Sequence record: LR597645
DNA: 43,664 bases
Origin: Escherichia phage Fraca
Direction: 5' to 3' (one strand)
Shown here: one piece after another, positions 1 through 43,664 of the stretch
Layout of the letters: every line of letters starts with the position of its first letter
Numbering within the stretch: position 1 is the first letter of the stretch
Notes under the pieces: generated by a model
What the model saw: only the letters and a program-made list of their open reading frames with translations
What the model was told of the DNA's origin: nothing
The model's database searches: none
Translations under genes and position numbers: made by a program

Positions 1-127
1 GGCGCGCGCCAGGTGGACACGTTCATGCGGATTTTAAATTCTGGCTGCCGGAGGGACGCCTTGAGAAGTGTTCACGCCAGATGGCAGAGCTCTATCGTAA
101 GTGGGCCGAGATGGACAAGCTGATCCT
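1..127. repeat. Exact duplicate of 1843-1969 (internal to the large terminase gene) placed at the contig start; likely assembly or circularisation artifact
   Basis: Base-by-base identity of 1-127 with 1843-1969; junction at 125-127 shares CCT microhomology with 43602-43604. Confidence 0.85.
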
Positions 128-187
128 CTTTTCACATCGCCGCAGGTTAGAAAACTTTTTTTAGGGGTCCCCCACTCGATGATTAAT
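125..187. repeat. Exact copy of the window end (43602-43664); terminal redundancy showing the sequence is circularly closed
   Basis: Identity of 125-187 with 43602-43664, including the 7-T tract and AGGGGTCCCCCACTCGATGATTAAT. Confidence 0.85.
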
Positions 188-201
188 AGGAGTTTTCTAT
201 T

Positions 202-675
202 ATGTCTGGACCACCGAAAACCCCGACCCATCTACGTTTGGTGAGGGGTAACCCATCAAAACGCCCGATTAATGAAAACGAACCTAAGCCAGCTGCAGGG
301 GTACCCCCAACGCCGAAGCATTTCGACAAGCAGGGGAAGTACTGGTTTAAACGGATGGCCGACGAGCTCGATGCTATCGGTGTGATGTCTCAACTGGACG
401 CCAGAGCCCTTGAGCTGCTGGTTGAGGCTTATACCGAATACCGGCACCACTGCGACACGCTTGAAATTGAGGGGTACACCTACCGGACCGAAACACAGAG
501 CGGGGATGTGATGATCAAAGCTCACCCGGCAGCCATCATGAAAGCTGATGTCTGGAAACGCCTTCGCGCCATGCTCGGAGAGTTCGGGATGACACCAGCC
601 AGCCGCTCGAAAGTGAATGCAAAAGGTCCTGATGCGGTTGACCCGCTGGCCGAGTTTATGAAAGCGAGGGATTAA
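202..675 (+). CDS. Terminase small subunit (P27-family-like)
   Basis: 157 aa ORF with AGGAG RBS at 189-193; immediately upstream of and overlapping the large terminase; basic N-terminus typical of terS. Confidence 0.75.
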   Translation: MSGPPKTPTHLRLVRGNPSKRPINENEPKPAAGVPPTPKHFDKQGKYWFKRMADELDAIGVMSQLDARALELLVEAYTEYRHHCDTLEIEGYTYRTETQSGDVMIKAHPAAIMKADVWKRLRAMLGEFGMTPASRSKVNAKGPDAVDPLAEFMKARD

Positions 676-2411
676 TGGCTAAGGTTGCAGAAGGCATCCG
701 CTACGCCGAGAGGGTGGTGGCGGGGGAAATAATTGCCTGTGAGTATGTGCGCCTTGCCTGCCAGCGTTTTCTTGACGATCTGGCACACGGCGAAGAGCGC
801 GGTATTTTCTTCAGTGAGCCACGCGCGCAGCACATTCTGAATTTCTATAATTTTGTTCCTCACGTAAAGGGCGCGCTGGCAGGCCAGCCTATTGAGCTGA
901 TGGACTGGCATGTTTTCATCCTGATTAATATTTTTGGTTTTGTTATCCCGCTGGTTAACGAAGAGACGGGGGAAACCGTTCTGCGTAACGACGGCAGCGG
1001 TCGGCCGGTGATGGTTCGGCGTTTCCGTACAGCAGATGTTGAGGTGGCCCGTAAAAATGCCAAATCAACACTTTGCTCCGGCGTTGGGCTCTATATGGCT
1101 GGCGCTGACGGCGAGGGTGGTGCGGATGTTTATTCCGCTGCAACCACCCATGACCAGGCGCGAATTGTTTTTGAAGACGCAAAAAATATGGTCAAGAAGG
1201 CGAAAGCCACTCTTGGGCGGATCTTCGAATTCAACAAGCTCGCTATCTACCAGGAGCAAACGGCCTCCAAATTCGAGCCTTTATCATCAGATGCGAACAA
1301 CCTGGACGGCCTGAACATTCATTGCGCCATCGTCGACGAGCTGCATGCTCATAAAACCCGTGACGTCTGGGACGTTCTTGAGACGGCCACCGGCGCGCGC
1401 CTGCAATCGCTGCTTTTCGGTATCACCACCGCCGGCTTCAACAAAGAAGGTATCTGTTACGAGCTGCGTGATTACGCCATCAAGGTCCTGCGTGGTCTGG
1501 TAAAAGACGATACGTTTTTTGCCATCATCTACACGTTAGACGAAGGTGACGATCCCTTTGATGAAAAAGTCTGGCAGAAGGCGAATCCGGGGCTGGGTAT
1601 CTGTAAGCGCTGGGATGACCTGCGCCGCCTGGCTAAAAAGGCGAAAGAGCAGGTTTCGGCCAGGATTAACTTTTTCACCAAGCACATGAATATCTGGGTT
1701 ACCGCTGAGTCGGCCTGGATGGACATGATGAAATGGGAAAAATGCGAGTGTATCGCCCCGCAGCACGAACTTAAAACCTATCCCTCCTGGGTGGGCGTTG
1801 ACCTTTCAAACAAAATTGATATCTGTGCAGCCGCTAAAGTCTGGCGCGCGCCAGGTGGACACGTTCATGCGGATTTTAAATTCTGGCTGCCGGAGGGACG
1901 CCTTGAGAAGTGTTCACGCCAGATGGCAGAGCTCTATCGTAAGTGGGCCGAGATGGACAAGCTGATCCTTACCGACGGGGATGTAATCGACCATGCTCAG
2001 ATTAAGGAAGAGCTGCAGGTGTGGGTTGCTGGCGAGAGTCTGAAAGAAATTGGCTTCGACCCGTGGAGTGCGACGCAGTTCAGCCTTGCGCTGGCAGAAG
2101 AAGGGCTGCCGCTGGTGGAAGTGCCGCAGACGGTTCGCAATTTCTCTGAGGCGATGAAAGAGGTCGAAGCACTGGTATACGGTGGCCGCTTCCATCACAG
2201 CGATCACCCGGTAATGAACTGGATGATGTCCAACGTAACCGTCAAACCTGACCGGAACGAGAACATTTTCCCGAACAAGTCCACACCAGAGGCCAAGATT
2301 GATGGCCCGGCGGCATTGTTCACAGCAATGAGCCGCGTTCTGGTTAACGGTGGCAACGACCAGCAGGATCTCTCCGGATTCTTCAATAATCCCATCATGG
2401 TAGGTTTCTGA
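675..2411 (+). CDS. Terminase large subunit
   Basis: 578 aa; ATG overlaps terS stop; size and position upstream of portal; terminase ATPase/nuclease-like sequence. Confidence 0.85.
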   Translation: MAKVAEGIRYAERVVAGEIIACEYVRLACQRFLDDLAHGEERGIFFSEPRAQHILNFYNFVPHVKGALAGQPIELMDWHVFILINIFGFVIPLVNEETGETVLRNDGSGRPVMVRRFRTADVEVARKNAKSTLCSGVGLYMAGADGEGGADVYSAATTHDQARIVFEDAKNMVKKAKATLGRIFEFNKLAIYQEQTASKFEPLSSDANNLDGLNIHCAIVDELHAHKTRDVWDVLETATGARLQSLLFGITTAGFNKEGICYELRDYAIKVLRGLVKDDTFFAIIYTLDEGDDPFDEKVWQKANPGLGICKRWDDLRRLAKKAKEQVSARINFFTKHMNIWVTAESAWMDMMKWEKCECIAPQHELKTYPSWVGVDLSNKIDICAAAKVWRAPGGHVHADFKFWLPEGRLEKCSRQMAELYRKWAEMDKLILTDGDVIDHAQIKEELQVWVAGESLKEIGFDPWSATQFSLALAEEGLPLVEVPQTVRNFSEAMKEVEALVYGGRFHHSDHPVMNWMMSNVTVKPDRNENIFPNKSTPEAKIDGPAALFTAMSRVLVNGGNDQQDLSGFFNNPIMVGF

Positions 2412-3715
2412 TGAAAAAAAACAAACAGCCAGGCAGGGTGAAAAGCGCTCTGCTTAACTGGCTTGGTGTGCCTATCAGCCTGACTACCGGCACGTTCTGG
2501 GAGGAATGGTTTGGCACCAGCAGCAGCGGAAAGGTGGTCACGGCCGATAAAGCCATCCAGCTATCGGCTGTGTGGGCATGCGTAAGACTGTTAAGCGAGT
2601 CTATTTCAACCCTTCCGCTGAAAATATACGTTCGACAGCCTGACGGTTCGCGTAAAGCGGCAACCGATCATCCGGCCTATTCGATACTGTGCCGCCGACC
2701 CAATTCAGAAATGACACCATCACGCTTTATGTTGATGGTGGTCGCCAGTATTTGCCTGCGCGGGAACGCCTTCATTGAGAAGAAATTCATCGCAAACCGC
2801 CTGGTTTCGCTGGTGCCTTTGCTGCCGCAGAACATGGTGGTTAAACGCCTCACTACCGGTGCGCTGGAATACAAATACACTGAAAACGGAAACGAGCGCG
2901 TCATTCCGGTCAAAAACATCATGCACATTCGCGGGTTCGGCCTGGACGGTGTTTGCGGCATGATGCCGATGAAGACTGGCCGGGATGTGATCGGTTCAGC
3001 AATGGCCGTTGAAGAGTCCGCGGCGAAGATATTCGAGCAGGGTCTGCAGAGCTCAGGTTTTCTCTCCGCTGATAATGCGCTGACAGACGATCAACGTGAA
3101 AGACTTCGTGGCTATATGGCATCATTCACCGGCTCCAAAAACGCCGGAAAAATTATGGTTCTTGAAGGTGGCCTGAAATATCAGGGCGTGACCATGAACC
3201 CGGAAGATGCTCAGATGCTCGAAAGCCGCGCATTTAGCATTGAGGAAATCTGCCGATGGTTTCGCGTGCCGCCTTTCATGGTTGGTCACATCACGAAACA
3301 AAGCAGCTGGGCATCAAGCCTGGAAGGTATGAACCTGCAGTTCCTGACTCATACACTTCGACCGCTGCTGGTGAATATTGAGCAGGAAATTGGCCGGTGC
3401 TTACTCGACAGCGATGACGAAGTGTTTGCAGAATTCTCTGTTGAAGGTCTACTGCGAGCCGATAGTGCAGGTCGCGCGGCATACTATACCAGCGCGCTTC
3501 AAAATGGCTGGATGTCCCGTAATGACGTTCGTCGTCTTGAGAACATGCCGCCAATTGAAGGGGGCGATATTTACACCGTTCAGCTCAACCTGACGCAACT
3601 GAAAAATCTCGAAAGCAGCAACCCTGCTGTTCAGGCACTGGCCCTGCGAGAGCTGCATAACCACGTATTCCCCGATATTTACTTTGAACAATCTCCGCTG
3701 AAACAGGCCGCTTAG
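2411..3715 (+). CDS. Portal protein (HK97 family)
   Basis: 434 aa; start overlaps terL stop (ATGA); canonical terL-portal-protease-capsid order. Confidence 0.85.
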   Translation: MKKNKQPGRVKSALLNWLGVPISLTTGTFWEEWFGTSSSGKVVTADKAIQLSAVWACVRLLSESISTLPLKIYVRQPDGSRKAATDHPAYSILCRRPNSEMTPSRFMLMVVASICLRGNAFIEKKFIANRLVSLVPLLPQNMVVKRLTTGALEYKYTENGNERVIPVKNIMHIRGFGLDGVCGMMPMKTGRDVIGSAMAVEESAAKIFEQGLQSSGFLSADNALTDDQRERLRGYMASFTGSKNAGKIMVLEGGLKYQGVTMNPEDAQMLESRAFSIEEICRWFRVPPFMVGHITKQSSWASSLEGMNLQFLTHTLRPLLVNIEQEIGRCLLDSDDEVFAEFSVEGLLRADSAGRAAYYTSALQNGWMSRNDVRRLENMPPIEGGDIYTVQLNLTQLKNLESSNPAVQALALRELHNHVFPDIYFEQSPLKQAA

Positions 3716-3728
3716 GAGCACTTTCCTG

Positions 3729-4577
3729 ATGAGCAAAAAACAACTTCCGGTAGCACCGGCGGGTCGCCCCTGCGCGCGCGTTACCTGTGAAACATTACCG
3801 TCCGCACTGGACCGCTGGGACGGCGGGATCAAAGCGGCGGCCACCGACGATAACAGTATTTCTGTTTTTGATGTTATCGGGCAGGACTACTGGGGCGAAG
3901 GGGTAACAGCTAAACGTATTGCTGGTGCGCTTCGGGCTATGAACGGCGCCGACGTCACGGTGAATATCAACTCACCGGGCGGCGACATGTTCGAAGGTCT
4001 GGCTATTTATAACCTGCTCCGCGAATACGAAGGCCGTGTCACGGTGAAGGTGCTCGGTATTGCCGCCAGCGCCGCCTCGGTCATTGCGATGGCCGGGGAT
4101 GATATTCAGATCGGTCGTGGTGCCTTCCTGATGATCCACAACTGCTGGGTCTACGCGATGGGTAACCGCCATGATTTTGCTGAACTGGCACAGTCACTGG
4201 AACCCTTCGATACCGCTATGGCTGATATCTACGCGGCGCGCTCCGGCCTTGATATGGTAGCCGTTCAGAAACTGATGGACGCCGAGAGTTATATCGGTGG
4301 CAGTGACGCTGTGGCGAAGGGACTGGCAGACAGCCTGCTTTCTGCTGATGCGGTCAGCGACGGCGACGAATCGCCTGCAGCCGCGCTTCGCAAACTTGAT
4401 GCATTGCTGGCTAAAACCAACACCCCGCGCTCTGAGCGCAGAAAACTCATTAAAGCCGTATCCGGTGGCATGCCTGGCGCTGTCACCACCCACGACGGTA
4501 CGCCGGGCGCTGCCGAAGATATCAAACCTGAAACCCTCAATTCACTTGAAAGCGCTCTTGCGGCGTTAGTCAAATAA
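3729..4577 (+). CDS. Prohead maturation protease (ClpP/S14-like)
   Basis: 282 aa with ClpP-like motifs NSPGGDMFEGLAIYN and GIAASAASVIAMAGD; between portal and capsid. Confidence 0.85.
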   Translation: MSKKQLPVAPAGRPCARVTCETLPSALDRWDGGIKAAATDDNSISVFDVIGQDYWGEGVTAKRIAGALRAMNGADVTVNINSPGGDMFEGLAIYNLLREYEGRVTVKVLGIAASAASVIAMAGDDIQIGRGAFLMIHNCWVYAMGNRHDFAELAQSLEPFDTAMADIYAARSGLDMVAVQKLMDAESYIGGSDAVAKGLADSLLSADAVSDGDESPAAALRKLDALLAKTNTPRSERRKLIKAVSGGMPGAVTTHDGTPGAAEDIKPETLNSLESALAALVK

Positions 4578-4586
4578 GGACCCTTT

Positions 4587-5807
4587 ATGTCTGAAGTAAA
4601 CGAAATTCTGAAAAAAGTCACTGCCAGCATTGAAGAGGCAACCGGCAAATTCAACGCGAAAGCAGAAGACGCACTCAAAGAGGCGCAGAAGTCAGGCAGG
4701 CTGTCAGAAGAAACAAAAGCTGCCGTTGATAAAATGGCTTCTGAGTTCAATGCGCTGCGTGAAGCTGAAAAAACCCTGAAGGCCGCAATGGGCGAACTGG
4801 AGCAACATGTTGCCCAGATGCCGCTGGCCAACGCTGCAAAGGTGATCGAGACCGTTGGCCAGACCGTCATCAGCAGCGAAGCACTGAAAGCATTCGCGGC
4901 AAGCGTGGAAGGCGGTAAGCGCGTCAGCGTACCGGTGAACGCCGCGCTTATTTCCACGGATGTCGTCACCGGCGTGGTTGAACCGCAGCGTCTGCCGGGT
5001 ATCGACACCGCACCGAAACAGCGCCTTTTCATCCGCGATCTGATCGCGCCTGGCCGCACCTCAGCACCGGCCATCTTCTGGGTGCAGCAAACCGGCTTCA
5101 CCAATGCGGCGAAAGTTGTGCCGGAAGGCACCGCCAAGCCGTACAGCGATATCCAGTTCGCCACGCAGATCACGCCGGTCACCACCATCGCGCACATGTT
5201 CAAGGCGTCCAAACAGATTCTGGATGACTTCGCGCAGCTGCAGTCCACTATCGACGCCGAGATGCGTTACGGACTGAAGTATGTGGAAGAACAGGAAATT
5301 CTCTTTGGCGACGGTACCGGTGCGCACCTGAAAGGCATCGTGCCGCAGGCCTCGGCGTACGATGCTGCGTTCGCCGTAGAACAACAGAACGGCATCGACG
5401 ATCTGCGCCTCGCAATGCTGCAGGCTCAGCTGGCACGCTTCCCGGCTTCCGGCCACGTCCTGCACTTCATCGACTGGGCGAAGATTGAACTCACCAAAGA
5501 CACGCTGGGCCGCTATATCCTGGCGAACCCAGCGGCCCTGACTGGTCCTACCCTTTGGGGCCTGCCGGTGGTAGCAACCGAAGCCGCAGCATTCCAGGGC
5601 AAGTTCCTGACCGGTGCATTCAACGCTGCGGCACAGCTGTTTGACCGTGAAGACGCCAACGTGGTGATCTCCACTGAGAACGCCGACGACTTTGAGAAAA
5701 ACATGATCTCGATTCGCTGCGAAGAGCGTCTGGCCCTGGCGGTGAAACGCCCTGAAGCGTTCATCTACGGCTCCTTCACTGCGCCTGCAGCAGGTGGCGG
5801 CGCGTAA
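4587..5807 (+). CDS. Major capsid protein (HK97-like fold)
   Basis: 406 aa following the protease; AAGGA RBS; N-terminal coiled-coil delta-like region typical of HK97-type capsid precursors. Confidence 0.8.
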   Translation: MSEVNEILKKVTASIEEATGKFNAKAEDALKEAQKSGRLSEETKAAVDKMASEFNALREAEKTLKAAMGELEQHVAQMPLANAAKVIETVGQTVISSEALKAFAASVEGGKRVSVPVNAALISTDVVTGVVEPQRLPGIDTAPKQRLFIRDLIAPGRTSAPAIFWVQQTGFTNAAKVVPEGTAKPYSDIQFATQITPVTTIAHMFKASKQILDDFAQLQSTIDAEMRYGLKYVEEQEILFGDGTGAHLKGIVPQASAYDAAFAVEQQNGIDDLRLAMLQAQLARFPASGHVLHFIDWAKIELTKDTLGRYILANPAALTGPTLWGLPVVATEAAAFQGKFLTGAFNAAAQLFDREDANVVISTENADDFEKNMISIRCEERLALAVKRPEAFIYGSFTAPAAGGGA

Positions 5808-5848
5808 TCCTTAACGGCGGCCTGCGGGCCGCTTTCACAGGTGGGAAA

Positions 5849-6097
5849 ATGAAACTGATCGCACTCAAACCGATTTATTTCGGCGGTACCGTCGTTACTG
5901 AAGGGCTTCCGCTGGAAACTCTGGAACAGCACGGGCGCGAGCTCATCAAGAAAGGTTATGCGAAGCTCGAAGAATCAGAAAATCCTGCAAAGCAGGAACA
6001 GCAGCAGGAACAGCAGCAGGAACAGCAGCAGGAACAGCAGCAGGAACAGCAGCAGGAACAGCCGGAATTAAAAGCGGAAAAGAAGGCGAAAAAATAA
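5849..6097 (+). CDS. Small head-region protein with EQQQ tandem-repeat tract
   Basis: 82 aa ORF between capsid and connector genes; contains (EQQQ)x5 encoded by a 12-bp tandem repeat. Confidence 0.55.
   Translation: MKLIALKPIYFGGTVVTEGLPLETLEQHGRELIKKGYAKLEESENPAKQEQQQEQQQEQQQEQQQEQQQEQPELKAEKKAKK
5993..6060 (+). repeat. Tandem repeat, 12-bp unit GAACAGCAGCAG x about 5.5
   Basis: Direct reading of 5992-6066. Confidence 0.9.
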
Positions 6098-6423
6098 TGG
6101 TCGATCTTGATGTGGTGAAACAGCACTGCCGCATTGATACCGATTTTTCCGGAGACGATGCCCTGCTGACTTTATACACCGGTGCGGCGGCGCGTTACGT
6201 CCAGACATGGACAAGGCGAACGCTCTATGAAAACCAGAGCTCCCCTGGCTACGCAGATGACCCGGACCCGATTCTACTGAATGATGATGTTAAAGCGGCC
6301 ATGTTATTGCTGATAGGTCACTGGTATGCCAACAGAGAATCAGTTTCCGTCGGTCAGACTGTTGCAGAGGTCCCGTTTGCAGTTGAAGCCTTGCTGCAGC
6401 CATACCGAATTTACGGGGTATAG
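6097..6423 (+). CDS. Head-tail connector / DNA packaging protein (gp6-like)
   Basis: 108 aa; start overlaps upstream stop; position and sequence typical of phage gp6-like head-tail connector. Confidence 0.7.
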   Translation: MVDLDVVKQHCRIDTDFSGDDALLTLYTGAAARYVQTWTRRTLYENQSSPGYADDPDPILLNDDVKAAMLLLIGHWYANRESVSVGQTVAEVPFAVEALLQPYRIYGV

Positions 6424-6432
6424 GAGGACTTT

Positions 6433-6771
6433 ATGCAGGCCGGAAGACTGAGAGACAGGGTGGTGGTTCAGAACCTCACAACATCCAGAGATCCTTCTGG
6501 CCAGCCTGTTGAAGCATGGCATGACGGCGCAGAAACCTGGGCAGAAGTAAAGGGCATTAGTGGGCGCGAGTTGGTAGCCGCTGGTGCTGAAACCGCAGTC
6601 GCCACTATCAGGGTATGGACACGATTTCGTAGCGATATAACTGCTGCGTCCAGACTCAGGGTTATGACTGGCGCGTTCAAGGGGGCCATTTTGAATATCA
6701 TTGGTCCGCCAATCCCTGACTCTCGCGGTATTCAGCTCGAAATTCTTTGCAAACAGGGTACCGAAAAATGA
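6433..6771 (+). CDS. Head closure / head-tail adaptor protein
   Basis: 112 aa; AGGAGG RBS at 6422-6427; position after connector. Confidence 0.7.
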   Translation: MQAGRLRDRVVVQNLTTSRDPSGQPVEAWHDGAETWAEVKGISGRELVAAGAETAVATIRVWTRFRSDITAASRLRVMTGAFKGAILNIIGPPIPDSRGIQLEILCKQGTEK

Positions 6772-7217
6772 TTGAGACGAGCCTTGATTTTTCCGGGCTG
6801 AATGACATCGCAAAGGATCTGGAAGCGCTTAGCCGCGCTGAAAACAACAAGGTTCTGCGTGATGCCACGCGAGCCGGTGCCGAAGTGCTTAAGGAAGAAG
6901 TGATCGCCCGAGCTCCTGTGCGTACCGGGAAACTGAAAAAAAACGTGGTGGTGGTGACCCAAAAAAGCCGACGCCGCGGGGAAATTTCTTCCGGTGTCCA
7001 CATTCGTGGTGTTAACCCGCGCACCGGGAACAGCGATAACACGATGAAGGCGAATAACCCGAGAAACGCCTTTTACTGGCGATTCGTCGAAATGGGTACC
7101 GTTAACATGCCGCCGCACCCTTTCATTCGTCCCGCGTTCGATGTACGCCAGGAGCAGGCGACGGAGGTCGCGATCAGGCGCATGAACCAGGCCATTGACG
7201 AGGCATTAAGCAAATGA
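6768..7217 (+). CDS. HK97 gp10-like tail component
   Basis: ATG at 6768 overlaps upstream stop (ATGA); the track ORF 6747-7217 is trimmed to this start. Confidence 0.65.
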   Translation: MIETSLDFSGLNDIAKDLEALSRAENNKVLRDATRAGAEVLKEEVIARAPVRTGKLKKNVVVVTQKSRRRGEISSGVHIRGVNPRTGNSDNTMKANNPRNAFYWRFVEMGTVNMPPHPFIRPAFDVRQEQATEVAIRRMNQAIDEALSK

Positions 7218-7561
7218 CGGAAGACGATCTCTATCCTCTGCTTGAGTCGCTGGCCGGAGGGCAGGTCTATCCCTATGTTGCCCCACTCGGCAGTGACGGG
7301 AAGCCTTCAGTCTCGCCGCCCTGGGTAATTTTCTCAATTATTACCGACGTGGCCGCAGACGTTCTTTGCGGTCAGGCTGAATCTGCCGTTTCTGTGCAGG
7401 TTGATGTCTATTCCAGCACCATCGCTGAAGCGCGCACGATCAGGAATATGGCGCTTGATGCTCTGCAGGTGCTGAAGCCGGAAAGCATTGTGAAAACGCC
7501 GGGCTATGAGCCTGATCTGCGCTATCACCGGGCGACACTTGAATTTCAGGTAACCGTTTAA
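7214..7561 (+). CDS. Tail terminator / tail completion protein (DUF3168-like)
   Basis: 115 aa; ATGA overlap with upstream gene; directly precedes major tail protein. Confidence 0.65.
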   Translation: MTEDDLYPLLESLAGGQVYPYVAPLGSDGKPSVSPPWVIFSIITDVAADVLCGQAESAVSVQVDVYSSTIAEARTIRNMALDALQVLKPESIVKTPGYEPDLRYHRATLEFQVTV

Positions 7562-7577
7562 CCTTACCCACCATAAC

Positions 7578-7601
7578 AGACCGCTTCGGCGGTCTTTTTT
7601 T
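7578..7601 (+). terminator. Intrinsic terminator hairpin upstream of major tail gene
   Basis: AGACCGCTTCGGCGGTCT stem-loop followed by a T7 tract. Confidence 0.7.
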
Positions 7602-7614
7602 AACTGGAGAAACC

Positions 7615-8085
7615 ATGACCAGTAAGTATGAAGTCACGAAGGGGATGACATTTGCCGTCTCCGACGCACCCGTAACCGCTGATGATTTTAATTCACCAAC
7701 TTTCCCGGGGGCTGGCATTACCTGGCTGGAAGCGGCCTGTGCAACGAAGGAGATCACCTTCACCGGCGGCCAGAAAGGGGATATCGACGTCACCACGCTT
7801 TGTTCAACCGAACAGGAGCAAACCAATGGCCTTGCCGCGCCTGCTGAAATGAGCATTACCCGTAACTGGGTTGGCGATGAAGCAGCACAGGAGGCACTGC
7901 AGACCGCTTACGAAAATGACGAACTGCGCGCGCTGCGCGTGGTATTCCCGTCTGGCAACGGTTTCTACGTGCTGGTGGAGGTACGCCAGAGCTCATGGTC
8001 TGCTGCAACCTCTTCCGTTGTTGGCGCAACCTATTCTCTGCGTGTACGCGGCAAACCTAAACGCATCTACGCGTCTGGTTCCTGA
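7615..8085 (+). CDS. Major tail tube protein
   Basis: 156 aa; position between tail terminator and G/T chaperone; flanked by intrinsic terminators as for highly expressed tail tube genes. Confidence 0.8.
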   Translation: MTSKYEVTKGMTFAVSDAPVTADDFNSPTFPGAGITWLEAACATKEITFTGGQKGDIDVTTLCSTEQEQTNGLAAPAEMSITRNWVGDEAAQEALQTAYENDELRALRVVFPSGNGFYVLVEVRQSSWSAATSSVVGATYSLRVRGKPKRIYASGS

Positions 8086-8107
8086 GCGGCTTCGGCCGCT
8101 TTTTTTA
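8085..8107 (+). terminator. Intrinsic terminator downstream of major tail gene
   Basis: AGCGGCTTCGGCCGCT hairpin followed by a T7 tract. Confidence 0.7.
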
Positions 8108-8139
8108 TCCCTCCGATCATGTAACAAGAGAAAAATGAA

Positions 8140-8541
8140 ATGCAGCAAAAAACATCACAGAATTCATTACGCAACATGGCGCTTACAGCATCGAAAGCCT
8201 ATCGCACCAAAGAAGGTATCACGGTCCCTGAATGGGATGGCGCAAAGGTAACGCTGCGTGAACCCTCTGGCGATGCCTGGGTGAAATTCCGGGAGATCGT
8301 TAATCCCCAGCTCGCCGAGGGCGAAGAGGCACCGACGCTGACGGAGGCGGAAAAGTTTTTGCGTAACAAAGAGGCTGATGTGGTTCTGTTTATTGACGTT
8401 CTGCTTGATGAAAACGGCGAGCGAGTATTCAGCGATGAGGATCAGGAGCAGGTATCTAAAATTTATGGTCCTGTGCACTCCCGCCTGCTGGCTCAGGCCC
8501 TCAACCTCGGCATGAGCCAAGAAGAAGCGGGAAAGCCGTAA
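8140..8541 (+). CDS. G: Tail assembly chaperone (lambda gpG analogue)
   Basis: 133 aa ORF preceding the tape measure gene; ends with a GGGAAAG slippery site. Confidence 0.8.
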   Translation: MQQKTSQNSLRNMALTASKAYRTKEGITVPEWDGAKVTLREPSGDAWVKFREIVNPQLAEGEEAPTLTEAEKFLRNKEADVVLFIDVLLDENGERVFSDEDQEQVSKIYGPVHSRLLAQALNLGMSQEEAGKP

Positions 8542-8828
8542 AGCAGCCGCTGACCTTCTTCCTGATGTCGCTGGCGCTCCGGTTGGGGCGCACTCTCCAC
8601 GAACTGCGCCAGACCATGACAGCCAGCGAGCTCAAAATGTGGATCGAGTTCGACCGCATCAGTCCGATTGGTGACTGGCGCGCCGATGCTCAGGCGGCGC
8701 AGATCTCCGTTGCAATGCTGAACTCTCAGGGCGGGAAATTCACCATTCCTGACGTGATGCTGAAATGGGGTGAGCAGGAAGAAGGCGCTGAAGTCTCTGA
8801 ACTTGAAGAATGGATGTCCAGTCTTTGA
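8140..8828 (+). CDS. Tail assembly chaperone G-T fusion made by programmed -1 frameshift at 8529-8535
   Basis: Slippery heptamer G_GGA_AAG in the zero frame at 8529-8535; the -1 frame matches ORF 8565-8828 (frame congruent 0 mod 3). Confidence 0.75.
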
Positions 8829-8829
8829 T

Positions 8830-8851
8830 GCCCGCGGCTGCGGGCTTTTTT
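8830..8851 (+). terminator. Hairpin plus T-tract immediately upstream of tape measure start
   Basis: GCCCGCGGCTGCGGGC followed by TTTTTT, then ATG at 8863. Confidence 0.6.
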
Positions 8852-8862
8852 ATGGGTGAAAT

Positions 8863-11800
8863 ATGGCAACGCTGCGCGAGCTAATCATCAAAATTTCGGC
8901 GAACTCTTCTTCTTTCCAGTCAGAGATCGCCAGAGCGTCCCGCATGGGAACCGATTACTACCGCACTATGGAACAGGGCGGGAAAAAAGCTGCAGCGGCC
9001 ACGCGTGAAACTCAGCGGTCTTTGGCTGACCTGAATTCTCAGCTTGCAACCGTGCGATCCTCTGCTGCCGGGCTTGCCGGTGCGTGGGCTGGTGCATTTG
9101 CCACGCATCAGCTGATTCAGTTTGCCGACACGTGGAACCAGTTGAATGGGCGTCTTCGCCTTGCGTCCTCTTCCAGTGAGGATTACGTGCAATCCCAGCG
9201 CGTGCTGATGGAGATTAGCCAGCGCACCGGAACATCCCTCGAGGCAAACAGCAACCTGTACAGCAGAATTGCGCAGTCCCTGCGAGATGCCGGTTACGCT
9301 TCTGCTGACGTCGCAAAAGTTACGGAAACCGTAGCAACCTCACTGAAGCTGTCTGGCGCCAGTACCGAAGAGGCAAGTTCTGTTATCACCCAGCTTAGCC
9401 AGGCACTTGGCTCAGGCGTTTTGCGAGGTGAAGAATTTAACTCCATCATGGAGAACGGTGGCCGCCTGGCGAAACTGCTGGCTGATGGGCTGGGTACCAC
9501 TGTTGGTGGCCTGCGAAATATGGCCAACAACGGCGATCTGACGACCAACAAGATCGTCCCGCTGCTGACCAACGTTGAGATCCTCCGTAAAGAATTCGAC
9601 ACCCTTCCTGCATCCATCAGCGGATCTGCACAGAAAGTGCAAAACGCCTTTCTCGCATGGGTTGGCGGGGCGAATGATGCTGTCGGCGCATCATCCACGC
9701 TTTCTGGCGTGCTGGATGGTCTGGCGAATAACATCGATGATGTGGCAAATACAGCCGGTCTTCTGGTTGGTGTTGGCCTCGCTCGTTATTTTGGCAACAT
9801 GGTCGGCAGCGTTGCTCAGTCAACCCGGGCAGTCCTCGCTAATACGGCCGCCGAGGTCGCGCTGGCGCAGGCTCAGGTCCGTGGAGCTCAGGTTAGCGTT
9901 GCTGCTGGTCGCCAGGCTGTTTACCGCGCTCAACAGGCGCGTGCAGCGGCGACGAGTATTGAGGCTCAGATTGTAGCTGAGCGTAATCTTGCTGCTGCTC
10001 AGGCATCACTGAATACGGCGCTTGCTGGCAGGACTTCGGCCGTTAATAACCTCACCAATACAGCCTCGGTGATGTCCCGCCTGGGTAGTGGCGTTCTTGG
10101 TATTCTCGGTGGCTGGCCTGGAGTGATTATCGGTGCCGGCGCTGCGATGTATGGCCTGTATCAGCATACCCAGCAGGTGCACCGTGAGGCGGTAGGTTTT
10201 GCCAACAACCTCGACGAGATCAACACCAAGCTCCAGCAGATGTCGGTGCTTGGCCTGCGTTCGACCGCGGCTGATGCCCGTACATCTTTACAGGCGCAAA
10301 AACAGGACCTGGCCGACCTCGACTCTCAGATCGCGAAGGTGAAAGACAGCCTTAAGGCGGTTGACCAAATCCAGCAGGACTATAACCGCCATCCGACGCT
10401 GACCCTGATTAACACTTTCATGGACCAGGCCGACATCACGGCCAAAAATATCGAGCTGACCGATAAGCTGAACCAGCTGGAGTACCAGCGCGAACAGGCA
10501 GCCTCAAAAGTCGAGCAAACGCAGAAGCTGGTAAACCAGGCCAGCGATCTGGCCACGCAAAAGGCTATCGAACAGGCTGGCGCCGTCTCTATCCTGAAAG
10601 GTGCGTATGACCTGCTTAACCGCTCAATGTCAGCGACCGCTGGCGCCAAGCCGCCGCAATATGCCGGGCCCGTCGTTTCACTGGCAAACGCAACGCCTCA
10701 ACAGCAAACTGCACTGGAGCGCTCGCGCCGAGATAACGAGCTGGCCAGCCTAAGCGGTTTAGAGAAACTCCATCAGCAGCACGTGTATGAAGCAGAAGAC
10801 CTGAAGCTGACGGGAGCACTTTACACCCAGTACATCTACAACAAGGATCAGGCAGCCAAAAAAGATGCAGCGGCTGCGGAGGCAAAAAAAACCTCTACCG
10901 CCGCCTCGAAAGCACAGAGTAAAGCCGAGCGCGAAGCGGCCAGCACCGCCGAACAGTATTCCCGGAAAATGGCCGATCTGAGTGTGGCTATCGACGTGCA
11001 ACGCGTCAGGGCGACGGAAGGCGAAAAAGCCTCCGAGCTTTACGCGGCATCGCACCAGGCAGGCACTAAATGGACCGACGAGCAGCGCAGGGCGATCCAG
11101 GCATCATCAGCAGAGCTGGCAAAATGGACGCAAAAAGCCGACGAGAACGTGCGCAAGCAGCGCGAACAAGCTGATGCCCTGAAAGATTTAACTGAAGCGG
11201 CCCGAAAGTTCAGGGATGAGGCGACGCTGACAACCGAAACCGCAGGCATGAGCGATCGCCAGCGTAGCCGTTTCGACGAGACGCAACAGATCGACCGTGT
11301 TTTTGCTAAAACGGACGGCGGTACCGAGGCCATCGCGCAGCGCGCCGCAGCCCTCGATGCTCTGGATAAGAAATACAAGGCTATTGCAGCAGCTGAAGCG
11401 GATTGGATGTCCGGAGTATCACGCGGCTATGCAAACTGGTTTGATGAAATCAGCAATGTTTCCGGCACGGTTTCTGACGGGGTGAAAACCACACTCGACA
11501 GCGCGTTTAGTAATGTCACCTCAATGCTCGAAGGCAATAAGGTCAGCTGGAAATCCTGGGGTATCTCTGTTTTACAGATTATCGAAAAAGTGGCTCTGCA
11601 GATGGCGGTGGTAAGCGCGATGGGTGGGGCCTCTTCCGGTTCTGGCATCTTTGGCTCTCTCATCGGCAGTGTAGGCAGCTTCTTCGGGGGCGGGGCGGGA
11701 GCATCAGCCAGCACCGGTACGGCGGTTTCCAGTTACGGATCGAACTTCCAGTTTAACGCCAAAGGCGGCGTTTATGACTCTCCATCTCTGAGCGCTTTCA

Positions 11801-12144
11801 GTAATGGGATCGTCAGAAACCCCACCATGTTCGCTTTCGCGAAAGGCGGGGCCGGAATCATGGGCGAGGCCGGGCCGGAGGCAATCATGCCGCTGACTCG
11901 CGCACCGGATGGTTCACTCGGTGTTCGTGCGGTCGGCGCTAGTGGTGGTCAGTCTGTATCTTCGGCGCCACAGGTTTATATCACCATCGATGGCAACGGA
12001 AATACCTCCACGCAGACTTCACCCGGTCTTGAGCAATTTGGTGCTGATGTCGGTAAATATGTTGATCAGCGATATAAGCAGAACATCATGCGAGATATTC
12101 GCCCTGGCGGTGACATCTGGAACGCAATGAAAGGAACCCGATAA
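8863..12144 (+). CDS. Tail tape measure protein
   Basis: 1093 aa, Ala/Gln-rich coiled-coil protein downstream of the G/T chaperone. Confidence 0.9.
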   Translation: MATLRELIIKISANSSSFQSEIARASRMGTDYYRTMEQGGKKAAAATRETQRSLADLNSQLATVRSSAAGLAGAWAGAFATHQLIQFADTWNQLNGRLRLASSSSEDYVQSQRVLMEISQRTGTSLEANSNLYSRIAQSLRDAGYASADVAKVTETVATSLKLSGASTEEASSVITQLSQALGSGVLRGEEFNSIMENGGRLAKLLADGLGTTVGGLRNMANNGDLTTNKIVPLLTNVEILRKEFDTLPASISGSAQKVQNAFLAWVGGANDAVGASSTLSGVLDGLANNIDDVANTAGLLVGVGLARYFGNMVGSVAQSTRAVLANTAAEVALAQAQVRGAQVSVAAGRQAVYRAQQARAAATSIEAQIVAERNLAAAQASLNTALAGRTSAVNNLTNTASVMSRLGSGVLGILGGWPGVIIGAGAAMYGLYQHTQQVHREAVGFANNLDEINTKLQQMSVLGLRSTAADARTSLQAQKQDLADLDSQIAKVKDSLKAVDQIQQDYNRHPTLTLINTFMDQADITAKNIELTDKLNQLEYQREQAASKVEQTQKLVNQASDLATQKAIEQAGAVSILKGAYDLLNRSMSATAGAKPPQYAGPVVSLANATPQQQTALERSRRDNELASLSGLEKLHQQHVYEAEDLKLTGALYTQYIYNKDQAAKKDAAAAEAKKTSTAASKAQSKAEREAASTAEQYSRKMADLSVAIDVQRVRATEGEKASELYAASHQAGTKWTDEQRRAIQASSAELAKWTQKADENVRKQREQADALKDLTEAARKFRDEATLTTETAGMSDRQRSRFDETQQIDRVFAKTDGGTEAIAQRAAALDALDKKYKAIAAAEADWMSGVSRGYANWFDEISNVSGTVSDGVKTTLDSAFSNVTSMLEGNKVSWKSWGISVLQIIEKVALQMAVVSAMGGASSGSGIFGSLIGSVGSFFGGGAGASASTGTAVSSYGSNFQFNAKGGVYDSPSLSAFSNGIVRNPTMFAFAKGGAGIMGEAGPEAIMPLTRAPDGSLGVRAVGASGGQSVSSAPQVYITIDGNGNTSTQTSPGLEQFGADVGKYVDQRYKQNIMRDIRPGGDIWNAMKGTR

Positions 12145-12146
12145 AA

Positions 12147-12485
12147 ATGGCTATCGAAACTTTCACCTGGTGCCCACGAATTAACGCTGAGGCAGATATA
12201 AATTTCCGCGTCAGGAAAGCACAGTTTGGTGATGGATATGAGCAGGTTTCAGGGGATGGATTGAATACCAGAACCCAGCAGTGGACGCTCAACTTTACTG
12301 GCAACGAAACCTACATTTCCGCCATTAAATCTTTTCTCGACAGGCATGAAGGGACGAAAGCCTTTCAGTGGAAGCCACCGCTCGAACCTTTAGGTTTGTA
12401 TCGTTGCGAAACGTATAAACCCACCGGGCTCGGCGCTGGGAAATTCAACCTTGAAGCAACATTCATCCAGGCATTTAAACCATGA
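12147..12485 (+). CDS. M: Minor tail protein (lambda gpM-like)
   Basis: 112 aa directly after the tape measure; sequence resembles lambda M. Confidence 0.8.
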   Translation: MAIETFTWCPRINAEADINFRVRKAQFGDGYEQVSGDGLNTRTQQWTLNFTGNETYISAIKSFLDRHEGTKAFQWKPPLEPLGLYRCETYKPTGLGAGKFNLEATFIQAFKP

Positions 12486-13240
12486 GCTTAAACGCAGACT
12501 ATCAGAAGCTGGAATCAGGGAACGACGTTCGCCTGATTGAGGTGGACGGTTCTTCTTTTGGACTGACGGAAGTTCTCCGCTTTCACAATTACAACATTCC
12601 CCACACCGAAGCGGAAATAGTCGCCGCCGGCGGGGATGAGGCCAAGCTCCCGGCGAAACCAATCTGGTGGCAGGGTAATGAATATTCCGCCTGGCCGTAT
12701 CAGCTGGAAGGGTTGGAGAAATCGACCAGTGGCAGCAATGCGACGCCATCACTGACGGTCGCGAACATCGAAAGCTCTATTTCTGCCCTGTGTCTTGCGT
12801 ATGACGATTTGCTTCAGGCCAAGGTCACTATTCACGACACAAAGTCAAAATATCTCGATGCGAAAAACTTCGCAGGCGGTAACCCTACAGCAGATCCGAC
12901 TCAGGAGAAAATTCAGGTCTGGTATATCGACGGGAAAACGACCGAGCTTGCCGGCGAAACCATCGAGTTTGCACTGTCTAGCCCTATGGATCTTCAGGGG
13001 CAAATGATCCCGACACGGCAGCTTCATTCCCTGTGTACATGGTGCATTCGTAATAAGTACCGCACCGGCGACGGCTGCGACTATGCCGGCACGCGCTATT
13101 TCGACAAAAACAACAACCCGGTAAGCGATCCGTCACTGGATGAATGCAACGGCACACTGACGGCCTGCAAACTTCGGTTCGGTGAAAGCAACGAACTCTC
13201 GTTTGGTGGGTTCCCGGGTACGTCGCTGATCAGGAGTTGA
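12482..13240 (+). CDS. L: Minor tail protein (lambda gpL-like)
   Basis: 252 aa; ATGA overlap with M; C-terminal cysteine cluster as in gpL. Confidence 0.8.
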   Translation: MSLNADYQKLESGNDVRLIEVDGSSFGLTEVLRFHNYNIPHTEAEIVAAGGDEAKLPAKPIWWQGNEYSAWPYQLEGLEKSTSGSNATPSLTVANIESSISALCLAYDDLLQAKVTIHDTKSKYLDAKNFAGGNPTADPTQEKIQVWYIDGKTTELAGETIEFALSSPMDLQGQMIPTRQLHSLCTWCIRNKYRTGDGCDYAGTRYFDKNNNPVSDPSLDECNGTLTACKLRFGESNELSFGGFPGTSLIRS

Positions 13241-13241
13241 T

Positions 13242-13952
13242 ATGCGTCAGAAAACCATTGATGCTATTATGGCGCATGCAGCCGCTGAACATCCACGTGA
13301 GTGCTGTGGTGTGGTGGCGCAGAAAAGCCGCGTTGAACGTTATTTTCCTTGCCGGAATCTTGCCGCGGCGCCGGAGGACAATTTTGTCCTTTGCCCCGAA
13401 GATTATGCATCTGCTGAGGACTGGGGTACGGTGATCGCCATCGTTCACAGCCACCCTGACGCCACTACGCAGCCGAGCGAACTGGATAAAGCGCAATGCG
13501 ACGCAACGCTTTTACCCTGGCATATCGTGAGCTGGCCGGAGGGGGATTTACGCACCATCCAGCCGCGCGGAGAGCTGCCGTTGCTGGAGCGTCCTTTTGT
13601 GCTTGGTCACTTTGACTGCTGGGGGCTGGTAATGAGCTATTTCCGGCAAACTCATGGTATCGAACTCCACGATTACCGGGTTGATTATCCCTGGTGGGAA
13701 AACGACTACCCGGACAACTTCTATCAGGATTGCTGGTACGAATGCGGATTCCGTGAATTCGACGGGCCGCCGAAACCTGGCGATATGGTGATCATGCAGG
13801 TGCAGGCTGATAAGTGGAACCACGCGGGTATATTGCTGGAGGGCAATATGCTGCTGCACCACCTGTACGGTCACCTGAGTCAGCGAGTACCATATGGCGG
13901 TTACTGGCAGGAACGAACGATGAAGATTCTCCGTTACAAATCTCTGTGCTAA
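13242..13952 (+). CDS. K: Tail assembly protein K (JAB/MPN plus NlpC/P60-like)
   Basis: 236 aa; HSHP metal-binding motif and Cys-containing C-terminal half, as in lambda gpK. Confidence 0.8.
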   Translation: MRQKTIDAIMAHAAAEHPRECCGVVAQKSRVERYFPCRNLAAAPEDNFVLCPEDYASAEDWGTVIAIVHSHPDATTQPSELDKAQCDATLLPWHIVSWPEGDLRTIQPRGELPLLERPFVLGHFDCWGLVMSYFRQTHGIELHDYRVDYPWWENDYPDNFYQDCWYECGFREFDGPPKPGDMVIMQVQADKWNHAGILLEGNMLLHHLYGHLSQRVPYGGYWQERTMKILRYKSLC

Positions 13953-13984
13953 CCTTTTGCAAAACGAAAAAAGGGGTTAGGGAT

Positions 13985-14332
13985 ATGAGGAAATTTCTTT
14001 CGATATTAGCGTGTAGCCTGATTATTGTTGGTTGCACACCTTCTGAAAAGGATTTTATTGACATGGGGGAGTCCTTGGTCAAAGACACCCTTAAAGATCC
14101 GGACAGTGCCAAGTTTGAATCATTTTTCCGTGATTTTGGTGAAAATTCTGGATATGTTTGCGGTTATGTGAATGCTAAAAATTCATACGGCGCATACACG
14201 GGTAAAAAACCATATTATGTGCGGATTGAGGTCAAAGATGGAAAGGTCAATAATCATGGACCAATCATCATTATTAATGACCAAGACCAGAAGAAAATTG
14301 ATTCCTATGAGTCAATCTGTCAAAGGGACTGA
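13985..14332 (+). CDS. Lipoprotein (moron in the tail module)
   Basis: ATG at 13985 with GGGG RBS; signal peptide MRKFLSILACSLIIVGC with lipobox; AT-rich relative to neighbours. Confidence 0.65.
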   Translation: MRKFLSILACSLIIVGCTPSEKDFIDMGESLVKDTLKDPDSAKFESFFRDFGENSGYVCGYVNAKNSYGAYTGKKPYYVRIEVKDGKVNNHGPIIIINDQDQKKIDSYESICQRD

Positions 14333-14338
14333 TATGCC

Positions 14339-14674
14339 ATGAAAAAGATTATCCTCCCAATTTTTATCTTCCTGCTGATGGGATGTTCTGTTTCTTCACT
14401 AGAAGAACAAAAACCTATCCTATCAGAGCATTCAACAAAAACTGTTGATGAGGTTAATCGTTGCCTTTCTCCTAAATGGGTGGAGCTACGATCTTCAAGC
14501 TCAAGCATACCCACTGAATCAGGATACAAAATCACAGCATCAGACGATATATTCGGTGCTCTTTCGGTGGTGAATATCGATAAATCAGCGACAGGCGGAA
14601 GCGATATAAAGGTTTATGCCGTCGCGAAAGGATGGAACGACCACTGGGCTACGGCCGCCAGATCATGTCTTTGA
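14339..14674 (+). CDS. Lipoprotein (second moron in the tail module)
   Basis: 111 aa; signal peptide MKKIILPIFIFLLMGC with lipobox; AT-rich. Confidence 0.65.
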   Translation: MKKIILPIFIFLLMGCSVSSLEEQKPILSEHSTKTVDEVNRCLSPKWVELRSSSSSIPTESGYKITASDDIFGALSVVNIDKSATGGSDIKVYAVAKGWNDHWATAARSCL

Positions 14675-14692
14675 AAACCCTAAAATAATCTA

Positions 14693-14717
14693 AGCCACCT
14701 TCGGGTGGCTTTTTTTA
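14693..14717 (+). terminator. Intrinsic terminator after the lipoprotein morons
   Basis: AGCCACCTTCGGGTGGCT hairpin followed by a T7 tract. Confidence 0.75.
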
Positions 14718-14723
14718 TGGAGA

Positions 14724-15329
14724 ATGAAAATGTCAGAGGTTATGACCAGAATTGAGCTCGGCGGTGTTTTGGGTAAAACCTACGGGAAGGTTCACCATCG
14801 TCTAATAAGAACAACCGCAGAAGCGATAAACTCACTTACAAAAACAATAGACGGGCTGGAGAAATTTTTGATAACCAGCAAAGCAAGGGGCCTGACCTAC
14901 GCCGTCTTTAAAGATAAAAAAAATATCGGAAAAGATGATTTTGGTTTTCCGGTAACAGGTGAAGTTATTCGAATTGTCCCTGTAGTGATCGGAAGTAAAA
15001 AAGCTGGAGTTTTACAGACAATTCTTGGAGCTGTTCTTGTCGTTGCGGGGATTGCAGTTGGAATGCTTTCTGGTGGAACACTATCTGCTGTTGGTTACGG
15101 AGCCGCGAAGTTTGGTGCAGCTATGATCGCTGGTGGAGTTGTTCAGATGCTATCGCCTCAACCCGGGGGCCTGGCCAGCAAACAAAGCGCAGATAACCGT
15201 GCATCGTATGCGTTCGGCGGGGTGACAAATACCGCCGCACAGGGTTACCCGGTTCCGCTCCTTTACGGCCGCCGGCGAATCGGCGGGGCAATTATTTCCG
15301 CCGGAATTTATGTCGAAGATCAGCAGTAG
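14724..15329 (+). CDS. I: Tail assembly protein I (lambda gpI-like)
   Basis: 201 aa with a Gly/Ala-rich hydrophobic C-terminal half, as in gpI; position between K and J. Confidence 0.8.
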   Translation: MKMSEVMTRIELGGVLGKTYGKVHHRLIRTTAEAINSLTKTIDGLEKFLITSKARGLTYAVFKDKKNIGKDDFGFPVTGEVIRIVPVVIGSKKAGVLQTILGAVLVVAGIAVGMLSGGTLSAVGYGAAKFGAAMIAGGVVQMLSPQPGGLASKQSADNRASYAFGGVTNTAAQGYPVPLLYGRRRIGGAIISAGIYVEDQQ

Positions 15330-15347
15330 AGAACAAACCTTTTTACA

Positions 15348-15371
15348 AGCCACCCCCGGGTGGCTTTTTTT
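15348..15371 (+). terminator. Intrinsic terminator upstream of J, near-identical to the 14693 element
   Basis: AGCCACCCCCGGGTGGCT hairpin followed by a T7 tract, then ATG at 15383. Confidence 0.7.
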
Positions 15372-15382
15372 ATGGGCGCGAT

Positions 15383-18300
15383 ATGGCTAAAACAATTACC
15401 GGACGAAAAGGGGGGAGCTCCAGTTCCCGAACTCCTACCGAACAGCCTGATGATCTGCAATCTGTAGCGAAGGCAAAGATCCTCGTTGCGCTTGGGGAAG
15501 GGGAGTTTGCTGGACAGCTCACCGGGAAGGATATCTACCTGGACGGAACGGCGCTGGAGAACGCCGACGGCTCCCAAAACTTCAGCGGCGTTACGTGGGA
15601 ATTCCGCGCGGGTACACAGGCCCAGAAGTACATTCAGGGCATTCCCGGTACCGAAAACGAAATCAGCGTGGGCACCGAGGTAACGAGCGCTACAGCGTGG
15701 ACACGAACCTTCACCAATACACAGCTTTCAGCGGTTCGTTTACGCCTGAAATGGCCTTCGCTTTTCAAGCAGGAGGACGATGGCGATCTGGTTGGTTACT
15801 CGGTTAATTATGCGATTGACTTGCAGACGGACGGCGGGACATGGCAGACAGTCCTCAATACCAGTGTGACCGGGAAAACGACCTCAGGTTATGAGCGTAG
15901 CCACCGTATTGATTTACCTCAGGCGGGCAGCACCTGGACAATCAGACTACGCAAAATTACCGCTGACGCCAACAGCGCGAAAATCGGCGACACGATGACG
16001 CTACAGAGCTTCACTGAGGTGATTGATGCGAAATTGCGATATCCGAACACCGCGCTGCTGTACATTGAATTCGACTCCAGCCAGTTTAATGGTTCTATAC
16101 CTCAGATCTCCTGTGAGCCTCGTGGCCGCGTTATTCGGGTTCCTGATACTTACGACCCGGAAACTCGATCTTACAGCGGGACATGGACCGGGGCGTTTAA
16201 GTGGGCATGGACGGATAACCCTGCGTGGATTTTTTACGATCTGGTTGTTTCTGACCGGTTCGGCCTCGGTCACCGTTTGACTGCTGCTAACATCGATAAA
16301 TGGACGCTTTATCAGGTCGCCCAGTATTGCGATCAGATGGTACCGGACGGTAAGGGTGGCGATGGAACAGAACCACGCTATACCTGCAACGTGTACATTC
16401 AGGACCGGAACGACGCTTACACAGTCCTGCGTGATTTTGCTGCTATTTTCCGTGGCATGACGTACTGGGGTGGCGATCAGATCGTTGCTCTGGCCGATAT
16501 GCCCCGTGATGTGGATTACAGCTACACGCGCGCTAATGTTGTTGGCGGTCGCTTCACCTATTCAAGCAGCACCACGAAAACCCGCTACACTACAGCGCTG
16601 GTTTCATGGTCCGATCCCGGTAACGCCTATGCTGACGCGATGGAACCCGTATTTGAGCAGGCTCTGGTGGCGCGGTACGGCTTCAATCAGCTGGAAATGA
16701 CAGCCATCGGCTGTACCAGGCAGTCAGAAGCGAACCGAAAGGGGCGCTGGGGTATTCTCACCAACAACAAGGATCGCGTTGTTTCGTTTGATGTCGGGCT
16801 GGACGGAAACATACCGCAGCCTGGCTATATCATCGCTGTGGCAGACGAGCTGCTTTCCGGAAAGGTTATGGGCGGACGCATCAGCGCCGTTAATGGTCGC
16901 GTTATCAAACTTGACCGTGTAGCTGATGCGGCAGCAGGTGATCGCCTTATCCTCAACCTTCCCTCCGGAGCGTCACAGAGCAGGACCATTCAGGCGGTTA
17001 ACGGGGAATCGGTCACAGTCACCACCGCGTACAGTGAGACGCCTCAGGTCGAAGCTGTCTGGGTGGTTGAGTCAAACGAACTCTACGCGCAGCAGTATCG
17101 TGTTGTGAGTGTCGCTGATAACGATGATGGCACTTTCACCATTACCGGTGCATGGCACGATCCGGATAAATATGCCCGAATCGATACCGGAGCCATCATT
17201 GACCAGCGGCCGGTGAGCGTGATCCCGCCGGGCAACCAGTCGCCGCCTGCGAACATCGTGATCAGCTCGTTTTCTGTGGTGCAGCAAAATATCAGCGTCG
17301 AAACGATGCGGGTGAGCTGGGACCAGGCGCAGAACGCTATCGCCTATGAAGCTCAATGGCGCCGCAACGACGGGAACTGGGTTAACGTGCCGCGCAGCTC
17401 CACCACGTCATTCGACGTTCCGGGGATTTATGCCGGGCGCTACCTGGTGCGCGTGCGCGCAATCAACGCCGCTGAAATTTCTTCCGGATGGGGGTATTCA
17501 GAAGAGAAAACGCTGACGGGTAAAGTGGGCAATCCACCGAAGCCGGTGGGTTTCATCGCGTCTGAAAACGTGGTTTTCGGTATCGAGCTGAACTGGGGAT
17601 TCCCGGCGAATACCGACGACACGCTGAAGACGGAAATTCAGTACAGCCTTACCGGTACCGAAGACGATGCGATGCTGCTGGCCGATGTGCCTTACCCGCA
17701 GCGCAAATATCAGCAGATGGGACTTAAGGCTGGGCAGATTTTCTGGTACCGCGCGCAGCTGGTGGACCGTAGCGGCAACGAATCAGGTTATACCGAATGG
17801 GTGCGAGGACAGGCCAGCATCGATGTTTCCGACATCACAGACGTGATCCTGGAGGAAATTAAGGACTCCGATACGTTCAAAGACCTGATCGAGAACGCGG
17901 TGGACAGCAACGAAAAAATTGCTGGCATGGCTGACGAAATCAAAAACCATGCTGACGAACTCGAGCAGCAGGCGAAAGACATCCAGGAGAACGCTGACGG
18001 GCTGGCTCAGGCCGAAGTGAAGATAGACGAGATCTCTGTGTCGATGGACGGCATGACGGGAGGTGTGAAGAACTCGGCAATTGCGATAATCCAGGCCAAT
18101 CTCGCTCAGGTGGCCACGCGTAAAACGCTGTCGGCATCGGTAGCCGGTAACAGCGCGCAGCTGGACCGCATTGATGAGGTGATCGTCACTGACAGGGAGG
18201 CAACGGCACGCGCATTGCTGAGCCTGCAGACGAACGTCAACGGCAATACGGCATCCATCAACAGTCTGAGCCAGACGGTTTCGAATTACCAGCAGACCAC

Positions 18301-18829
18301 GGCGACGCAGATAAACGCCATCACTGCGACCATAAACGGAAATACGGCGGCGATAACAACGAACGCCCAGGCAATTGCGAACGTAAACGGCCAACTCAGC
18401 GCGATGTACAACATCAAAGTTGCGGTAACGAGTAATGGCCAGTATTACGCCGCAGGCATGGGGATCGGGGTGGAGAATACGCCATCAGGGATGCAGTCGC
18501 AGGTAATCTTCCTGGCCGACCGTTTTGCCGTCACTACGGCAGCAGGAAACAGCGTGGCGTTGCCATTTGTGATCCAGAATGGTCAGACGTTCATCAGGGC
18601 CAGCTTCATTCAGGACGGTACCATTGAGAACGCCAAAATCGGTAACTATATCCAGTCGAATAACTATGTGGCTGGCTCGGCAGGCTGGAAACTTGATAAA
18701 GGCGGCACCTGGGAAAACTACGGCAGCGACGGTCAGGGAGCAAGAAAATCCACCAATGTCACTGACAGTATCAGGGATTCAAATGGCGTGCTCCGCGTGC
18801 AAATCGGCAAACTTACAGGGGTGTTTTGA
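15383..18829 (+). CDS. J: Host specificity / tip attachment protein J (central tail fibre)
   Basis: 1148 aa ORF in the lambda J position; fibronectin-like middle region and C-terminal receptor-binding region. Confidence 0.9.
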   Translation: MAKTITGRKGGSSSSRTPTEQPDDLQSVAKAKILVALGEGEFAGQLTGKDIYLDGTALENADGSQNFSGVTWEFRAGTQAQKYIQGIPGTENEISVGTEVTSATAWTRTFTNTQLSAVRLRLKWPSLFKQEDDGDLVGYSVNYAIDLQTDGGTWQTVLNTSVTGKTTSGYERSHRIDLPQAGSTWTIRLRKITADANSAKIGDTMTLQSFTEVIDAKLRYPNTALLYIEFDSSQFNGSIPQISCEPRGRVIRVPDTYDPETRSYSGTWTGAFKWAWTDNPAWIFYDLVVSDRFGLGHRLTAANIDKWTLYQVAQYCDQMVPDGKGGDGTEPRYTCNVYIQDRNDAYTVLRDFAAIFRGMTYWGGDQIVALADMPRDVDYSYTRANVVGGRFTYSSSTTKTRYTTALVSWSDPGNAYADAMEPVFEQALVARYGFNQLEMTAIGCTRQSEANRKGRWGILTNNKDRVVSFDVGLDGNIPQPGYIIAVADELLSGKVMGGRISAVNGRVIKLDRVADAAAGDRLILNLPSGASQSRTIQAVNGESVTVTTAYSETPQVEAVWVVESNELYAQQYRVVSVADNDDGTFTITGAWHDPDKYARIDTGAIIDQRPVSVIPPGNQSPPANIVISSFSVVQQNISVETMRVSWDQAQNAIAYEAQWRRNDGNWVNVPRSSTTSFDVPGIYAGRYLVRVRAINAAEISSGWGYSEEKTLTGKVGNPPKPVGFIASENVVFGIELNWGFPANTDDTLKTEIQYSLTGTEDDAMLLADVPYPQRKYQQMGLKAGQIFWYRAQLVDRSGNESGYTEWVRGQASIDVSDITDVILEEIKDSDTFKDLIENAVDSNEKIAGMADEIKNHADELEQQAKDIQENADGLAQAEVKIDEISVSMDGMTGGVKNSAIAIIQANLAQVATRKTLSASVAGNSAQLDRIDEVIVTDREATARALLSLQTNVNGNTASINSLSQTVSNYQQTTATQINAITATINGNTAAITTNAQAIANVNGQLSAMYNIKVAVTSNGQYYAAGMGIGVENTPSGMQSQVIFLADRFAVTTAAGNSVALPFVIQNGQTFIRASFIQDGTIENAKIGNYIQSNNYVAGSAGWKLDKGGTWENYGSDGQGARKSTNVTDSIRDSNGVLRVQIGKLTGVF

Positions 18830-19131
18830 TGTCATGGGGTATACAAACATGGGATGCGTCGGGTAAACCCAACAACTACGGTATCAAGCCAGTTTCAGTT
18901 GTTGGGCGTATACAGCTGGCTGCCGGACAAAACTCCGGCAACTGGTCTTTCGCGGTGCCCTCAGGAATGAAGGTCGGCTTTGTGCTCACACTTGATGAAG
19001 GAGGAAGCAGCGTAGGGAGGCGCATTGTCGCGTCAGGGAACACAATAACTGTAACTGCTGCCTCTTCTGTAGGCCTGGGAAATTACCCGGCCTCTAAGTG
19101 TGAGGTGATCGTTTTCATGGAGAAAGCATAG
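18829..19131 (+). CDS. Hypothetical protein downstream of J
   Basis: ATG at 18829 overlaps J stop; contains a WDASGK motif shared with the next gene. Confidence 0.55.
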   Translation: MSWGIQTWDASGKPNNYGIKPVSVVGRIQLAAGQNSGNWSFAVPSGMKVGFVLTLDEGGSSVGRRIVASGNTITVTAASSVGLGNYPASKCEVIVFMEKA

Positions 19132-19805
19132 TGTCTGACTTTGGCGCAATGATATTAATGGAGAACGGCAATCCCTTTGTTACACCACAATCAACGCCTT
19201 TCTGCCTCTACGGAAAATACTCCTTCAATTCCTCAGCTAATGGCAGCTCTCAGCAGGTGGCGCAATATCTTTCGGTTCCTGACGATTATCCGGTAATGGT
19301 CTTCATAAAAACGACTAATACTGCGCAGCCGACTCCGGCCATGTCATATCGGATAGGAGGAAATGTCTATATTAGTGGCGTAAATCCCTATAACCAGGGC
19401 TTTACGCTGACAGCATATGTATTTGCAATTTTTCCGCAAACACTTCCCGCGTGGGGATTTGCTATCTGGGATGCCTCCGGGAAGCTTGTTCTGACGAACG
19501 AATCAAGGGTGCTTTCTGATCTTCAAACAGTGGGCACGCCAGGTGCAAGCGGCGGGATTAATATTGACCAGACGCTGAGCGGGTCATGGGCTGTTGCGCC
19601 TGCACAGCTTGGGCAGACCATCGTTGTGAATAACTCCACCCAGCCTCCGACCATCTACACCATCAATGCTTATTCGGCTTGCAGGTTTGACGGGACTAAT
19701 ACGAGGATAAATGCAGGGGGAACCTCCACCGGAACAGGTTCTCCGGGAGGTGGAACGAATACTGGCATTTCCTTGACCGCGATAAATACAGCGGCCTATG
19801 ACTGA
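19131..19805 (+). CDS. Hypothetical tail-associated protein, paralogous to the preceding gene
   Basis: 224 aa; GTG start overlapping upstream stop with GGAGAAAG RBS; WDASGK motif; Gly/Thr-rich C-terminus. Confidence 0.55.
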   Translation: MSDFGAMILMENGNPFVTPQSTPFCLYGKYSFNSSANGSSQQVAQYLSVPDDYPVMVFIKTTNTAQPTPAMSYRIGGNVYISGVNPYNQGFTLTAYVFAIFPQTLPAWGFAIWDASGKLVLTNESRVLSDLQTVGTPGASGGINIDQTLSGSWAVAPAQLGQTIVVNNSTQPPTIYTINAYSACRFDGTNTRINAGGTSTGTGSPGGGTNTGISLTAINTAAYD

Positions 19806-19916
19806 TTGATCGTTTTGAGCGATCAATAACAAATAATTGATCTATCTAATCAATTATACCCGTTTCTTTCATGTTGGTATTGTCTAAGTTCATGAATACC
19901 TCTGGATACCATCAAT

Positions 19917-20150
19917 ATGATTAAGCTACTTATCTGCATGGCTGGCGCTGTCATGCTTTCAGGCTGCGCTGGAGTAATTGAGAAACAGGAACCAATTTGC
20001 AGCGGAACGGCCATCGTTGGCGGTCAGGAAAATACCGTCCAGATTTACGGTGTTCGTAAACAAAATAACCAGACGCAGTACCGAGCCGGTGATCCCTTTA
20101 ACTGGCGCTGGGTAGGTGCAAATACATTCACTGGCACTACCTGTAAATAA
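19917..20150 (+). CDS. Small lipoprotein
   Basis: 77 aa; signal peptide MIKLLICMAGAVMLSGC with lipobox; preceded by an AT-rich palindromic region. Confidence 0.6.
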   Translation: MIKLLICMAGAVMLSGCAGVIEKQEPICSGTAIVGGQENTVQIYGVRKQNNQTQYRAGDPFNWRWVGANTFTGTTCK

Positions 20151-20208
20151 CCCACCTCATTCGAATACAACTTCGCTCCGGCGGGGTTTTTTGTTGCCTG
20201 GAGAAAAT

Positions 20209-21528
20209 ATGCTTTATAACACTGGCACCATTGCTATCAACGGAAATACCGCCACCGGGACGGGTACAAACTGGACGGCACCCGCCAGCCAGGTTCGCGC
20301 TGGCCAGACGATTATCGTCATGTCGAGCCCGGTACAAATTTTCCAGATCTCAAGCGTGGACAGTTCCACCTCAATGACGGTTACACCTGCCGCCGCTCCG
20401 GCACTTAGTGGCCAGAAGTATGGAATCCTGGTGTCCGACAATATCTCTGTCGACGGACTGGCACAGGCCATGTCGCAACTCATCAAAGAGTATGACGAGA
20501 ATATTGGCGCGTGGGAGACGTTCGCCACAACCTCAGCCAATCAGAGCATCACTGTAACCATCAACGGCACCTCCGTAACCATCCCTGGCATCGGTAAGCT
20601 GGCACAGAAAGGGAGCAACGGCGCGCTAGCTGTCGAAGACGGCGGAACCGGGGCAACCACGGCAGAAGGCAGTCGCACAAACCTCGGTTTGGGAAACAGC
20701 GCCACCAGGAGTGTTGGGACGGTAACTGGTACCGTAGCTGCTGGCGATGATTCTCGCATCACTGGTGCCCTTCAAAAAACTGGCGGGACACTAACAGGTC
20801 AGCTGAATTTGAAAAGCGCGCCAATCGCTGCCGATGCTAACTCTGTTATTTCTGCCAACGGTGGGCTTGATGTTGATCTTTCTAAGGGGTTCGTTTTAAA
20901 AGGAAAGGTGCAGAAGGGGGCAGGTAGGGACAATAATATACTTACAATCTCGGGTGATGGAGATACGCCAACAACAGGATATGTAGGCGCGTTTCAGTAT
21001 AACTGGTATGCCGATGGCTGGATTGCAGGTATCACGCGTGGATCAGGAACAAACACAATTGCGTATTCGATTTACTATAACGGTGCATCATATGGCACTG
21101 GGTCAAAGTTTTGGAGCTTTAATTATGATGGCTCAGCCACTTCTCAGGGCGCCTGGGTTAATGGTTCTGACGAGCGCCACAAGTCGAATATTGAGGCTGT
21201 AGCCAAGCCTCTTCCCGCAGTACTCGCTATGCGTGGCGTGACTTACGATATTAAGGATGGCGGACGAGGCGTTGGCCTTATAGCCCAGGATGTTGAAAAG
21301 TGGTGTCCGGATGCTGTCAAATCATATGGAGACCGCAAGTTTAGCGACGGTGCGGTGATTGAGAATTTTAAATTTCTTGATACATCAGGCGTGGCTGCCG
21401 CCTACCATACTGAAGCAATCAAAGAACTCTTCAATCTGGTGGAACTGGCGCTTAACGATCCGGACAAGGCTCGTGATATTATTAAAGCGGTGAAAGCTGC
21501 CTCAGAGCTTAGCCAGTCAGGTTCGTGA
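20209..21528 (+). CDS. Tail fibre protein with C-terminal intramolecular chaperone (peptidase S74-like) domain
   Basis: ATG at 20209 with GGAGAAAA RBS; C-terminal SDERHKSNI motif characteristic of self-cleaving chaperone domains; the track start at 20116 lies inside a terminator-like region. Confidence 0.75.
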   Translation: MLYNTGTIAINGNTATGTGTNWTAPASQVRAGQTIIVMSSPVQIFQISSVDSSTSMTVTPAAAPALSGQKYGILVSDNISVDGLAQAMSQLIKEYDENIGAWETFATTSANQSITVTINGTSVTIPGIGKLAQKGSNGALAVEDGGTGATTAEGSRTNLGLGNSATRSVGTVTGTVAAGDDSRITGALQKTGGTLTGQLNLKSAPIAADANSVISANGGLDVDLSKGFVLKGKVQKGAGRDNNILTISGDGDTPTTGYVGAFQYNWYADGWIAGITRGSGTNTIAYSIYYNGASYGTGSKFWSFNYDGSATSQGAWVNGSDERHKSNIEAVAKPLPAVLAMRGVTYDIKDGGRGVGLIAQDVEKWCPDAVKSYGDRKFSDGAVIENFKFLDTSGVAAAYHTEAIKELFNLVELALNDPDKARDIIKAVKAASELSQSGS

Positions 21529-21558
21529 ATGATATAGCCAGGCGGCGGGCAAGGAAAC

Positions 21559-21590
21559 CGCCTCCCGTCGTATGCAAAAACGGGAGGCGG
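21559..21590. terminator. Bidirectional terminator between the tail fibre and DinI-like genes
   Basis: Perfect 10-bp stem CCGCCTCCCG / CGGGAGGCGG with 12-nt loop. Confidence 0.7.
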
Positions 21591-21646
21591 CAGGTTGCTT
21601 AGTGTTCATGTCCGAGCAAACGTGGGGAAAATTACACGATAGATAG

Positions 21647-21913
21647 TTAAAGCCCAACCTGGCGAACTGTCGGGAACTCAGAAACAAGCCACATATCTGC
21701 TTCTTCAAACATTTCCTCCAGCATGCGGTTCAGTTTTTCCCGATCGCTTTTGCTGGCATCGCTATTTAAGGCGTTTGCCTGCATCGGCTTCACCTTCACT
21801 TCGGCATCAGGGAAAATCTGGTGCACCCGCTTCGTCAGCTCGGCCAGTATGATCTCTCTGGCCCCTTCGAGCCCCTCAACATTACGCTTGTCATAAATCA
21901 GTTCTACGAACAT
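21647..21913 (-). CDS. dinI: DinI-like protein
   Basis: About 88 aa from ATG at 21913; C-terminal EEMFEEADMWLVSEF resembles the DinI signature ETWESADDWFVSE. Confidence 0.7.
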   Translation of the reverse strand: MFVELIYDKRNVEGLEGAREIILAELTKRVHQIFPDAEVKVKPMQANALNSDASKSDREKLNRMLEEMFEEADMWLVSEFPTVRQVGL

Positions 21914-21989
21914 ACGTGCTCCGCTAACTACTGTTTTAATATACAGTATTTTTGCTTTGGCAGTTTTGTCTGTCAAGGCATCAACCATT

Positions 21990-22267
21990 TGTTTTTAAAT
22001 TTTGGGAAATTTACTGCGGGTGAGCATGCTGCCTTTTTGGCGTGTAGGGCCGATGCTGCCTGAGGTTGGCTAAAATTATCTGTGGGGCATGGATGGGGCA
22101 AAAGTGGTCTGTGAAGTTCGTTAAAGTTCGTTAATCAACCTTTATCTCGATCTCTCTCATCCCTTGTTTAAAGCGCTCCTGGACGATCTTTATCGATTTT
22201 AAAAACTATGAGTTCATATTATACAAATGTAGCGATATGACTGCTAACCACTTGAATTTAAGGTTTT
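21990..22267. other. Candidate attP region adjacent to the integrase 3' end
   Basis: AT-rich non-coding stretch with repeated TGGGGCA motifs (four copies) and direct repeat GTTCGTTAAAGTTCGTTAA. Confidence 0.45.
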
Positions 22268-23560
22268 CTACTGCGCTACTACCATGCTTTGGGGCAGTGA
22301 TGGGGCAGCGTGTGAAAGCGCCTGGTTGAGCAGAGCAACCTGCTCTCCACTCTTCTCTGACATCCACTTTCCATACACCTTGTAAACCATCTGTGCATCG
22401 GTATGTCCCATCTGAGTTGCTATAAAGTTCGGGTTAGCACCAGCCGATAATGACCAGCACGCATAGGTATGCCGTGACTGATAAGCGTTGCGGTAACGAA
22501 TACCGGCGCGCTTGATTATCGGAGCCCAAATTTTATTAATCGAATTAACCGCGTAGTGATATCCTGTGCGAGACCCACGTTTGACGCATTGAGGGCTGAA
22601 AACGAAAGTGCATGGATGTATGACTGACTGGCCATATTCCCGCAAATTCACTTCAACCTCATGCTGCCGGCCAAGGCGCGTCAGTTGGGCCTGATCCCTA
22701 AGGGCATCAATAGCTGGTTGTATGAGATAAATCACCCTGTCAGTGCCTGCCTCGGTTTTTGGCAGGGTGAACTCATACGTTTGGGTAAGGTTACGCTTAA
22801 CCGTAATGGTTCCCGCGGTGAGATCGATGTCTTCCCATGCAAGACCACATAATTCCCCATGCCTCATTCCGGTATAAACGGCGACGGTCCAGAGATTTCG
22901 CATCTGCTGGTGGCCGCATGCCTGAATGAACCTGATGAACTCGTCTGTAGTGAGTGGATCTGGTTCGTCTTTTGCCTTCCTGAGACGGTTAATTCCGCTA
23001 AACGGGTTTTCCTTTGCGTAGCCGTTATCAGCTCCAAACTGGAAGATCTCGGCCATCAGCATCATGTAATTATTCACCGTGGAAGACTTCCGGCCTTTTA
23101 CCTGTGTCCGGTGATCCTTCTTCATTACATGGAAGCCCGTCAGCAACTCCTTCCTTACATACAGCAAATCTTCAGTGGTAACCGCAGAAACCATTTTATT
23201 TTCGCCGATGCGCGGAAGCATGTTTTTTATGATGGATTCGTACCTACTCATGGTATTAGAGCTGATCTCCATTCTCTTCAGCTCTGACCATCTTTCGGTA
23301 AGCTCCAGCACAGTAATTTCCTTTCTATCCTGACCGAACCGGGCAAGGTTCGGTGAGTTTGGGAATTTTTCTGCATAGTTAAAATTCCCCATTCTTATCG
23401 CAAAACAAACCGAAGAACGCAGCTCGCCAGCTATCTTGCGATTTTTTGCAGTGTCAGGGACACCTAGGTTTTCCCTGACACGTTTACCTTTATACAGAAA
23501 CCAGATGCGGAGCGAACCGCCGTGGTTTTCGACGCCTGTCGGGTATGATGCATTAGCCAT
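22268..23560 (-). CDS. int: Tyrosine integrase
   Basis: ATG at 23560 with AGGAGGG RBS; C-terminal catalytic region with R...HxxR...Y (RHTYACWSL...MVYKVYGKW). Confidence 0.85.
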   Translation of the reverse strand: MANASYPTGVENHGGSLRIWFLYKGKRVRENLGVPDTAKNRKIAGELRSSVCFAIRMGNFNYAEKFPNSPNLARFGQDRKEITVLELTERWSELKRMEISSNTMSRYESIIKNMLPRIGENKMVSAVTTEDLLYVRKELLTGFHVMKKDHRTQVKGRKSSTVNNYMMLMAEIFQFGADNGYAKENPFSGINRLRKAKDEPDPLTTDEFIRFIQACGHQQMRNLWTVAVYTGMRHGELCGLAWEDIDLTAGTITVKRNLTQTYEFTLPKTEAGTDRVIYLIQPAIDALRDQAQLTRLGRQHEVEVNLREYGQSVIHPCTFVFSPQCVKRGSRTGYHYAVNSINKIWAPIIKRAGIRYRNAYQSRHTYACWSLSAGANPNFIATQMGHTDAQMVYKVYGKWMSEKSGEQVALLNQALSHAAPSLPQSMVVAQ

Positions 23561-23604
23561 TGATCCCTCCTGACGTCCAGGAGCGTGGACGAGTGTACTG
23601 CTTT

Positions 23605-23862
23605 TCATGCTGTCTTCGCACCTGGTTGATTTTTTTTCTGCGCCTCGATCCACAGATCAACGGCTTTCCTGTTGTACATGCATTCGCTCGAAGGCTTGGG
23701 ATTACCATCTGGTGAAATGTGCAGGTACTCGCGGCCCAGCATCCAGGATTCTTTTCTGGCGCGGGTGATGGTTCCGGGCTTGAGCCCGGTAACCGCAATC
23801 AGAACCTTTTCGCTAACCCAGTCATTCGGCACCAGAAGAACGATTTCAGCACTGGTTTGCAT
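23605..23862 (-). CDS. xis: Excisionase-like protein
   Basis: About 85 aa from ATG at 23862 with GGAGGA RBS; basic small protein immediately upstream of int. Confidence 0.6.
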   Translation of the reverse strand: MQTSAEIVLLVPNDWVSEKVLIAVTGLKPGTITRARKESWMLGREYLHISPDGNPKPSSECMYNRKAVDLWIEAQKKNQPGAKTA

Positions 23863-24217
23863 GGATCTCCTCCATTTTCTCTTTAGCCAGACGCACGCAA
23901 CGCGCAAAAGAGGAGGGCGTTACGATTTCGCGCAGAGCCTGAACCAGGAAGTCGTTGTGCTGCTGGTGTAGCTCCAGGTTGCGCTCTTTTTCCTCATGAC
24001 GCAGAACTGCCAAACGAGCTGTGATGATTCGACGCTTCCCTTTGATCAGCCGCAGCACGTTCTCTGCCTTTTTGCGCCATGTGCTCCAGTCACTACTGCT
24101 GTTCGATCTCGCCAGTTGCTCTTCAATACTGAGCTGCGCTTCTTCTGCGTTAACAAGCTGCTGCAGGCAATCGCTGATAGTGTCCAGGTTGTTTGTCTCC
24201 ACGAAGAATTTGTGCAT
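23846..24217 (-). CDS. Hypothetical coiled-coil protein
   Basis: ATG at 24217 with GGGAGGG RBS; 123 aa. Confidence 0.5.
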   Translation of the reverse strand: MHKFFVETNNLDTISDCLQQLVNAEEAQLSIEEQLARSNSSSDWSTWRKKAENVLRLIKGKRRIITARLAVLRHEEKERNLELHQQHNDFLVQALREIVTPSSFARCVRLAKEKMEEIHANQC

Positions 24218-24219
24218 TC

Positions 24220-24963
24220 TTAACCCTCCCACCCAATCGCCTGGAACAGGCCCATTTTAGGGTGATACCAGCGGGTGCCGCGCGGTTCAGCTTCTGACAT
24301 CATCTGGCGAAACGCGGCCATAAACGGCTCCAGTTCGACGATAGCCCTACGTGACAAAAGCCCGTCTGGAGTCATAAATTCGTGCGTGTCTGTCGGGATG
24401 CGGTAGGCATTGACCAAATTCCGGCACTTGGCGTCACTCATTCCGCTTTTGGCTACCACCTGGCGGTAACCGACATATCCGGCGCGCATGGTCCCGCGTT
24501 TGATGTTCTCCACAGCTTCAGTGACCGTTTCGATCTGCTCTTCAACATGATTCAGGCGCTTCTGCTGGCGAACGGCATCGGCGGCCATTGCGGCGATCAT
24601 CTCGATTTCCGTCAGCGGCGCGCGAGTGCGGAAATAGCTGTTAACCAGCTCACGCTGAACCTGCCAGGCCAGATCGTCCGTGAGTGACTTCGCCACCATC
24701 AGATATCCAGATTCGAAAAGCACAATTCCAGAGGGCGCAAACTTAGAAAACACACCTTCTGGAAGGTCCCGGCGTATAACGTCGGAACCTAATTCAACGT
24801 AATCGACCCCCTCGACAAAGTAGTTCCTGTTTTCACGAAAATTACGTCCTGCTGTTCCATCTGGTCGTTGGTGAGCTTCGTCAATCATTGCGAATGTCAC
24901 AACGCGCTGACCGCGATATTCGACTGCCGGCAGCTGTTTGTTATTGATCGTTACTGTGTTCAT
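24220..24963 (-). CDS. ORF6N-domain-like protein (antirepressor-related family)
   Basis: 247 aa; N-terminal region resembles ORF6N-type phage proteins; family assignment from memory only. Confidence 0.5.
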   Translation of the reverse strand: MNTVTINNKQLPAVEYRGQRVVTFAMIDEAHQRPDGTAGRNFRENRNYFVEGVDYVELGSDVIRRDLPEGVFSKFAPSGIVLFESGYLMVAKSLTDDLAWQVQRELVNSYFRTRAPLTEIEMIAAMAADAVRQQKRLNHVEEQIETVTEAVENIKRGTMRAGYVGYRQVVAKSGMSDAKCRNLVNAYRIPTDTHEFMTPDGLLSRRAIVELEPFMAAFRQMMSEAEPRGTRWYHPKMGLFQAIGWEG

Positions 24964-25008
24964 GCTCGATATCCTTCTGAGTGCCCGGCTTTACGCCGGG
25001 CTGGTGAA

Positions 25009-25836
25009 TCACTTAACCTGGATAAATGGAGTATTGGCGCCGCTGGTCATGTACTGGGGCAGAGTGCCGTTCCATTTGTTGATGGCCTCCAGTTGAAGCA
25101 CTTCAGGGTTTTCGCGCATGGCCTGCCCACGAATCTGGATAGACTTCGCTTCCGCTTCCGCCAGCTTCAACTTTGCGTCTGCCTGGCCATCTGCTTCAGC
25201 GCGCAGCATGTTTGCTTCGGCTTCACGCTGTTTCACTTCTTGCTCGCGCTGCAGGGTCTTCTGGTTGGCGGTGACTTTGGCGTTGATGCTGTCGATAACA
25301 GTCGGCGGGTACTCCGGACGGCCGACGTAAGAAAGGCTGATAACCTGGATTCCTACCGGACCCATGTCGGACTGAATCTCTTTCAGAGCATTTTCAAGCA
25401 GTTCAGCTTTCCCGCCGTCAATGAACTTATCGGTGCTCATGCGGCTTGCGAGACGATTAAGGGCATCGGCAATCTTTTGGCGCAAATCGGTGTCGGTGAT
25501 GTCGTCCACGCCTTTCCGATAGGTCTGAAACACCGTCGTCACTTTGGTCGGATCAACTTTATAGGCGACGCCGATGTGATAGCCGATGGTTGTGCCGTCA
25601 CTCATCTGGAAGTTGAAAGCGTCGTCGTAGGTTTTCATCTGTTTGAAGGTCGGGAAGATGTAAACCTCTGTGTTCCAGCCAGTCCAATAGCGGCCAACGC
25701 CTACCACTTCGCCAACGCCTTTATCGTCACCCAGCTTGTTGACCTTAATCCCAACGTTGCCAGGCTCAACACGATCACAACCAACGAGACCGACGGCAGA
25801 AAGCGCGATAATTGAAGCCATAATTGCTTTTTTCAT
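25009..25836 (-). CDS. SPFH (band 7 / prohibitin-like) domain lipoprotein
   Basis: 275 aa; signal peptide with lipobox LVGC; SPFH-like core and C-terminal Ala/Glu-rich coiled coil; start overlaps upstream stop (ATGA). Confidence 0.7.
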   Translation of the reverse strand: MKKAIMASIIALSAVGLVGCDRVEPGNVGIKVNKLGDDKGVGEVVGVGRYWTGWNTEVYIFPTFKQMKTYDDAFNFQMSDGTTIGYHIGVAYKVDPTKVTTVFQTYRKGVDDITDTDLRQKIADALNRLASRMSTDKFIDGGKAELLENALKEIQSDMGPVGIQVISLSYVGRPEYPPTVIDSINAKVTANQKTLQREQEVKQREAEANMLRAEADGQADAKLKLAEAEAKSIQIRGQAMRENPEVLQLEAINKWNGTLPQYMTSGANTPFIQVK

Positions 25837-26027
25837 TTTTTTTCCTTAGTTACGGTTACAACAAGACCCTTACAGATGACGTAGATGCACGGCGGGGTCA
25901 GAATCGCCAGGGCAAAACCGGATATAACTGCTGTTGTGTCCTTCATCGAAATGAGGATCGGAACGAACAGCCCATAAACGCTGGCGACAATCACCACCGA
26001 TAGAACAACGCGTAAGTAAGCAATCAT
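25833..26027 (-). CDS. Small two-TM membrane protein coupled to the SPFH gene
   Basis: About 64 aa from ATG at 26027; two hydrophobic segments; ATGA overlaps on both sides. Confidence 0.55.
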   Translation of the reverse strand: MIAYLRVVLSVVIVASVYGLFVPILISMKDTTAVISGFALAILTPPCIYVICKGLVVTVTKEKK

Positions 26028-26434
26028 CAGTTGATCCCTTCTGGTTTGCTGGCCTGGAGCTCCGCTTGCTCTTTCACGTAGCGGTCGTGCATGGAGTCCC
26101 ATTTCGCCAGCCACTTACGTGCTTCGCGCTTGCGTTCCAGAATTCGCCGAATGCGCCGCATACAGCGGTTGTGTGCAAAGAGATATTGCTGAGTGTGCTG
26201 GCCCATTCGATTGACGAGCACACCGTTGCTGAACACAGGCTCGTCTGGTTCGTTGGTATTCAAACCGGCCCGGCGAAATGTTTTGGTTACCATGTAGTGA
26301 GCCAGGTTGCTGATCGCCGCACTTCTGCTGAGGAAACGGCGCGAGTAACCGTGCCTCGATACGACATAAACTGGCTGCAACTCCGTAGTAAACGCTCTGT
26401 CGATTGAGGTGGTAGTAATGCGTTTATCGTTCAT
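26027..26434 (-). CDS. Hypothetical basic protein
   Basis: 135 aa; ATGA overlap with upstream and downstream genes. Confidence 0.5.
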   Translation of the reverse strand: MNDKRITTTSIDRAFTTELQPVYVVSRHGYSRRFLSRSAAISNLAHYMVTKTFRRAGLNTNEPDEPVFSNGVLVNRMGQHTQQYLFAHNRCMRRIRRILERKREARKWLAKWDSMHDRYVKEQAELQASKPEGIN

Positions 26435-26652
26435 TTGCGGTCCTTAACTTTGTTGTATCGTTCATGACTCATAACTTCCCAGTTCTGGCCTCCATCTCGT
26501 GAAAGCAGCCTCCAACGCAGGTTCACTTTTAGGCTGAGGTATCCAGTCCTGCGCATTCGCCGCGGTGAAATCCGCTGCTGCCGGAATTGCAGGAGAATTT
26601 TCACTGCCTGAAAGTGAACCCACTCAGGAATTCGTATCGCTGTCAGCGCCAT
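26431..26652 (-). CDS. Hypothetical small protein
   Basis: 73 aa; ATGA overlaps at both ends. Confidence 0.45.
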   Translation of the reverse strand: MALTAIRIPEWVHFQAVKILLQFRQQRISPRRMRRTGYLSLKVNLRWRLLSRDGGQNWEVMSHERYNKVKDRK

Positions 26653-27059
26653 CAGATCCGGGCCTCCACTTTTTGTTTTTTGACGAACTCAACCAGCTCA
26701 GAAATGAGCTCGTCGATTAATTCCTTTCCGCTATCTGTGAGGAATTCACCGCTGCCATTAACATCAACAGAGCTGCTGTAAATTCCCTTAATAGCTTTTA
26801 CGCCTTCGACATTCCCGTACTCACTAATCGCGAGCCTTTCGAATTTTCGTAATAATCCATCGAGAAGAATCTCTGTTAACTCGACCGTGTTAATACCGCC
26901 TTTATTGAGCTTAATAACAAGGCAGTTACTGCCCGTTTTACGCTGGTGGCGTAATAACGCTGCCTTTAAAATTCGGCGGCGGTAGGTTTCAATTACGTTG
27001 TTTTTCACGACGTTCAAACTCCGAATCCATCCACATTGAGACCTGAGCCGACAAGTCAA
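26652..27059 (-). CDS. Hypothetical protein (start uncertain)
   Basis: 135 aa track ORF with no internal Met; overlaps 26989-27192, so the true start may be a GTG/TTG near 27008. Confidence 0.4.
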   Translation of the reverse strand: MTCRLRSQCGWIRSLNVVKNNVIETYRRRILKAALLRHQRKTGSNCLVIKLNKGGINTVELTEILLDGLLRKFERLAISEYGNVEGVKAIKGIYSSSVDVNGSGEFLTDSGKELIDELISELVEFVKKQKVEARI

Positions 27060-27192
27060 GGCAGAGGCCAGACAGAGAAATTATGTGCTCGATATCCATA
27101 TCAATAATATTGGAGTTAATTAATTCCATTAATTGATACAGGTTATCTGCTGTGTTTTTTGCGGTTTCTAGAGAGCTGTCTTTACTGAGCAT
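26989..27192 (-). CDS. Hypothetical small acidic protein
   Basis: 67 aa from ATG at 27192. Confidence 0.4.
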   Translation of the reverse strand: MLSKDSSLETAKNTADNLYQLMELINSNIIDMDIEHIISLSGLCLDLSAQVSMWMDSEFERREKQRN

Positions 27193-27384
27193 ATTCAGAC
27201 CCCGTAAGCTTTGCGCATGAAAAGGTTAGAGATATGGCGGTATTCCTCACCATAGGTCGCGAAGAAAAGCCGTGCTGTTAAATACGCAGATTTATCTTTG
27301 ATGAATGTCATTTTTAACCTAATCCTGTTTTCAGGTTGCAGGAAGCCACACCAGTGAAGGTGTTATTTGTTTTATTATTTAGCG

Positions 27385-27813
27385 TTACTTATTGAATTCG
27401 ATCTTGTCCGCTTTAGAGCTAATAATGCTCTGCATTTCATCCAGTTTTTGGGAGACGAGACTTAAAACCCCAATTGAGTTTGATTCTGTTGGTATATCAT
27501 CCATTGAATTATAAACGGCAAGCTTACAATCGCCGATATCACAAGCCCAAGAGTTAAGTTGATTAGCTAGCGCTGTTGGCGACTCTAATTTTTGTCCCCG
27601 TTGACATTCAGCTCCAGCATGGATGCTAAGTTGCTCCACATACTCGTAAGCAGTTTGGCTGGTCTTTAGCATAGAACGAATCAGGCAGGCAATTGTGTTA
27701 TCGGCTTCCGGTGAAAATTCATTTATGCGGTAAATAACCTCCAGTAACGAAGCATTCTCAGTGATTTCCGCAGCAATATCATTTAGCATTTCGATTGGAT
27801 TTTTCATTAACAT
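27385..27813 (-). CDS. Hypothetical acidic protein in AT-rich island
   Basis: 142 aa; overlaps the upstream 66-aa gene by 7 nt; AT-rich codon usage unlike the structural genes. Confidence 0.5.
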   Translation of the reverse strand: MLMKNPIEMLNDIAAEITENASLLEVIYRINEFSPEADNTIACLIRSMLKTSQTAYEYVEQLSIHAGAECQRGQKLESPTALANQLNSWACDIGDCKLAVYNSMDDIPTESNSIGVLSLVSQKLDEMQSIISSKADKIEFNK

Positions 27814-28007
27814 TTATCCCATTCATTTTTATGGGCCTCGTTTGCATAGTTGCAGACAAACGCGAGAAGAATGTCGCTAATTTCTCTATACTCGTCATCA
27901 TCAACCGCCGATAACAAACTAGCTGCTTCAACAATCAAGGACATATTCTTGAAAGCATCACAAGGATGGATGGACAACCCCTTAAATGTTTTTATCTTCT
28001 GAGACAT
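27807..28007 (-). CDS. Hypothetical small protein, first gene downstream of the putative PL
   Basis: 66 aa ORF starting about 50 bp left of the OL-like operator cluster. Confidence 0.45.
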   Translation of the reverse strand: MSQKIKTFKGLSIHPCDAFKNMSLIVEAASLLSAVDDDEYREISDILLAFVCNYANEAHKNEWDKC

Positions 28008-28029
28008 TTTCTATCACCTCTGAGTTGAT

Positions 28030-28140
28030 TTGATAGAATGATGATAGAGCCTGCTATTGGTATTTGCAATAGATATTGCTATTTAAAATGCTATTGATTT
28101 TTATGTCTTTGATATCAAAAATAAAAAAAATCTATTGCTG
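28030..28140. promoter_or_regulatory. Putative OL/PL operator-promoter region
   Basis: Multiple CTATTG / CAATAG half-sites (28054-28096, 28132-28138) and palindrome TTTGATATCAAA, mirroring the motifs right of cI. Confidence 0.55.
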
Positions 28141-28426
28141 ATGTGTTTGTAACAGCACGGTAGAAATAATTGTCCTTTAGACAGTGATCTACCAATACAT
28201 GAGATATCGGGAGTTGGAGCATCGAAGCTTGAGAATTAAATGGACTGTGAAAGGGCGAGATACTCGCAGAGAGCAAGAGGGTAGGGTAGGAGTTCCGATC
28301 AGGTAGTCGCCCGCCTGGTTGACTGGTGGTTACTATTGTGGGGGCACATAGAAAACCCGACGCACTGGCCGGGTTAAGAATCCATTCAGCTTGTTATGCG
28401 TAAGTTTTTATTTTAATTTGCATTAT

Positions 28427-29134
28427 TCACCCATGCTTCCTGTAGGTCTGCGGCATGCTGCCGATCACCTTTCCGAAGATGAAAATTTTGTTCATCTCTT
28501 CCTTCTCGATTGGTTCCCATGGTAGATAGGTATGGTTGTCAGAGATAACTAAGAGTTTGTCTTTCATCTTTTGTAAGCGCTTAACATGCGATGTGTCATC
28601 GTAGATGAACGCGTATATACCGTCGCCGTCGAAATGCTGAACGCTGATATCGACGAAGAGTAAGTCCCCTGGCTCTATGGTGCCAGACATGCTATCACCT
28701 CGAACGTTGATGATGCGTATCTGCTCCTGTTTCCGGCCATTAAACATTTGACGGGCATCTTCAACTGAGTATTCCACGGAGCGCAGCACCTCCACGAATT
28801 CGCTGTTAATTATGCCCGGGCCAGCACTTACGGTAAGGTCGAGTACGTCAACTCTGAAGATGGCTGGATCTTTTTTGTTATTCATCGGTGGGGGTGGTTG
28901 TTGGTCGTCACCCCTCATTGGTCCAGTACCGTTTGATAGCCACTCCGAACGAACACCCAGGGCATTAGCTATTTCAACGATTTTGGTTGTGCCTCTAGCA
29001 TTTCCAGATGTTATTCGCCATATGGTTGGTTGTGCCATATTCGCCGCTTTGGCTAACTGACCCTGGCTCATGCCCATCTCATGCATTGCGTAGTTAAGTC
29101 TGTCAGCTAGCGTCTTAAGTGTTCTCTCTTGCAT
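28427..29134 (-). CDS. cI: CI-like repressor (HTH plus S24 LexA-like peptidase domain)
   Basis: ATG at 29134 with GGAGG RBS; N-terminal HTH; C-terminal GDSM...K catalytic dyad motif. Confidence 0.85.
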   Translation of the reverse strand: MQERTLKTLADRLNYAMHEMGMSQGQLAKAANMAQPTIWRITSGNARGTTKIVEIANALGVRSEWLSNGTGPMRGDDQQPPPPMNNKKDPAIFRVDVLDLTVSAGPGIINSEFVEVLRSVEYSVEDARQMFNGRKQEQIRIINVRGDSMSGTIEPGDLLFVDISVQHFDGDGIYAFIYDDTSHVKRLQKMKDKLLVISDNHTYLPWEPIEKEEMNKIFIFGKVIGSMPQTYRKHG

Positions 29135-29179
29135 ATTTATAGCCTCCGCTATCACATTCTAGTCAAGCATGATAAACAA

Positions 29180-29229
29180 GTCTATTGCTCATTCCAATAG
29201 CAATTGCTATTATAAGTTCGATAGCAACT
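29180..29229. promoter_or_regulatory. Putative OR/PRM/PR operator region between cI and cro
   Basis: Overlapping palindromes CTATTGCTCATTCCAATAG (29182-29200), AATAGCAATTGCTATT (29196-29211) and TTGCTAT-N10-ATAGCAA (29204-29227). Confidence 0.6.
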
Positions 29230-29248
29230 GAACGGGATTAGCAAAAAA

Positions 29249-29467
29249 ATGAAATCAGCAATTGAAAGAGCTATTGATGCTGCTGGAGGAGTAAATGCTC
29301 TAGCTCGCGCTATAGGTGTAAAACAACCCTCTGTCTCTCGCTGGAGAAAGGTTGGTGTTGTTGGGGTGGAACATGTGCCTGATGTTGCGGCCTTTACTGG
29401 GATTCCCGCCCATGAACTGAGACCTGACAAACCAAAATTATTCCCTCACCCGGGCAATGAGGTGTGA
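29249..29467 (+). CDS. cro: Cro-like HTH regulator
   Basis: 72 aa divergent from cI across the operator cluster; HTH region GGVNALARAIGVKQPSVSRW. Confidence 0.7.
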   Translation: MKSAIERAIDAAGGVNALARAIGVKQPSVSRWRKVGVVGVEHVPDVAAFTGIPAHELRPDKPKLFPHPGNEV

Positions 29468-29468
29468 C

Positions 29469-29678
29469 ATGTCACACCCAATCACTACCGAAAACCAAAT
29501 TAAGCCATTGGATATCGATTATCGCGATCCGCGCGGTGTGATTGTGCATGTCACCGGCTGGAATCGGGATAAACAGCAGGTGTATTTCACCAGACAGAAT
29601 TATCCGCATGAATGCATGCAGCCTGTCTGGAAGTTCCAACAATATTTTACGAAGGTCTCGGAGGCGCAAAATGCGTGA
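29469..29678 (+). CDS. Hypothetical protein (cII position)
   Basis: 69 aa; ATG at 29469 with GAGGTG RBS, 2 nt after the cro stop. Confidence 0.45.
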   Translation: MSHPITTENQIKPLDIDYRDPRGVIVHVTGWNRDKQQVYFTRQNYPHECMQPVWKFQQYFTKVSEAQNA

Positions 29679-30693
29679 TTACGGAAAGGTGTCTCCTCAC
29701 TTCTGGATTGGCAGAACAGGCAAAGAGCTGCGTCAGGCTGGGCCAGAGTCTCAGCTTGTGGCGTTGTACCTGCTTACCAGTCCGCACGCCAATATGATCG
29801 GTCTTTATTACATGCCCCTTGCGTTCCTGTCTCATGAGACTGGATTAACCTTGGAAGGGGCTAAGAAGGGGCTTAATAGCGCCATTAAAGCCGGGTTTTG
29901 TAAGTACGACGAGCATTCAGAGATGGTGTGGGTCATCGAAATGGCAACGCATCAAATCGGCGAGGCGCTGAAACCCGGAGACAAGCGCTGTACTGGAGTA
30001 CAGAACGAATACAACAAAGTATCGGATAACCTATTTCTTTCAGAGTTTTACGAGAAATATTCGAAGCAGTTCAATATGACCTGTCCCCGTAGTAGTGAGC
30101 TCCAGATCCCGGAAGTAAATGAAGGGGCTTCAAAGGGGCTTGCAAGCCAAGAGCAGGAACAGGAGCAGGAGAAAGAACAAGATCAAACTAATTTGTCCGA
30201 TTCGAATCGGACTGATGGCGATAAACCTGACGAGTCGAAAGGGAAACCTTCACAGGAAAAACCTGATTCAGAATCAGATGATGCTGAAGGCCAAGATCCA
30301 GTCGATGTCGCTTTCGAAAATATTTTTTGGGGGGCAGGTCTGAGAAAGGATGCCAAGGTCAAGGCTAAGTCAGCGTTCAGGACCAAATATCGCGACTGGA
30401 AAAAAGCGAACCGAGGTACGCCTGAGAACTTCGCCGTTATGCTGGCTGAAGATATCAGCCTCCGGGTGAAAACACAGCAAATGGGGTTCGACAAACTCCT
30501 GCCAGCGTCATACCTGAACGGAGAGCGCTGGAACGATGAAAAACCAAATGGAGCTCCTCAGATATCCGCAAGCGCAAACGCCATCGGTGGGACAGGTGCT
30601 TCCTGGTTCGCAAAACCAAGTGACGGTTCGGCTGAGGTATTTATCAGCCAGGCAGCCATTGACCGCATGAAGCGCGGAGCTAACCGCCCATGA
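29671..30693 (+). CDS. Putative replication initiation / DNA-binding protein with acidic low-complexity linker
   Basis: 340 aa from ATG at 29671; lies upstream of the primase-helicase; EQ/D-rich linker around 30130-30300. Confidence 0.45.
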   Translation: MRDYGKVSPHFWIGRTGKELRQAGPESQLVALYLLTSPHANMIGLYYMPLAFLSHETGLTLEGAKKGLNSAIKAGFCKYDEHSEMVWVIEMATHQIGEALKPGDKRCTGVQNEYNKVSDNLFLSEFYEKYSKQFNMTCPRSSELQIPEVNEGASKGLASQEQEQEQEKEQDQTNLSDSNRTDGDKPDESKGKPSQEKPDSESDDAEGQDPVDVAFENIFWGAGLRKDAKVKAKSAFRTKYRDWKKANRGTPENFAVMLAEDISLRVKTQQMGFDKLLPASYLNGERWNDEKPNGAPQISASANAIGGTGASWFAKPSDGSAEVFISQAAIDRMKRGANRP

Positions 30694-30796
30694 AAAGAAT
30701 CCTCAAACGTCTACTGGTTGCTGGCTATAACCGCGGCTTTTTGCGTGAGGAATTCGTGACTATGTGCTTTATAAAATTCGATTTACGGAGTGTGTG

Positions 30797-32668
30797 ATGA
30801 CCCCTGCTGAGTTATCTGAAAAATTATGGGACAACGCCGAAAGAGTTGCGAAATACCTGCTTCCACGAGGACACCTCGAGGGCAAGGAGTGGTGCGCTGG
30901 TAATACCAATGGTGATGCCGGTAAGAGCCTGAAAATTAATCTCGGTGGTAAGAAGACTTGGGCAGATTTTGCAAGCGGCGACAGCGGAGACCTGCTTGAT
31001 CTTTGGGTTCTGGTGCGTAACTGCCAGCTGCACGACGCTATGCGGGAAGCGAAAGAGTTCCTTGGGCTGAAGGACGACGATAACCACTTCGAGGCGAAGA
31101 AAAAAACCTTCTCACGTCCAACCAAAAAAGGCGTTAAAAAGGCGAGCCATTGCTACGACTACCTCTCTTCCCGTGGCATCACCCGAGAGACAGCTGATCA
31201 ATTCCGTGTTTCGGACGCAGTCGTCTGGTACCACGATGAAAACCGCGAAATTCCGGCAGTGGCGTTTCCGTATCTTCGCAACGGTGAGCTTTTGCAGGTA
31301 AAGCGAATCGGCACTGAACGACCAAATGGCAAAAAGTTGATCATGGCTGAAGCTGATTGCGAGCCATGTCTGTTTGGCTGGCAGGCTATGGACGCGAAAG
31401 CTCGCGCTGTTGTGCTTTGCGAAGGAGAGATTGACTGTATGACCTACTCGCAATTCGGTATCAGTGCTCTATCGGTACCGTTCGGCGGTGGAAAAGGGGC
31501 CAAACAGCAATGGATCGAATACGAGTATCACAACCTCGACCGATTCGAAGAAATTTGGTTAAGCCTCGATAACGATGATGTAGGGCGCGAAGCCGCAAAA
31601 GAAATTGCTCGTCGTCTAGGGGAGCATCGTTGCCGCCTGGTAGAGCTGCCGCACAAAGATATCAATGAATGCCTGACCTCCGGGATGAGCGAGGATGAAA
31701 TCTGGCACTACTTGGGGACCGCTAAATTCTTTGACCCTGATGAACTCTGCTCTGCGGGTGATCTCCTTCAGGAAACACTGGATGCGTTCGAGCATCGAGA
31801 CGTTGGATTATTTTCCAGCCCGTGGGATTCGCTGAACAGTAATTTCAAATTCCGCGCCGGCGAGCTGACGCTGGTTAACGGAGTAAACGGCCACGGAAAA
31901 ACCGAGCTGGTGGGACATATCGCCGTCAATGCCATGAGCCAGGGAGTCCGGGTATGCATTGCCTCGCTGGAGCTTAAGCCTGGGAAAATGTTGGCTCGTC
32001 TTACCCGGCAAACCATTTGTAGAAAAAACCCAGAACGTACTGAAATCATCATGACTAACGAGTGGTTTTCTGATCGTCTTTGGGTGTTCAAACTCACCGG
32101 AACAGCCAAGGCCGATCGCCTGCTGGAAATATTTGCCTATGCCAGACGCCGCTATGGAATCGATCTTTTCGTTATCGACAACTTGGCAAAATGTGGACTC
32201 GATGAAGAGGACTACGGTGGACAAAAAGAATTTATCGATACCCTCTGCGACTTTAAAAACGAGCACAACTGCCATGTTCTGCTGGTAACGCATGCCAGAA
32301 AAACAAACGAAGCTGCACCAACAGGGAAAATGGATGTTAAAGGCACTGGCGCTTTAACTGACATGCCCGACAACGTTATGGCCGTCTGGCGTAATATCCC
32401 GCGCGAACTGGCGCAGCGCAAAGCTGAAAGAATGGGGTATGAGAGCCTTGATAAGGACGAACAGACTGCTATCCAAATGCCCGCTTCGATGATCCGCCTG
32501 TTGAAACAACGTGAAGGGGAAGGCTGGATCGGAGACATAGGGGCTAACTTTGATTCCCGCTCACACCAGTTTATCGAGGGTGATAAAGGGCCCTTCAATT
32601 ACTTGGCCGGCAAACAGCAAAGTGAACTTGATATTGAGTGGGAAGCCACCAACGCAACGAGGTATTAA
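30797..32668 (+). CDS. DNA primase-helicase (Toprim plus DnaB/RecA-like ATPase)
   Basis: ATG at 30797; Toprim-like VLCEGEIDCMT; Walker A GVNGHGKTE; Walker B-like LFVIDNL. Confidence 0.75.
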   Translation: MTPAELSEKLWDNAERVAKYLLPRGHLEGKEWCAGNTNGDAGKSLKINLGGKKTWADFASGDSGDLLDLWVLVRNCQLHDAMREAKEFLGLKDDDNHFEAKKKTFSRPTKKGVKKASHCYDYLSSRGITRETADQFRVSDAVVWYHDENREIPAVAFPYLRNGELLQVKRIGTERPNGKKLIMAEADCEPCLFGWQAMDAKARAVVLCEGEIDCMTYSQFGISALSVPFGGGKGAKQQWIEYEYHNLDRFEEIWLSLDNDDVGREAAKEIARRLGEHRCRLVELPHKDINECLTSGMSEDEIWHYLGTAKFFDPDELCSAGDLLQETLDAFEHRDVGLFSSPWDSLNSNFKFRAGELTLVNGVNGHGKTELVGHIAVNAMSQGVRVCIASLELKPGKMLARLTRQTICRKNPERTEIIMTNEWFSDRLWVFKLTGTAKADRLLEIFAYARRRYGIDLFVIDNLAKCGLDEEDYGGQKEFIDTLCDFKNEHNCHVLLVTHARKTNEAAPTGKMDVKGTGALTDMPDNVMAVWRNIPRELAQRKAERMGYESLDKDEQTAIQMPASMIRLLKQREGEGWIGDIGANFDSRSHQFIEGDKGPFNYLAGKQQSELDIEWEATNATRY

Positions 32669-32669
32669 A

Positions 32670-32981
32670 ATGGATCGCCTAATTAGAGAAATGTCGTATC
32701 TCTTTACCAAGCAGCGTTTTATGGAGCTTCAGGAAACGGCAAAAGACATCGCAATCGGTCATAGTGATTTTCCTGAGTGTTTCGGTCTTATTGCTGACGC
32801 CATCGCTGAATTTGTTGAAGACACTCCTGATGATGAGTGGCGAGAGCATGAAAAAATCCTTATGCACTACGTTGCTATGCGTGTTCTGACGCTGTGGGGT
32901 AACGGCGATAAAGTGACTGATGTCCAGTGGGCACACCCTGGCTGGTTTGGCACTGCTGAAAAGGGGGAAACCATTCAATGA
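32670..32981 (+). CDS. Hypothetical protein
   Basis: 103 aa; ATG at 32670 two nt after the primase-helicase stop; overlaps the next start. Confidence 0.5.
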   Translation: MDRLIREMSYLFTKQRFMELQETAKDIAIGHSDFPECFGLIADAIAEFVEDTPDDEWREHEKILMHYVAMRVLTLWGNGDKVTDVQWAHPGWFGTAEKGETIQ

Positions 32982-33760
32982 AGTTGGAAGCATCACTAAA
33001 ACACTTTAGCCCTCAGGGTGTGCACATCAGCGACGACGTGAAAGGAACCTCTCCGGATCGTCTCACCGGCACTGATGTAATGGCGGCAATTGGCACCACC
33101 AGCAGCCGTGCGCGCTTCGGACTGGCGGCGTTCTTCGGTAAAGCGGGAATCAGCAAAACGGATGAACAGCTCGCAGTTCAGGCGCTGGCGCGATATGCGA
33201 TGGATGTCGCACCGAAGAATGTTCGCAAAGCAGCTGGTGGGCAGTTCGGATGGTGCATGCAGATGCTGGCACAATTTGCCTTTGCTGATTACTCCCGTTC
33301 AGCGGCTACCAGCGTGACGTGTCACAGCTGCAGTGGTACCGGGTTTATCTTCGGTAATGAGGATGTGGTTAAACATCCTGGTATTTTCGATGCAGACGGT
33401 GCCGAAGTGGTGGCTCCGAAGATAAAAAATGAGCTGGTGAAAAGGGTTTGCGGAACATGCGGAGGAAAGAAAGTGATCCTTGCCCGGTGCAGGTGCGGCG
33501 GTAAAGGCGAAGTGTTGGACCGCAAAGCGACTAAAGACAGCGGCGCACCGGTTTTCAAAACGTGTGAACGTTGCTCTGGTAATGGCTTCTCTGCTATCTC
33601 CTCGGCGACGGTACACCGTGCCATTCTGAAGCGTCTCCCTGACCTCCATCAGTCCTCATGGTCACGCAACTGGAAACCCTTTTATGAAATGCTGGTGGAC
33701 ACTCTGCGCCAGGGGGAGCGTCATGCAGCAGTGGAATTTGAGAAGGCGACAACTTATTAA
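32978..33760 (+). CDS. Putative late antiterminator Q-like protein with DnaJ-type zinc finger repeats
   Basis: 260 aa with four CxxCxGxG motifs; sits between replication genes and the late promoter/lysis region. Confidence 0.5.
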   Translation: MKLEASLKHFSPQGVHISDDVKGTSPDRLTGTDVMAAIGTTSSRARFGLAAFFGKAGISKTDEQLAVQALARYAMDVAPKNVRKAAGGQFGWCMQMLAQFAFADYSRSAATSVTCHSCSGTGFIFGNEDVVKHPGIFDADGAEVVAPKIKNELVKRVCGTCGGKKVILARCRCGGKGEVLDRKATKDSGAPVFKTCERCSGNGFSAISSATVHRAILKRLPDLHQSSWSRNWKPFYEMLVDTLRQGERHAAVEFEKATTY

Positions 33761-33802
33761 TATGATCGGAACAAATGGCGACACTTTTTTGCACGTTAGT
33801 GT

Positions 33803-33840
33803 TGACTTTGCATAAAACTGTCCTGTATGCTTCTGATTAT
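33803..33840 (+). promoter_or_regulatory. Candidate late promoter (PR'-like)
   Basis: TTGACT at 33803-33808, then 17-18 nt spacer and weak -10 (TATGCT); followed about 40 nt later by a terminator. Confidence 0.35.
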
Positions 33841-33876
33841 GGAGTATAGCGCCTGTAGATAATTAACCTCTAAAAG

Positions 33877-33903
33877 CCCGCCACGTTGCGGGTTTTTTTA
33901 TTT
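33877..33903 (+). terminator. Intrinsic terminator (tR'-like) in the late leader
   Basis: CCCGCCACGTTGCGGG hairpin followed by an 11-nt T-rich tract. Confidence 0.7.
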
Positions 33904-34195
33904 CCAGCAAGGTTTTTCTTCATTGCGTTTGTTATGTTGTGTTTTTTAACTGAGGGTCAGTTGATGAGCGCAGATGAAAACTTGTTGAGTAAAATTCAGG
34001 AAGTACGGACGGTAGAGGATGTGGAGCAAGTCAATTTGGGCCTTTCTAAAGGCTGGGTGATTTTGATGATCACCGAGAGCTCTACAGTCTGGGAAGATGG
34101 CAGCAAAAGCAGCCTTGTTACATATCACATGGGCAAGCCGAAGGCATTGCCGGTCTGATCAAGCCTTACCAAATCAAAAATTTCAATCATATATA

Positions 34196-34219
34196 GGCCA
34201 CCTCACGGTGGCCTTTTTT
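34196..34219 (+). terminator. Intrinsic terminator
   Basis: GGCCACCTCACGGTGGCC hairpin followed by a T6 tract. Confidence 0.7.
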
Positions 34220-34436
34220 GTTTCCCCTCGTTCTGAGAGGACTCATGGCAATGATGCATTGACCGTAGGAATGAATTCGGCGTAACTTATTTATGTGGTG
34301 AATTCTTTCTAAGCGAAAGGGCGTTCCAGTCAACTGCTATTTGCAGGTATGCGCGCGTCTTTGCTAACTGGGGCAGAGACACCGGGAGGCACCCGGCACC
34401 ATGACAACAACAATACAATTTTGAAATTCCTTGAGA

Positions 34437-34464
34437 GCCTGCCATAAAACGCAGGCCTTTTTTT
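34437..34464 (+). terminator. Intrinsic terminator
   Basis: GCCTGCCATAAAACGCAGGC hairpin followed by a T7 tract. Confidence 0.6.
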
Positions 34465-34613
34465 ATGGTTTTGTTAACTGCTGCTACGCTTTGAGTTGTG
34501 GGAAGTTCCTGAATGCCCGGTGGTTCTCCTGAACCTGGCGTGAATCAGCCGATACAGCTTCATCCGGGATGCAAGATCAACTCACACCTACCTCACAAAT
34601 AGTCAACTCATTG

Positions 34614-34641
34614 GCCCGCTTCATAAGAGCGGGCTTTTTTT
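34614..34641 (+). terminator. Intrinsic terminator upstream of the holin
   Basis: GCCCGCTTCATAAGAGCGGGC hairpin followed by a T7 tract. Confidence 0.7.
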
Positions 34642-34682
34642 ATTCTTACGCACAACACCCGCACACAGCGAGGTGAGAGACC

Positions 34683-34985
34683 ATGAAAATGAATGATTCA
34701 GGGAACATTTTCACGCAGTTCTTCGCGTGGGTAGCGGCTCTGGCGTCTGCAATCGGATTTACCACTCAGGATCTGGTGTTCATGTTCTTTGGCGCGGCTG
34801 GTCTGCTTTTATCCCTCGCCTCCTACGTGAACGGGCGTGTGGATGCCCGCCGAAAGCGCAGGGAAGACGAAAAGCGCACCCAGATGGTTAATGACTACCT
34901 GAAAGGTGTAGGTGATAAGCCTCTCCATGAACGGCCAGCAGCGGCAAGTGTAGTTGTTGAGGCCTTACAAAAGGAAAGTGAGTAA
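34683..34985 (+). CDS. Holin (class II, pinholin-like)
   Basis: 100 aa with two TM segments and a charged C-terminus; MKM dual-start-like N-terminus; immediately precedes the SAR endolysin. Confidence 0.65.
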   Translation: MKMNDSGNIFTQFFAWVAALASAIGFTTQDLVFMFFGAAGLLLSLASYVNGRVDARRKRREDEKRTQMVNDYLKGVGDKPLHERPAAASVVVEALQKESE

Positions 34986-35521
34986 TGGGAACCAGGGCAA
35001 AGTTAAGCGCGGCAGTTCTGGGGCTCGTCCTCGCTGGAGCTCCGGCTTCAGTTATCCTCGATAAGTTTCTGGATGAGAAGGAGGGCAACAGCCTGACGGC
35101 CTATAAAGATGGCTCCGGGATCTGGACTATTTGTCGTGGTGCCACAATGGTTGACGGTAAGCCAGTTGTGCAGGGCATGAAGTTAACGCAAGCCAAATGC
35201 GACAAGGTTAATGCCATCGAACGGGATAAGGCTCTGGCGTGGGTTGACCGCAATATCAAAGTTCCTCTGACCGAACCGCAGAAAGCCGGAATCGCATCTT
35301 TCTGCCCGTACAACATAGGCCGAGGCAAATGCTTCCCATCGACGTTCTATAAGCGTCTTAATGCAGGCGACCGCAAAGGGGCCTGCGAGGCTATCCGATG
35401 GTGGATAAAAGATGGAGGCCGTGACTGCCGACTGACAAAGGGTCAGAAGAATGGGTGCTACGGGCAGGTTGAACGCCGTGACCAGGAAAGTGCACTTGCC
35501 TGCTGGGAGATAGAAAAGTGA
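34985..35521 (+). CDS. SAR endolysin (lysozyme, GH24-like)
   Basis: 178 aa; N-terminal Gly/Ala-rich weakly hydrophobic signal-anchor segment; lysozyme-like [20 protein letters not shown]. Confidence 0.75.
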
Positions 35522-36063
35522 ATCCGTCTCCGTTAATTGCAGCAATAAAAGCCTGGTGGAAGCCGTTTTTAGTATTGATTGTTGTGGTCGCCGCGTTTAT
35601 CGCTGGCAATGTCTGGAGTAACCGGGCATGGGAAAAAAAGTGGGCAGACCGTGATAGTGCCGAGTCCTCGCAACAAGTCAACGCGCAGACCGCCGCCAGA
35701 ATGATAGAGCAAGGGCGAATTATTGCCCGTGATGAGGCCGTTAAAGATGCTCAAGAGAAAGCAGCTGCCGCGCGTGATGTTTCTGCCCGTTTGGCTGGCA
35801 CTGTTAGTCAGCTGCAGCAACAGGCAAGAAAACTCGCCACCCGCCTGGACGCCGCAAAGCACACCGCAGATCTTGCCGCTGCCGTCAGAGGCAAAACAGC
35901 CGGAGCCAACGCCACAATGCTCGCCGACATGCTCGGAGGTCTTGCAGCAGAAGCTAAATATTATGCTGAACGATCTGACGAAAGCTATCGAGCAGGAATG
36001 ACCTGTCAGCGTATTTATGACTCGGTGAGAGAGTCAAACAACCAATCTGGAGCCTCGCAATAG
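35518..36063 (+). CDS. Rz-like i-spanin
   Basis: 181 aa; N-terminal TM segment then Ala/Gln-rich coiled coil; GTG start overlapping the endolysin stop. Confidence 0.7.
35777..36001 (+). CDS. Rz1-like o-spanin lipoprotein embedded in the +1 frame of Rz
   Basis: ATG at 35777 encodes [14 protein letters not shown] (lipobox) followed by a Pro-rich sequence, wholly inside the Rz gene. Confidence 0.65.
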
Positions 36064-36074
36064 TGGGGCTTTTT
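36052..36074 (+). terminator. Terminator hairpin, copy 1 of a duplicated element
   Basis: GCCTCGCAATAGTGGGGC (7-bp stem with wobble pairs, AAUA loop) followed by T5. Confidence 0.55.
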
Positions 36075-36092
36075 ACTAACCGAGGAAACCAA

Positions 36093-36317
36093 ATGTCCGT
36101 TCGCGCTAAATTCCGCTGCCACTTCATTCAGAAAGCAGAAGACGATTCACACCGCACAATCTACATGAGTCCTGTAACTGCAGATACCACCGAAAACAAG
36201 TCGTGGTCAAAGTATACACCTGGCGGCCAGCTGCAGATGGTCATCTCGAACCCTGCAGCGTTCGAACTCTTCGAGCAAGGCAAAGAATACTTCATCGACA
36301 TACAACCGGCGAAGTAG
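36093..36317 (+). CDS. Hypothetical protein (moron bracketed by duplicated terminators)
   Basis: ATG at 36093 with GAGGAAACC RBS; 74 aa. Confidence 0.5.
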   Translation: MSVRAKFRCHFIQKAEDDSHRTIYMSPVTADTTENKSWSKYTPGGQLQMVISNPAAFELFEQGKEYFIDIQPAK

Positions 36318-36331
36318 TAAAGAAATTTCCA

Positions 36332-36354
36332 GCCTCGCAATAGCGGGGCTTTTT
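36332..36354 (+). terminator. Terminator hairpin, copy 2 of the duplicated element
   Basis: GCCTCGCAATAGCGGGGC followed by T5; near-identical to 36052-36074. Confidence 0.6.
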
Positions 36355-36381
36355 ATTACCAGAAGAAGCAGGAGAAGAAGC

Positions 36382-36609
36382 ATGTTAACAGTAAAAGTAA
36401 TGTCGCCTGGCGGCGGCGAAGAGATTCATTGTGGTCTGAGTGTGGGTTTCAATCCGGCGCAGCAGAGTATCGCCGTGTCCGGTATGGACAAAAATGTTTT
36501 CCTGAAACCCGGTGAGGTTGCCTACGTGATGAACCAGAACGGGAAGACGGTATCTCGTTACGAGCATATCGCGCGTCAGGAAGTGCTGCATAATGCGGTG
36601 GAATCGTAG
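36382..36609 (+). CDS. Hypothetical protein
   Basis: 75 aa; GGAGAAG RBS. Confidence 0.5.
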   Translation: MLTVKVMSPGGGEEIHCGLSVGFNPAQQSIAVSGMDKNVFLKPGEVAYVMNQNGKTVSRYEHIARQEVLHNAVES

Positions 36610-36699
36610 CCATTACAAAGCTCACCTGCTGGTGGGCTTGATAATGGTTATCCCAACGAGCGGATAAGACAATCAACATACCCACCAGAGGATTAGAGC

Positions 36700-36894
36700 A
36701 TGGCAAGCATGCCAATGTCCGTTCATCACGAAGGGAAAGACTGGTACCCGTTCTCTGTTAACTTTTCCGATGCAGATGGGCGTTCTTTCTCCTTCACTAT
36801 ATACGCCGTAAACCGTGAGCATGCCTCCTATATTGTCCAGGAGATACGCGAGACGGCTACTCTCGGCGATCAGATTGACAGCATCGTCAAATAG
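36700..36894 (+). CDS. Hypothetical protein
   Basis: 64 aa ORF. Confidence 0.4.
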   Translation: MASMPMSVHHEGKDWYPFSVNFSDADGRSFSFTIYAVNREHASYIVQEIRETATLGDQIDSIVK

Positions 36895-37015
36895 CCAACC
36901 TTGAGCGCATCGCACGCGCACATCAAAGAAAGTCTTTCAGCTGTGAGCCTGGGCAAACCGTTAACTTTAGGCGGCTTTGCCGTGCGACAGGCTCACGCCT
37001 AAAAGGAAACACCAA

Positions 37016-37858
37016 ATGAAACATTTACCACTTAAAGCCGTTATGACAGGGCTGGAAATCATCGAAACTGATGAAGGTTGTGAGCTGCACAGTCCAGCTG
37101 GCGAGGCGAAATACGATGCATGGGGTGCCCGCCGTGAAGTGAACGGCATACCGGAATACTTCCCGTTATCGATTTCAATGAAAAAGCGTGTACCTGCTGC
37201 AACAGACGTTAAAAAGGCTGAGAACATTACTTTATCCGGCGCTGCGACGGATGTTCTGTATTCGCTGTTCTTTCGTGGTGCATTGCAATGCGCTGAGCTG
37301 CCATCTAAATCTGGTGCTGCTGAGCTTCGCGAACTGGGGTTCGCGGTAACCCGATATACAGCGACGGAATATCTGAAGGAAAGTTATTTCACCTTCCTGA
37401 CCGCTGAAGGGCAGGAATTTGCCATTAAGCACCTGGCAGATACGCGCTTTGGTAAGCCGGTTGATAAACAGTATCGCGGCGCAATCACTATTGGCGTTGA
37501 GCTGGACACCTCAGACGTACAAAAAGCTATTGATGAGATGGACGAAAAAATCCGTAACAGCGAGGCATTCAAGATCCTTAAAGATGGCTGGAAGCATGAA
37601 AAAAACGGAACGATGATTATTAATAAAGGCCAGGTGTTCATTCGCGATGAGAAGAGTGCAGTAACCGTTCGCGTCGGTAAATTTGGTATTCATAGCGGCG
37701 TCGATATAAACCTTGATGAAATCATAAAAAACGCCCTAGCTTCTGATGCCGCTATTCAGCAAATCAGAAAGGATATTGCAACGGTTGTGGAAGATGAGAT
37801 TGCCAAAAAGCTTAAGCCCGGTGGCACAATATGGGATTGCTTACGACGTGGATTCTGA
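37016..37858 (+). CDS. Hypothetical protein upstream of the glycosyltransferase
   Basis: 280 aa from ATG at 37016; AAGGAAA RBS; no recognisable motif. Confidence 0.55.
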   Translation: MKHLPLKAVMTGLEIIETDEGCELHSPAGEAKYDAWGARREVNGIPEYFPLSISMKKRVPAATDVKKAENITLSGAATDVLYSLFFRGALQCAELPSKSGAAELRELGFAVTRYTATEYLKESYFTFLTAEGQEFAIKHLADTRFGKPVDKQYRGAITIGVELDTSDVQKAIDEMDEKIRNSEAFKILKDGWKHEKNGTMIINKGQVFIRDEKSAVTVRVGKFGIHSGVDINLDEIIKNALASDAAIQQIRKDIATVVEDEIAKKLKPGGTIWDCLRRGF

Positions 37859-37869
37859 CGGGAGGTTTT

Positions 37870-39327
37870 ATGCAGGTCACTATTGATGGTGTCCCGTTTG
37901 TTCCTGCGTGTGCTTCAGCGTCACGGGTTGGCATTGCCATTACTACCCACAATAGGCCAGACGTTTTAAAGCGCGCCATTGAGCAGCACATGAAACATCT
38001 GCCAGCCGGTGCGCTGGTGGTTGTTATCGATGATGGTTCCTACCCTGCAGCAGTAGTGCCTGACGGCGTGCAGCTGCTTCGCCATGAAAAATCACTCGGC
38101 ATTGTTGCCTCGAAGAACGCCAGCCTGTCAGCCCTGATGGATGCCGGGTGCGAGCATCTTTTTCTGTGGGATGATGATGCATGGCCCATCGCCGATAACT
38201 GGCACCTCCCTTACATCGAATCACCTGAGCCACACCTGGCTTACCAGTTTCTCGATCTGGCTGGCCGCAACAAGCTGAATGACCTTTCGGTGCTTTACCG
38301 TGATGATAAGCATGTTGCTTACACCGGGCAGCGTGGCGTGATGCTTTACTACCACCGCAGTGCCATTGAGAAGGTTGGAGGATTCGATCCGGTATATGGT
38401 CGCGGCATGTACGAACACAGCGACCTCGCCCTGCGCATTCATAACGCTGGATTGACTACGTGGTCTTATGCCGATGTGACTGATTCAGAAAAGCTGATTC
38501 ATTCTCTCGATGAGCATGAGGCCGTGGAGCGTTCGGTACCGAAACCAGACCGTCAGGCGCTGGTGGAACGTAACGTAAAAATCCACAACGAACGGCGTGA
38601 TACCGGGTTTACCGGTTATGTGGAGTACCGGCGGCAACGCGATGTGGTAATCACTACGCTACTGACCAGTCAGCCAGATCCGCAGCGTGGTACCAGACTG
38701 AAGCCAGAGCAGGCGCTTATTGCGAAATGGGTCGCATCTATCAAAGGCGGCGAAGCGGTAATTCTCGCTGACGAGTTTGAATATTCTCCACCGGGCCAGC
38801 TTACGGTGCGTGTGCCTGCGGTCGATATGAACGTGTATTTCCGCCGCTGGCTGCATATCTGGCAGCACCTGCGTGATCATCCTGAATACCGGTTCGTCTG
38901 GTGTACCGATGGAACCGATGTCGAAATGCTTCGCGCGCCGTGGGAAGAAATGGAAGCCGGAAAGGTGTATGTCGGTTCAGAACCAAAGACCTACGCCGAT
39001 ACCTGGGCAAAGCAGAATCATCCGGAGCGCATCTATCAGGAGTTCATTGAAGCGCACCGAAACGATGTAATGCTTAACGCTGGGCTGCTGGGTGGTACCC
39101 GCGCTGATGTGATGGCGTTCGCCCACGGAATTATTCGCCTTTACTACCGGATCGAGAGTTATCGTTTCTGGAAGAAAGAACAGGCTGGCACCGCGGTGGG
39201 GGATATGATCGCTTTTGGCATTGTCGCTAAGTCTTTTGGCGATCGCATTGTCACCGGCCCGCGCATCCACACAGTTTTTAAGACTGATGGTATTGGCAAA
39301 GAATGCGCTTGGTTTAAACACAAATAG
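37870..39327 (+). CDS. Glycosyltransferase family 2 (GT-A fold) protein with extra C-terminal domain
   Basis: ATG at 37870 with GGAGG RBS; GT2-like motifs GIAITTHNRP, VIDDGS and WDDDAW; about 250 aa C-terminal extension. Confidence 0.7.
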   Translation: MQVTIDGVPFVPACASASRVGIAITTHNRPDVLKRAIEQHMKHLPAGALVVVIDDGSYPAAVVPDGVQLLRHEKSLGIVASKNASLSALMDAGCEHLFLWDDDAWPIADNWHLPYIESPEPHLAYQFLDLAGRNKLNDLSVLYRDDKHVAYTGQRGVMLYYHRSAIEKVGGFDPVYGRGMYEHSDLALRIHNAGLTTWSYADVTDSEKLIHSLDEHEAVERSVPKPDRQALVERNVKIHNERRDTGFTGYVEYRRQRDVVITTLLTSQPDPQRGTRLKPEQALIAKWVASIKGGEAVILADEFEYSPPGQLTVRVPAVDMNVYFRRWLHIWQHLRDHPEYRFVWCTDGTDVEMLRAPWEEMEAGKVYVGSEPKTYADTWAKQNHPERIYQEFIEAHRNDVMLNAGLLGGTRADVMAFAHGIIRLYYRIESYRFWKKEQAGTAVGDMIAFGIVAKSFGDRIVTGPRIHTVFKTDGIGKECAWFKHK

Positions 39328-39333
39328 GCTGAT

Positions 39334-39843
39334 ATGAAAAAGACCAGAACTTTCAGTGAAAGATTCTGGGAAAAGGTCGTTGTTGCCTCTCCAGATGAAT
39401 GCTGGATCTGGAATGCGGCTAAGAGAAAGAGTCCTATAGGCGGTGGGAAGTATTTATTTTACGGGCATTTGAAAGCTGGAGTTACTGCTGGCGGGCCTGG
39501 AAAGATGATTCTTGCACACAGAGCTTCATGGGAACTTTGCAACGGACCTATCCCAGACGGATATTTGATTGACCATACCTGCCATAACACTCTTTGCGTC
39601 AACCCAAAACATCTTCGAATAGCAACACCAAAACAAAACGCTGAAAACAGGCATCGTCACTCCTCTGCGTCAGGATTTCGTGGCGTTACTTGGAATCGGG
39701 ATATGAAGAAATGGTGTGCTCACTATAAAGAGCATGGTACCCGTCATCACCTTGGTTACTTTGACTGTAAGCATGAAGCCGCTGAGGTTGCACGACGAGC
39801 CCGTAATAAGGTGTTTACCCATAATGATGCTGACAGATATTAA
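39334..39843 (+). CDS. HNH endonuclease with AP2-like DNA-binding domain
   Basis: 169 aa; HNH-like region around IDHTCHNTLCVNPKHLRIATPKQN; AP2-like FRGVTWNRDMKKWCAHYKEHGTRHHLGYF. Confidence 0.7.
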   Translation: MKKTRTFSERFWEKVVVASPDECWIWNAAKRKSPIGGGKYLFYGHLKAGVTAGGPGKMILAHRASWELCNGPIPDGYLIDHTCHNTLCVNPKHLRIATPKQNAENRHRHSSASGFRGVTWNRDMKKWCAHYKEHGTRHHLGYFDCKHEAAEVARRARNKVFTHNDADRY

Positions 39844-40414
39844 GTTTGTGGTGGTCGGTCATGTCTCTCGCATAGGTCATGCACAACGTCTTGCTGCGCT
39901 GCTGGATGCTCATCTGCTTATTGATGACGGTAACCACGGTGCGAACTGGAATCACCGCCGCGCGCTTGAGTGGGCAGCAGAACAAACCTGCCGGGTAGTT
40001 GTTGTTGAAGATGATGCGATGCCAGTGGACTTGTTCTTCACTTCAGTCACGAGCTGGCTTAACCGCTTCCCGGAATCTCTGGTGAGTTTTTACCTGGGCA
40101 CTGGCCGACCACCACAGTATCAGATGCAGGTAGCCGAACGTCTGATAGTTGCTGATAAGACTCAGGCTGACTACATCACACTGCCGCGGCTGATACACGG
40201 CGTTTGTTATAGCGTACCTTCTCAGCATATTGAACGAGTCCTTTCTCGATGGGACAGCAGCAAGCCCGCCGATTACGCTGTGGGTGATGCCTGGGGCGGT
40301 TCAGTGGTCTATCCGTGTTACTCGCTGGTGGATCATGCTGATGGTGAGCCTGTTGAGCGTCACCCTGATTCAGCGCAACGAACAGAACGCCGTCGAGCGT
40401 GGAGGTTAGCCTGA
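39824..40414 (+). CDS. Hypothetical protein, possibly nucleotide-sugar transferase-like (start uncertain)
   Basis: ATG at 39824 or 39827; VVVGHV...LLIDDG and VVVVEDDAMP resemble a GT-A-like Rossmann core. Confidence 0.4.
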   Translation: MMLTDIKFVVVGHVSRIGHAQRLAALLDAHLLIDDGNHGANWNHRRALEWAAEQTCRVVVVEDDAMPVDLFFTSVTSWLNRFPESLVSFYLGTGRPPQYQMQVAERLIVADKTQADYITLPRLIHGVCYSVPSQHIERVLSRWDSSKPADYAVGDAWGGSVVYPCYSLVDHADGEPVERHPDSAQRTERRRAWRLA

Positions 40415-40770
40415 TGCCTGCGTTAATACCGAGAGCATGCCGCAAGCGTGGCTGTCCTGGCACAACCACAGACCGCTCAGGCTATTGCCCCAAACACCTT
40501 AACGAAGGCTGGCAGCAGCATCAGCGGGGACAGAGCAGGCATCAGCGCGGTTATGGCAGTAAGTGGGACAGGCTGCGCCCAATCGTTCTCGACAGAGATA
40601 AACACCTTTGTCAGGAATGCCTGCGAAATGGAAGGTATACACCCGCTGAGACGGTGGACCACATAAAGCCGAAAGCTCACGGTGGCACTGACGATCTTTC
40701 TAATCTGGAATCAATTTGCCGCGGCTGCCATAAAGCTAAGACAGCACGCGAGCGCCTGAACAGAAATTAA
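40414..40770 (+). CDS. HNH endonuclease (HK97 gp74-like)
   Basis: ATG at 40414 with GGAGG RBS; Cys pairs and HIKPKAHGG...CRGCH HNH motif. Confidence 0.7.
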   Translation: MPALIPRACRKRGCPGTTTDRSGYCPKHLNEGWQQHQRGQSRHQRGYGSKWDRLRPIVLDRDKHLCQECLRNGRYTPAETVDHIKPKAHGGTDDLSNLESICRGCHKAKTARERLNRN

Positions 40771-40964
40771 GGGGTATTCGGAAAAGAGTGTGTACAGATC
40801 TTAGGTGTAGGTATAGAATCTAGTTGTTGCGATTCGGATTATAGTGAGTATCAGCAACATGAAAAAGGGCCGGGTGGCCGCTACCAACGAACCCACCCAG
40901 CCCAGCCAGTGGAACGAGTTAACCACTGGCTATGTGATTAGACCAAAAACGAGGAGAGTTGAGA

Positions 40965-41231
40965 ATGAATAGCCATCTAAAAGTTGAGCTTAACGCCACC
41001 AAGTTAGTTATCTCTATAGGCAAAGAAACTCTGTTACATGCTATTGAAACAGGTCGGTCTTATGGCCTTGGTGACATCAAAATCACAGACAAAGAGCTGT
41101 TTCTTGAAGAGGTTGTTCGTGAGCTCAACGCTGAGAGTGAGGATGGATCCACCCTAATACATGAGGCACTTGACCAAGCGGTTAGTAACGCACTTGATAA
41201 TGGCGCTGATGGCGTTGAATACGATGATTAA
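40965..41231 (+). CDS. Hypothetical acidic protein
   Basis: ATG at 40965 with GAGGAGAG RBS. Confidence 0.45.
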   Translation: MNSHLKVELNATKLVISIGKETLLHAIETGRSYGLGDIKITDKELFLEEVVRELNAESEDGSTLIHEALDQAVSNALDNGADGVEYDD

Positions 41232-41246
41232 TAGGGGGGAGGCGTG

Positions 41247-41465
41247 ATGATTACGTTAAGCGGTAAAGACTTGATGGAGCTACTTGATTACATCAGCCCA
41301 GACCGAGAGAGCGACCCTGAGCAGCTGGAGACTGAGGTAAGCGTCATCAAGATGGACAAGACGTTTGCCTCTAGCGAGGGGGATATCAGGCCGGCAGGTG
41401 TGTACGCATATCTGACAGAGTACCCTGAAGAAGGGCTTTATGGCCCGATTGGATCAGTTGAATAA
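41247..41465 (+). CDS. Hypothetical acidic protein
   Basis: ATG at 41247 with GGGGGAGG RBS. Confidence 0.45.
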   Translation: MITLSGKDLMELLDYISPDRESDPEQLETEVSVIKMDKTFASSEGDIRPAGVYAYLTEYPEEGLYGPIGSVE

Positions 41466-41477
41466 GCCGGGGGAACG

Positions 41478-42791
41478 TTGCTCAACCTACCAAATGTTGT
41501 GATTACCGGCAGGGATGAGGATGAGGAGAGTTACCTCATCCATGCCGAATCAGAAGCCACAGTCAGGTTGTGCCCTGGCTGTGGCTCTTTCAATTCCGTG
41601 GTGATCGGGAGCCGTAATCAGCCGTTCGTAGACACGCAGATGCATGCCAAGACGGTGCGGATCCTATTCACCCGCAAGCGCCTTAAGTGCAAGGACTGCG
41701 GAAAGACCTACTTTGAGCTGCTTGAGTGGCTACATGAGGACTTCCGCATGCCAACCCGCACCGTTGACTACATCATCAAGCGAGCGGCCAGAGTGCCGTT
41801 CCTGAGCGTAGCCAGCGAGCTGGGCGTTGATGAGAAGACCGTGCGCAACGTGTTCGCCAACTATGTGGAGTTCATCGAGAGCAAACACGACTGGCAGGCT
41901 CCGAGGGTACTCGGGATCGATGAAACACATTTCAGCCAAAAGATGCATCTAGTCCTGACGGATATCGAGCGAAAGACCCTGCTCGACCTCCGGCGAGACC
42001 GCTCTCAAGAGGCAGCCAAAAGCGCCATCGTTCGCCTTCGTGGATGGGCGGGCATTGAGATTGTCTGCATGGATATGTGGCGACCGTACAGGAACGCAGT
42101 GCGTGACATCCTGCCCAATGCAGTGGTTGTCATCGACAGGTTCCACGTTGCCAGGATGGCGAACGAGGCAATGGAGGCGGCCCGCAAGGGCCTGCGAGCA
42201 TCACTATCGAAGAAGGAGCGGATCAGGTTGAAGGATGACCGCAAGATACTGCTCAAGCGCCGAGACAACATCACCGGACTGAATGAGCTCGCCAGCTTCC
42301 ATTTCTGGACTGAGGAATATCCAGAGCTGATGTCTGTCTATAACGCCAAAGAGGCGTTCCTAGACCTGTGGCTCATGCCTACCAGGGACGATGCAATGGA
42401 GTATTGGGAGAACTGGCTGCGTATCACTGACAGCGAAACCAAGAAGCATTTCTCCCAGGCGGTCACGGCAATGAGGAACTGGCATGAGGAGATCTTCAAC
42501 TGGTGGGACTTCCGGTACACGAACGCGCTGACTGAAAGCCTGAACAACCTGATCAAGGCAGCTTTCAGATCTGGTCGTGGTTACAGTTTTGAGGTGCTCA
42601 GGGCCAAGCTGTTGTTCACGAAAGGGGGTCTTGAGACCACCGCAGAATCTCTCAACAAGCCGAGACCAGAACCCACTGAGATGATCCTGATCGAGGAGCC
42701 TGAGCTGTTTCTCCATGGCACCAGAATTGACATGCCAGTGCTTGCTTTTGATCTGGTTGCGGATCATACAGATACACACAACCAGAGTTGA
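41478..42791 (+). mobile_element. ISL3-family transposase gene (IS element or remnant; element ends not identified)
   Basis: 437 aa; N-terminal zinc ribbon CPGCGS...CKDCGK; DDE region with GIDETHF and VVVIDRFHV; TTG or GTG start. Confidence 0.7.
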
Positions 42792-42799
42792 TCTGATAA

Positions 42800-42833
42800 G
42801 AGCATTGATTTGATTGATATTTAATCAATGCTC
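42800..42833. repeat. Perfect 11-bp inverted repeat hairpin just after the transposase gene
   Basis: GAGCATTGATT-N12-AATCAATGCTC. Confidence 0.8.
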
Positions 42834-42872
42834 ACTCTAATCCGCATACCCAAATTAAGTAACGAGGTGAAG

Positions 42873-43523
42873 ATGACTGAATCGAAACATGGTTCAGGGC
42901 TTCCGCACGCCCATGCTGCCTGCATTGTGGATGGATGCGAATTATCGGTACGATCCCGTAACAGCCACTACTGTGAAAAGCATTACATGCGCGTCCGGCG
43001 TCATGGAACGACAGAGAAGCTCAGCACAAGAAAGGATGGCAAGCTGGAGCACACTGGCGGATATCTGCTGGTGTATGCGCCCGATCATCCTTTGGCATGT
43101 GGGAGTCCTCGTGTTTACGAGCACCGGAAAGTCTATTACGACAAACATGGGGCTGGACCGTTCCGTTGTCACTGGTGTGCAAAAACCGTTGGCTGGGACA
43201 CCCTTCACATCGACCACCTCGATGACTGTAAGACCAATAACGAGCCTGACAATCTTGTGCCAAGTTGCCCTGTGTGCAATCAGAAGCGAGGCGTAGACAA
43301 GATGAGAAAGACAATGCGAGAGAACTCCGACCGCAGATATACCGCTCACGGCAAGACGATGTGTCTTAACGAATGGGCGGATTACCTGGGTATTTCGAGA
43401 AACTCCATTGAGTATCGACTGAAGGCAGGCTGGGACATCAGTAAGGTGTTCAGCCCTCGCATTGGTAACAGTGGTCCCCCGAGCCGGAAACTGGCGAAAA
43501 TCGTGCATGAGTCGGTTAAATGA
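42873..43523 (+). CDS. HNH endonuclease adjacent to the terminase
   Basis: ATG at 42873 with GAGGTGA RBS; HNH motif CHWCAKTVGWDTLHIDHLDD...CPVCNQKRG. Confidence 0.7.
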   Translation: MTESKHGSGLPHAHAACIVDGCELSVRSRNSHYCEKHYMRVRRHGTTEKLSTRKDGKLEHTGGYLLVYAPDHPLACGSPRVYEHRKVYYDKHGAGPFRCHWCAKTVGWDTLHIDHLDDCKTNNEPDNLVPSCPVCNQKRGVDKMRKTMRENSDRRYTAHGKTMCLNEWADYLGISRNSIEYRLKAGWDISKVFSPRIGNSGPPSRKLAKIVHESVK

Positions 43524-43664
43524 TATCTGCTCTCATTTGCGCGGTCTTGGGGAGGGCGGGTAAAAACCTCAGGGAAATCACCCTAAAGGACCGCCGCCTA
43601 ACCTCTTTTCACATCGCCGCAGGTTAGAAAACTTTTTTTAGGGGTCCCCCACTCGATGATTAAT
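43524..43664. other. Non-coding packaging (cos/pac) region continuing into 188-201 upstream of terS
   Basis: Non-coding stretch between the HNH and small terminase genes with GGGGTCCCCC palindrome and T7 tract; exact site undetermined. Confidence 0.4.

Follow-up and report, generated by a model that had tools for sequence, protein, structure and literature searches.

A probable lambda-type -1 frameshift site joining the tail chaperone frames G and T of Escherichia phage Fraca

Background

Is the small open reading frame (ORF) that precedes the tape-measure gene of Escherichia phage Fraca a gene in its own right, or is it translated only as an extension of the tail assembly chaperone encoded immediately upstream? 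The question is raised by a heptanucleotide, GGGAAAG, at the 3' end of the chaperone ORF. A preliminary description of the sequence had interpreted this as a canonical -1 frameshift site joining the two frames, as in phage lambda. We have analysed the entire 43,664 nucleotide stretch (sequence record LR597645), referred to below as the window, and we conclude that a programmed -1 ribosomal frameshift of the lambda G/GT type very probably operates at this locus in what is a lambdoid, HK97-like siphophage. This reading is based on the sequence and on comparison with related phages.

The lambda G/G-T frameshift was described by Levin, Hendrix & Casjens (1993) and by Xu, Hendrix & Duda (2004, 2013, 2014), and is considered here as presented in PMC5009743 and PMC3296357 (the 2004 article in Mol Cell as cited in PMC5009743 and PMC10885494). 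The lambda slippery sequence is GGGAAAG, at which the zero frame is retained in approximately 96% of cases and a shift occurs in approximately 4% (PMC3296357 Table 1). The tape-measure protein is bound by numerous copies of gpG and a small number of gpGT (approximately 30:1), with the major tail subunit brought in by the T domain, and both chaperones are absent from the virion (PMC5009743). The G:GT ratio is tuned by thiolation of U34 of tRNA-Lys (PMC3296357).

The slippery site and its reading frames

The heptamer is located on the + strand at 8529-8535. The chaperone ORF (8140-8541), referred to as G, terminates with the codons GAA GCG GGA AAG CCG TAA, so that the phase of the heptamer in this ORF is G_GGA_AAG. 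The codon carrying its first G, GCG, is the fourth before the stop codon TAA (8539-8541) and its lysine codon, AAG, is the second. Both the phase and the distance from the stop are therefore as originally proposed. The -1 frame is open, without a stop, from 8460 to 8828 and is also that of the downstream ORF (8565-8828), referred to as T, again in agreement with the preliminary description. Starting from the heptamer it reads GGG AAA GCC GTA AAG CAG CCG CTG ACC TTC TTC CTG ATG, where the final codon is the nominal start of T at 8565. A check for a -1 frame stop between 8529 and 8565, which that description had suggested, found none.

The open -1 frame overlaps the 3' end of the G ORF by 27 codons. 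Both a scan and direct reading of this overlap failed to identify a second heptamer or a Z_ZZN tetramer that might serve as a further slip site.

Tail module and protein families

The two ORFs form part of a conventional tail gene cluster. This has the order major tail protein, G, T and tape measure, followed by homologues of lambda M, L and K. The upstream neighbour (7615-8085, + strand) encodes the major tail (tube) protein (phrog_158, 1e-40; PF16460 and PF08813). The downstream neighbour (8863-12144, + strand) is the tape-measure gene, the presumed client of the chaperones, which matches PF20155 TMP_3 (1.6e-55) and phrog_339 (2.5e-302) as well as PF06120 and PF09718.

G (8140-8541, + strand) is the zero-frame product, a protein of 133 aa and 14.9 kDa identical to VUF53142.1 (Escherichia phage Fraca). 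It matches PF06222 Phage_TAC_1 with 125.7 bits (cut-off 25) over profile positions 2-123 of 124, and phrog_344, 'tail assembly chaperone', at 3e-39. Among solved structures, the closest is PDB 2OB9, 'Tail assembly chaperone' (1.8e-29). ORF 8565-8828 matches PF06223 Phage_tail_T with 71.9 bits (cut-off 25.9) and also phrog_337. Together with their position between the major tail and tape-measure genes, the PF06222 and PF06223 matches support the assignment of both frames to tail chaperones made in the preliminary description. NCBIfam includes no model that matches G, T or the fusion.

The -1 extension after the slip (8535-8828, + strand) comprises 97 codons plus a stop codon, TGA, at 8826-8828, and carries the T domain. 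The predicted G-T fusion, 8140-8535 joined to 8535-8828, would be a protein of 229 aa and 25.8 kDa, compared with 9.9 kDa for a free T initiated at ATG 8565. Residues 8-217 of the fusion match phrog_14766, a family of fused proteins (2e-66). The tryptic peptide spanning the junction, predicted to be QPLTFFLMSLALR, would be diagnostic for the fusion since it is not obtainable from a start at ATG 8565.

Proposed mechanism

Most ribosomes would read ORF 8140-8541 to its stop codon and produce the 133-aa chaperone G. In a minority, with tRNA-Gly on GGA in the P site and tRNA-Lys(UUU) on AAG in the A site, both tRNAs would move back by one base and re-pair with GGG and AAA. From GCC 8535 onwards these ribosomes would read the -1 frame, terminating at 8826-8828 and so generating the G-T fusion. 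The same X_XXA_AAG class of site, decoded by tRNA-Lys(UUU), is found in Escherichia coli dnaX and in IS911/IS3-type elements (PMC4066793), and the slip proposed here follows from the sequence and from what is established for such sites.

Production of the fusion, its abundance relative to G and its part in assembly are all inferred. If the lambda model applies, the tape-measure protein would be coated by G in many copies and by GT in few, the T domain would recruit the major tail protein and the tube would then polymerise to the correct length, with neither chaperone retained in the virion.

Comparison with lambda and HK97

The preliminary description considered the arrangement to be 'exactly as in lambda G/GT'. 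This is correct for the signal and for the gene order. The heptamer, G_GGA_AAG, and the codon that precedes it, GCG, are identical in the two phages, the site is close to the 3' end of G with T in the -1 frame in both, and both have the order major tail, G, T, tape measure. Lambda T is also a member of PF06223 (54.1 bits compared with 71.9 for the window T). However, the description is not correct for the G protein itself. Lambda G belongs to PF06894 Phage_TAC_2 (206.9 bits) while the window G belongs to PF06222 and gives no match to PF06894 at E <= 0.01; a BLASTP comparison of the two G proteins gives E = 20. We have therefore rejected inclusion of the window G in the lambda gpG family. The two T proteins are not significantly similar by BLASTP and their similarity is limited to the level of the shared PF06223 profile. 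There are also differences in dimension: the site lies two codons from the stop in the window and six in lambda, and the T extension is 97 residues in the window compared with approximately 144 in lambda.

The closer model is HK97, where both halves of the gp13/gp14 pair (NC_002167; structure PDB 2OB9) belong to the same protein families as those of the window (gp13 matches PF06222 at 1.2e-60). The HK97 RefSeq record annotates the gp13-gp14 product as 'translated due to a -1 frameshift'. The window fusion is 53% identical, ungapped through the junction, to this product as reconstructed from the annotated -1 join (224 aa, the length implied by the join), and the HK97 slip position falls in the same alignment column. 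The HK97 site, like that of mEpX1, is G_GAA_AAG, which allows perfect re-pairing only at the A-site A_AAG, whereas that of the window is the fully canonical G_GGA_AAG. In addition, T and the tape-measure gene are separated in HK97 by a moron gene, gp15, which has no counterpart in the window. To judge from these comparisons, the signal and the architecture are those of lambda while the chaperone half is of the HK97 type.

The closest relatives are members of the Hendrixvirinae: mEp390, HK542, ECP1, LMessi, mEp506 and a prophage of E. coli UMNK88. These share 96-97.5% DNA identity with the window over 7600-8900 and are identical to it in heptamer, spacing and frames, with CAG at 8518-8520 where the window has CAA. 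In all of these records G and T are included as two separate CDS and no slippage is annotated.

Conservation of the site

To extend the comparison, IMG/VR was scanned with an alignment of ten G homologues. This identified 80 loci with 61-98% identity in G, of which 79 could be evaluated. All 79 carry a zero-frame A_AAG at the end of G: GGGAAAG in 73, A_AAA_AAG in three, G_GCA_AAG in two and G_GAA_AAG in one. The -1 frame extends 95 codons beyond the G stop in 77 of the 79. The exceptions are one locus cut by the end of its contig (L061) and one (L088) in which a stop closes the T frame 58 codons beyond that of G; the latter may reflect either truncation of T or an error in sequencing.

Annotation treats T as a separate gene at 15 homologous loci, and at every one of these it occupies the -1 frame. 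A tblastn search of 50,697 phage records gave 197 that cover at least 80% of the fusion and, among the matches listed, each one that spans both halves is split into two segments that differ in frame.

The A-site A_AAG is constant across homologues, the exception being GGGAAAC in a Streptomyces phage. The P-site codon is more variable: GGA and AAA, but also GAA (in HK97, mEpX1 and ENT39118) and GCA (in a Klebsiella phage). HK97, mEpX1, ENT39118 and the Klebsiella phage do not carry a strict X_XXY_YYZ heptamer but G_GAA_AAG or A_GCA_AAG, sites at which only the A-site tRNA can re-pair perfectly. The family therefore tolerates a weak P site and this could mean that the G:GT ratio differs between phages. 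[quoted passage not shown]

How is T translated?

Clearly, the alternative that merits most attention is that T is an independent gene with a start of its own at ATG 8565, used either de novo or by re-initiation after the G stop 24 nt upstream, and that the heptamer is incidental. We consider this quite unlikely. It has several points in its favour: the ORF has an ATG, this is retained in 77 of the 79 IMG/VR relatives, and T appears as a separate CDS not only in mEp390, HK542, ECP1 and the UMNK88 prophage but in hundreds of genomes. Moreover, the equivalent ATG is overlapped by the G stop in phi1026b and PHB09, as is typical of translationally coupled genes. Against this, ATG 8565 has no Shine-Dalgarno sequence: the 18 nt upstream pair with the 3' tail of 16S rRNA at +0.7 kcal/mol, the only positive value, and thus the worst, among the 19 gene starts of the module. 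The 23 nt between the G stop and this ATG (8542-8564), 'intergenic' in database annotation, also behave as codons of the -1 frame. In the 73 relatives with GGGAAAG, the 36 nt that follow the slip (8535-8570) show 12 kinds of substitution, of which 11 are synonymous in the -1 frame and 10 are at third positions of its codons. The 8542-8564 stretch therefore evolves as -1 frame coding sequence and is under purifying selection in that frame upstream of the nominal T start. The residues encoded there (P, F and F/L) are conserved in distant homologues as part of a motif, (V/A)xxP..FLMxLALRxGRT, that extends from Escherichia phages to those of Proteus, Salmonella, Klebsiella, Burkholderia and Bordetella. 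In two IMG/VR relatives (L095 and L097; region 1570-1701 in each), ATG 8565 is replaced by TTC (Phe). The T frame of both has no ATG until codon 34, which lies within the conserved domain and lacks a Shine-Dalgarno sequence. Thus the methionine at 8565 is a residue of the FLMxLALRxGRT motif rather than a start and, as judged from their sequences, these natural variants could express the full T domain only through frameshifting. Conservation of the slippery A_AAG in all relatives is also at odds with an incidental heptamer, and for neither lambda nor HK97 is the T part known or annotated other than as a fusion (PMC5009743; HK97 record). Some minor independent initiation, or re-initiation, may nevertheless take place at ATG 8565.

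Two further explanations dispense with ribosomal frameshifting and both seem to us exceedingly improbable. One is that the heptamer arose by chance and that T survives only as a decayed or non-functional remnant. Slippery-type heptamers are certainly not rare: GGGAAAG itself occurs four times in the window (both strands counted), and there are 18 in-frame X_XXY_YYZ heptamers in the 5725 codon positions of the 18 + strand genes of the window, with no sign of function for those elsewhere. However, the number expected by chance in a two-frame overlap of 27 codons is only approximately 0.085 for any X_XXY_YYZ and approximately 0.005 for X_XXA_AAG. The heptamer at 8529-8535 is the only X_XXA_AAG among the 18 and is followed by the longest open -1 frame (99 codons). 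A remnant is equally difficult to reconcile with the score of the T domain against PF06223, with the 95 codons that remain open past the G stop in almost all relatives, or with the overwhelmingly synonymous substitutions in the T frame; these conservation data effectively refute it. The other explanation places the change of frame in the RNA: RNA polymerase slippage on the A run would add or drop a base, with no role for the ribosome. Some relatives do carry AAAAAAG, where six or seven A residues approach the lengths at which slippage occurs (cases are reviewed in PMC5009743). The window and 73 relatives have only three, far too few (PMC5009743), and the feature that is conserved is the phase-specific A_AAG needed for re-pairing of tRNA-Lys (PMC4066793). 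Transcriptional slippage was rejected on account of this run of three. A programmed -1 ribosomal frameshift thus remains by far the preferred reading.

Stimulatory elements and efficiency

Frameshift signals such as those of dnaX and IS911/IS3 rely on a hairpin or pseudoknot 3' of the slip site together with a Shine-Dalgarno-like element 5' of it. In the window we found neither a structure 5-9 nt after the heptamer nor a Shine-Dalgarno-like element of the dnaX/IS3/IS911 kind. The best fold of the 105 nt that follow the heptamer begins 27 nt downstream and has a z-score of -1.77. Folding 24 diverse relatives as an alignment yielded a covariation term of 0.05 and no conserved structure, and a search of the whole window against Rfam gave no match. 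A conserved downstream stimulator was rejected on these grounds. A tRNA scan identified no tRNA genes.

Upstream, many relatives have a Shine-Dalgarno-like AGGA, formed by CAG GAA, 6 nt 5' of the heptamer. This is absent from the window, where the glutamine codon at 8518-8520 is the synonymous CAA; CAG is present in 77 of the 79 relatives, although these are closely related loci and the count does not constitute independent evidence. The optimal spacing of such an element in work with dnaX is 10-14 nt, and the 6 nt observed in the relatives is shorter.

Of the -1 motifs measured in E. coli, G_GGA_AAG ranks among the three with the highest efficiency (PMC4066793). The rate of shifting in the window may nevertheless fall well below the approximately 4% of lambda, because V_VVA_AAG heptamers without a stimulator shift at only approximately 0.3% in reporter constructs (PMC4066793). 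We have also considered whether the G:GT ratio is tuned by context in addition to the heptamer, through the AGGA that depends on CAG and through the near-adjacent zero-frame stop. This is an unlikely refinement. If true, either the rate of shifting in the window phage would differ measurably from that in its relatives, or a small amount of T would arise from independent starts as well.

Neighbouring features of the genome

Several other features were noted during the analysis. Outside the tail module, the genome is mosaic and lambdoid: if the window is divided into two halves, the coverage of each by any single phage record does not exceed about 50%.

Terminator-like GC hairpins with T runs are present on the + strand at 7578-7595, 8084-8101 and 8830-8845, where they bracket the major tail gene and follow T. 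The last of these, identified by a consensus scan, lies between T and the tape-measure gene. 'Putative terminators' are annotated around the same genes in HK97 and HK542, including between the G/T pair and the tape measure, and HK97 resembles the window in having such hairpins both there and after the major tail gene. The three hairpins may govern how much tube protein, chaperone and tape measure is made relative to one another.

A perfect 12-nt tandem repeat with six copies (5991-6062) encodes (QQQE)n. The 82-aa ORF that contains it (5849-6097) immediately follows the major capsid gene and matches DUF7210 over its first 38 residues; the number of repeats is likely to vary. The ORF at 6747-7217 is assigned a TTG start (6747) with almost no Shine-Dalgarno pairing (-3.0 kcal/mol). 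The length of its homologue in mEp390, UMNK88 and ECP1, 450 nt, suggests that translation really begins at ATG 6768 (MIETSLDF...). Finally, two ORFs (approximately 13982-14332, and 14339-14674) have no Pfam match and are located between a K-like gene (13242-13952) and a tail gene (14724-15329). They look like morons inserted in the tail-tip module. The product of the first begins MRKFLSILACSLIIVGC..., a lipoprotein-type signal.

Conclusions

Both in the window phage and in its closest relatives, T is recorded as a free-standing protein of 87 aa, either 'phage tail assembly protein T' or 'DUF4035'. Most likely, no such free-standing protein exists. The exact sequence of the G-T fusion is absent from a collection of 15 billion proteins. 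The gene model should be corrected to join(8140..8535, 8535..8828) with ribosomal slippage. The value of this is mainly one of curation: frameshifting of this type is thoroughly known from lambda and HK97 and is conserved across long-tailed phages, and what is new here is an instance that had not been annotated. For the family as a whole, the homologous loci provide a clean comparative data set in which, within a single family of chaperones, the A-site A_AAG is invariant while the P site drifts between GGA, AAA, GAA and GCA.

Follow-up and report, generated by a model that had tools for sequence, protein, structure and literature searches.

Gene organization of the K-I interval

We analyzed a 43,664-nucleotide stretch of DNA from Escherichia phage Fraca (sequence record LR597645), hereafter the window. 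Its gene order is that of a lambdoid phage of the HK97/HK022 type. Two open reading frames, ORF-A and ORF-B, lie between the tail genes K and I. The following features are referred to below (positions in the window; +, the strand as presented):

8863-12144: tape measure gene, followed by M and L and then by K
13242-13952, + strand: tail tip assembly gene K, left border of the slot (Prok-JAB 4e-21 and NlpC/P60 1e-21 in Pfam; phrog_30, 3.5e-132)
13953-13984, + strand: 32-nt spacer between K and ORF-A, with the SD-like sequence AAAGGGG/AGGGA; too short for a promoter
13985-14332, + strand: ORF-A, 115-aa lipoprotein precursor (phrog_2320; lipobox IVGC, cleavage before C17)
14339-14674, + strand: ORF-B, 111-aa lipoprotein precursor (phrog_914; lipobox LMGC, cleavage before C16)
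14692-14718, + strand: intrinsic terminator (8-bp GC-rich stem, UUCG loop, U7), abutting the SD of gene I
14724-15329, + strand: tail assembly gene I, right border of the slot (phrog_32, 2e-71)
15347-15375, + strand: second copy of terminator and SD, between I and J (93% identical; repeat search, folding)
15383-18829: J, with phrog_557 and phrog_425 genes and then cor downstream
19917-20150, + strand: cor, encoding a Cor-family receptor-blocking lipoprotein (phrog_1119, 6.8e-34); outside the A/B cassette
35747-36001: gene for a spanin-like lipoprotein, elsewhere in the window

K of the window shares 96% amino acid identity with HK97 K, and only 6 nt separate the stop of ORF-A from the start of ORF-B. 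For gene I, position 14730 is a possible alternative start (annotated so in Escherichia phage LMessi); the Pfam model Lambda_tail_I gave a value of 0.002, under its gathering cut-off. Downstream of cor lie a side fibre gene with an S74 chaperone domain and then the integrase gene.

ORF-A and ORF-B are genes for predicted lipoproteins

A previous sequence-only reading of this DNA had described two AT-rich lipoprotein genes between K and I, and we confirmed two such ORFs at 13985-14674. Their GC content is 0.385 (ORF-A) and 0.432 (ORF-B), as against 0.546 for K and 0.549 for J. ORF-A starts with MRK and reaches its lipobox at IVGC17 (MRKFLSILACSLIIVG up to the predicted cleavage point, followed by C-TPSE; 115 aa in all), and ORF-B starts with MKK and reaches its lipobox at LMGC16 (MKKIILPIFIFLLMG, followed by C-SVSS; 111 aa in all). 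Both starts combine a basic N-region, a hydrophobic core and a lipobox, and both satisfy the PROSITE rule PS51257, in agreement with the lipobox proposed for each. Note that this rule is loose: 14 ORF starts (~9 distinct ORFs) match it in the window, compared to a mean of 3.1 in 30 shuffles. The weight therefore rests on the conservation of the lipobox across the A and B families, in which its cysteine is invariant or at least 90% conserved. By established rules, both proteins would be exported via Sec, lipidated by Lgt, cleaved by LspA and acylated by Lnt. The residue at position +2 after the lipobox cysteine is Thr in ORF-A and Ser in ORF-B. As neither is Asp, both proteins are predicted to be carried to the outer membrane by the Lol pathway in Enterobacterales.

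ORF-A and ORF-B are real genes. Full-length profile matches were obtained for ORF-A with phrog_2320 (E 2.1e-34, residues 1-113) and for ORF-B with phrog_914 (E 2.8e-25, residues 1-111), and the homologues retrieved form 52 and 49 clusters, respectively, at 90% identity. Pairwise dN/dS values against homologues were 0.06-0.16 for ORF-A, indicating purifying selection, and 0.04-0.16 for the two ORFs overall. The opposing explanation, that these are spurious or decaying ORFs in an AT-rich spacer, can point to their small size and absent annotation only. It is refuted by the dN/dS values and by the invariant cysteines in conserved families. Confident AF2 models also speak against it, and it would have to accommodate thousands of homologue clusters for A and ~80 for B; its probability is negligible.

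The mature domains (~95 aa) are predicted to be folded, each with one conserved cysteine pair beyond the lipobox: C59/C112 in ORF-A, conserved in the family, and C42/C110 in ORF-B, invariant in the family. These pairs are consistent with a disulfide in an exported domain residing in the oxidising periplasm. The A-family alignment also contains an invariant KDP.S...CG..N.KN..G.Y.G motif. In the AF2 model of ORF-A (pLDDT 87) the fold is helix-4 strands-helix, and fold searches returned weak NTF2/VirB8-like matches with E of at least 0.02 and TM of at most 0.41. The model of ORF-B (pLDDT 84) matched helix-grip folds, for example Flpp3, BamC-N and START. The match to Flpp3/DUF3568, a Francisella lipoprotein (9nlt_B, 6pny), had a non-significant Foldseek E of 0.058 at 7% identity and was accompanied by no Pfam DUF3568 match. 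Helix-grip folds commonly bind hydrophobic ligands, not proteins. Judged from these models, the fold matches of ORF-A and ORF-B are generic.

Searches of Pfam, NCBIfam and PADLOC with A and B yielded nothing beyond noise, and in a Pfam scan of 39 B-family members the sole match was the lipid-attachment motif. PDB sequence searches with single sequences and profiles found no homologue of either protein. In PADLOC-DB, 0 families were matched at E ≤ 1 by A, B or Cor; the absence of Cor itself from the matches indicates that Sie lipoproteins are outside the coverage of this database. PHROGs already lists the two families, as phrog_2320 (A) and phrog_914 (B), and a literature search on the PHROG identifiers and the KDPDSAKF motif retrieved no paper mentioning them.

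The K-I interval is a cargo site

In lambda, K is directly adjacent to I. That A and B represent an insertion at this junction, as previously proposed, is borne out by HK97, HK022 and mEp234, in which K and I are >77-96% identical to those of the window while the cargo between them is different or remnant. In HK022 this cargo is gp20, annotated as 'moron gene product', and in HK97 and mEp234 the interval holds a remnant or relative of HK022 gp20 and then a terminator. HK022 gp20 and the HK97 remnant share with A/B the slot and a terminator directly before I, but the cargo is unrelated: gp20 has 74 aa, and a relative of it (locus L094) has a single hydrophobic TM-like segment and no lipobox.

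Across the loci compared, the K-to-I interval ranges from ~0.4 kb, with B alone, to ~7 kb. A and B occur together in the window, in LMessi, in three further loci (L015-17) and in 27 IMG/VR loci. LMessi carries the same two-gene cassette between K and I (CDS0040/CDS0039; 96.5% and 98.2% amino acid identity), annotated as hypothetical proteins only. A alone lies between K and I in three loci (L018-20), and B alone in L021/22 and in phages phiKO2 and OS31. The ORF-B homologues of the latter two, gp19 of the Klebsiella oxytoca linear-plasmid prophage phiKO2 (49% amino acid identity; annotated as 'putative moron gene product') and p54 of Serratia phage OS31 (44%), are likewise followed by a terminator; they differ from the window in lacking an ORF-A partner. 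Since A and B are each found alone, they are independent modules. An apparent decay of B in L015 and L017 was ruled out, the gene being intact and merely uncalled.

The B-family IMG/VR set comprises 80 loci, 27 with A and B, ~35 with B alone and the rest with other cargo between K and B. Besides KilA-N/antirepressor genes, this other cargo includes a TM protein resembling HK022 gp20 as well as small membrane proteins, a lipoprotein of the YecR family and one further lipoprotein, and secreted proteins of 132-168 aa. Thus, the K-I slot is a cargo hotspot, filled almost entirely by envelope-targeted proteins. Envelope cargo in a tail-cluster slot is a well-known kind of element, and for this particular slot, annotation as a moron site goes back to HK022 gp20 and phiKO2 gp19.

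The sequence-only reading had the two genes closed by their own intrinsic terminator. A strong hairpin is indeed present at 14692-14718 (-15.4 kcal/mol; z -3.5 vs shuffles). An equivalent hairpin precedes the SD of gene I in every phage examined, whatever the cargo, so that the terminator belongs to the slot no less than to the cassette. Morons have been defined as extra DNA with deviant composition, an own terminator and an own promoter that permits their expression from a repressed prophage (PMC3594210). At the A/B locus we found the extra DNA, the deviant base composition and the terminator, but not an own promoter.

A scan with the sigma-70 consensus gave no match in the 32-nt spacer between K and ORF-A. 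Two sigma-70-like matches (9/12) were found nearby, at 13807-13834 inside K and at 14226-14254 inside ORF-A. Neither is conserved in LMessi or L016, which carry the same cassette, and both were rejected as promoters of A/B. The lack of a conserved own promoter suggests that A and B are transcribed with the late tail operon. It also leaves expression in the lysogen, where exclusion would pay off, unsupported. Antiterminated polymerase would read through the hairpin at 14692-14718, whereas a weak lysogenic transcript, if any, would end there.

B lies next to gene I in phage loci, and A recurs at two tail-cluster slots

The B family is small: a search of 1.84 billion proteins gave 79 clusters at 50% identity. 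B lies downstream of K and directly upstream of I in every one of the 78 IMG/VR loci that show both K and I, and it is directly upstream of I in one more locus with only I in range. With one distant family member (P0192) as query, 21 Pseudomonas genome loci were compared, and in 16 of them a distant B homologue (25-37% identity) directly precedes I. This strict adjacency of B and gene I across two bacterial orders (Enterobacterales, Pseudomonas) is a new point. The GC content of B tracks that of the host and is 5-17 points below that of K in every host background, Pseudomonas included, which argues for long residence in the tail module and not for recent import. A few distant Pseudomonas relatives of B are chromosomal, beside an Hsp20-like gene and another lipoprotein gene, a hint of a cellular role in the envelope or in stress.

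The A superfamily comprises at least 2,989 clusters at E ≤ 1e-3 and has no Pfam model. Its members are almost always lipoproteins, with occasional SPOR fusions. In Pseudomonas phage AUS531phi, an A-domain lipoprotein fused to SPOR lies between K (NlpC/P60) and I. A-domain genes directly precede the tape-measure gene in Citrobacter prophages and very common Salmonella prophages, and so does gp20 in ES18. In Gordonia phage Zirinka, an A-domain protein (gp16) is encoded between the genes for the tail chaperone and the tape measure, but on the opposite strand. The P2-like SEN5 has an A homologue at its ogr-int end. That the A-domain turns up repeatedly, and across phyla, at two tail-cluster slots is likewise new. 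By megablast, the cassette had no match in complete E. coli genomes; going by their names, the nearest carriers are Enterobacter, Citrobacter and a small number of E. coli draft assemblies.

A and B are distinct from Cor and Llp and are not coupled to the J tip

Cor and T5 Llp had been named as the families with which A and B should be compared. Profile comparison gave a negative answer for both proteins. A had no match to Cor (phrog_1119) in the profile search, and the match of B (E 0.15) covered only residues 1-29, the signal peptide. Similarly, a BLASTP alignment of B with the window's own Cor was confined to the signal peptide. The B-family profile matched T5 Llp (8a60_B) over residues 1-19 only (E 0.46), searching the PDB with the A profile gave no Llp match, and no Llp PHROG was among the matches for A or B. 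Membership of A or B in the Cor/Llp group was rejected, because the similarity is limited to the signal peptide.

The window carries its own cor at the canonical place after J; the product is 80% identical in amino acid sequence to gp27 of HK022, the Cor protein annotated there as 'phage exclusion'. Receptor blocking of the known type is therefore already provided for. The C-terminus of J is 74-85% identical to those of phi80, HK022 and mEp390. Phages phi80 and HK022 use FhuA. FhuA use predominates among the lambdoid mEp phages (PMC11893012). Cor of phi80, N15, HK022 and mEp167 resembles A/B in being a small outer-membrane lipoprotein encoded in the tail region, and it acts from the periplasmic side. 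In contrast to A/B, it has ~77 aa, is encoded downstream of J and co-varies with the J C-terminus; no relation in sequence or fold was found. T5 Llp resembles the predicted A/B products in being a small lipoprotein that contains a disulfide and resides at the outer membrane's inner leaflet (10.64898/2026.03.26.714494); unlike A/B, it is shorter and encoded beside the receptor-binding protein.

We compared the variation of B and Cor with that of J. Among IMG/VR loci, without correction for phylogeny, the identity of B did not correlate with that of the J C-terminus (rho -0.02, n=36, p 0.92), whereas the identity of Cor did so closely (rho 0.95, n=11, p 5e-6). A complete J is present in 18 loci whose A and B share at least 95% identity with the window; clustered at 85% identity, the final 150 aa of these J proteins form 11 groups. 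LMessi retains the cassette but lacks cor, phrog_557 and phrog_425, and the C-terminus of its fibre differs. In place of the missing genes it encodes proteins of 100 aa and 213 aa and, on the reverse strand, a lipoprotein of 120 aa; the counterpart of the 213-aa protein in related E. coli prophages (L021/L022) matches DUF8377. Taken together, the correlations, the 11 J types and the contrast with LMessi speak against the earlier suggestion that the lipoproteins are matched to J or the tail fibre.

B does co-vary with M, L, K, I and residues 1-600 of J (rho 0.7-0.9), but not with the J C-terminus. This co-variation decays on both sides, toward the tape-measure gene and toward the J tip, as simple linkage predicts. 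Co-variation with K, I and the N-terminal part of J can thus not be read as functional matching and may reflect physical linkage only. The BASEL study describes porin-targeting exclusion factors as encoded beside the receptor-binding protein, at the J locus (PMC11990801), a placement that fits cor and not A/B.

Possible functions of the K-I lipoproteins

ORF-A and ORF-B are most likely two independent accessory cargo genes of the moron type in the hypervariable K-I slot of a tail-tip module like that of lambda. B would be an old resident of the tail-tip block formed by M, L, K, I and the N-terminal part of J, and A a mobile lipoprotein domain that was repeatedly inserted beside the tape-measure gene or K/I. 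As to their function, we tentatively favor an envelope-level block to other phages or to re-adsorption of progeny, exerted not via the receptor of J; we consider this possible, if somewhat short of probable. In this case, A and B would act at the periplasmic face of the outer membrane and change the envelope, leaving other phages or released progeny unable to adsorb or to enter. They would target something other than the FhuA-type receptor of J, since that receptor is dealt with by cor.

This reading builds on the genomic context and on the precedents of HK97 gp15, Cor and Lpp021/Lpp010. HK97 gp15 was the first moron shown to be a superinfection-exclusion protein (PMC3594210). Like TP-J34 Ltp, it is tail-operon cargo that excludes phages at DNA entry without receptor masking, and its slot (T-H, before the tape-measure gene) is also used by ORF-A homologues. 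In contrast to A/B, gp15 is a YebO-like inner-membrane protein and Ltp a Gram-positive lipoprotein, and neither is homologous to A/B. Lpp021 and Lpp010 of the mEpimmI coliphages are lipoproteins of the structural cluster for which plating shows exclusion of OmpA- or LamB-using phages (PMC11893012). They come from a different phage group and track receptor usage, unlike A/B with respect to the J C-terminus. No mEp phage was among the matches listed in a tblastn search of the phage collection with A and B.

The closest competitor to an envelope-level block is that A/B are lysogenic-conversion factors aiding the host, for instance in serum resistance (Bor-like), tolerance of envelope stress, the homeostasis of lipids or peptidoglycan, or adhesion, with Bor and Lom as precedents. 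A role of this kind would suit the helix-grip fold of B, like that of the Francisella lipoprotein Flpp3 and BamC-N, the Hsp20-associated chromosomal relatives in Pseudomonas, the fusion of some A-domains to the peptidoglycan-binding SPOR domain, and the SEN5 homologue at a prophage end, a typical site of conversion genes. We nevertheless find it doubtful, as no promoter for lysogenic expression was found, B is strictly embedded beside gene I in tail modules of two bacterial orders, and a generic host-fitness gene would not be expected to recur, as A does, beside the tape-measure gene or K/I of phages unrelated to one another. Masking of the phage's own receptor, recognized by J or the side fibre, was the function first suggested for these genes; A and/or B would act as Cor and Llp do, blocking superinfection and protecting progeny. 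Outer-membrane-type lipoproteins in a tail region recall Cor and Llp, late co-transcription with tail genes would suit progeny protection, and tail-cluster lipoproteins that exclude OmpA- or LamB-dependent phages do exist (PMC11893012). Yet A and B share no homology with Cor or Llp past the signal peptide, the phage owns a cor and a J C-terminus of phi80/HK022 type, 11 J C-terminal types are found with near-identical cassettes (rho -0.02 for B but 0.95 for Cor), and LMessi keeps the cassette though cor, the accessory genes and the fibre tip differ. In addition, A-domain proteins occur in Gordonia phages, whose hosts lack such outer-membrane proteins, and known maskers are encoded beside the receptor-binding protein (PMC11990801). 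This makes receptor masking very unlikely.

Least likely among the functional explanations is a service to the phage's own lytic cycle in the periplasm, for example neutralising or guiding the tail's wall hydrolase activity or changing outer membrane or peptidoglycan around lysis and release. It would account for the position next to K (NlpC/P60) or the tape-measure gene (lysin motifs), the SPOR fusions and the co-variation of B with the tail-tip block, and late co-transcription is likely. On the other hand, lambda, HK97 and HK022 make functional tails and lyse without A/B, no fold similarity to known hydrolase inhibitors was found, and the phage has its own spanin-like lipoprotein (35747-36001).

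A further, more novel reading is that A and B obstruct a receptor-independent periplasmic entry step of siphophages, with cross-exclusion according to shared tail type and not to shared receptor. B would then be an ancient lipoprotein tied to the tail-tip module, and A a lipoprotein domain found across bacterial phyla. Candidate steps would be tail-tip opening, tape-measure insertion and cell-wall crossing. We regard this reading as unlikely at present. If true, it would establish a new class of periplasmic entry blockers in Gram-negatives, with a logic like that of HK97 gp15 and Ltp. Should B, or the A superfamily with its members in phages of both Proteobacteria and Actinobacteria, turn out to block entry by a receptor-independent route, a widespread exclusion mechanism would be added, with bearing on prophage competition and phage-therapy host range. 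If A/B instead prove to be host-fitness lipoproteins, they would be ordinary lysogenic-conversion genes.

Tail-cluster cargo is a proven source of superinfection-exclusion proteins (Cor, HK97 gp15, Lpp021/Lpp010), most of it uncharacterised, and the locus offers two exclusion candidates that can be tested cheaply. The contrast between cor and the K-I cassette within one genome is a further new point: cor goes with the receptor-binding end of J, the K-I lipoproteins with the block of tail-tip assembly genes.

The cor gene downstream of J and its replacement in LMessi

The window carries its own cor gene behind the tail gene J, in the order J, phrog_557, phrog_425, cor:

18826-19131, phrog_557 gene, between J and cor
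19131-19805, phrog_425 gene, between the phrog_557 gene and cor
19917-20150, + strand, cor (phrog_1119)

This cor is a genuine member of the receptor-blocking lipoprotein family, as it matches phrog_1119 with an E-value of 6.8e-34 and its product shares 80% amino acid identity with HK022 Cor. Across loci, the identity of Cor and that of the receptor-binding J C-terminus move together (rho 0.95; 11 comparisons across IMG/VR loci, kinship ignored). Escherichia phage LMessi has alternative genes at the phrog_557/phrog_425/cor position:

LMessi 5981-6343, + strand in the locus
LMessi 6308-7248, - strand

A 100-aa and a 213-aa protein are encoded here, with a 120-aa lipoprotein (starting MKLLFAAALFLVAGC...) on the opposite strand. 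The counterpart of the 213-aa protein in related E. coli prophages (L021/L022) matches DUF8377. The replacement, also present in L021/22 and L056-72, is a candidate alternative receptor-blocking module travelling with a different J tip.

A-domain, B-family and YecR-family lipoproteins in other genomes

The superfamily of ORF-A (A-domain) and other lipoproteins occupy comparable positions elsewhere:

Pseudomonas phage AUS531phi 2501-3154, A-domain lipoprotein fused to SPOR, between K and I
Actinobacteriophage Zirinka (Gordonia) 2474-2791, A-domain lipoprotein, chaperone/tape-measure slot, opposite strand
L107-L109 5582-5908, YecR-family lipoprotein, between K and I

Thus, the same domain recurs in the same two slots across phyla. 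The YecR-family protein (PF13992, 2e-20) fills the K-I slot of some phages (L107-L109 and L098-L102), upstream of the ORF-B relative. YecR is a cellular lipoprotein that is present in a flagellar-motor structure (PDB 7bgl).

Distant ORF-B relatives (25-37% identity) lie immediately 5' of gene I in 16 of the 21 Pseudomonas genome loci. In four of these loci, L126 and L129-131, the B-family gene belongs to the chromosome, where its neighbours are an Hsp20-like gene and a second lipoprotein gene; in L132 it is likewise chromosomal, with other genes beside it. B is intact in L015 (8378-8713) and L017 though uncalled in the source annotation, so counts of 'A alone' based on called genes would be inflated.

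A terminator repeat flanking gene I

A 29-nt direct repeat brackets gene I:

14692-14720, copy before gene I
15347-15375, copy after gene I

The copies are 93% identical, each comprising a terminator hairpin, U7 and a Shine-Dalgarno sequence, and all relatives have an equivalent hairpin just before gene I. The repeat could serve as a recombination substrate in cargo exchange.

Other genes of the window

21647-21988, - strand, DinI-like protein (PF06183, 2e-23), directly past the fibre gene
24220-24963, - strand, ORF6N-domain antirepressor-like protein, close to the integrase gene
25009-25836, - strand, SPFH/Band_7 lipoprotein (275 aa), early-left region
25833-26114, - strand, small hydrophobic ORF adjoining the SPFH/Band_7 gene
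35747-36001, + strand, 84-aa ORF, lipobox LLVSC, passing the lipoprotein rule

The 84-aa ORF, without a match in the Pfam search, is likely an o-spanin (Rz1-type). The SPFH/Band_7 lipoprotein has the lipobox LVGC and, from its +2 residue Asp, is predicted to stay in the inner membrane; with the small hydrophobic ORF it may form a further envelope cargo pair.

Follow-up and report, generated by a model that had tools for sequence, protein, structure and literature searches.

Two look-alike terminator-type hairpins around tail assembly gene I of Escherichia phage Fraca probably close one occupied and one empty accessory-gene slot

In phages HK97 and HK022 (AF069529, AF069308; Juhala et al. 2000) the tail operon runs G-T, H, M, L, K, I, J; in HK97 putative terminators lie at three sites within it, before H, before I and before J. 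Both the gene order and the three sites are the same in the phage described here. Terminators at these sites are already known, in that they are marked in the GenBank records of HK97, mEp234, HK446 and phiKO2. In the HK97 record a 'putative terminator' stands right before each of I, J and H, another follows the major tail gene, and gp15, gp22 and gp23 are labelled as moron products; the mEp234 and HK446 records give a 'rho-independent terminator' at the same places. In HK97, mEp234 and HK446 the slot before H contains gp15 and an annotated terminator, and in HK022 it contains neither. The moron products labelled in the HK022 record (gp20, gp22 and srb) lie in the K-I and I-J gaps. The record of phiKO2 (AY374448), which unlike our phage is a linear-plasmid prophage, has terminators flanking I and a 'putative moron', gp19, in the K-I gap. 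A search of the literature found nothing on these sites, and no transcript data were located for the relatives.

Two further systems are useful for comparison. Lambda has a 60-nt gap between I and J for which the RefSeq record lists no feature, and within it a hairpin, AAACCGCC-TGCG-GGCGGTTT, lies just 5' of the J ribosome-binding site and is followed by an interrupted T tract (TTTTGTCATTT). Its K and I genes overlap and the hairpin before I is absent. The 'ant moron' of P22 is, as here, a variable accessory slot right before the receptor-binding protein gene in the late operon (PMC2629481). Sequence 5' of the P22 tailspike gene is believed to influence how much late transcription continues into that gene, and the authors propose a single ancestral insertion that was remodelled later (PMC2629481). 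P22 differs from our phage in being a podovirus with other genes, including the repressors Mnt and Arc, and there is no sequence relationship.

The DNA analysed here, referred to as the window, is the whole 43,664-nt stretch of Escherichia phage Fraca (LR597645). It represents an HK97-like lambdoid phage with a lambda-type tail module. Its closest DNA relative is Escherichia phage LMessi (89%), followed by HK446, mEp234, HK97 and HK022 (82-84%), all of them Hendrixvirinae; among E. coli complete genomes, none carried this arrangement at 80% coverage or above. The features of the tail region are as follows.

7578-7601, + strand: terminator-like hairpin just 5' of the major tail gene
7615-8085: major tail gene
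8084-8107, + strand: terminator-like hairpin just 3' of the major tail gene
8830-8851, + strand: pre-H hairpin, GCCCGC-GGCT-GCGGGC + T6, between the G-T chaperone gene and H, followed by ATGGG
8863-12144, + strand: tape measure gene H
13242-13952, + strand: tail tip gene K, JAB and NlpC/P60 domains (Pfam PF14464, PF00877), left border of the K-I slot
13985-14332, + strand: lipoprotein gene 1, 115 aa, signal peptide, lipobox IVGC, PHROG 2320, survey family F1
14339-14674, + strand: lipoprotein gene 2, 111 aa, lipobox LMGC, PHROG 914, survey family F0
14692-14716, + strand: upstream hairpin, AAGCCACC-TTCG-GGTGGCTT + T7, terminator-like 3' end of the lipoprotein insert
14730-15329, + strand: tail assembly gene I, 199 aa (PHROG 32, E 2e-71)
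15347-15371, + strand: downstream hairpin, AAGCCACC-CCCG-GGTGGCTT + T7, conserved terminator-like element in the I-J spacer
15383-18829, + strand: central tail fibre or tip gene J (Pfam PF24801, PF13550, PF09327)

The K product shares 96-97% amino-acid identity with K of HK97 and mEp234. For I, the Pfam Lambda_tail_I match falls below the cutoff. The start of I is most likely the ATG at 14730 rather than the first in-frame ATG at 14724, because a GGAG lies at 14719-14722 and because this choice agrees with the starts annotated in LMessi and HK97.

A first-pass annotation of this DNA had claimed that two near-identical terminator-type hairpins surround I and that each is followed within 10-15 nt by the next start codon. 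Both observations are borne out: the upstream hairpin (AGCCACCTTCGGGTGGC + T7) lies at 14693-14716 and the downstream one (AGCCACCCCCGGGTGGC + T7) at 15348-15371, and the starts of I (14730) and J (15383) follow the T tracts at distances of 13 and 11 nt. The upstream run comprises seven T in total, including the T of 'GGCT', and position 14717 is the A of an ATG. With their flanking A:T pairs the stems extend to 8 bp (14692-14711 and 15347-15366) around 4-nt loops. A repeat finder returned them as a 29-nt direct repeat, 14692-14720 and 15347-15375, identical at 27 of 29 positions (93%) and spaced by 655 nt, with a third, weaker copy at 34195-34223. The stem pattern is expected only 0.02 times in shuffles of the window, and on the + strand it occurs exactly at 14693 and 15348 and with two mismatches at 34196. 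The hairpins of the HK97/HK022 tail operons are of the same type (AAACCACC-TACG-GGTGGTTT before I, AGCCACC-TTTG/TTCG-GGTGGCT before J), but the two in HK97 differ from each other at more stem and loop positions than the pair described here.

Each of our stems contains five G:C pairs and is capped by a tetraloop, which in the upstream hairpin is of the cUUCGg kind. Folded in context, the upstream element reaches -15.5 kcal/mol (z -3.9) and the downstream element -15.0 kcal/mol (z -1.6), with energies for the core hairpins of -12.2 and -11.3 kcal/mol, respectively. Scores of the d'Aubenton-Carafa type, calculated with our own implementation in which positive values are terminator-like, were +30.6 and +25.6. 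Both elements therefore show the G+C-rich stem-loop and U-rich tract on the transcribed strand that define an intrinsic terminator. Both are also intergenic and 3' of a co-oriented gene, each 17 nt past a stop codon on the + strand, that of lipoprotein gene 2 in one case and that of I in the other. Rfam 15 gave no family at the gathering score anywhere in the window, nor did 13900-15500 yield one when scanned permissively; the single sub-threshold match, near 14681-14750 on the minus strand, is at chance level.

The first pass had also pointed to a similar hairpin, T tract and ATGG ahead of the tape measure gene, and this arrangement is present at the pre-H hairpin. The 'ATGG' that follows the T tracts is the beginning of the G-rich Shine-Dalgarno region. 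We considered whether the ATG in it might open a leader peptide, but at 14717, 15372 and 8852 alike it is out of frame with the next gene and has no ribosome-binding site, as the T tract sits upstream. Two other candidate identities were rejected. The CCACC/GGTGG arms, compared by eye, differ from the Chi site GCTGGTGG on both strands. A dispersed repeat of the REP or MITE kind does not fit either: the window holds three copies whose similarity is confined to the hairpin, and in other phages the flanks are unrelated.

The upstream hairpin does not adjoin K. The K-I gap in the window is 777 nt, and two lipoprotein genes that had gone unremarked in this DNA stand within it, their products beginning MRKFLSILACSLIIVGC and MKKIILPIFIFLLMGC, respectively. 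By tblastn, the second gene has homologues in the same K-I position in Serratia phage OS31 and in phiKO2, where gp19 shows 49% amino-acid identity to it. The cargo of the slot differs from that of HK022, which has gp20 there. Morons are defined by their own promoter and terminator, an atypical GC content and expression from repressed prophages (PMC3594210). In our phage the insert (13953-14716) separates genes that are adjacent in relatives. Its base composition is unlike that of its surroundings, at a GC fraction of 0.37-0.41 (0.37-0.44 for lipoprotein gene 1) against about 0.55 in K and the flanks, and the low-GC block runs on into the N-terminal half of I. Judged by its sequence, the hairpin at 14692-14716 gives the insert a terminator of its own. 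Promoter matches near the lipoprotein genes are weak (13807-13834 and 14226-14254, each 9/12 of the consensus), shuffles contain promoter-like sites just as often, and no convincing sigma-70 promoter was found in the window 5' of these genes. The independent expression from a prophage that would give the terminator its purpose is therefore hypothetical.

To see how the hairpins are distributed, we surveyed 160 loci around I homologues, half of them (80) relatives of the I in the window and the other 80 relatives of the I of OS31, together with lambda and annotated phages, and located K, I, J and terminator-like hairpins at each locus. A K-I gap of at least 150 nt was classed as an insert, and a hairpin was counted when it lay within 45 nt of the I start. 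The upstream hairpin is associated with the insert: it was present at 117 of 129 loci with an insert and missing at the other 12 (~9%), and where K and I are adjacent or overlap it was missing at 25 of 32 loci. The seven insert-less loci that do have a hairpin all belong to one distant lineage, in which it overlaps the final codons of K; not every lineage, then, carries the upstream hairpin strictly as part of an insert. None of the six close relatives whose K-I gap is 8 nt has it. The gap is 8 nt or an overlap in L055, L072-L074, L077, L083 and many distant relatives.

The comparison of L067 with L072 shows the insertion directly, in that the two loci share the same I allele and differ by an indel whose limits are the 3' end of K and the I ATG. 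This indel holds a promoter-like TTGCAG-N16-TAAGAT, a lipoprotein gene, a hairpin and a new ribosome-binding site for I. As a promoter candidate, the motif in L067 is better than the matches in our window, and it belongs to a different insert. Across the survey the products of most K-I cargo families are lipoproteins or small membrane proteins, and the sequence of the upstream hairpin differs both between and within insert families, with at least 14 hairpins in family F2.

The I-J gap is organised differently. It measures 53 nt in our phage (15330-15382) and contains no ORF, so the slot is empty, as is the slot between T and H; in HK97 these two slots hold gp22/gp23 and gp15. The homologous I-J gap carries inserts of 323-1008 nt in 28 surveyed loci, HK97 and HK022 among them. 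Since the gap at 15330-15382 contains no extra gene, the pre-J hairpin here is an orphan slot terminator and not part of a moron. Counting distinct J-upstream sequences with an I-J gap of at least 45 nt, the hairpin is present in 109 of 111 J leaders, lambda included. It lies directly 5' of the J Shine-Dalgarno region whatever the size of the gap, be it 52-62 nt or, with inserted genes, 323-1008 nt, and the inserted genes, where present, stand upstream of it. A minority lineage has an I-J gap of 23 nt from which the hairpin is absent.

The downstream hairpin is conserved and under selection, with compensatory changes in its stem. Around 19 different stems are used at this position, that of lambda being one of them. 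When 30 diverse sequences were aligned, each of the five pairs tested had changed on both sides, and the covariation score was 0.41 against 0.20 in shuffles (0 of 500 reached 0.41), with slid controls lower. MAFFT places some of the stems out of register, so these covariation counts are conservative. The most invariant part of the alignment is the T tract, which fits termination better than mere protection of the RNA. The first-pass annotation had counted a lack of conservation in relatives among the findings that would refute its reading; both hairpins are conserved in relatives.

Taken together, we think it probable that both elements are genuine intrinsic terminators, the first ending the lipoprotein insert and shielding I, the second being the ancestral terminator of an I-J slot that is empty in this phage. 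The upstream hairpin would stop transcription of the insert by polymerase that has not been modified by Q, for instance in a lysogen, before it reaches I. The downstream hairpin would be an older element, which nearly every lambda-like tail module has directly ahead of the ribosome-binding site of J. Late transcription has to cross both hairpins, since they lie within the late structural operon, and the first pass had suggested that this would fit antitermination of the Q type. In the standard lambdoid arrangement, polymerase modified by Q ignores terminators across the late operon. The elements expected for such an arrangement are present in the window.

32978-33760, + strand: Q-family late antiterminator gene (Pfam PF03589, E 1e-52)
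33802-33903, + strand: candidate late promoter TTGACT-18-TATGCT (33802-33831) and first terminator-like hairpin (33872-33897), both predicted
34195-34219, + strand: third CCACC-type hairpin, AGGCCACC-TCAC-GGTGGCCT + T6, in the late leader after a 64-aa ORF

Terminator-like hairpins at 33872, 34195, 34437 and 34613 lie between this promoter-like site on the Q side and the start of the holin gene at 34683. By sequence, then, the window combines a Q gene, a putative late promoter, predicted terminators and the lysis and structural genes, as a Q-dependent late operon does, and the suggestion of the first pass agrees with this layout. During lytic growth, RNA polymerase modified by Q at the late promoter would read through both hairpins and the other terminators of the operon, and the Q gene and terminator-rich late leader are compatible with such read-through.

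A different view of the same elements is that they are selected mainly for what they do within the read-through late mRNA, where they would set the relative amounts of I and J message or protein, as the first pass had supposed in suggesting that the element may tune J and I stoichiometry, termination being secondary. They could act as a barrier to 3' exonuclease, as an RNase E entry site in the U tract or as an insulator that keeps the ribosome-binding site open. In keeping with such a role, the hairpin always adjoins the Shine-Dalgarno region of the next gene, with 11-18 nt from T tract to ATG, and the same leader of hairpin, T tract and ATGGGYGMAATATGG precedes both H and J. The downstream hairpin is also kept where neither slot has an insert and nothing needs terminating (e.g. 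L072-L074 and lambda), and the region before the P22 tailspike gene offers a precedent (PMC2629481). On the other hand, a stabiliser or insulator would not need the U tract, which is the best conserved part, and the element is dispensable for tail assembly, given that some lineages lack it and have an I-J gap of 23 nt. We therefore regard a primary role in the lytic mRNA as unlikely. A combined version, in which the pre-J hairpin is no remnant of gene insertion but ancient and selected, and sets the dose of J on the lytic transcript by partial termination or RNA processing, while the pre-I and pre-J pair has been homogenised by gene conversion to give matched pairs in our phage and in OS31, seems to us more improbable still. 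Some role in the lytic mRNA, through stability, processing or insulation of translation, nevertheless retains a modest probability, because the pre-J hairpin is kept even at loci with no upstream gene to terminate.

If both hairpins are terminators, as we favour, their close resemblance within one genome still calls for an explanation. It may be meaningless in itself, two independent terminators having come to share a very common and very stable stem, and we give this a substantial chance that stays somewhat below even. The exact 22-mer GCCACCTTCGGGTGGCTTTTTT is found in at least 120 viral contigs, of which 92 lack any homologue of I or J and differ in their flanks, which makes it plausible that the common cUUCGg terminator was reached by convergence. 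Moreover, the upstream hairpin varies with insert type and the E. coli group has almost a single downstream type, so that a match will arise whenever the terminator of the insert is of the CCACC type. Less easily accommodated are the three CCACC-type hairpins in one 43-kb genome, against the 0.02 expected from shuffles, and OS31, whose two sites carry a matched pair of quite different sequence (AACCCGC-TCCG-GCGGGTT at both). There is also an excess of matches within genomes: stem cores agree in 28 of 63 dereplicated pairs, against 12.9 under global permutation and 21.4 under permutation within lineages (p about 0.002), figures that are not corrected for phylogeny.

The pair in OS31 and the excess of matches also speak for true homology of the copies, in which duplication or gene conversion would maintain their likeness and they would serve as short homology linkers for the exchange of accessory genes or I alleles, be it from phage to phage or from slot to slot. 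The I-J and K-I inserts have a single stretch of DNA in common, 21-29 nt at the 3' end that comprise the hairpin and T tract; one insert protein family is found in both slots, and six of 25 distinct stems occur at both positions. A second look-alike pair of terminators (36044 and 36324) has homology that extends beyond the stem, and homology to N15 ends at its first copy. Yet in the window the similarity between the pair around I stops at the 29 nt, and the widespread 22-mer makes convergence plausible. Single insert families (F0, F2) bear many different hairpins, and the N-terminal alleles of I are linked to insert type, with the mosaic joint inside I at ~15100 and not at the hairpins. The linker proposal in this full form appears doubtful to us. 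As for the origin of the resemblance, we give convergence about the same probability as shared descent or gene conversion.

The mosaic structure of I also bears on the idea, raised in the first pass, that the repeated element marks the boundary of a recombination module. In one sense it does, since hairpin and T tract are all the DNA that the inserts share and are thus the constant right-hand edges of two slots, K-I and I-J. It does not hold for I itself. One cluster of I C-terminal sequences is common to several insert types, and the low-GC N-terminal half follows the type of insert, while the C-terminal half is conserved; identity profiles rise to 99-100% in the middle of the gene, at ~15090-15150. 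Both the profiles and the clustering of alleles put the joint there, and we rejected the hairpins as breakpoints between I alleles. The upstream hairpin sits within a linkage block, flanked there by the insert on one side and the N-terminal half of I on the other. That I is bracketed by hairpins is a by-product of its position between two adjacent slots.

The hairpin in the I-J slot of phiKO2, GGCCACC-TTGC-GGTGGC + T7 followed by ATGGACGCGATATG, resembles ours, and its pre-I hairpin has a different, weaker sequence (AACAACC...GGTTGTT). For the annotation of our phage, the gain lies in the start of I at 14730 and in the marking of three insertion slots. More generally, the survey indicates that a pre-J hairpin is conserved, with covariation, across the lambda-like tail module and that most K-I cargo consists of lipoproteins. 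The arrangement around I is then a routine piece of lambdoid design, in which terminators close off accessory genes within the late operon and are ignored by antiterminated polymerase. The two lipoprotein genes are likely to be cargo expressed in the lysogen, and their predicted products are candidate exclusion or surface factors.

Gene I of the tail module (14730-15329) is a mosaic. The GC content of its N-terminal half is 0.42, against 0.58 in its C-terminal half, with the joint between the two at about 15090-15150. Across the surveyed loci around I homologues, the N-terminal half co-varies with the type of insert found between K and I, while the C-terminal half forms part of the conserved block on the J side. 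Among loci L001-L169, approximately 130 carry an insert in the K-I gap, and a small number of families dominate its cargo: small lipoproteins (F0, F1, F2, F6 and F12, the first two represented in the window) and small membrane proteins (F5, HK022 gp20-like). One family from the K-I slot of locus L053 also occurs, at approximately 40% amino-acid identity, in Serratia-type phages, where it occupies the I-J slot.

A terminator-like hairpin also occurs in a distant lineage that lacks a K-I insert; there it lies inside the last codons of K and overlaps the K stop codon. This K-end hairpin (one example being ATCCGC-TTCG-GCGGAT followed by T5) was seen in seven of the surveyed loci, L136, L138, L139, L149, L167, L131 and L141, about 10-25 nt 5' of the I start.

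Near the Rz-like gene, the window holds two more terminator hairpins that resemble each other, a second such pair, with a short reading frame between them:

36044-36087, hairpin copy overlapping the stop codon of the Rz-like gene
36093-36317, 74-aa ORF directly past the Rz-like gene, between the two hairpins
36324-36367, second hairpin copy

Both copies have the stem and loop AGCCTCGC-AATA-GYGGGGCT followed by T5, and they are 82% identical across 44 nt, flanks included. The homology of phage N15 to the window stops at the 36044 hairpin, which the N15 record annotates as a terminator. The pair looks like the product of an insertion that duplicated a terminator.

Hairpins are also present elsewhere. 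The late leader between Q and the holin gene (33802-34683) contains four terminator-like hairpins and one 64-aa ORF (33964-34158), for which no family match was found; phage HK639 has a region with two annotated terminators that shares 82% identity with part of this leader (34257-34643). Two features follow the major capsid gene:

approximately 5816-5833, GC-rich hairpin GGCGGCC-TGC-GGGCCGC without a proper T tract, 3' of the capsid gene and just 5' of the ORF below
5849-6097, 82-aa ORF matching DUF7210 (E 1e-7), directly 3' of the capsid gene

Within this ORF, approximately seven tandem copies of the 12-nt unit AGCAGGAACAGC (5979-6074) encode a run of four-residue units rich in Gln/Glu.

At the window ends, positions 1-127 match 1843-1969, inside the large terminase gene, at 100% identity, and 125-187 are repeated exactly as 43602-43664. 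These repeats suggest that the assembly is circular or overlapping and that the window start carries a spurious piece, which would make the true unit approximately 43,477 bp.

In lambda (L089, NC_001416), the 60-nt I-J gap (15445-15504) contains AAACCGCC-TGCG-GGCGGTTT, then TGTCATTTATGGAG. This hairpin is the positional homologue of the pre-J hairpin, but its T tract is interrupted, and the RefSeq record annotates no feature in the gap. The leaders that follow the T tracts of H (ATGGGTGAAATATGGC, 8852-8866) and J (ATGGGCGCGATATGGC, 15372-15386) are near-identical, and the exact H-type leader precedes J in some relatives (among them loci L126, L155 and L166). H and J are the two largest tail genes, and each seems to start with a shared, recurring cassette of hairpin plus leader.

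Follow-up and report, generated by a model that had tools for sequence, protein, structure and literature searches.

The cor transcription unit

In the tail module of Escherichia phage Fraca (LR597645; "the window" is the whole 43,664-nucleotide stretch analysed), a three-gene cassette precedes the side tail fibre gene. Its first member is a gp22-like gene (18826..19131, + strand; PHROG 557, E=2.6e-34), whose position matches that of phi80 gene 22 and HK022 gene 25, and the second is a gp23-like gene (19131..19805, + strand; PHROG 425, E=4.5e-78), syntenic with phi80, N15 and HK022. The third, cor (19917..20150, + strand), encodes a 77-residue phage exclusion lipoprotein precursor, and the side tail fibre gene follows (20209..21528, + strand, with its ATG at 20209; PHROGs 1591 and 1980, and a Pfam Peptidase_S74 chaperone domain). 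The gp22/gp23/cor cassette has been described (PMC13164509), and the gene order J-gp22-gp23-cor-stf is common to phi80, HK022, mEp390, LAU1, N15 and Midgardsormr38. The C-terminal 250 residues of J are 86% identical to those of HK022 J. The closest sequence among those compared was the IMG/VR UViG 2576861513_000001 (97.1% over 3.3 kb).

The original prediction had described a 77-residue lipoprotein gene lying between two host-range determinants, just before the tail fibre gene, and this placement between J and the side tail fibre gene was borne out by the gene order. It was also correctly counted as a third small lipoprotein, as two more open reading frames with a lipobox were found in the tail module (13985-14332 and 14339-14674). 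The gene itself had been left unnamed. We identify it as cor on the basis of matches of its product to NCBIfam NF047972 (137 bits, curated cutoff 31; E=1.6e-40, residues 1-76 of 77) and PHROG 1119 (E=6.8e-34). The product starts with the signal peptide MIKLLICMAGAVMLSGC, encoded at 19917-19964, and carries the lipobox LSGC, with the lipid-attachment residue Cys17 (codon 19965-19967) in the cleavage context MIKLLICMAGAVMLSG|C. It is 88% identical to phi80 Cor, from which it differs at 9 of the 77 residues. The conserved cysteine pair and the AG-PFNW-W motif are present, and C17, C28, C76, A57, G58, W63 and W65 were invariant in nine diverse Cor proteins. By these similarities the 19917-20150 reading frame is Cor, the phage-exclusion lipoprotein that blocks FhuA. 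The homologues include the products of N15 gene 24, HK022 gene 27 and mEp167 cor.

Signal peptidase II would be expected to cut before Cys17 and to release a mature lipoprotein of 61 residues. From homology to the Cor proteins of phi80, N15, HK022 and T1, and from a fold relation to T5 Llp, mature Cor is predicted to reside at the inner leaflet of the outer membrane and to inactivate FhuA from the periplasmic side. Llp, too, is a small lipoprotein of the outer membrane, and it likewise inactivates FhuA from the periplasm (FhuA:Llp complex, PDB 8A60). The models of Cor and Llp have a common fold, although their sequence similarity is undetectable: a sequence search of the PDB with Cor gave no significant match. 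Llp differs from Cor in being encoded by an early gene of a lytic phage and not by a prophage moron. In a lysogen, Cor would be expected to exclude FhuA-dependent phages at the cost of ferrichrome uptake.

The cor unit of phi80 (FN582354) is 87% identical to that of Fraca at the DNA level over 431 bp, including the spacer upstream of the gene. The phi80 record annotates a -35 element, a -10 element, a start site and a terminator belonging to cor itself, at positions that match those in Fraca, and describes cor as a "moron gene" that blocks FhuA; the HK022 record agrees, with the description "moron gene product; phage exclusion". The terminator-like sequence noticed earlier downstream of the lipoprotein gene was found as a hairpin followed by a T run (20169..20195, + strand; 8-bp stem, 4-nt loop, T6), and it aligns with the annotated terminators of phi80, mEp213 and mEp390. 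The region 19806-20195 is best explained as the cor moron, inserted as a self-contained transcription unit after the tail-tip cassette and before the side tail fibre gene. The original proposal of a moron was right and is supported by these records, in which cor is already known as a classical moron and a lysogenic-conversion gene.

The closest Cor protein was found in Enterobacter, and the relatives of the cor locus all belong to the Enterobacterales. Because the best matches to the cor unit in E. coli genomes were only ~83% identical and the closest Cor is that of Enterobacter, the sequence comparisons suggest that the host is probably not E. coli.

Palindromes, GATC array and predicted promoter upstream of cor

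The gp23-like gene and cor are separated by a spacer of 111 bp (19806-19916). The spacer is AT-rich, as originally claimed: the GC content is 31% over 19800-19899 and ~52% in the flanks. Two perfect inverted repeats are present in it, but they are arranged side by side and not nested as had been proposed. The first, palindrome 1 (19805..19827), reads ATTGATCG-TTTTGAG-CGATCAAT, exactly as quoted originally; its arms (19805-19812 and 19820-19827) are complementary at 8 of 8 positions and separated by a gap of 7 nt, and it abuts the stop codon TGA of the gp23-like gene (19803-19805). The second, palindrome 2 (19833..19857), reads ATAATTGAT-CTATCTA-ATCAATTAT, with arms at 19833-19841 and 19849-19857 that are complementary at 9 of 9 positions, also with a gap of 7 nt. 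In the original quotation of this second repeat, the right arm had been given wrongly as GATCAATTA, where the sequence has AATCAATTA. That the palindromes are conserved GATC-bearing dyads, probably for protein binding, and not generic hairpins had gone unnoticed in the original prediction.

The two palindromes carry a three-GATC array (19808..19842), with GATC at 19808, 19821 and 19839 and a spacing of 13 + 18. GATC1 (19808-19811) and GATC2 (19821-19824) both lie in palindrome 1 and constitute the only pair of GATCs spaced by 13 bp in the 43.6 kb. The window has a single match to GATC-N9-GATC-N14-GATC (0.00 expected), and the only exact occurrence of ATCGNTNNNANCGAT in the window is palindrome 1. 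The core of palindrome 1 contains a predicted OxyR half-site, ATCGTTTTGAGCGAT (19809-19823), matching the consensus ATAGnTnnnAnCTAT at 8 of 10 positions. A second predicted half-site, ATCTATCTAATCAAT (19840-19854; 7 of 10), lies within palindrome 2 and starts 31 bp after the first; GATC3 overlaps its upstream arm. The two predicted half-sites are thus ~3 helical turns apart, as in the Dam/OxyR methylation-sensitive operators mom, agn43, gtr and opvAB, and the GATC pair 13 bp apart inside one half-site that characterizes such operators is present. A scan of the whole window with the generic OxyR half-site consensus, allowing up to 2 mismatches, showed no enrichment (12 found, 10.7 expected). 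Taken alone, that scan is uninformative. The argument for an operator is built on sequence identity with proven sites, on where the GATCs lie, on the spacing and on conservation.

Immediately next to half-site 2 we found a weak -35-like hexamer, TATACC (19855..19860, + strand), at a distance of 17 bp from the -10 hexamer, and an extended -10 element, TGgTATTGT (19875..19883, + strand), which aligns with the -10 element and start site annotated in phi80. Based on the phi80 annotation and the conserved -10 element, transcription of cor is predicted to start at ~19890-19891. Relative to this predicted, unmapped start, the half-sites are centred at ~-75 and ~-43 and GATC3 at ~-49.5. The predicted operator directly abuts the predicted cor promoter, a location where control is possible. 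The promoter search suggested originally gave a divided result: a strict sigma-70 scan of 19400-20600 called no promoter, yet the extended -10 element at 19875-19883 is conserved. We read the negative scan as a sign of a weak core promoter and not of promoter absence, which fits an activator-dependent promoter. The extended -10 element could allow OxyR-independent expression of cor.

Conservation in Cor-selected loci and in other prophage morons

Of 37 loci selected by the Cor protein alone, 21 have kept the exact 13 + 18 GATC array, 100-109 nt upstream of the ATG, and the array-bearing loci include Citrobacter, Kluyvera, Phytobacter and Siccibacter with Cor identities of 49-56%. In phi80, which like Fraca encodes a lipobox-bearing precursor, all three GATCs are found at the spacing seen in Fraca. 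In an alignment of 19 divergent cor loci, the invariant columns include T6 of half-site 1, A10, C12, A14 and T15 of half-site 2, and T79, A80 and T84 of the -10 element, and G77 is at least 90% conserved; the mean identity of the interval between half-site 2 and the -10 element is 56%. HK022 and N15 differ from Fraca in carrying degenerate operators. Because Cor exclusion is documented in both phages, the proposed switch would be dispensable for Cor function.

Additionally, palindrome 1 was found in 120 IMG/VR loci, 108 of which have a third GATC in a single orientation, at +31 (107 loci) or +32 (1 locus). The loci fall into 17 families that share less than 60% identity downstream. In 10 of these families a -10-like hexamer is found exactly 23 nt past half-site 2 (0-2 families at other offsets), and the TTGACA-like score in the 17 families has its maximum at offsets -1 and 0 after half-site 2. 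Both lambdoid and P2-like prophages carry the element, in many genera. When two variants with modules other than cor were compared by BLAST with isolated phages, one had no match and the other a single unannotated match, so that neither carries an annotation in a cultured phage. The predicted operator recurs with a fixed promoter geometry in front of unrelated prophage morons.

Known Dam/OxyR operators, alternative readings and consequences

The arms of palindrome 1 are identical to those of OxyR(A) of P22 gtr (ATTGATCG-GTAACAA-CGATCAAT), which was bound by OxyR in EMSA only when unmethylated; the gtr GATC pairs lie at -110/-97 and -46/-33, i.e. 13 bp apart (PMC2909390). Like cor, gtr provides a prophage-borne surface-modifying or exclusion function. 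It has three half-sites and four GATCs, with half-sites 32 bp apart (31 in cor), and opvAB has four half-sites and four GATCs, again with a half-site spacing of 32 bp. In both systems OxyR shifts between alternative pairs of half-sites, whereas cor has one pair, so that its ON and OFF states would correspond to bound and unbound, as in agn43.

Mu mom and agn43, like cor, have one pair. Mu mom is also phage-borne and has one OxyR tetramer site, with half-sites starting 31 bp apart and three GATCs, two of them 13 bp apart in one half-site and the third 18 bp off, on the inner arm of the other half-site; the spacing of 18 + 13 is the mirror of the 13 + 18 of cor relative to the promoter. Dam/OxyR control of mom was reportedly described by Bolker and Kahmann in 1989. 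The mom site lies further upstream (half-site centres at ~-92 and ~-61 by our reading of its -10 element), and OxyR represses mom, whose transcription also requires the Mu C activator. In agn43 (flu), located in the E. coli prophage CP4-44, the three GATCs are spaced 19 + 13, again in mirror order to cor, and the half-sites ATAGAATAAAACGAT and ATCGTTTATATCGAT start 32 bp apart, compared with 31 in cor; GATCGTTTATATCGATCGATAA of agn43 can be compared with GATCGTTTTGAGCGATCAATAA of cor. At agn43 OxyR is a pure repressor, bound downstream of the transcription start. The direction of control may differ from that at cor. The three operators can be written in one register, with a one-GATC half-site, 31-32 bp, and a two-GATC half-site, in which the half-sites match the consensus, in the same order, at 7 and 8 of 10 positions in cor, 7 and 7 in mom, and 8 and 8 in agn43. 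Control of mom by Dam and OxyR and the presence of a single OxyR site at agn43 are both documented (PMC2909390).

Taken with the conservation described above, these likenesses suggest that the palindromes are two dyad half-sites of one OxyR-tetramer operator with three Dam sites. A Cor exclusion moron with a Dam-sensitive OxyR operator is the best overall explanation of the locus, and one that we regard as reasonably probable. For cor, it is from sequence comparison that we infer binding by OxyR and its sensitivity to methylation, as well as the start site, the sign of control and bistability. In such a switch, reduced OxyR would bind the operator only when all three GATCs are unmethylated and would shield them from Dam, and full methylation would exclude OxyR. 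After replication, Dam and OxyR would compete for the hemimethylated operator, resulting in two heritable states and heterogeneous expression of cor. Enterobacterales carry the Dam and OxyR genes; no convincing methylase open reading frame with a DPPY motif, as expected of a phage-encoded Dam, was found in the window.

As for the direction of control, we lean by analogy towards the OxyR-bound, unmethylated state being ON and the methylated state being low or OFF. This is favoured because half-site 2 at -43 and GATC3 at ~-49.5 are placed as in the activating OBSD of opvAB and because the core promoter is weak. The opvAB half-sites lie at -75 and -43 and its GATC4 at -49.5. OBSD is a 7/10 match that is occupied when opvAB is ON, and its position is described as "immediately upstream of the -35" (PMC4856963); with the start of cor as predicted, the cor half-sites coincide in position with OBSC and OBSD. 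The same Dam-sensitive operator might instead work with the opposite sign, OxyR on unmethylated DNA repressing Pcor, so that cor would be ON in the methylated default state and a minority lineage would be OFF with FhuA open. This alternative is rather unlikely in our judgement, but it has several points in its favour. OxyR acts as a repressor, not as an activator, at mom and agn43, the two known operators that carry exactly three GATCs and, like cor, have a single-tetramer layout. The extended -10 element may also make the cor promoter self-sufficient. The exclusion phenotype is retained in HK022 and N15 despite loss of the operator, and lysogenic conversion by phi80 appears to be population-wide. 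Repression is also exerted from P22 gtr OxyR(BC), whose proximal half-site is at ~-45 to -31 (PMC2909390); the cor arrangement of -75/-43 with a GATC at -49.5 nevertheless fits the activating opvAB OBSD and not gtr C at ~-38. Moreover, the exact distance of 23 nt to the -10 element, kept despite sequence divergence among the 17 families, would be more usual for a face-of-helix contact than for a steric block, and the failure of the core promoter in a standard sigma-70 scan also speaks against this alternative.

It is improbable that the dyads are bound by a protein other than OxyR, such as another LysR-type regulator like HdfR, SeqA on the clustered GATCs, or H-NS on the AT-rich DNA. The T-N11-A dyad is generic among LysR-type regulators, the region has 31% GC, SeqA is an ancillary factor at opvAB (PMC4856963), and GATC methylation also blocks HdfR binding at the std operon (PMC6735912). 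However, all 16 specified bases of the arms are shared with a proven OxyR site, the spacing and the positions of the GATCs follow those of three other OxyR operators, and the conserved T6, A10, C12, A14 and T15 are specified positions of the OxyR consensus. The spread of the element over lambdoid and P2-like prophages of many genera also argues for a ubiquitous host factor.

Very improbable, finally, is a reading of the palindromes without any regulatory protein, either as RNA or DNA hairpins of the late tail transcript (stabilising a 3' end, serving as a processing site, or weakly terminating transcription after gp23) or as a recombination scar of moron insertion: the two predicted RNA folds are stable (-15.8 kcal/mol, z = -3.75; none of 200 shuffles was as stable), hairpin 1 begins at the gp23 stop codon and an Erwinia phage bears TTCGATCG-GAA-CGATCGAA at the equivalent place, but the covariation score is 0.032 compared with 0.034 in shuffles, and changes break pairs without compensation (10 of 19 sequences have lost the pair at columns 39-53). 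The right arm of palindrome 2 becomes CTAT in distant loci, nearer to the OxyR consensus, and the hairpin is broken; the loop positions T6 and A10 are conserved, as are the number and spacing of GATCs, which a hairpin does not need, and the -10 distance is fixed in unrelated contexts. Neither palindrome has a downstream U tract or is called by a terminator scan, so that both were rejected as intrinsic terminators, and an Rfam search of 19600-20400 returned nothing at E<=1. The palindromes thus appear to be conserved as GATC-bearing protein-binding dyads and not as RNA hairpins.

Further candidates were rejected. A Fur box would have been attractive, as Cor targets the FhuA iron transporter, but no match to GATAATGATAATCATTATC with up to 3 mismatches was found. 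The TTGAT and ATCAA of the palindrome arms are spaced by N11 and N7, and no site with the FNR spacing (TTGAT-N4-ATCAA) occurs in the region. A second cluster of GATCs at 42750-42790 has a spacing of 12 + 28 and a different context.

In the part of the literature covered, we found no account linking cor to OxyR, Dam, GATC or phase variation. The cor moron itself is already known; the OxyR/Dam reading of its palindromes is apparently new, as we found no paper proposing it. Should the operator reading prove wrong, what is left is a cor moron of the ordinary, already annotated sort. In its widest form, which we put forward only tentatively, cor would be under a heritable Dam/OxyR switch that splits clonal lysogens into FhuA-blocked and FhuA-open cells, and the same portable 75-bp cassette of operator and promoter would drive many unrelated morons next to tail fibre genes in the lambdoid and P2-like prophages of Enterobacterales.

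The price of the phage resistance that Cor confers is a disabled iron-siderophore transporter, and a methylation switch, if true, would be a form of bet-hedging on this cost and benefit. One lineage would be FhuA-blocked, resistant to phages, colicin M and albomycin and starved of ferrichrome, and the other would keep FhuA open. Besides LPS and adhesin genes, phase variation by OxyR and Dam would then also take in superinfection exclusion by receptor blocking, and cor, long treated as constitutively expressed, would become a switch-controlled gene. The hidden heterogeneity in phage susceptibility would bear on T1/phi80 contamination, phage therapy, and sensitivity to albomycin and colicin M. 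Moreover, the regulation of many uncharacterised prophage morons that have the fixed-geometry cassette in common would become directly testable.

The cor gene and its neighbourhood

The open reading frame at 19917-20150, which encodes a lipoprotein precursor with the N-terminus MIKLLICMAGAVMLSG/CAGV..., is almost certainly cor. Its product matches the NCBIfam profile NF047972 'phage exclusion lipoprotein Cor' (E=1.6e-40, 137 bits, cutoff 31) and PHROG 1119, and is 88%, 81% and 61% identical to the Cor proteins of phi80, HK022 and N15, respectively; the closest Cor among species genomes is that of Enterobacter wuhouensis (88%). The lipidated Cys, two other Cys, A57, G58, W63 and W65 are invariant in the compared proteins. 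Over its full 431 bp, with the spacer counted, the cor unit shares 87% identity with that of phi80, whose record (FN582354) uses the term 'moron gene', says that it 'blocks TonB-dependent outer membrane FhuA receptor' and marks its -35, -10, start site and terminator; the HK022 record reads 'moron gene product; phage exclusion'. In HK022, N15 and phi80, Cor shields lysogens from FhuA-dependent phages and lowers ferrichrome uptake (PMC3594210). Cor and T5 Llp have a common fold, and Llp binds the periplasmic side of FhuA (bioRxiv 10.64898/2026.03.26.714494; PMC13164509); FhuA use correlates with the presence of a gp22-gp23-cor cassette (PMC13164509). By homology, the predicted product belongs to the FhuA-blocking lipoproteins of the outer membrane, and its gene lies in a unit that has a terminator of its own. 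The original prediction of a lipoprotein moron was therefore correct; neither the gene nor its status as a moron is new. The terminator-like sequence noted after the gene corresponds to a stem-loop with a T run at 20169-20195, and the gene does precede the side tail fibre gene, which starts at 20209.

From terminase, portal, head, tail and J through tail fibre and integrase to early genes and lysis, the window looks like a lambdoid phage genome arranged in virion order. Two small genes, at 18826-19131 (PHROG 557) and 19131-19805 (PHROG 425), follow the gene for the tip-attachment protein J (15383-18829; Pfam FNIII-A_GpJ, Phage_Tail_Tip), whose C-terminal 250 aa are 86% identical to HK022 J. 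The window does not represent E. coli sequence, the top matches among 5,426 complete genomes of that species having ~83% identity; the closest relative among the sequences compared is the IMG/VR UViG 2576861513_000001 (97.1% over 3.3 kb).

The designation of Cor as a third small lipoprotein holds, since two adjacent plus-strand genes of the tail module, at 13985-14332 and 14339-14674, encode products of 115 and 111 aa with lipoboxes IVGC and LMGC. This pair, for which a Pfam search gave no match, is flanked by K-like (13242-13952, NlpC/P60 and JAB) and I-like (14724-15329) tail assembly genes and looks like additional morons within the tail operon. An antisense open reading frame within the 5' end of the tail fibre gene (20214-20540, minus strand) is 87% identical to phi80 'gp25'. 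The phi80 record lists 'gp25' as a second moron, which has a promoter of its own and whose terminator overlaps in use with the region of the cor terminator; the conservation of this reading frame may be a mere by-product of the conserved tail fibre N-terminus. Among the minus-strand features at 21647-21988 and 22268-23653 is a DinI-like gene (PF06183, E=1.8e-23), located after the tail fibre gene and before the integrase; it is likely another accessory gene expressed in the lysogen. In the early region past the integrase, 25009-25836 (minus strand) encodes a lipoprotein of 275 aa that carries an SPFH/Band 7 domain (PF01145, E=1.6e-31).

Palindromes and GATC sites of the cor spacer

The 111-bp spacer upstream of cor (19806-19916) has 31% GC against ~52% in its surroundings. 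Two perfect inverted repeats were found, ATTGATCG (19805-19812) with CGATCAAT (19820-19827), and ATAATTGAT (19833-19841) with ATCAATTAT (19849-19857), each with a 7-nt gap; they lie side by side, not nested as first described, and in the second the right arm is AATCAATTA instead of the GATCAATTA quoted.

Folded as RNA, the pair of repeats would be stable (-15.8 kcal/mol, z = -3.75). A hairpin function is unlikely, because no U tract was seen 3' of the hairpins in a terminator scan, an Rfam search of the spacer region gave no family match, 19 divergent cor loci showed no covariation (score 0.032 vs 0.034 in shuffles), and GATC sequence is conserved instead. Outer pairs are broken and not compensated, the pair of columns 39-53 being lost in 10 of the 19 loci, and the second palindrome's right arm changes to CTAT in distant loci, nearer to the OxyR consensus and a poorer hairpin.

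The conserved feature of the spacer is a set of three GATC sites, at 19808, 19821 and 19839, spaced by 13 and 18. The 13-bp pair is unique in the window, and the full pattern has a single match there against 0.00 expected. The window holds two three-GATC clusters; the other, at 42750-42793, is the sole other trio within 40 bp, has spacings of 12 and 28, adjoins an AT-rich TTGATTTGATTGATATTTAATCAATG stretch and is without an OxyR-type layout. Among 37 comparison loci selected by the Cor protein alone, 21 carry the exact array 100-109 nt 5' of the ATG, including loci of Citrobacter, Kluyvera, Phytobacter and Siccibacter with 49-56% Cor identity. Of the remaining 16, four (SSU5, Stx2-86 and two Kluyvera loci) have no spacer, because cor directly follows the preceding gene.

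The arms of the first palindrome are the same as those of the P22 gtr half-site OxyR(A), ATTGATCG-GTAACAA-CGATCAAT; OxyR(C) is ATTGATCG-CTTGTAT-CGATCAAA. In gtr the GATC pairs (-110/-97 and -46/-33) are each 13 bp apart, and in EMSAs by Broadbent et al. OxyR bound the half-sites only with these pairs unmethylated; bound OxyR prevents their methylation, which leads to phase variation (PMC2909390). The predicted cor half-sites (in this order, 19840-19854 and 19809-19823) read on the opposite strand as ATTGATTAGATAGAT and ATCGCTCAAAACGAT, 31 bp apart. The Mu mom operator has ATAGAAAACGACGAT and ATCGGTAATACAGAT, 31 bp start to start (GATC spacing 18 and 13), and agn43 has ATAGAATAAAACGAT and ATCGTTTATATCGAT at 32 bp (19 and 13). 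Scored against the consensus ATAGnTnnnAnCTAT, cor has 7+8 matches, mom 7+7 and agn43 8+8. From this layout and the GATC order, the putative cor operator is a mirror image of those of mom and agn43. In divergent cor loci the invariant columns, which are not forced by locus selection, are T6 of half-site 1 and A10, C12, A14 and T15 of half-site 2, all specified positions of the OxyR consensus. Taken together, we consider the palindromes to be probably a Dam-sensitive OxyR operator.

A third possible register, AAATAATTGATCTAT (19831-19845, 7/10 match), begins 22 bp past the start of half-site 1, so that spacings of both 22 bp (oxidised OxyR) and 31 bp (reduced OxyR) are present; these candidate registers hint at redox-dependent repositioning.

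Some operators are degenerate: HK022 (1222-1334 of comparison locus L003) has a 4-nt deletion within half-site 1 and TATC for the third GATC, N15 (887-1003 of comparison locus L006) retains one GATC only, and an IMG/VR cor locus (L045, ~7230) has lost half-site 2 and the -35, which joins half-site 1 to the -10. These look like naturally 'locked' variants.

Distribution of the cassette beyond cor

An IMG/VR scan for the first palindrome gave at least 120 loci. Among the matches listed, a third GATC is present in 108 of 120, lying at +31 in 107 loci and at +32 in one and in a single orientation only; these 108 fall into 17 families with <60% identity over the 50 nt downstream. In these families, again among the matches listed, a -35-like hexamer begins directly past half-site 2, and a -10-like hexamer lies exactly 23 nt past it (mean score 3.35 vs ~1.7 elsewhere; good hexamers in 10/17 families vs 0-2 at other offsets).

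The cassette (half-sites 31 bp apart, three GATCs, -10 at 23 nt) can be observed ahead of unrelated genes at the IMG/VR loci L082, L071, L080, L094, L153, L083, L047, L090 and L150. In non-cor families the downstream genes encode small unannotated membrane proteins (39-47 aa and 61-100 aa) beside P2-like prophage tail fibre and sheath genes, or a Ner-like repressor (PHROG 769); most had no match in a PHROG search. At L047, an 80-aa Cor-like lipoprotein (PHROG 1119, E=3.6e-12) is encoded divergently at -391 to -149 of the module (minus strand), with a 100-aa membrane protein on the other side, and the operator may serve divergent promoters. Spread of the cassette to other morons is offered as a lead.

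Promoter geometry and a predicted OxyR/Dam switch

A -10 element, TATTGT after TGg (19875-19883), lines up with the phi80 -10, with no variation of its T, A and T among the 19 cor loci; a strict sigma-70 scan around cor (19400-20600) found no promoter. If the -10 spans -12 to -7, the centres of half-site 2 and half-site 1 fall at -43 and ~-75, and the GATC of half-site 2 at ~-49.5, the same numbers as reported for opvAB OBSD and OBSC (PMC4856963). OBSD is a 7/10 half-site that overlaps GATC4 directly 5' of the -35 and is OxyR-occupied in the ON state (PMC4856963).

We propose that reduced OxyR would bind the unmethylated operator and shield its three GATCs, that Dam methylation would keep OxyR off, and that competition after replication would yield two heritable states. 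The -43 position of half-site 2 and the weakness of the core promoter tilt us slightly towards OxyR as an activator, unmethylated DNA being ON. The opposite sign, which is the situation at mom and agn43, is a serious rival. Actual phase variation of cor is conceivable but somewhat doubtful.

No link of cor to OxyR, Dam or phase variation was found in the literature, of which coverage was partial, so an earlier description is possible. The cor operator is predicted to be a further OxyR/Dam switch, which would represent a new arrangement with a single tetramer site, three GATCs and an activator position.

What the first reader, a model, noticed from the sequence alone, without database searches (positions are those of the whole stretch)
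21990..22267. Candidate attP with repeated TGGGGCA motifs next to the integrase
The non-coding stretch between the DinI-like gene and the int stop has four TGGGGCA copies in two pairs and a direct repeat GTTCGTTAAAGTTCGTTAA, consistent with integrase arm-type sites. The intact arrangement indicates the sequence is in phage rather than integrated form.
Basis: partly seen in the sequence, partly recalled or inferred. Interest (0 to 1): 0.4.

Follow-up and report, generated by a model that had tools for sequence, protein, structure and literature searches.

The report
Gifsy-2-type phage attachment site
This stretch is the intact attachment site (attP) that a temperate phage uses to insert itself between the bacterial genes pncB and pepN. 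It is an ordinary lambda-style site, but its TGGGGCA repeats are a shared signature of a large integrase family that includes Shiga-toxin phages.

Summary
The repeats are real. TGGGGCA occurs four times on the + strand as two 11-bp-spaced pairs (22083/22094 and 22290/22301), and GTTCGTTAA occurs twice (22116, 22126). The second TGGGGCA pair is not in the non-coding stretch. It lies inside the last codons of int, beyond the finding's end coordinate.

The attP reading is supported. A 97%-identical prophage has attL homology that starts at window 22219 and attR homology that ends at 22233. This gives a 15-bp common core, TTATACAAATGTAGC. Its host flanks are pncB and pepN, the Gifsy-2 site, and E. 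coli K-12 carries TTATAAAAATGTAGC in that intergenic region.

The window holds no host DNA, starts where the phage mEp235 record starts, and has a contiguous P arm, core and P' arm. It is therefore in phage form.

The integrase has an Arm-DNA-bind_2 N-domain. Relatives with unrelated cores (933W, CobraSix, RothD and about 48 metagenomic attPs) keep TGGGGCA pairs on both arms. More distant family members keep the geometry but use other heptamers; in phiCTX these flank its annotated core.

The GTTCGTTAA repeats occur only in the P arm and vary between sub-families, so they are more likely Xis sites. No binding was tested.

Verdict: a new member of a known kind, of modest interest.

The parts
22080..22310 (+). 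Whole attP as delimited here (P arm, core, P' arm), about 230 bp
   Evidence: In relatives, conservation to the left starts at the first GTGGGGCA; locus L105 diverges immediately upstream of it. The right-hand limit is the second pair. The outer span of the pairs is 225 bp.
22083..22100 (+). P-arm pair of candidate integrase arm-type sites: TGGGGCA tgga TGGGGCA
   Evidence: Present in all 17 unique P arms of this att type and in attR junctions of lysogens. The same paired motif is found in 933W, CobraSix, RothD, phi330 and mEp460_ev081.
22116..22134 (+). GTTCGTTAA a GTTCGTTAA, a 10-bp-period direct repeat; candidate excisionase (Xis) sites
   Evidence: unique in the window; 0.3 copies expected. 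Found in the P arm only. Related 10-bp-phased TTCGnnAA-like repeats occur in relatives with a similar DUF1233 Xis, and other motifs occur where Xis is more distant. The assignment is by analogy to lambda X1/X2 (PMC4880445) and to the Gifsy-1 Xis direct repeats (PMC2603039). It was not tested.
22174..22206 (+). Conserved block GCGCTCCTGGACGATCTTTATCGATTTTAAAAA between the repeats and the core; role unknown (candidate bending or accessory-protein site)
   Evidence: Nearly invariant within this att type. Recognisable (GCTCYTGGRCGAY...) in relatives with different cores, including 933W, CobraSix, RothD and phi330. There is no IHF consensus within one mismatch.
22219..22233 (+). Common core TTATACAAATGTAGC, which contains the strand-exchange region
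   Evidence: Homology of attL (L018) to the window starts at 22219, and homology of attR (L100, same prophage contig) ends at 22233. The ends of the Gifsy-2 prophage record meet here. E. coli K-12 has TTATAAAAATGTAGC at NC_000913.3 990502-990516, between pncB and pepN.
22245..22257 (-). IHF-like site (ATTCAAGTGGTTA, one mismatch to WATCAANNNNTTR), in the position of lambda H'
   Evidence: It is the only match within one mismatch in 22060-22320, where 0.16 is expected. It lies in a conserved block between the variable spacer and the int stop. Some relatives (e.g. L059) read TAACCACTTGATT, a perfect match.
22290..22307 (+). P'-arm pair of candidate arm-type sites, TGGGGCA gtga TGGGGCA, embedded in the 3' end of int
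   Evidence: Exact in 79 of the 80 IMG/VR loci retrieved by integrase protein; the exception is L042, whose integrase match stops at residue 425. Also exact in all 7 genome loci, at 61-94% integrase identity. Third codon positions of ..T GCC CCA ... .TG CCC CA. are invariant in 10 of 11 integrases while neighbouring codons vary.
22268..23560 (-). Tyrosine integrase, 430 aa, IntBPP-1 / DUF3596 type
   Evidence: Pfam Arm-DNA-bind_2 PF12167 (residues 7-70, E 2.4e-23) and Phage_integrase PF00589 (E 3.8e-17). 94-95% identical to Gifsy-2-type integrases and 63% to the 933W integrase. Subgroup named in PMC8138268.
23605..23862 (-). Excisionase (Xis), 85 aa
   Evidence: Pfam DUF1233 'putative excisionase' PF06806, E 3.6e-33. 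It is in the same position as the annotated excisionase of Gifsy-2, SaltyDalty and YP3.
21647..21913 (-). DinI-family gene bounding attP on the left. Its control region is to its right: LexA-box-like 21931-21946 and promoter-like 21948-21976.
   Evidence: Pfam DinI, E 1.8e-23. The 267-bp length matches the SaltyDalty annotation. Promoter scan; sequence.

Best explanation
Window 22080-22310 is the intact attP of a Gifsy-2-type integration module carried by a lambdoid phage in virion (non-integrated) form.

Shown:
- The 15-bp core, 22219-22233, is the segment shared with the bacterial attB in the pncB-pepN intergenic region.
- In lysogens, the DNA right of the core (P' arm, int, xis) is joined to the pncB side, forming attL.
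- The DNA left of the core (dinI, P arm) is joined to the pepN side, forming attR.

Inferred mechanism, by analogy with lambda:
- The integrase is heterobivalent.
- Its N-terminal Arm-DNA-bind_2 domain binds the four TGGGGCA heptamers. These form two 11-bp-spaced direct pairs, one 118 bp left of the core and one 56 bp right of it.
- Its core-binding and catalytic domains act at an imperfect dyad (TGYTAYA-N4-TRTARCA in attB) around the core.
- IHF bends the P' arm at 22245-22257, so that the arm-bound N-domains can reach the core.
- The DUF1233 Xis probably binds the P-arm direct repeats at 22116-22134 to bend the P arm and direct excision.

The P' arm sites are dual-coded within the last codons of int. 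The crossover lies 35 bp past the stop codon, so int stays intact after integration.
For: Core and target:
- BLAST boundaries of attL (L018) and attR (L100) of one prophage, 97% identical to the window, fall at 22219 and 22233.
- The host flanks are absent from the window.
- Dozens of attL junctions read pncB-upstream DNA + TTATA[A/C/G]AAATGTAGC + P' arm.
- attR junctions read P arm + the same core + DNA leading to a reading frame that starts MTQQPQAKYRHDY; pepN starts at the same place in K-12.
- The ends of the Gifsy-2 record, annotated as halves of attP, abut at this point.
- Gifsy-2 lies between pncB and pepN (PMC2000905).
- The K-12 intergenic region carries the core with one difference.

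Phage form:
- The window begins at base 1 of the phage mEp235 record.
- It ends near the last bases of that record.
- Terminase genes are at the left end.

Arm sites:
- An arm-binding domain is present.
- Chance is excluded.
- TGGGGCA pairs persist on both arms in relatives with other cores, retrieved by protein and not by motif: CobraSix, RothD, phi330, mEp460_ev081, 933W and a Kosakonia prophage at another locus.
- 48 unique two-pair attP-like regions in IMG/VR have unrelated inner sequence. Most end in an integrase whose N-domain is 66-81% identical although the whole protein is only 49-79% identical.
- PF12167 integrases at about 30% identity keep the geometry with other heptamers: phiCTX TGGGAAC, JBD44 and MD8 TGTACCA, LMessi GTGCAT.
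- In phiCTX the pairs flank the annotated attP core at a similar P'-side distance, 55 bp against 56 bp.
- DNA-level constraint on the P' pair is shown by invariant third codon positions and by two different codon phases.
Against: - No protein-DNA binding or recombination was tested. The assignment of TGGGGCA to the Int N-domain, of GTTCGTTAA to Xis and of 22245-22257 to IHF rests on position, conservation and analogy.
- Only one IHF-like site was found, and none in the P arm.
- The core-type dyad is imperfect, and the cleavage positions are not mapped.
- The set was retrieved with exact heptamers, so it cannot measure how invariant the motif is. The unbiased sample is small: about 12 distinct integrases.
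- Conservation of the P' pair is partly confounded by the conserved peptide A-P-x-L/M-P-Q/H.
- Most close relatives are so similar that conservation within this att type discriminates little.
- The window's core has C at 22224 where the K-12 and Salmonella attB have A. If that base lies in the overlap region, this could lower integration efficiency in those hosts.
Confidence: 0.85

Rival explanations
1. The TGGGGCA pairs are not integrase N-domain sites. They are either a by-product of the conserved C-terminal peptide of Int plus a chance or duplicated copy upstream, or they are sites for another protein such as Xis or a host factor.
For: The P' pair lies in coding sequence that encodes a conserved A-P-x-L/M-P-Q/H peptide. 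Most TGGGGCA-type attPs also have a DUF1233 Xis, so the motif and Xis are phylogenetically linked. No binding data exist.
Against: The P pair is non-coding, and only the heptamers are shared with the P' pair, not their flanks. Third codon positions are fixed, and the two heptamers sit in different codon phases. TGGGGCA pairs persist where no DUF1233 Xis is detectable (L142 and the Firmicute-type loci). The heptamer changes with the AB-domain lineage while the geometry is kept. Pairs occur on both arms, whereas lambda Xis sites are in the P arm only (PMC4880445).
Confidence: 0.08
2. The GTTCGTTAA direct repeat is a further set of integrase arm-type sites, rather than Xis sites.
For: It is a tandem direct repeat in helical phase next to the P pair, and it is conserved within this att type. 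Nothing here tests which protein binds it.
Against: It has no counterpart in the P' arm and no similarity to TGGGGCA. Sub-families that share TGGGGCA and a highly similar N-domain carry different repeats at this position: GAGGGCGAAC x2 in L128, AGAACG x2 in 933W and inverted repeats in L112-type loci. In lambda and Gifsy-1, P-arm direct repeats between the arm sites and the core are Xis sites (PMC4880445, PMC2603039).
Confidence: 0.15
3. The site is a relic. This phage no longer integrates here, or it uses another site.
For: The core differs from the K-12 and Salmonella attB at one position (C at 22224), and the base after the core (G at 22234) differs from the host A. The relative YP3 has lost the whole P arm, which shows that such modules can decay.
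Against: All parts are intact and nearly identical to those of integrated relatives. The P arm of L100 is identical over the att region, and that prophage has the C-type core at both attL and attR. The int and xis reading frames are full length.
Confidence: 0.05
4. The window is an integrated prophage or contains host DNA, so the 'attP' is really a hybrid junction.
For: None found. The last 63 bases repeat 125-187, so the ends are not a simple unique cut.
Against: The host flanks of attL and attR (pncB side and pepN side) have no match in the window. Both arms are phage-type and contiguous. The window is colinear with phage genome records from terminase to lysis genes.
Confidence: 0.02

Closest known systems
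Gifsy-2 prophage attachment site of Salmonella Typhimurium LT2 (between pncB and pepN)
   Same: The integrase is 94-95% identical. The xis family is the same. The P pair, GTTCGTTAA repeats, conserved block, core and P' pair are in identical positions, and the bacterial target is the same.
   Different: The rest of the genome is mosaic, with mEp235/HK97-like structural genes. The core has C instead of A at its sixth base. The 12 bp right of the core and the region left of the P pair differ. The nearest lysogen's host flank is Enterobacter-like, 92% identical to E. sichuanensis. The Gifsy-2 record annotates only the core halves, not the arms.
Bacteriophage lambda attP (heterobivalent Int, arm-type sites P1, P2, P'1-3, IHF H1/H2/H', Xis X1-X2)
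   Same: A site of about 230-240 bp next to the 3' end of int. It has arm sites on both sides of a short core, an IHF-like site between the core and the P' sites, direct repeats in the P arm, and xis upstream of int (PMC4880445).
   Different: The arm-binding domain is from a different Pfam family (PF12167). The arm motif is different. There are four sites in two direct pairs rather than five sites. The P' sites are inside the int coding sequence. No IHF consensus was found in the P arm. The target is pncB-pepN rather than gal-bio.
Integration modules of Stx phage 933W and relatives (IntBPP-1 subgroup; wrbA, yehV and other targets)
   Same: The integrase is 63% identical and has PF12167. TGGGGCA pairs are present in the int 3' end and in the P arm. 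There is a similar GCTCTTGGACGATCT block and a DUF1233-type xis.
   Different: The core is different (annotated 7-bp GTTTCAA) and so is the target. The P arm of 933W carries three tandem pairs, six heptamers in all.
Pseudomonas phage phiCTX attP (annotated 30-bp core in a tRNA-Ser gene)
   Same: A PF12167 integrase with two 11-bp-spaced direct heptamer pairs flanking an annotated core. The P'-side spacing is 55 bp, against 56 bp here.
   Different: Only 31% integrase identity. The heptamer is TGGGAAC. The P' pair is downstream of the int stop rather than inside the gene. The target is a tRNA gene, and the phage is P2-like.

Membership tests
Lambda-type attP of a heterobivalent tyrosine integrase | Adjacent tyrosine recombinase with a catalytic domain | tested here: met
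   PF00589, E 3.8e-17, residues 203-396
Lambda-type attP of a heterobivalent tyrosine integrase | N-terminal arm-binding domain on the integrase | tested here: met
   PF12167 Arm-DNA-bind_2, E 2.4e-23, residues 7-70
Lambda-type attP of a heterobivalent tyrosine integrase | Repeated motif, unrelated to the core, on both sides of the crossover | tested here: met
   TGGGGCA pairs lie 118 bp left and 56 bp right of the core. Chance is excluded.
Lambda-type attP of a heterobivalent tyrosine integrase | The integrase N-domain actually binds those repeats | not testable with these tools
   Indirect support only: the heptamer co-varies with the AB-domain lineage at constant geometry
Lambda-type attP of a heterobivalent tyrosine integrase | Short core identical to a bacterial attB, with attL and attR in lysogens that recombine exactly there | tested here: met
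   Boundaries at 22219 and 22233. attL and attR series. K-12 attB candidate.
Lambda-type attP of a heterobivalent tyrosine integrase | Inverted core-type sites flanking a 6-8 bp overlap | tested here: inconclusive
   Only an imperfect dyad, TGTTATA-AAAA-TGTAGCA, is seen in attB (read). The cleavage points are unmapped.
Lambda-type attP of a heterobivalent tyrosine integrase | IHF or other bending-protein sites between the arm and core sites | tested here: inconclusive
   One site with a single mismatch at 22245-22257 in the P' arm, and none in the P arm
Lambda-type attP of a heterobivalent tyrosine integrase | Directionality factor gene next to int | tested here: met
   DUF1233 putative excisionase, E 3.6e-33, directly upstream of int
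Gifsy-2-type attachment site (pncB-pepN) | Integrase orthologous to Gifsy-2 Int | tested here: met
   94-95% identity over 430 aa to Gifsy-2-type loci L102 and L107. The N-terminal 80 aa are 98% identical to the Gifsy-2 record.
Gifsy-2-type attachment site (pncB-pepN) | Same core and same bacterial target | tested here: met
   The ends of the Gifsy-2 record abut at window position 22225 or so. Lysogens have pncB and pepN flanks. Gifsy-2 lies between pncB and pepN (PMC2000905).
   There is no tRNA or tmRNA in the window and no Rfam family at the site. attB is intergenic.

The most novel reading that the evidence does not exclude
The 11-bp-spaced TGGGGCA pair, present on both arms and always in direct orientation, may be a near-universal arm-site code. 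It would be read by one conserved arm-binding fold across the IntBPP-1 subgroup (Gifsy-2, 933W and other Stx phages, many Klebsiella and Enterobacter phages). It would also be read by a set of Firmicute phage integrases with an MWxEKLxNGKYR-type N-terminus that Pfam does not recognise.

Arm recognition would then be decoupled from core specificity and conserved across phyla. Sister lineages would have switched the heptamer (TGGGAAC, TGTACCA, GTGCAT) without changing the geometry.

I found no description of this in the searchable literature. One paper appears to list such a pair as the 'attachment site' of Streptococcus agalactiae prophages.
Probability: 0.45. Interest if true: 0.5.

Novelty: new member of a known kind. 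Interest (0 to 1): 0.33.

Why it matters
For this window the result is a precise annotation: attP limits, core, target locus and genome form. The phage can be placed in the Gifsy-2 integration group, which targets pncB-pepN in Enterobacteriaceae.

More generally, the paired-heptamer signature gives a simple sequence rule for locating attP, and hence prophage ends, next to DUF3596/IntBPP-1 integrases. This group includes Shiga-toxin phages, whose integrases are still called 'putative' (PMC8138268). The rule could also prevent arm repeats from being mistaken for att cores.

The family offers a natural set of integrases with the same arm code but many core specificities. This would be useful for engineering if it is confirmed biochemically.

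Tried and rejected
- **tRNA/tmRNA target.** No tRNA or tmRNA gene is in the window, and attB is intergenic.
- **Structured RNA in the region.** Only two sub-threshold Rfam matches, both outside attP.
- **Terminator downstream of int.** None found in 21500-22700.
- **Lysogens among 5,426 complete E. coli genomes.** Only dinI matches and one 128-bp int fragment were found. The junctions had to come from IMG/VR and GTDB genomes.
- **IHF consensus in the P arm.** Nothing within one mismatch. The AATCAACCTTTAT I first noted by eye has two mismatches.
- **Promoter-like hexamers across the core on the - strand (22247..22218).** Not above the shuffle expectation, 2 found against 1.6, so not pursued.
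- **Literature on arm sites for this family.** Searches on Gifsy-2, attP, pncB, TGGGGCA/TGCCCCA with integrase or attP, and DUF3596/IntBPP-1 with arm sites found none. Subscription-only papers are not covered, so absence is not proven.
- **Exact cleavage positions.** I tried to deduce them from A/C/G polymorphism at the sixth core base and from two secondary-site junctions (L090, L098). These are suggestive of exchange in the left half of the core but not decisive.
- **Separating Xis from Int as the binder of the P-arm repeats or of the conserved block.** Comparison across families failed here, because both features track overall relatedness.

Full report
**1. What is in the sequence**

The region lies between a DinI-family gene and a tyrosine integrase, both on the - strand.

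- TGGGGCA occurs at 22083, 22094, 22290 and 22301, always on the + strand.
- Each pair has the form TGGGGCAnnGATGGGGCA, and the two pairs are 207 bp apart.
- GTTCGTTAA occurs at 22116 and 22126 and nowhere else in the window.

The heptamer is not rare in itself: 8 copies against 7.3 expected. About 4e-4 such 11-bp-spaced pairs are expected in the window, which gives P of about 8e-8 for two. Four of eight random sites would fall within 225 bp on one strand about 5 times in a million.

The second pair is not in the non-coding stretch. It lies past the finding's end coordinate, in int codons 6-13 before the stop at 22268-22270.

At the left end, DinI most likely starts at 21913. A CTGT-N8-ACAG LexA-type box lies at 21931-21946 and a promoter-like site at 21948-21976. 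The left part of the gap is therefore the dinI control region.

**2. Where the crossover is**

A megablast of 21600-22700 against phage records hit the Gifsy-2 prophage record in two places. One ran to the last bases of the record. That record annotates its first 8 and last 7 bases as halves of attP. Its end (...CATATTATAAA) and start (ATGTAGCGAT...) abut at about window position 22225.

Integrase-based scans of GTDB genomes and IMG/VR returned many lysogens. Immediately beyond the P' pair and about 56 bp of phage DNA, their sequence changes to the upstream region of pncB. The junction reads ...GTGCCCCGTG | TTATA[A/C/G]AAATGTAGC | variable phage sequence.

A scan with the P-arm sequence returned the other junction. 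It reads P arm + TTATA[A/C]AAATGTAGC + DNA leading to a reading frame that starts MTQQPQAKYRHDY, which is where pepN starts in K-12.

One prophage contig, IMGVR_UViG_2700989505_000001, is 97% identical to the window around att, and both of its ends are in hand. attL homology to the window starts at 22219, and attR homology ends at 22233. The common core is therefore TTATACAAATGTAGC, 22219-22233.

E. coli K-12 has TTATAAAAATGTAGC between pncB and pepN. It lies 146 bp from the pncB start and 105 bp from the pepN start, at NC_000913.3 990502-990516. Gifsy-2 is reported between pncB and pepN in LT2 (PMC2000905). The target is not a tRNA gene.

**3. Phage form**

- The pncB-side and pepN-side flanks of the lysogen have no match in the window.
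- The P arm, core and P' arm are contiguous, as in the phage-form relatives SaltyDalty, AsXd-1, FSL SP-016, L013, L025 and L066.
- The window starts at base 1 of the phage mEp235 record, ends near that record's last bases, and runs from terminase to late genes.
- The host flank of the closest lysogen is 92% identical to Enterobacter sichuanensis. An Enterobacter-like host is therefore likely; this is an inference.

**4. Are the TGGGGCA pairs arm-type sites?**

The integrase has an Arm-DNA-bind_2 (PF12167, formerly DUF3596) N-domain as well as the catalytic domain. This places it in the IntBPP-1 subgroup together with the 'putative integrases' of Gifsy-2, Stx2a phage and BPP-1 (PMC8138268).

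*Relatives retrieved by protein.* These were found without using the motif.

- All seven genome loci, at 61-94% integrase identity, carry an exact pair in the int 3' end. They include a Kosakonia prophage at a different chromosomal site.
- Named phages sampled from a tblastn search carry pairs on both arms around unrelated inner sequence. CobraSix and RothD have exact pairs. phi330 and mEp460_ev081 have one heptamer changed to TGGGACA, and phi330 has three copies in its P arm. 933W has three tandem pairs in the P arm.

*Relatives retrieved by the two-pair pattern.* A scan of IMG/VR for pair, 170-200 bp, pair found 50 loci and 48 unique sequences with very diverse interiors. Most end in an integrase 49-79% identical overall, whose first 80 residues are 66-81% identical.

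*More distant family members.* PF12167 integrases at about 30% identity keep two 11-12-bp-spaced direct pairs on both sides but use other heptamers:

| Phage | Heptamer |
|---|---|
| phiCTX | TGGGAAC |
| JBD44, MD8 | TGTACCA |
| LMessi | GTGCAT |

In phiCTX the pairs (1664/1675 and 1837/1848) flank the annotated attP core (1737-1766). The P'-side gap is 55 bp, against 56 bp here. Class-specific differences fall in the predicted beta-strands of the N-domain.

*Coding constraint.* The P' pair is under constraint at the DNA level. In 10 of 11 integrases the codons read xxT GCC CCA xxx xTG CCC CAx with invariant third positions. The exception is phi330, which has GTC CCA. The two heptamers sit in different codon phases, and neighbouring codons vary synonymously.

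Taken together this is strong comparative evidence, but no binding was measured.

**5. Other elements**

- **GTTCGTTAA repeats.** The 10-bp-phased repeat sits only in the P arm, between the P pair and the core. Sub-families that share TGGGGCA carry different repeats at this position: TTCGnnAA-like repeats where Xis is 64-73% identical, GAGGGCGAAC x2 in L128, AGAACG x2 in 933W, and inverted repeats in others. In lambda and Gifsy-1, direct repeats in this position bind Xis (PMC4880445, PMC2603039). I therefore assign them to the DUF1233 Xis encoded at 23605-23862, with moderate confidence.
- **IHF-like site.** One IHF-like site with a single mismatch lies at 22245-22257, between the core and the P' pair, in a conserved block. 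Some relatives have the perfect consensus there.
- **Conserved block.** GCGCTCCTGGACGATCTTTATCGATTTTAAAAA (22174-22206) recurs in families with other cores, and I cannot assign it a role.
- **Core-type dyad.** attB shows only an imperfect dyad, TGTTATA-AAAA-TGTAGCA. The sixth core base varies (A, C or G) among attL junctions that have the same flanks. That would fit a position inside the overlap region, but it is not proof.

**6. Comparison and novelty**

This is the Gifsy-2 type of attP in a different, mosaic lambdoid phage. The architecture is that of lambda attP (PMC4880445), with three differences:

- a different arm-binding domain family;
- four direct sites in two pairs;
- P' sites inside int.

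I found no paper that describes arm sites for this integrase subgroup, but the searchable library is incomplete. The finding itself is ordinary and largely correct as read. The family-wide paired-heptamer signature is a useful and possibly undescribed by-product.

**7. Verdict**

It is doubtful for the GTTCGTTAA repeat as an integrase arm site.
- It is a new member of a known kind. Interest is about 0.33.

Noticed in passing
window 43602-43664 and 125-187: The last 63 bases of the window are an exact copy of 125-187, just upstream of the small terminase gene. A 124-bp segment (1-124) is therefore flanked by a direct repeat across the genome ends. mEp235 has the same sequence near its right end.
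   Followed up: partly
window 21911-21976: The DinI gene probably starts at 21913, not 21988. A LexA-box-like CTGTTTTAATATACAG lies at 21931-21946 just downstream of a TTGACA-17-AAAAAT promoter-like site, which suggests an SOS-regulated dinI.
   Followed up: partly
L111, L124, L125, L126, L127, L130, L134, L145, L148, L151 (IMG/VR): AT-rich, Firmicute-like loci have the same TGGGGCA-N4-TGGGGCA pairs on both sides of a region of about 190 bp, next to integrases only about 20-25% identical to the window's. Their N-termini (MWxEKLxNGKYR...) get no Pfam arm-domain hit.
   Followed up: partly
PMC11357604, prophage table: A Streptococcus agalactiae prophage survey lists TTATAGTTGGGGCGAATTTGGGGCATAA as the 'attachment site' of several prophages next to the HU gene. 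This looks like an arm-site pair repeated at both prophage ends rather than the crossover core.
   Followed up: no
L167 + L166 (phage 933W, record ends): The P arm of 933W carries three tandem TGGGGCA pairs. Two are 31-bp tandem copies of TTTGGGGCACTATTGGGGCAAAATGTGGTTG. One further pair lies in the int 3' end. The record annotates only a 7-bp core.
   Followed up: yes
L006 (Yersinia phage YP3) 1380-1620: YP3 has the same core and P' arm, but homology stops about 25 bp left of the core. The P pair and the GTTCGTTAA repeats are replaced by an unrelated gene, so its attP looks truncated.
   Followed up: partly
L090 (IMGVR_UViG_2667528106_000006): A Gifsy-2-type P' arm and int are joined to the middle of opgB at ...GCCGTTTAT|TATAAAAATGTAGC. 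The flank matches the glycerophosphotransferase model at residues 30-149. This is an apparent secondary attachment site that shares ATTATAAA with the core.
   Followed up: partly
L098 (IMGVR_UViG_2765235946_000002): A P arm identical in type to the window's is joined after CATATTAT to the C-terminal two-thirds of a CitR-like LysR regulator. This is a second non-canonical junction, and the break is in the left part of the core.
   Followed up: partly
window 22224, and the attL/attR loci: The sixth base of the core is A, C or G (T in E. sichuanensis) among lysogens. Both A and C occur with the same host flank and the same phage arm (e.g. L015 against L017). This could reflect heteroduplex segregation in the overlap region or polymorphism in the host.
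   Followed up: no
window 21995-22018 vs 22252-22275; 22026-22034 vs 22053-22061: There is a 24-nt, 71% direct repeat between the far-left spacer and the region that spans the IHF-like site and the int stop. This may be a decayed copy of a P' arm. In the variable spacer, ATGCTGCCT occurs exactly twice.
   Followed up: no
H2/H67 (Aeromonas phage AsXd-1) and L013 (Chitinophaga MAG contig): Records assigned to Aeromonas and Chitinophaga carry this enterobacterial int/attP at 93-99% protein identity, with the pncB-pepN-type core. Host misassignment or contamination seems likely.
   Followed up: no
window 22218-22247, - strand: A sigma-70-like TTAGCA-18-TATAAT spans the core, with the -10 hexamer inside the core. 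After integration it would face pncB. It is not above chance in the scan.
   Followed up: no

Follow-up and report, generated by a model that had tools for sequence, protein, structure and literature searches.

Gene content and inheritance of a five-gene stretch in the putative early operon of Escherichia phage Fraca, including an SPFH lipoprotein gene and its small membrane partner

Do five overlapping phage genes that end in an SPFH lipoprotein gene work as one unit, as their packing might suggest? The question arises from the window, the whole 43,664-nt stretch of Escherichia phage Fraca DNA (LR597645) that we analysed. Five consecutive minus-strand open reading frames had been predicted there, and they are present, running from 25009 to approximately 27008. 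We number them from g5, the most upstream, to g1.

26652–27008, minus strand: g5, 118 residues, basic N-terminus (+8.6) and acidic C-terminal helix (PHROG 1737, homologue starts)
26431–26652, minus strand: g4, 73 residues, pI 11.7, ParE_like, candidate toxin (Pfam PF24732)
26027–26434, minus strand: g3, 135 residues, very basic (pI 10.6), a frequent but dispensable neighbour of the modules on both sides
25833–26027, minus strand: g2, 64-residue two-helix membrane hairpin (hydropathy profile, PHROG 1130)
25009–25836, minus strand: g1, 275-residue SPFH/Band_7 lipoprotein (Pfam, PHROG, lipobox)

We favour, with a probability of roughly 0.6, the reading that this region is a stretch of a leftward early operon that recombination has pieced together from three or more modules, each inherited separately, rather than a five-protein machine. 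The estimate includes the proposals for the individual modules made below.

Layout of the gene chain

Stop and start codons overlap at each of the four junctions (−1, −4, −1 and −4 nt from upstream to downstream), the arrangement expected of a translationally coupled operon as read from sequence. The original prediction had placed ATGA overlaps at all four. Those at 26432 and 25834 are indeed of this 4-nt type, whereas the junctions at 26652 and 26027 read TGATG and overlap by 1 nt. The start of g5 also needed correction, from TTG at 27059 to GTG at 27008, since its homologues open with MKNNVIETY; this gives the 118-residue protein listed above. With this start, g5 overlaps the next gene upstream by 20 nt, and two further small frames come into the chain.

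26989–27311, minus strand: two small frames extending the chain upstream, of 67 residues (26989–27192) and 38 residues (27195–27311) (junction table)

The 67-residue frame matches PHROG 8959 (E 1.2e-28), the 38-residue frame ends 2 nt ahead of it, and homologues of these small upstream frames were found in related loci. The tight chain therefore comprises at least seven genes, from 27311 to 25009, flanked by gaps of 73 and 45 nt.

Four consecutive overlaps are what would be expected if translational coupling supplied five proteins in fixed ratios to a single membrane-associated complex. However, the overlaps continue past the five genes, each start is preceded by a Shine-Dalgarno-like motif of its own, and a 1- or 4-nt stop/start overlap is possible in 17 of the 54 adjacent same-strand pairs of a crude gene call over the whole window. 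Packing of this kind is not unusual for this genome, where about a third of neighbouring pairs are alike, and the overlaps would simply follow from the close spacing of genes that is usual in phage operons.

The five genes lie between a cI-like repressor gene (28427–29155) and the excisionase/integrase genes, so that the placement in a leftward early operon that had been proposed for them is reasonable; it is this position that suggests early expression. We also looked for signals that would set the last two genes, g2 and g1 (hereafter the cassette), apart from the operon. A hairpin follows the g1 stop codon.

24983–25001, minus strand: GC-rich 7-bp hairpin that directly follows the stop codon of g1 (51-nt spacer folded as RNA, −18.7 kcal/mol)

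This hairpin has no U-tract, sits within the 45-nt gap before an ORF6N antirepressor-like gene, and was not called as an intrinsic terminator in the promoter/terminator scan. The same scan gave no sigma-70-like promoter above chance before g2, the regional count equalling the shuffle expectation. The cassette thus has neither the upstream promoter nor the downstream terminator that characterise a phage moron, which suggests that it is expressed with the early operon.

Inheritance of the five genes and the g5–g4 pair

The comparison set comprised about 180 related loci, sampled by the SPFH gene or by g4. All five genes occur together in 63 of the 80 SPFH-sampled loci, the lineage closest to the window, and their identical order in these prophages with a closely related SPFH gene also counts in favour of a single complex. 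As the 63 are closely related prophages, their co-occurrence may reflect shared descent; there may also be a lineage-specific functional link among the five genes in this closest lineage. The other 17 loci lack at least one of g3–g5, and 10 lack all three (one of the 10 has no upstream sequence, and one further locus of the 17 is truncated at a contig end).

Wider sampling separates the genes further. Among 17 more distant SPFH loci, g4 is found in none, g5 in one and a relative of g3 in four. Loci sampled by g4 contain g5 in every case (80/80) and often g3 (56/70), whereas the membrane hairpin and SPFH genes accompany them in only 11/70. Phage CharmingMan has g3–g5 and lacks the cassette; conversely, the P2-like phage P88 and Stx2 phages have the cassette and lack g3–g5. 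Sequence identities diverge as well. Across the 80 loci with an SPFH gene at 85–100% identity, g3 ranges from 36 to 100%, g4 from 56 to 100% and g5 from 32 to 98%, with discordant values inside one locus, such as 98% for SPFH and 45% for g3. Related loci thus contain at least three separately inherited units, and the stoichiometric co-function of all five proteins that had been predicted was not borne out. The single complex appears largely refuted by gene distribution, and we consider it very improbable.

The preferred reading, assembly from separate modules, is consistent with the composition of the region itself. Megablast splits it into 24981–26104, 88% identical to Klebsiella prophages, and 26419–26995, 85–87% identical to phages LMessi and AsXd-1, and none of the E. 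coli genomes and phage records spans 80% of it. GC content steps from 39–44% in g5 and upstream to 47–54% in g4 and downstream. The conserved 3′ end of g3, a protein for which no known fold was found, falls at the mosaic junction and may be the recombination joint between modules. The 193-residue protein that replaces the cassette in CharmingMan and other neighbouring genes in relatives mostly belong to no Pfam family; two of these proteins gave a DUF5406 match and a sub-threshold Ead_Ea22 match, respectively.

None of the three upstream proteins had been thought to contain a recognisable motif, but g4 matches the Pfam family PF24732 (ParE_like) with 75.5 bits against a cut-off of 24.4. This toxin-domain profile is RelE/ParE-superfamily-like and makes g4 a candidate toxin. 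All 45 aligned g4 relatives match PF24732 and no other family, with R48 invariant and H63 and Y66 nearly so. Comparison by hhalign gave weak matches in the expected register to HigB (P 0.0028) and YoeB (P 0.032), compared to 0.3–0.5 for controls. Neither the single g4 sequence nor the 45-sequence profile found a toxin among PDB sequences. We also modelled P0178, a natural g5–g4 fusion. Foldseek placed GraT, HigB, YafQ and YoeB/ParE at the top, all non-significant (E ≥ 0.14); from so poor a model (pLDDT 45.9 overall, 54–70 in the g4 part), this is no more than a weak hint of the fold.

The partner, g5, lies upstream of g4 throughout the 80 g4-sampled loci and is joined to it in natural in-frame fusions (P0178, P0183, P0184); many relatives have an additional gene between the two. 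Comparison of g5 with Pfam gave no recognised antitoxin or DNA-binding family. As g5 always accompanies g4, the two are nevertheless a candidate toxin–antitoxin-like module, a weak reading in which g5 would neutralise g4 through its acidic C-terminal helix. The strongly basic character of g4 (pI 11.7), set beside that acidic helix, is in keeping with it.

The membrane hairpin and SPFH lipoprotein cassette

The prediction of an SPFH lipoprotein as the last gene was confirmed. Residues 22–208 of g1 match Pfam PF01145 over profile positions 2–176 of 176, with 110.1 bits against a cut-off of 23.6 (E 1.6e-31), clearing by a wide margin the profile threshold on which the original prediction had staked this assignment. 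The protein also matches PHROG 200 'lipoprotein' (E 1e-110) and has 780 homologous clusters, which, where named, are called 'SPFH domain-containing protein'. Its N-terminus consists of a signal peptide with an MKK-hydrophobic-LVGC lipobox ending in Cys20.

25777–25788, minus strand: g1 lipobox codons L17-V18-G19-C20, followed by the codon for Asp21 (read from the sequence, conserved in the alignment)

G19 and C20 are invariant in 16 enterobacterial homologues, and the +2 position is Asp in 14 and Glu in 2. Asp at +2 is an inner-membrane retention signal in Enterobacterales. With lipobox and Asp +2 in place, g1 is predicted to be acylated and to stay in the inner membrane, which would provide the N-terminal membrane anchor characteristic of the SPFH superfamily. 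Distant Sutterella relatives have a transmembrane helix in place of the lipobox anchor.

Downstream of the SPFH core, g1 has an Ala/Glu-rich, putative coiled-coil region at approximately residues 190–250 and a conserved C-terminal tail (KWNGTLPQYM..TPFIQVK). The closest solved relatives are HflK, HflC and prohibitin-2, all weak matches (E 3e-4 to 1e-3). Residues 197–254 align, again weakly, with the prohibitin-2 coiled-coil fragment 6iqe (E 1.2e-3) and with the coiled-coil part of HflK/HflC. The NCBIfam equivalog cut-offs for HflK/HflC are far from reached (TIGR01932 hflC, 26.5 against 134.4 bits; NF008259, 23.6 against 427; NF008181 hflK, 16 against 660).

The small two-helix protein expected before the SPFH gene is also present. 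The 64 residues of g2 form two hydrophobic helices with a KEKK tail and match PHROG 1130 'membrane protein' (E 1.6e-27). P23, S27 and G37 are invariant in its homologues, and a P-x-L-I-S motif lies at the end of helix 1. We found no NfeD match in g2 or 10 diverse homologues even at E ≤ 1, and no match of g2 to any other Pfam family. A class II holin-like protein was considered and rejected, given the early-operon location and the constant pairing with SPFH.

Every SPFH-sampled locus having upstream sequence carries the small membrane gene directly upstream of the SPFH gene, an adjacency that holds down to 45% SPFH identity. Two loci have the cassette interrupted, by IS1 only; a search of the insertion that splits it in Shigella, which is IS1, against Rfam returned nothing. 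The cassette is the sole firm unit of the region, and g2 appears from these comparisons to be an obligate partner of g1. The cassette occurs in hundreds of enterobacterial prophages, Stx phages included, and its carriers span lambdoid, Stx2 and P2-like (P88) phages as well as Rep3/RecA phage-plasmid-like contigs of Yersinia, Kluyvera and Buttiauxella. Conservation is at least 73% across Enterobacterales, with relatives at 45–52% identity in Sutterella, Luteibacter, Dyella and Chimaeribacter. In these unrelated phage types it sits in early regions, always beside recombination or replication genes. A literature search found no phage-biology role for an SPFH cassette and surfaced only a virulence study of the Pasteurella protein PM0222 (PMC9872710).

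We propose that a lipid anchor would hold g1 on the periplasmic side of the inner membrane and that, by analogy with HflK/C, prohibitins and stomatins, its putative C-terminal coiled coil may drive assembly into a ring or cage, with the conserved P-x-L-I-S end of g2 as a putative membrane-embedded partner. Tentatively, the cassette could act on a conserved host inner-membrane component in early development, the likeliest target being an FtsH-type quality-control protease, by HflKC-like enclosure or by competition; we regard this as possible rather than probable. On such a view it would not serve to exclude competing phages in an arms race. More specifically, and doubtfully, it may be a portable viral mimic of the HflKC cage: the hairpin and the lipid-anchored SPFH protein, which many unrelated temperate phages would make early in infection, would surround FtsH or a different conserved inner-membrane complex from the periplasm, or compete for it, and so reprogram membrane proteolysis. 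The immunity-region frames tested gave no match to a Phage_CII or CIII family. That a P2-like phage and phage-plasmid-like elements also carry the cassette argues, from what is known of these phage types, against a role tied to the lambda-type CII circuit.

Three other functions were weighed for the cassette. The first is superinfection exclusion or defence, in which the pair, placed on the periplasmic side of the inner membrane, would keep out the DNA of other phages, whether its own phage is growing lytically or resides as a prophage. The predicted location is suitable, the cassette moves among unrelated temperate phages as accessory genes do, and phage lipoproteins or small inner-membrane proteins that exclude other phages are known (Cor, Llp, Ltp, Imm, SieA, HK97 gp15). 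However, PADLOC-DB gave no match (E ≤ 0.01) for any of the five proteins or their neighbours, conservation of at least 73% across hosts is unlike that of arms-race proteins, and no literature report of exclusion was found. The cassette also lacks its own promoter and terminator, which makes expression from the prophage doubtful. We consider exclusion rather unlikely. Quite improbable, in our judgement, is a scaffold that would stabilise the membrane with an effect like that of flotillin or PspA, keeping the inner membrane energised and intact while the phage develops and having no specific protease target. SPFH family membership, the early-operon placement across phage types and the high conservation, which suggests a generic host feature as target, are consistent with it, but the characterised periplasm-facing SPFH proteins, HflK/C, work with a protease. 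Finally, we judge it highly improbable that g1 serves in lysogenic conversion or virulence, as a triacylated antigen that would act on an animal host from the cell surface or from vesicles. In favour stands a precedent, the prophage-encoded HflK/C-like PM0222 (PMC9872710), which resembles g1 by description. Against it, Asp +2 predicts inner-membrane retention over surface exposure, the gene has no independent promoter, and environmental Xanthomonadales and gut Sutterella carry the cassette as well.

If the mimicry of HflKC is true, the phage would encode an SPFH nanocompartment whose partner is not of the NfeD type. SPFH cages (HflK/C, prohibitins, stomatins and flotillins) are a current structural topic, and the cassette, compact and highly conserved, would be their phage-borne counterpart with a minimal partner. 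It offers a small, tractable system for studying the function of a periplasm-facing SPFH assembly, and it bears on whether phages manipulate FtsH-type quality control by means besides lambda CIII. In practical terms, neither annotation nor tests should treat the five genes as a single unit; the units are g2 with g1 and, separately, g5 with g4.

Comparison with known systems

HflK and HflC form an SPFH cage around the membrane AAA protease FtsH and belong to the lambda 'high frequency of lysogenisation' locus. In g1, as in both of these, an SPFH domain precedes a coiled coil, putative in g1, and a conserved C-terminal tail, and g1 too is predicted to lie on the periplasmic side of the inner membrane. 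The similarity in sequence is weak (E ~3e-4). HflK and HflC are anchored by an N-terminal transmembrane helix and form a pair, whereas the cassette has a single SPFH protein, predicted to be lipid-anchored, whose partner is a 64-residue hairpin.

The gene arrangement resembles that of SPFH–NfeD operons (QmcA–YbbJ, YqiK–YqiJ and Pyrococcus PH1511–PH1510), in which the SPFH gene overlaps or abuts a gene for a small membrane protein, but g2 has neither an NfeD domain nor a soluble OB-fold part. QmcA and YqiK face the cytoplasm, in contrast to g1, which as a lipoprotein is predicted to be periplasmic.

A lambda-like prophage of Pasteurella multocida encodes PM0222 (Pmorf0222), an HflK/C-like protein of 25–35 kDa that occurs in outer-membrane vesicles and triggers TLR1/2 signalling; deleting it lowers virulence (PMC9872710). 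By description, it shares with g1 prophage origin, SPFH membership and similar size, and TLR1/2 agonism would fit a lipoprotein. It was studied solely as a virulence factor (PMC9872710).

The g5–g4 pair recalls type II toxin–antitoxin systems of the RelE/ParE group (HigBA, GraTA, DinJ–YafQ and ParDE) in its small, very basic ParE_like protein and an overlapping small partner gene, whose product has an acidic C-terminal helix and which co-occurs in 80 of 80 loci. It differs in that g4 is only 73 residues long and matches no solved toxin significantly in sequence or fold, that g5 has no known antitoxin domain, and that an extra gene often lies between them.

Lambda CIII is an FtsH inhibitor from the PL operon that competes as a substrate. 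It is a small cytoplasmic amphipathic peptide with no sequence relationship to the cassette, but the two share operon position and, as far as position indicates, timing, and if the proposal for FtsH is right they may also share the same host target.

Gene organization of the early-left operon

The window is laid out as a temperate siphovirus genome, and its nearest deposited phages (E. coli phages SaltyDalty, CharmingMan and LMessi, and Aeromonas phage AsXd-1) all give only patchy matches. The five genes, transcribed in the order g5 to g1, lie on the minus strand between the integrase/excisionase genes and a cI-like repressor. This layout, together with a terminator-like hairpin and a promoter-like site, places them in the early-left operon, as originally supposed.

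Features of the window
To about 21.5 kb, plus strand: structural genes (from gene layout)
22268-23653, minus strand: integrase
After the integrase, minus strand: DUF1233 excisionase
24220-24963, minus strand: ORF6N/anti-repressor-like gene, directly downstream of the g2+g1 cassette (PHROG 1726, E 8e-67)
24983-25001, minus strand: GC-rich 7-bp hairpin with a GUAAA loop and without a U-tract, directly after the g1 stop codon
25009-25836, minus strand: g1, SPFH lipoprotein
25833-26027, minus strand: g2, small membrane (TM) protein
26027-26434, minus strand: g3
26431-26652, minus strand: g4
26652-27008, minus strand: g5
28069-28041, minus strand: promoter-like site before the leftward block, about 300 nt beyond the cI terminator-like hairpin
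28354-28375, minus strand: strong terminator-like hairpin with a T-run, just downstream of cI (promoter/terminator scan)
28427-29155: S24/HTH cI-like repressor, upper limit of the leftward small-gene block
29249-29678, plus strand: Cro-like gene beside cI, then a DUF4222 protein (Pfam)
Beyond the cI-like repressor, rightward: the Cro/YdaS-like gene, then replication genes

The hairpin at 28354-28375 is a candidate end of the immunity transcript and the 28041-28069 site a candidate leftward early promoter; the hairpin following g1 may serve RNA stability or processing, or may mark a mosaic boundary. In relatives, the slot of the ORF6N/anti-repressor-like gene varies: it may be empty, or be occupied by the cassette or by an unrelated 193-aa protein.

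ATGA overlaps had been proposed at all four junctions of the five genes. They are present at 26432 and 25834; the junctions at 26652 and 26027 instead read TGATG and share a single base. The start of the first gene, placed at TTG 27059, was moved to GTG 27008 since many g5 homologues have an ATG there and start with MKNNVIETY, giving a g5 protein of 118 residues. This start overlaps a preceding 67-aa gene by 20 nt, and a 38-aa ORF ends 2 nt ahead of that gene, hence the compact chain is longer than five genes and runs from 27311 to 25009 with at least seven ORFs, flanked by gaps of 73 and 45 nt. Each start in the chain has a Shine-Dalgarno-like motif of its own. In a crude gene call across the whole window, 1- or 4-nt overlaps were possible in 17 of 54 adjacent same-strand pairs; thus, such tight packing is normal in this genome and no sign of a special unit.

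Association of the five genes across related loci

We surveyed related loci in three ways. Among 80 IMG/VR loci picked by the SPFH protein (85–100% identity), BLAST placed a g2 homologue directly upstream of SPFH in 78; inspection showed a divergent g2 allele in L062, and the last locus lacks upstream sequence. All of g3, g4 and g5 were present in 63 of the 80, with very discordant identities (in one example locus SPFH 98%, g3 45%, g4 74% and g5 90%), and none of them in ten, one of which lacks upstream sequence. Eighty loci picked by g4 all had g5 upstream; of the 70 with enough sequence, 56 carried g3 downstream and only 11 carried TM+SPFH. The third set comprised fifteen species-level genomes from an SPFH profile search plus phages P88 and Stx2_112808. 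Here, a small TM gene lay upstream of SPFH in 17/17, including relatives at only 45–52% identity (Chimaeribacter, Sutterella, Luteibacter and Dyella), with g4 in 0/17, g5 in 1/17 and a g3 relative in 4/17.

By megablast, the region splits into 24981-26104 and 26419-26995, with different relatives for each, and neither the phage nor the E. coli collection contains a record spanning 80% of it. GC content steps at 26652, the g5/g4 border, from 39–44% for g5 up to the leftward operon start, to 47–54% for g4 down to the antirepressor-like gene. Divergent g3 alleles have their 3′ end in common and the left megablast block stops inside it, the pattern expected for a recombination joint. Together, the surveys, the megablast split, the GC step and the g3 3′ end separate g2+g1 as one unit from g5+g4 as another. 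The co-function of all five genes, which had been read from their tight coupling, is not supported by the 11/70 and 0/17 counts. The arrangement of all five together characterizes a single prophage lineage, and the region as a whole is an unexceptional mosaic early operon.

g3 (135 residues, pI 10.6) is a frequent yet dispensable neighbor of both modules. Its homologues, all unnamed, occur in Enterobacterales only, and its AF2 model is reasonable (pLDDT 78.8), with no related fold found in the PDB or BFVD. In Shigella flexneri and E. coli chromosomes (L168, 5234-6000, and L169), IS1 sits exactly between the small TM and SPFH genes, and both ORFs are intact.

The g5 and g4 pair

The three upstream proteins had been thought to be without recognizable motifs, which is wrong for g4 (73 residues, pI 11.7): it matches the Pfam ParE-like toxin domain PF24732 at 75.5 bits against a threshold of 24.4. 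An exhaustive HMMER search returned 61 cluster representatives, mostly of 60–90 residues. ParE_like is the sole match of each of the 45 relatives aligned; they share WRLLS...W.LMSHE.YN, with R48 strictly conserved and H63 and Y66 almost invariant. At the sequence level, the g4 profile matched none of the solved toxins. In hhalign comparisons with single toxin sequences, the signals were weak but fell in the expected register (HigB P 0.0028, YoeB 0.032, controls 0.3–0.5). g5 is basic at its N-terminus, carries an acidic helix at its C-terminus and matched no Pfam family. In some relatives (P0178, P0183, P0184), g5 and g4 are fused in frame as a single ORF of 191–200 residues. Foldseek with a poor g5-g4 fusion model returned GraT, HigB, YafQ or YoeB/ParE as 9 of the top twenty, all non-significant. 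We tentatively propose, with moderate to low confidence, that g5+g4 is a candidate toxin–antitoxin-like pair. In many relatives, a further gene of about 84 residues (MNNQQTMLFQGMQIPRPVLNVDL...) separates g5 from g4 (for example L086, about 3778-4029); the window lineage lacks it at 26652.

The TM+SPFH cassette

The one interesting element of the region is the widespread, well-conserved g2+g1 cassette. Both predicted protein types held up. g1 (275 residues) matches Band_7/SPFH at 110 bits (threshold 23.6) and begins with an MKK-hydrophobic-LVGC lipobox followed by Asp. In 16 homologues (73–92% identity) the Gly-Cys is invariant and position +2 is Asp in 14 and Glu in 2. In Enterobacterales lipoproteins, Asp at +2 directs inner-membrane retention, so g1 is predicted to stay in that membrane and face the periplasm. 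g2 (64 residues), basic at its C-terminus, is a two-helix hairpin; P23, S27 and G37 (motif P-x-L-I-S) are invariant across eleven diverse partners, and it has no match to NfeD, the usual SPFH companion. More distant SPFH homologues retain the small TM partner and have an N-terminal TM helix without a lipobox (Sutterella, L176 and L177) or a lipobox with Ser at +2 (the Xanthomonadales Luteibacter and Dyella, L178 and L179). Thus, the conserved element is a periplasm-side membrane anchor and not the lipid itself.

The cassette is found in lambdoid prophages of Klebsiella, Enterobacter, E. coli and Salmonella, in Stx2 phages, and in the early cox-to-A operon of the P2-like phage P88. In Yersinia pestis, Kluyvera and Buttiauxella contigs it lies beside RecA-like, 5′-3′ exonuclease and Rep3 initiator genes, the latter two suggesting phage-plasmids, and in Dyella it adjoins an RdgC gene. 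From this range, the cassette is mobile and always lands in early regions beside recombination or replication genes. A promoter/terminator scan found neither element belonging to the cassette itself. In Kluyvera sp. STS39-E (L173, 3363-5705), the RecA-like gene just upstream is interrupted in its P-loop by an intein (Intein_splicing with a LAGLIDADG_3 homing endonuclease); Yersinia pestis, Kluyvera sichuanensis and Buttiauxella carry an uninterrupted 358-aa allele (compare L171, L172 and L174, about 4630-5706).

In the mechanism we propose, g1 would assemble into an SPFH ring or cage on the inner membrane's periplasmic leaflet, and g2 would be its membrane-embedded partner. Ties between SPFH assemblies and membrane proteases recur, as in HflK/C–FtsH, prohibitin–m-AAA and stomatin–NfeD. 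By sequence, the solved relatives closest to g1 are HflK, HflC and the coiled coil of prohibitin-2 (E 3e-4 to 1e-3); as an HflK/C orthologue it was rejected, missing the equivalog thresholds by far. Because of these ties, its HflK/C kinship and the very high conservation of the cassette across hosts and phage types, we lean towards a conserved host target, for which an FtsH-type quality-control complex is the likeliest candidate (probability about 0.3). Exclusion of other phages, also raised originally, is rather unlikely; PADLOC defense models matched none of g1–g5. Generic membrane stabilization is more improbable still.

The lambda-specific form of the FtsH idea, acting through CII, is weakened. 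Beside the Cro-like gene (YdaS_toxin, E 4.5e-12, outscores P22_Cro) and the DUF4222 protein no CII-like gene is recognizable, and the Phage_CII and CIII families were undetected among the immunity-region ORFs tested. Moreover, a P2-like phage and phage-plasmid-like elements carry the cassette too, and a lambda-type CII circuit is not expected there. Full-text searches turned up no work on what a phage-encoded SPFH protein does in phage biology. The one relevant paper found concerns a possibly comparable protein, described as HflK/C-like: PM0222 of a lambda-like Pasteurella prophage, which is present in outer-membrane vesicles, signals via TLR1/2 and contributes to virulence (PMC9872710).
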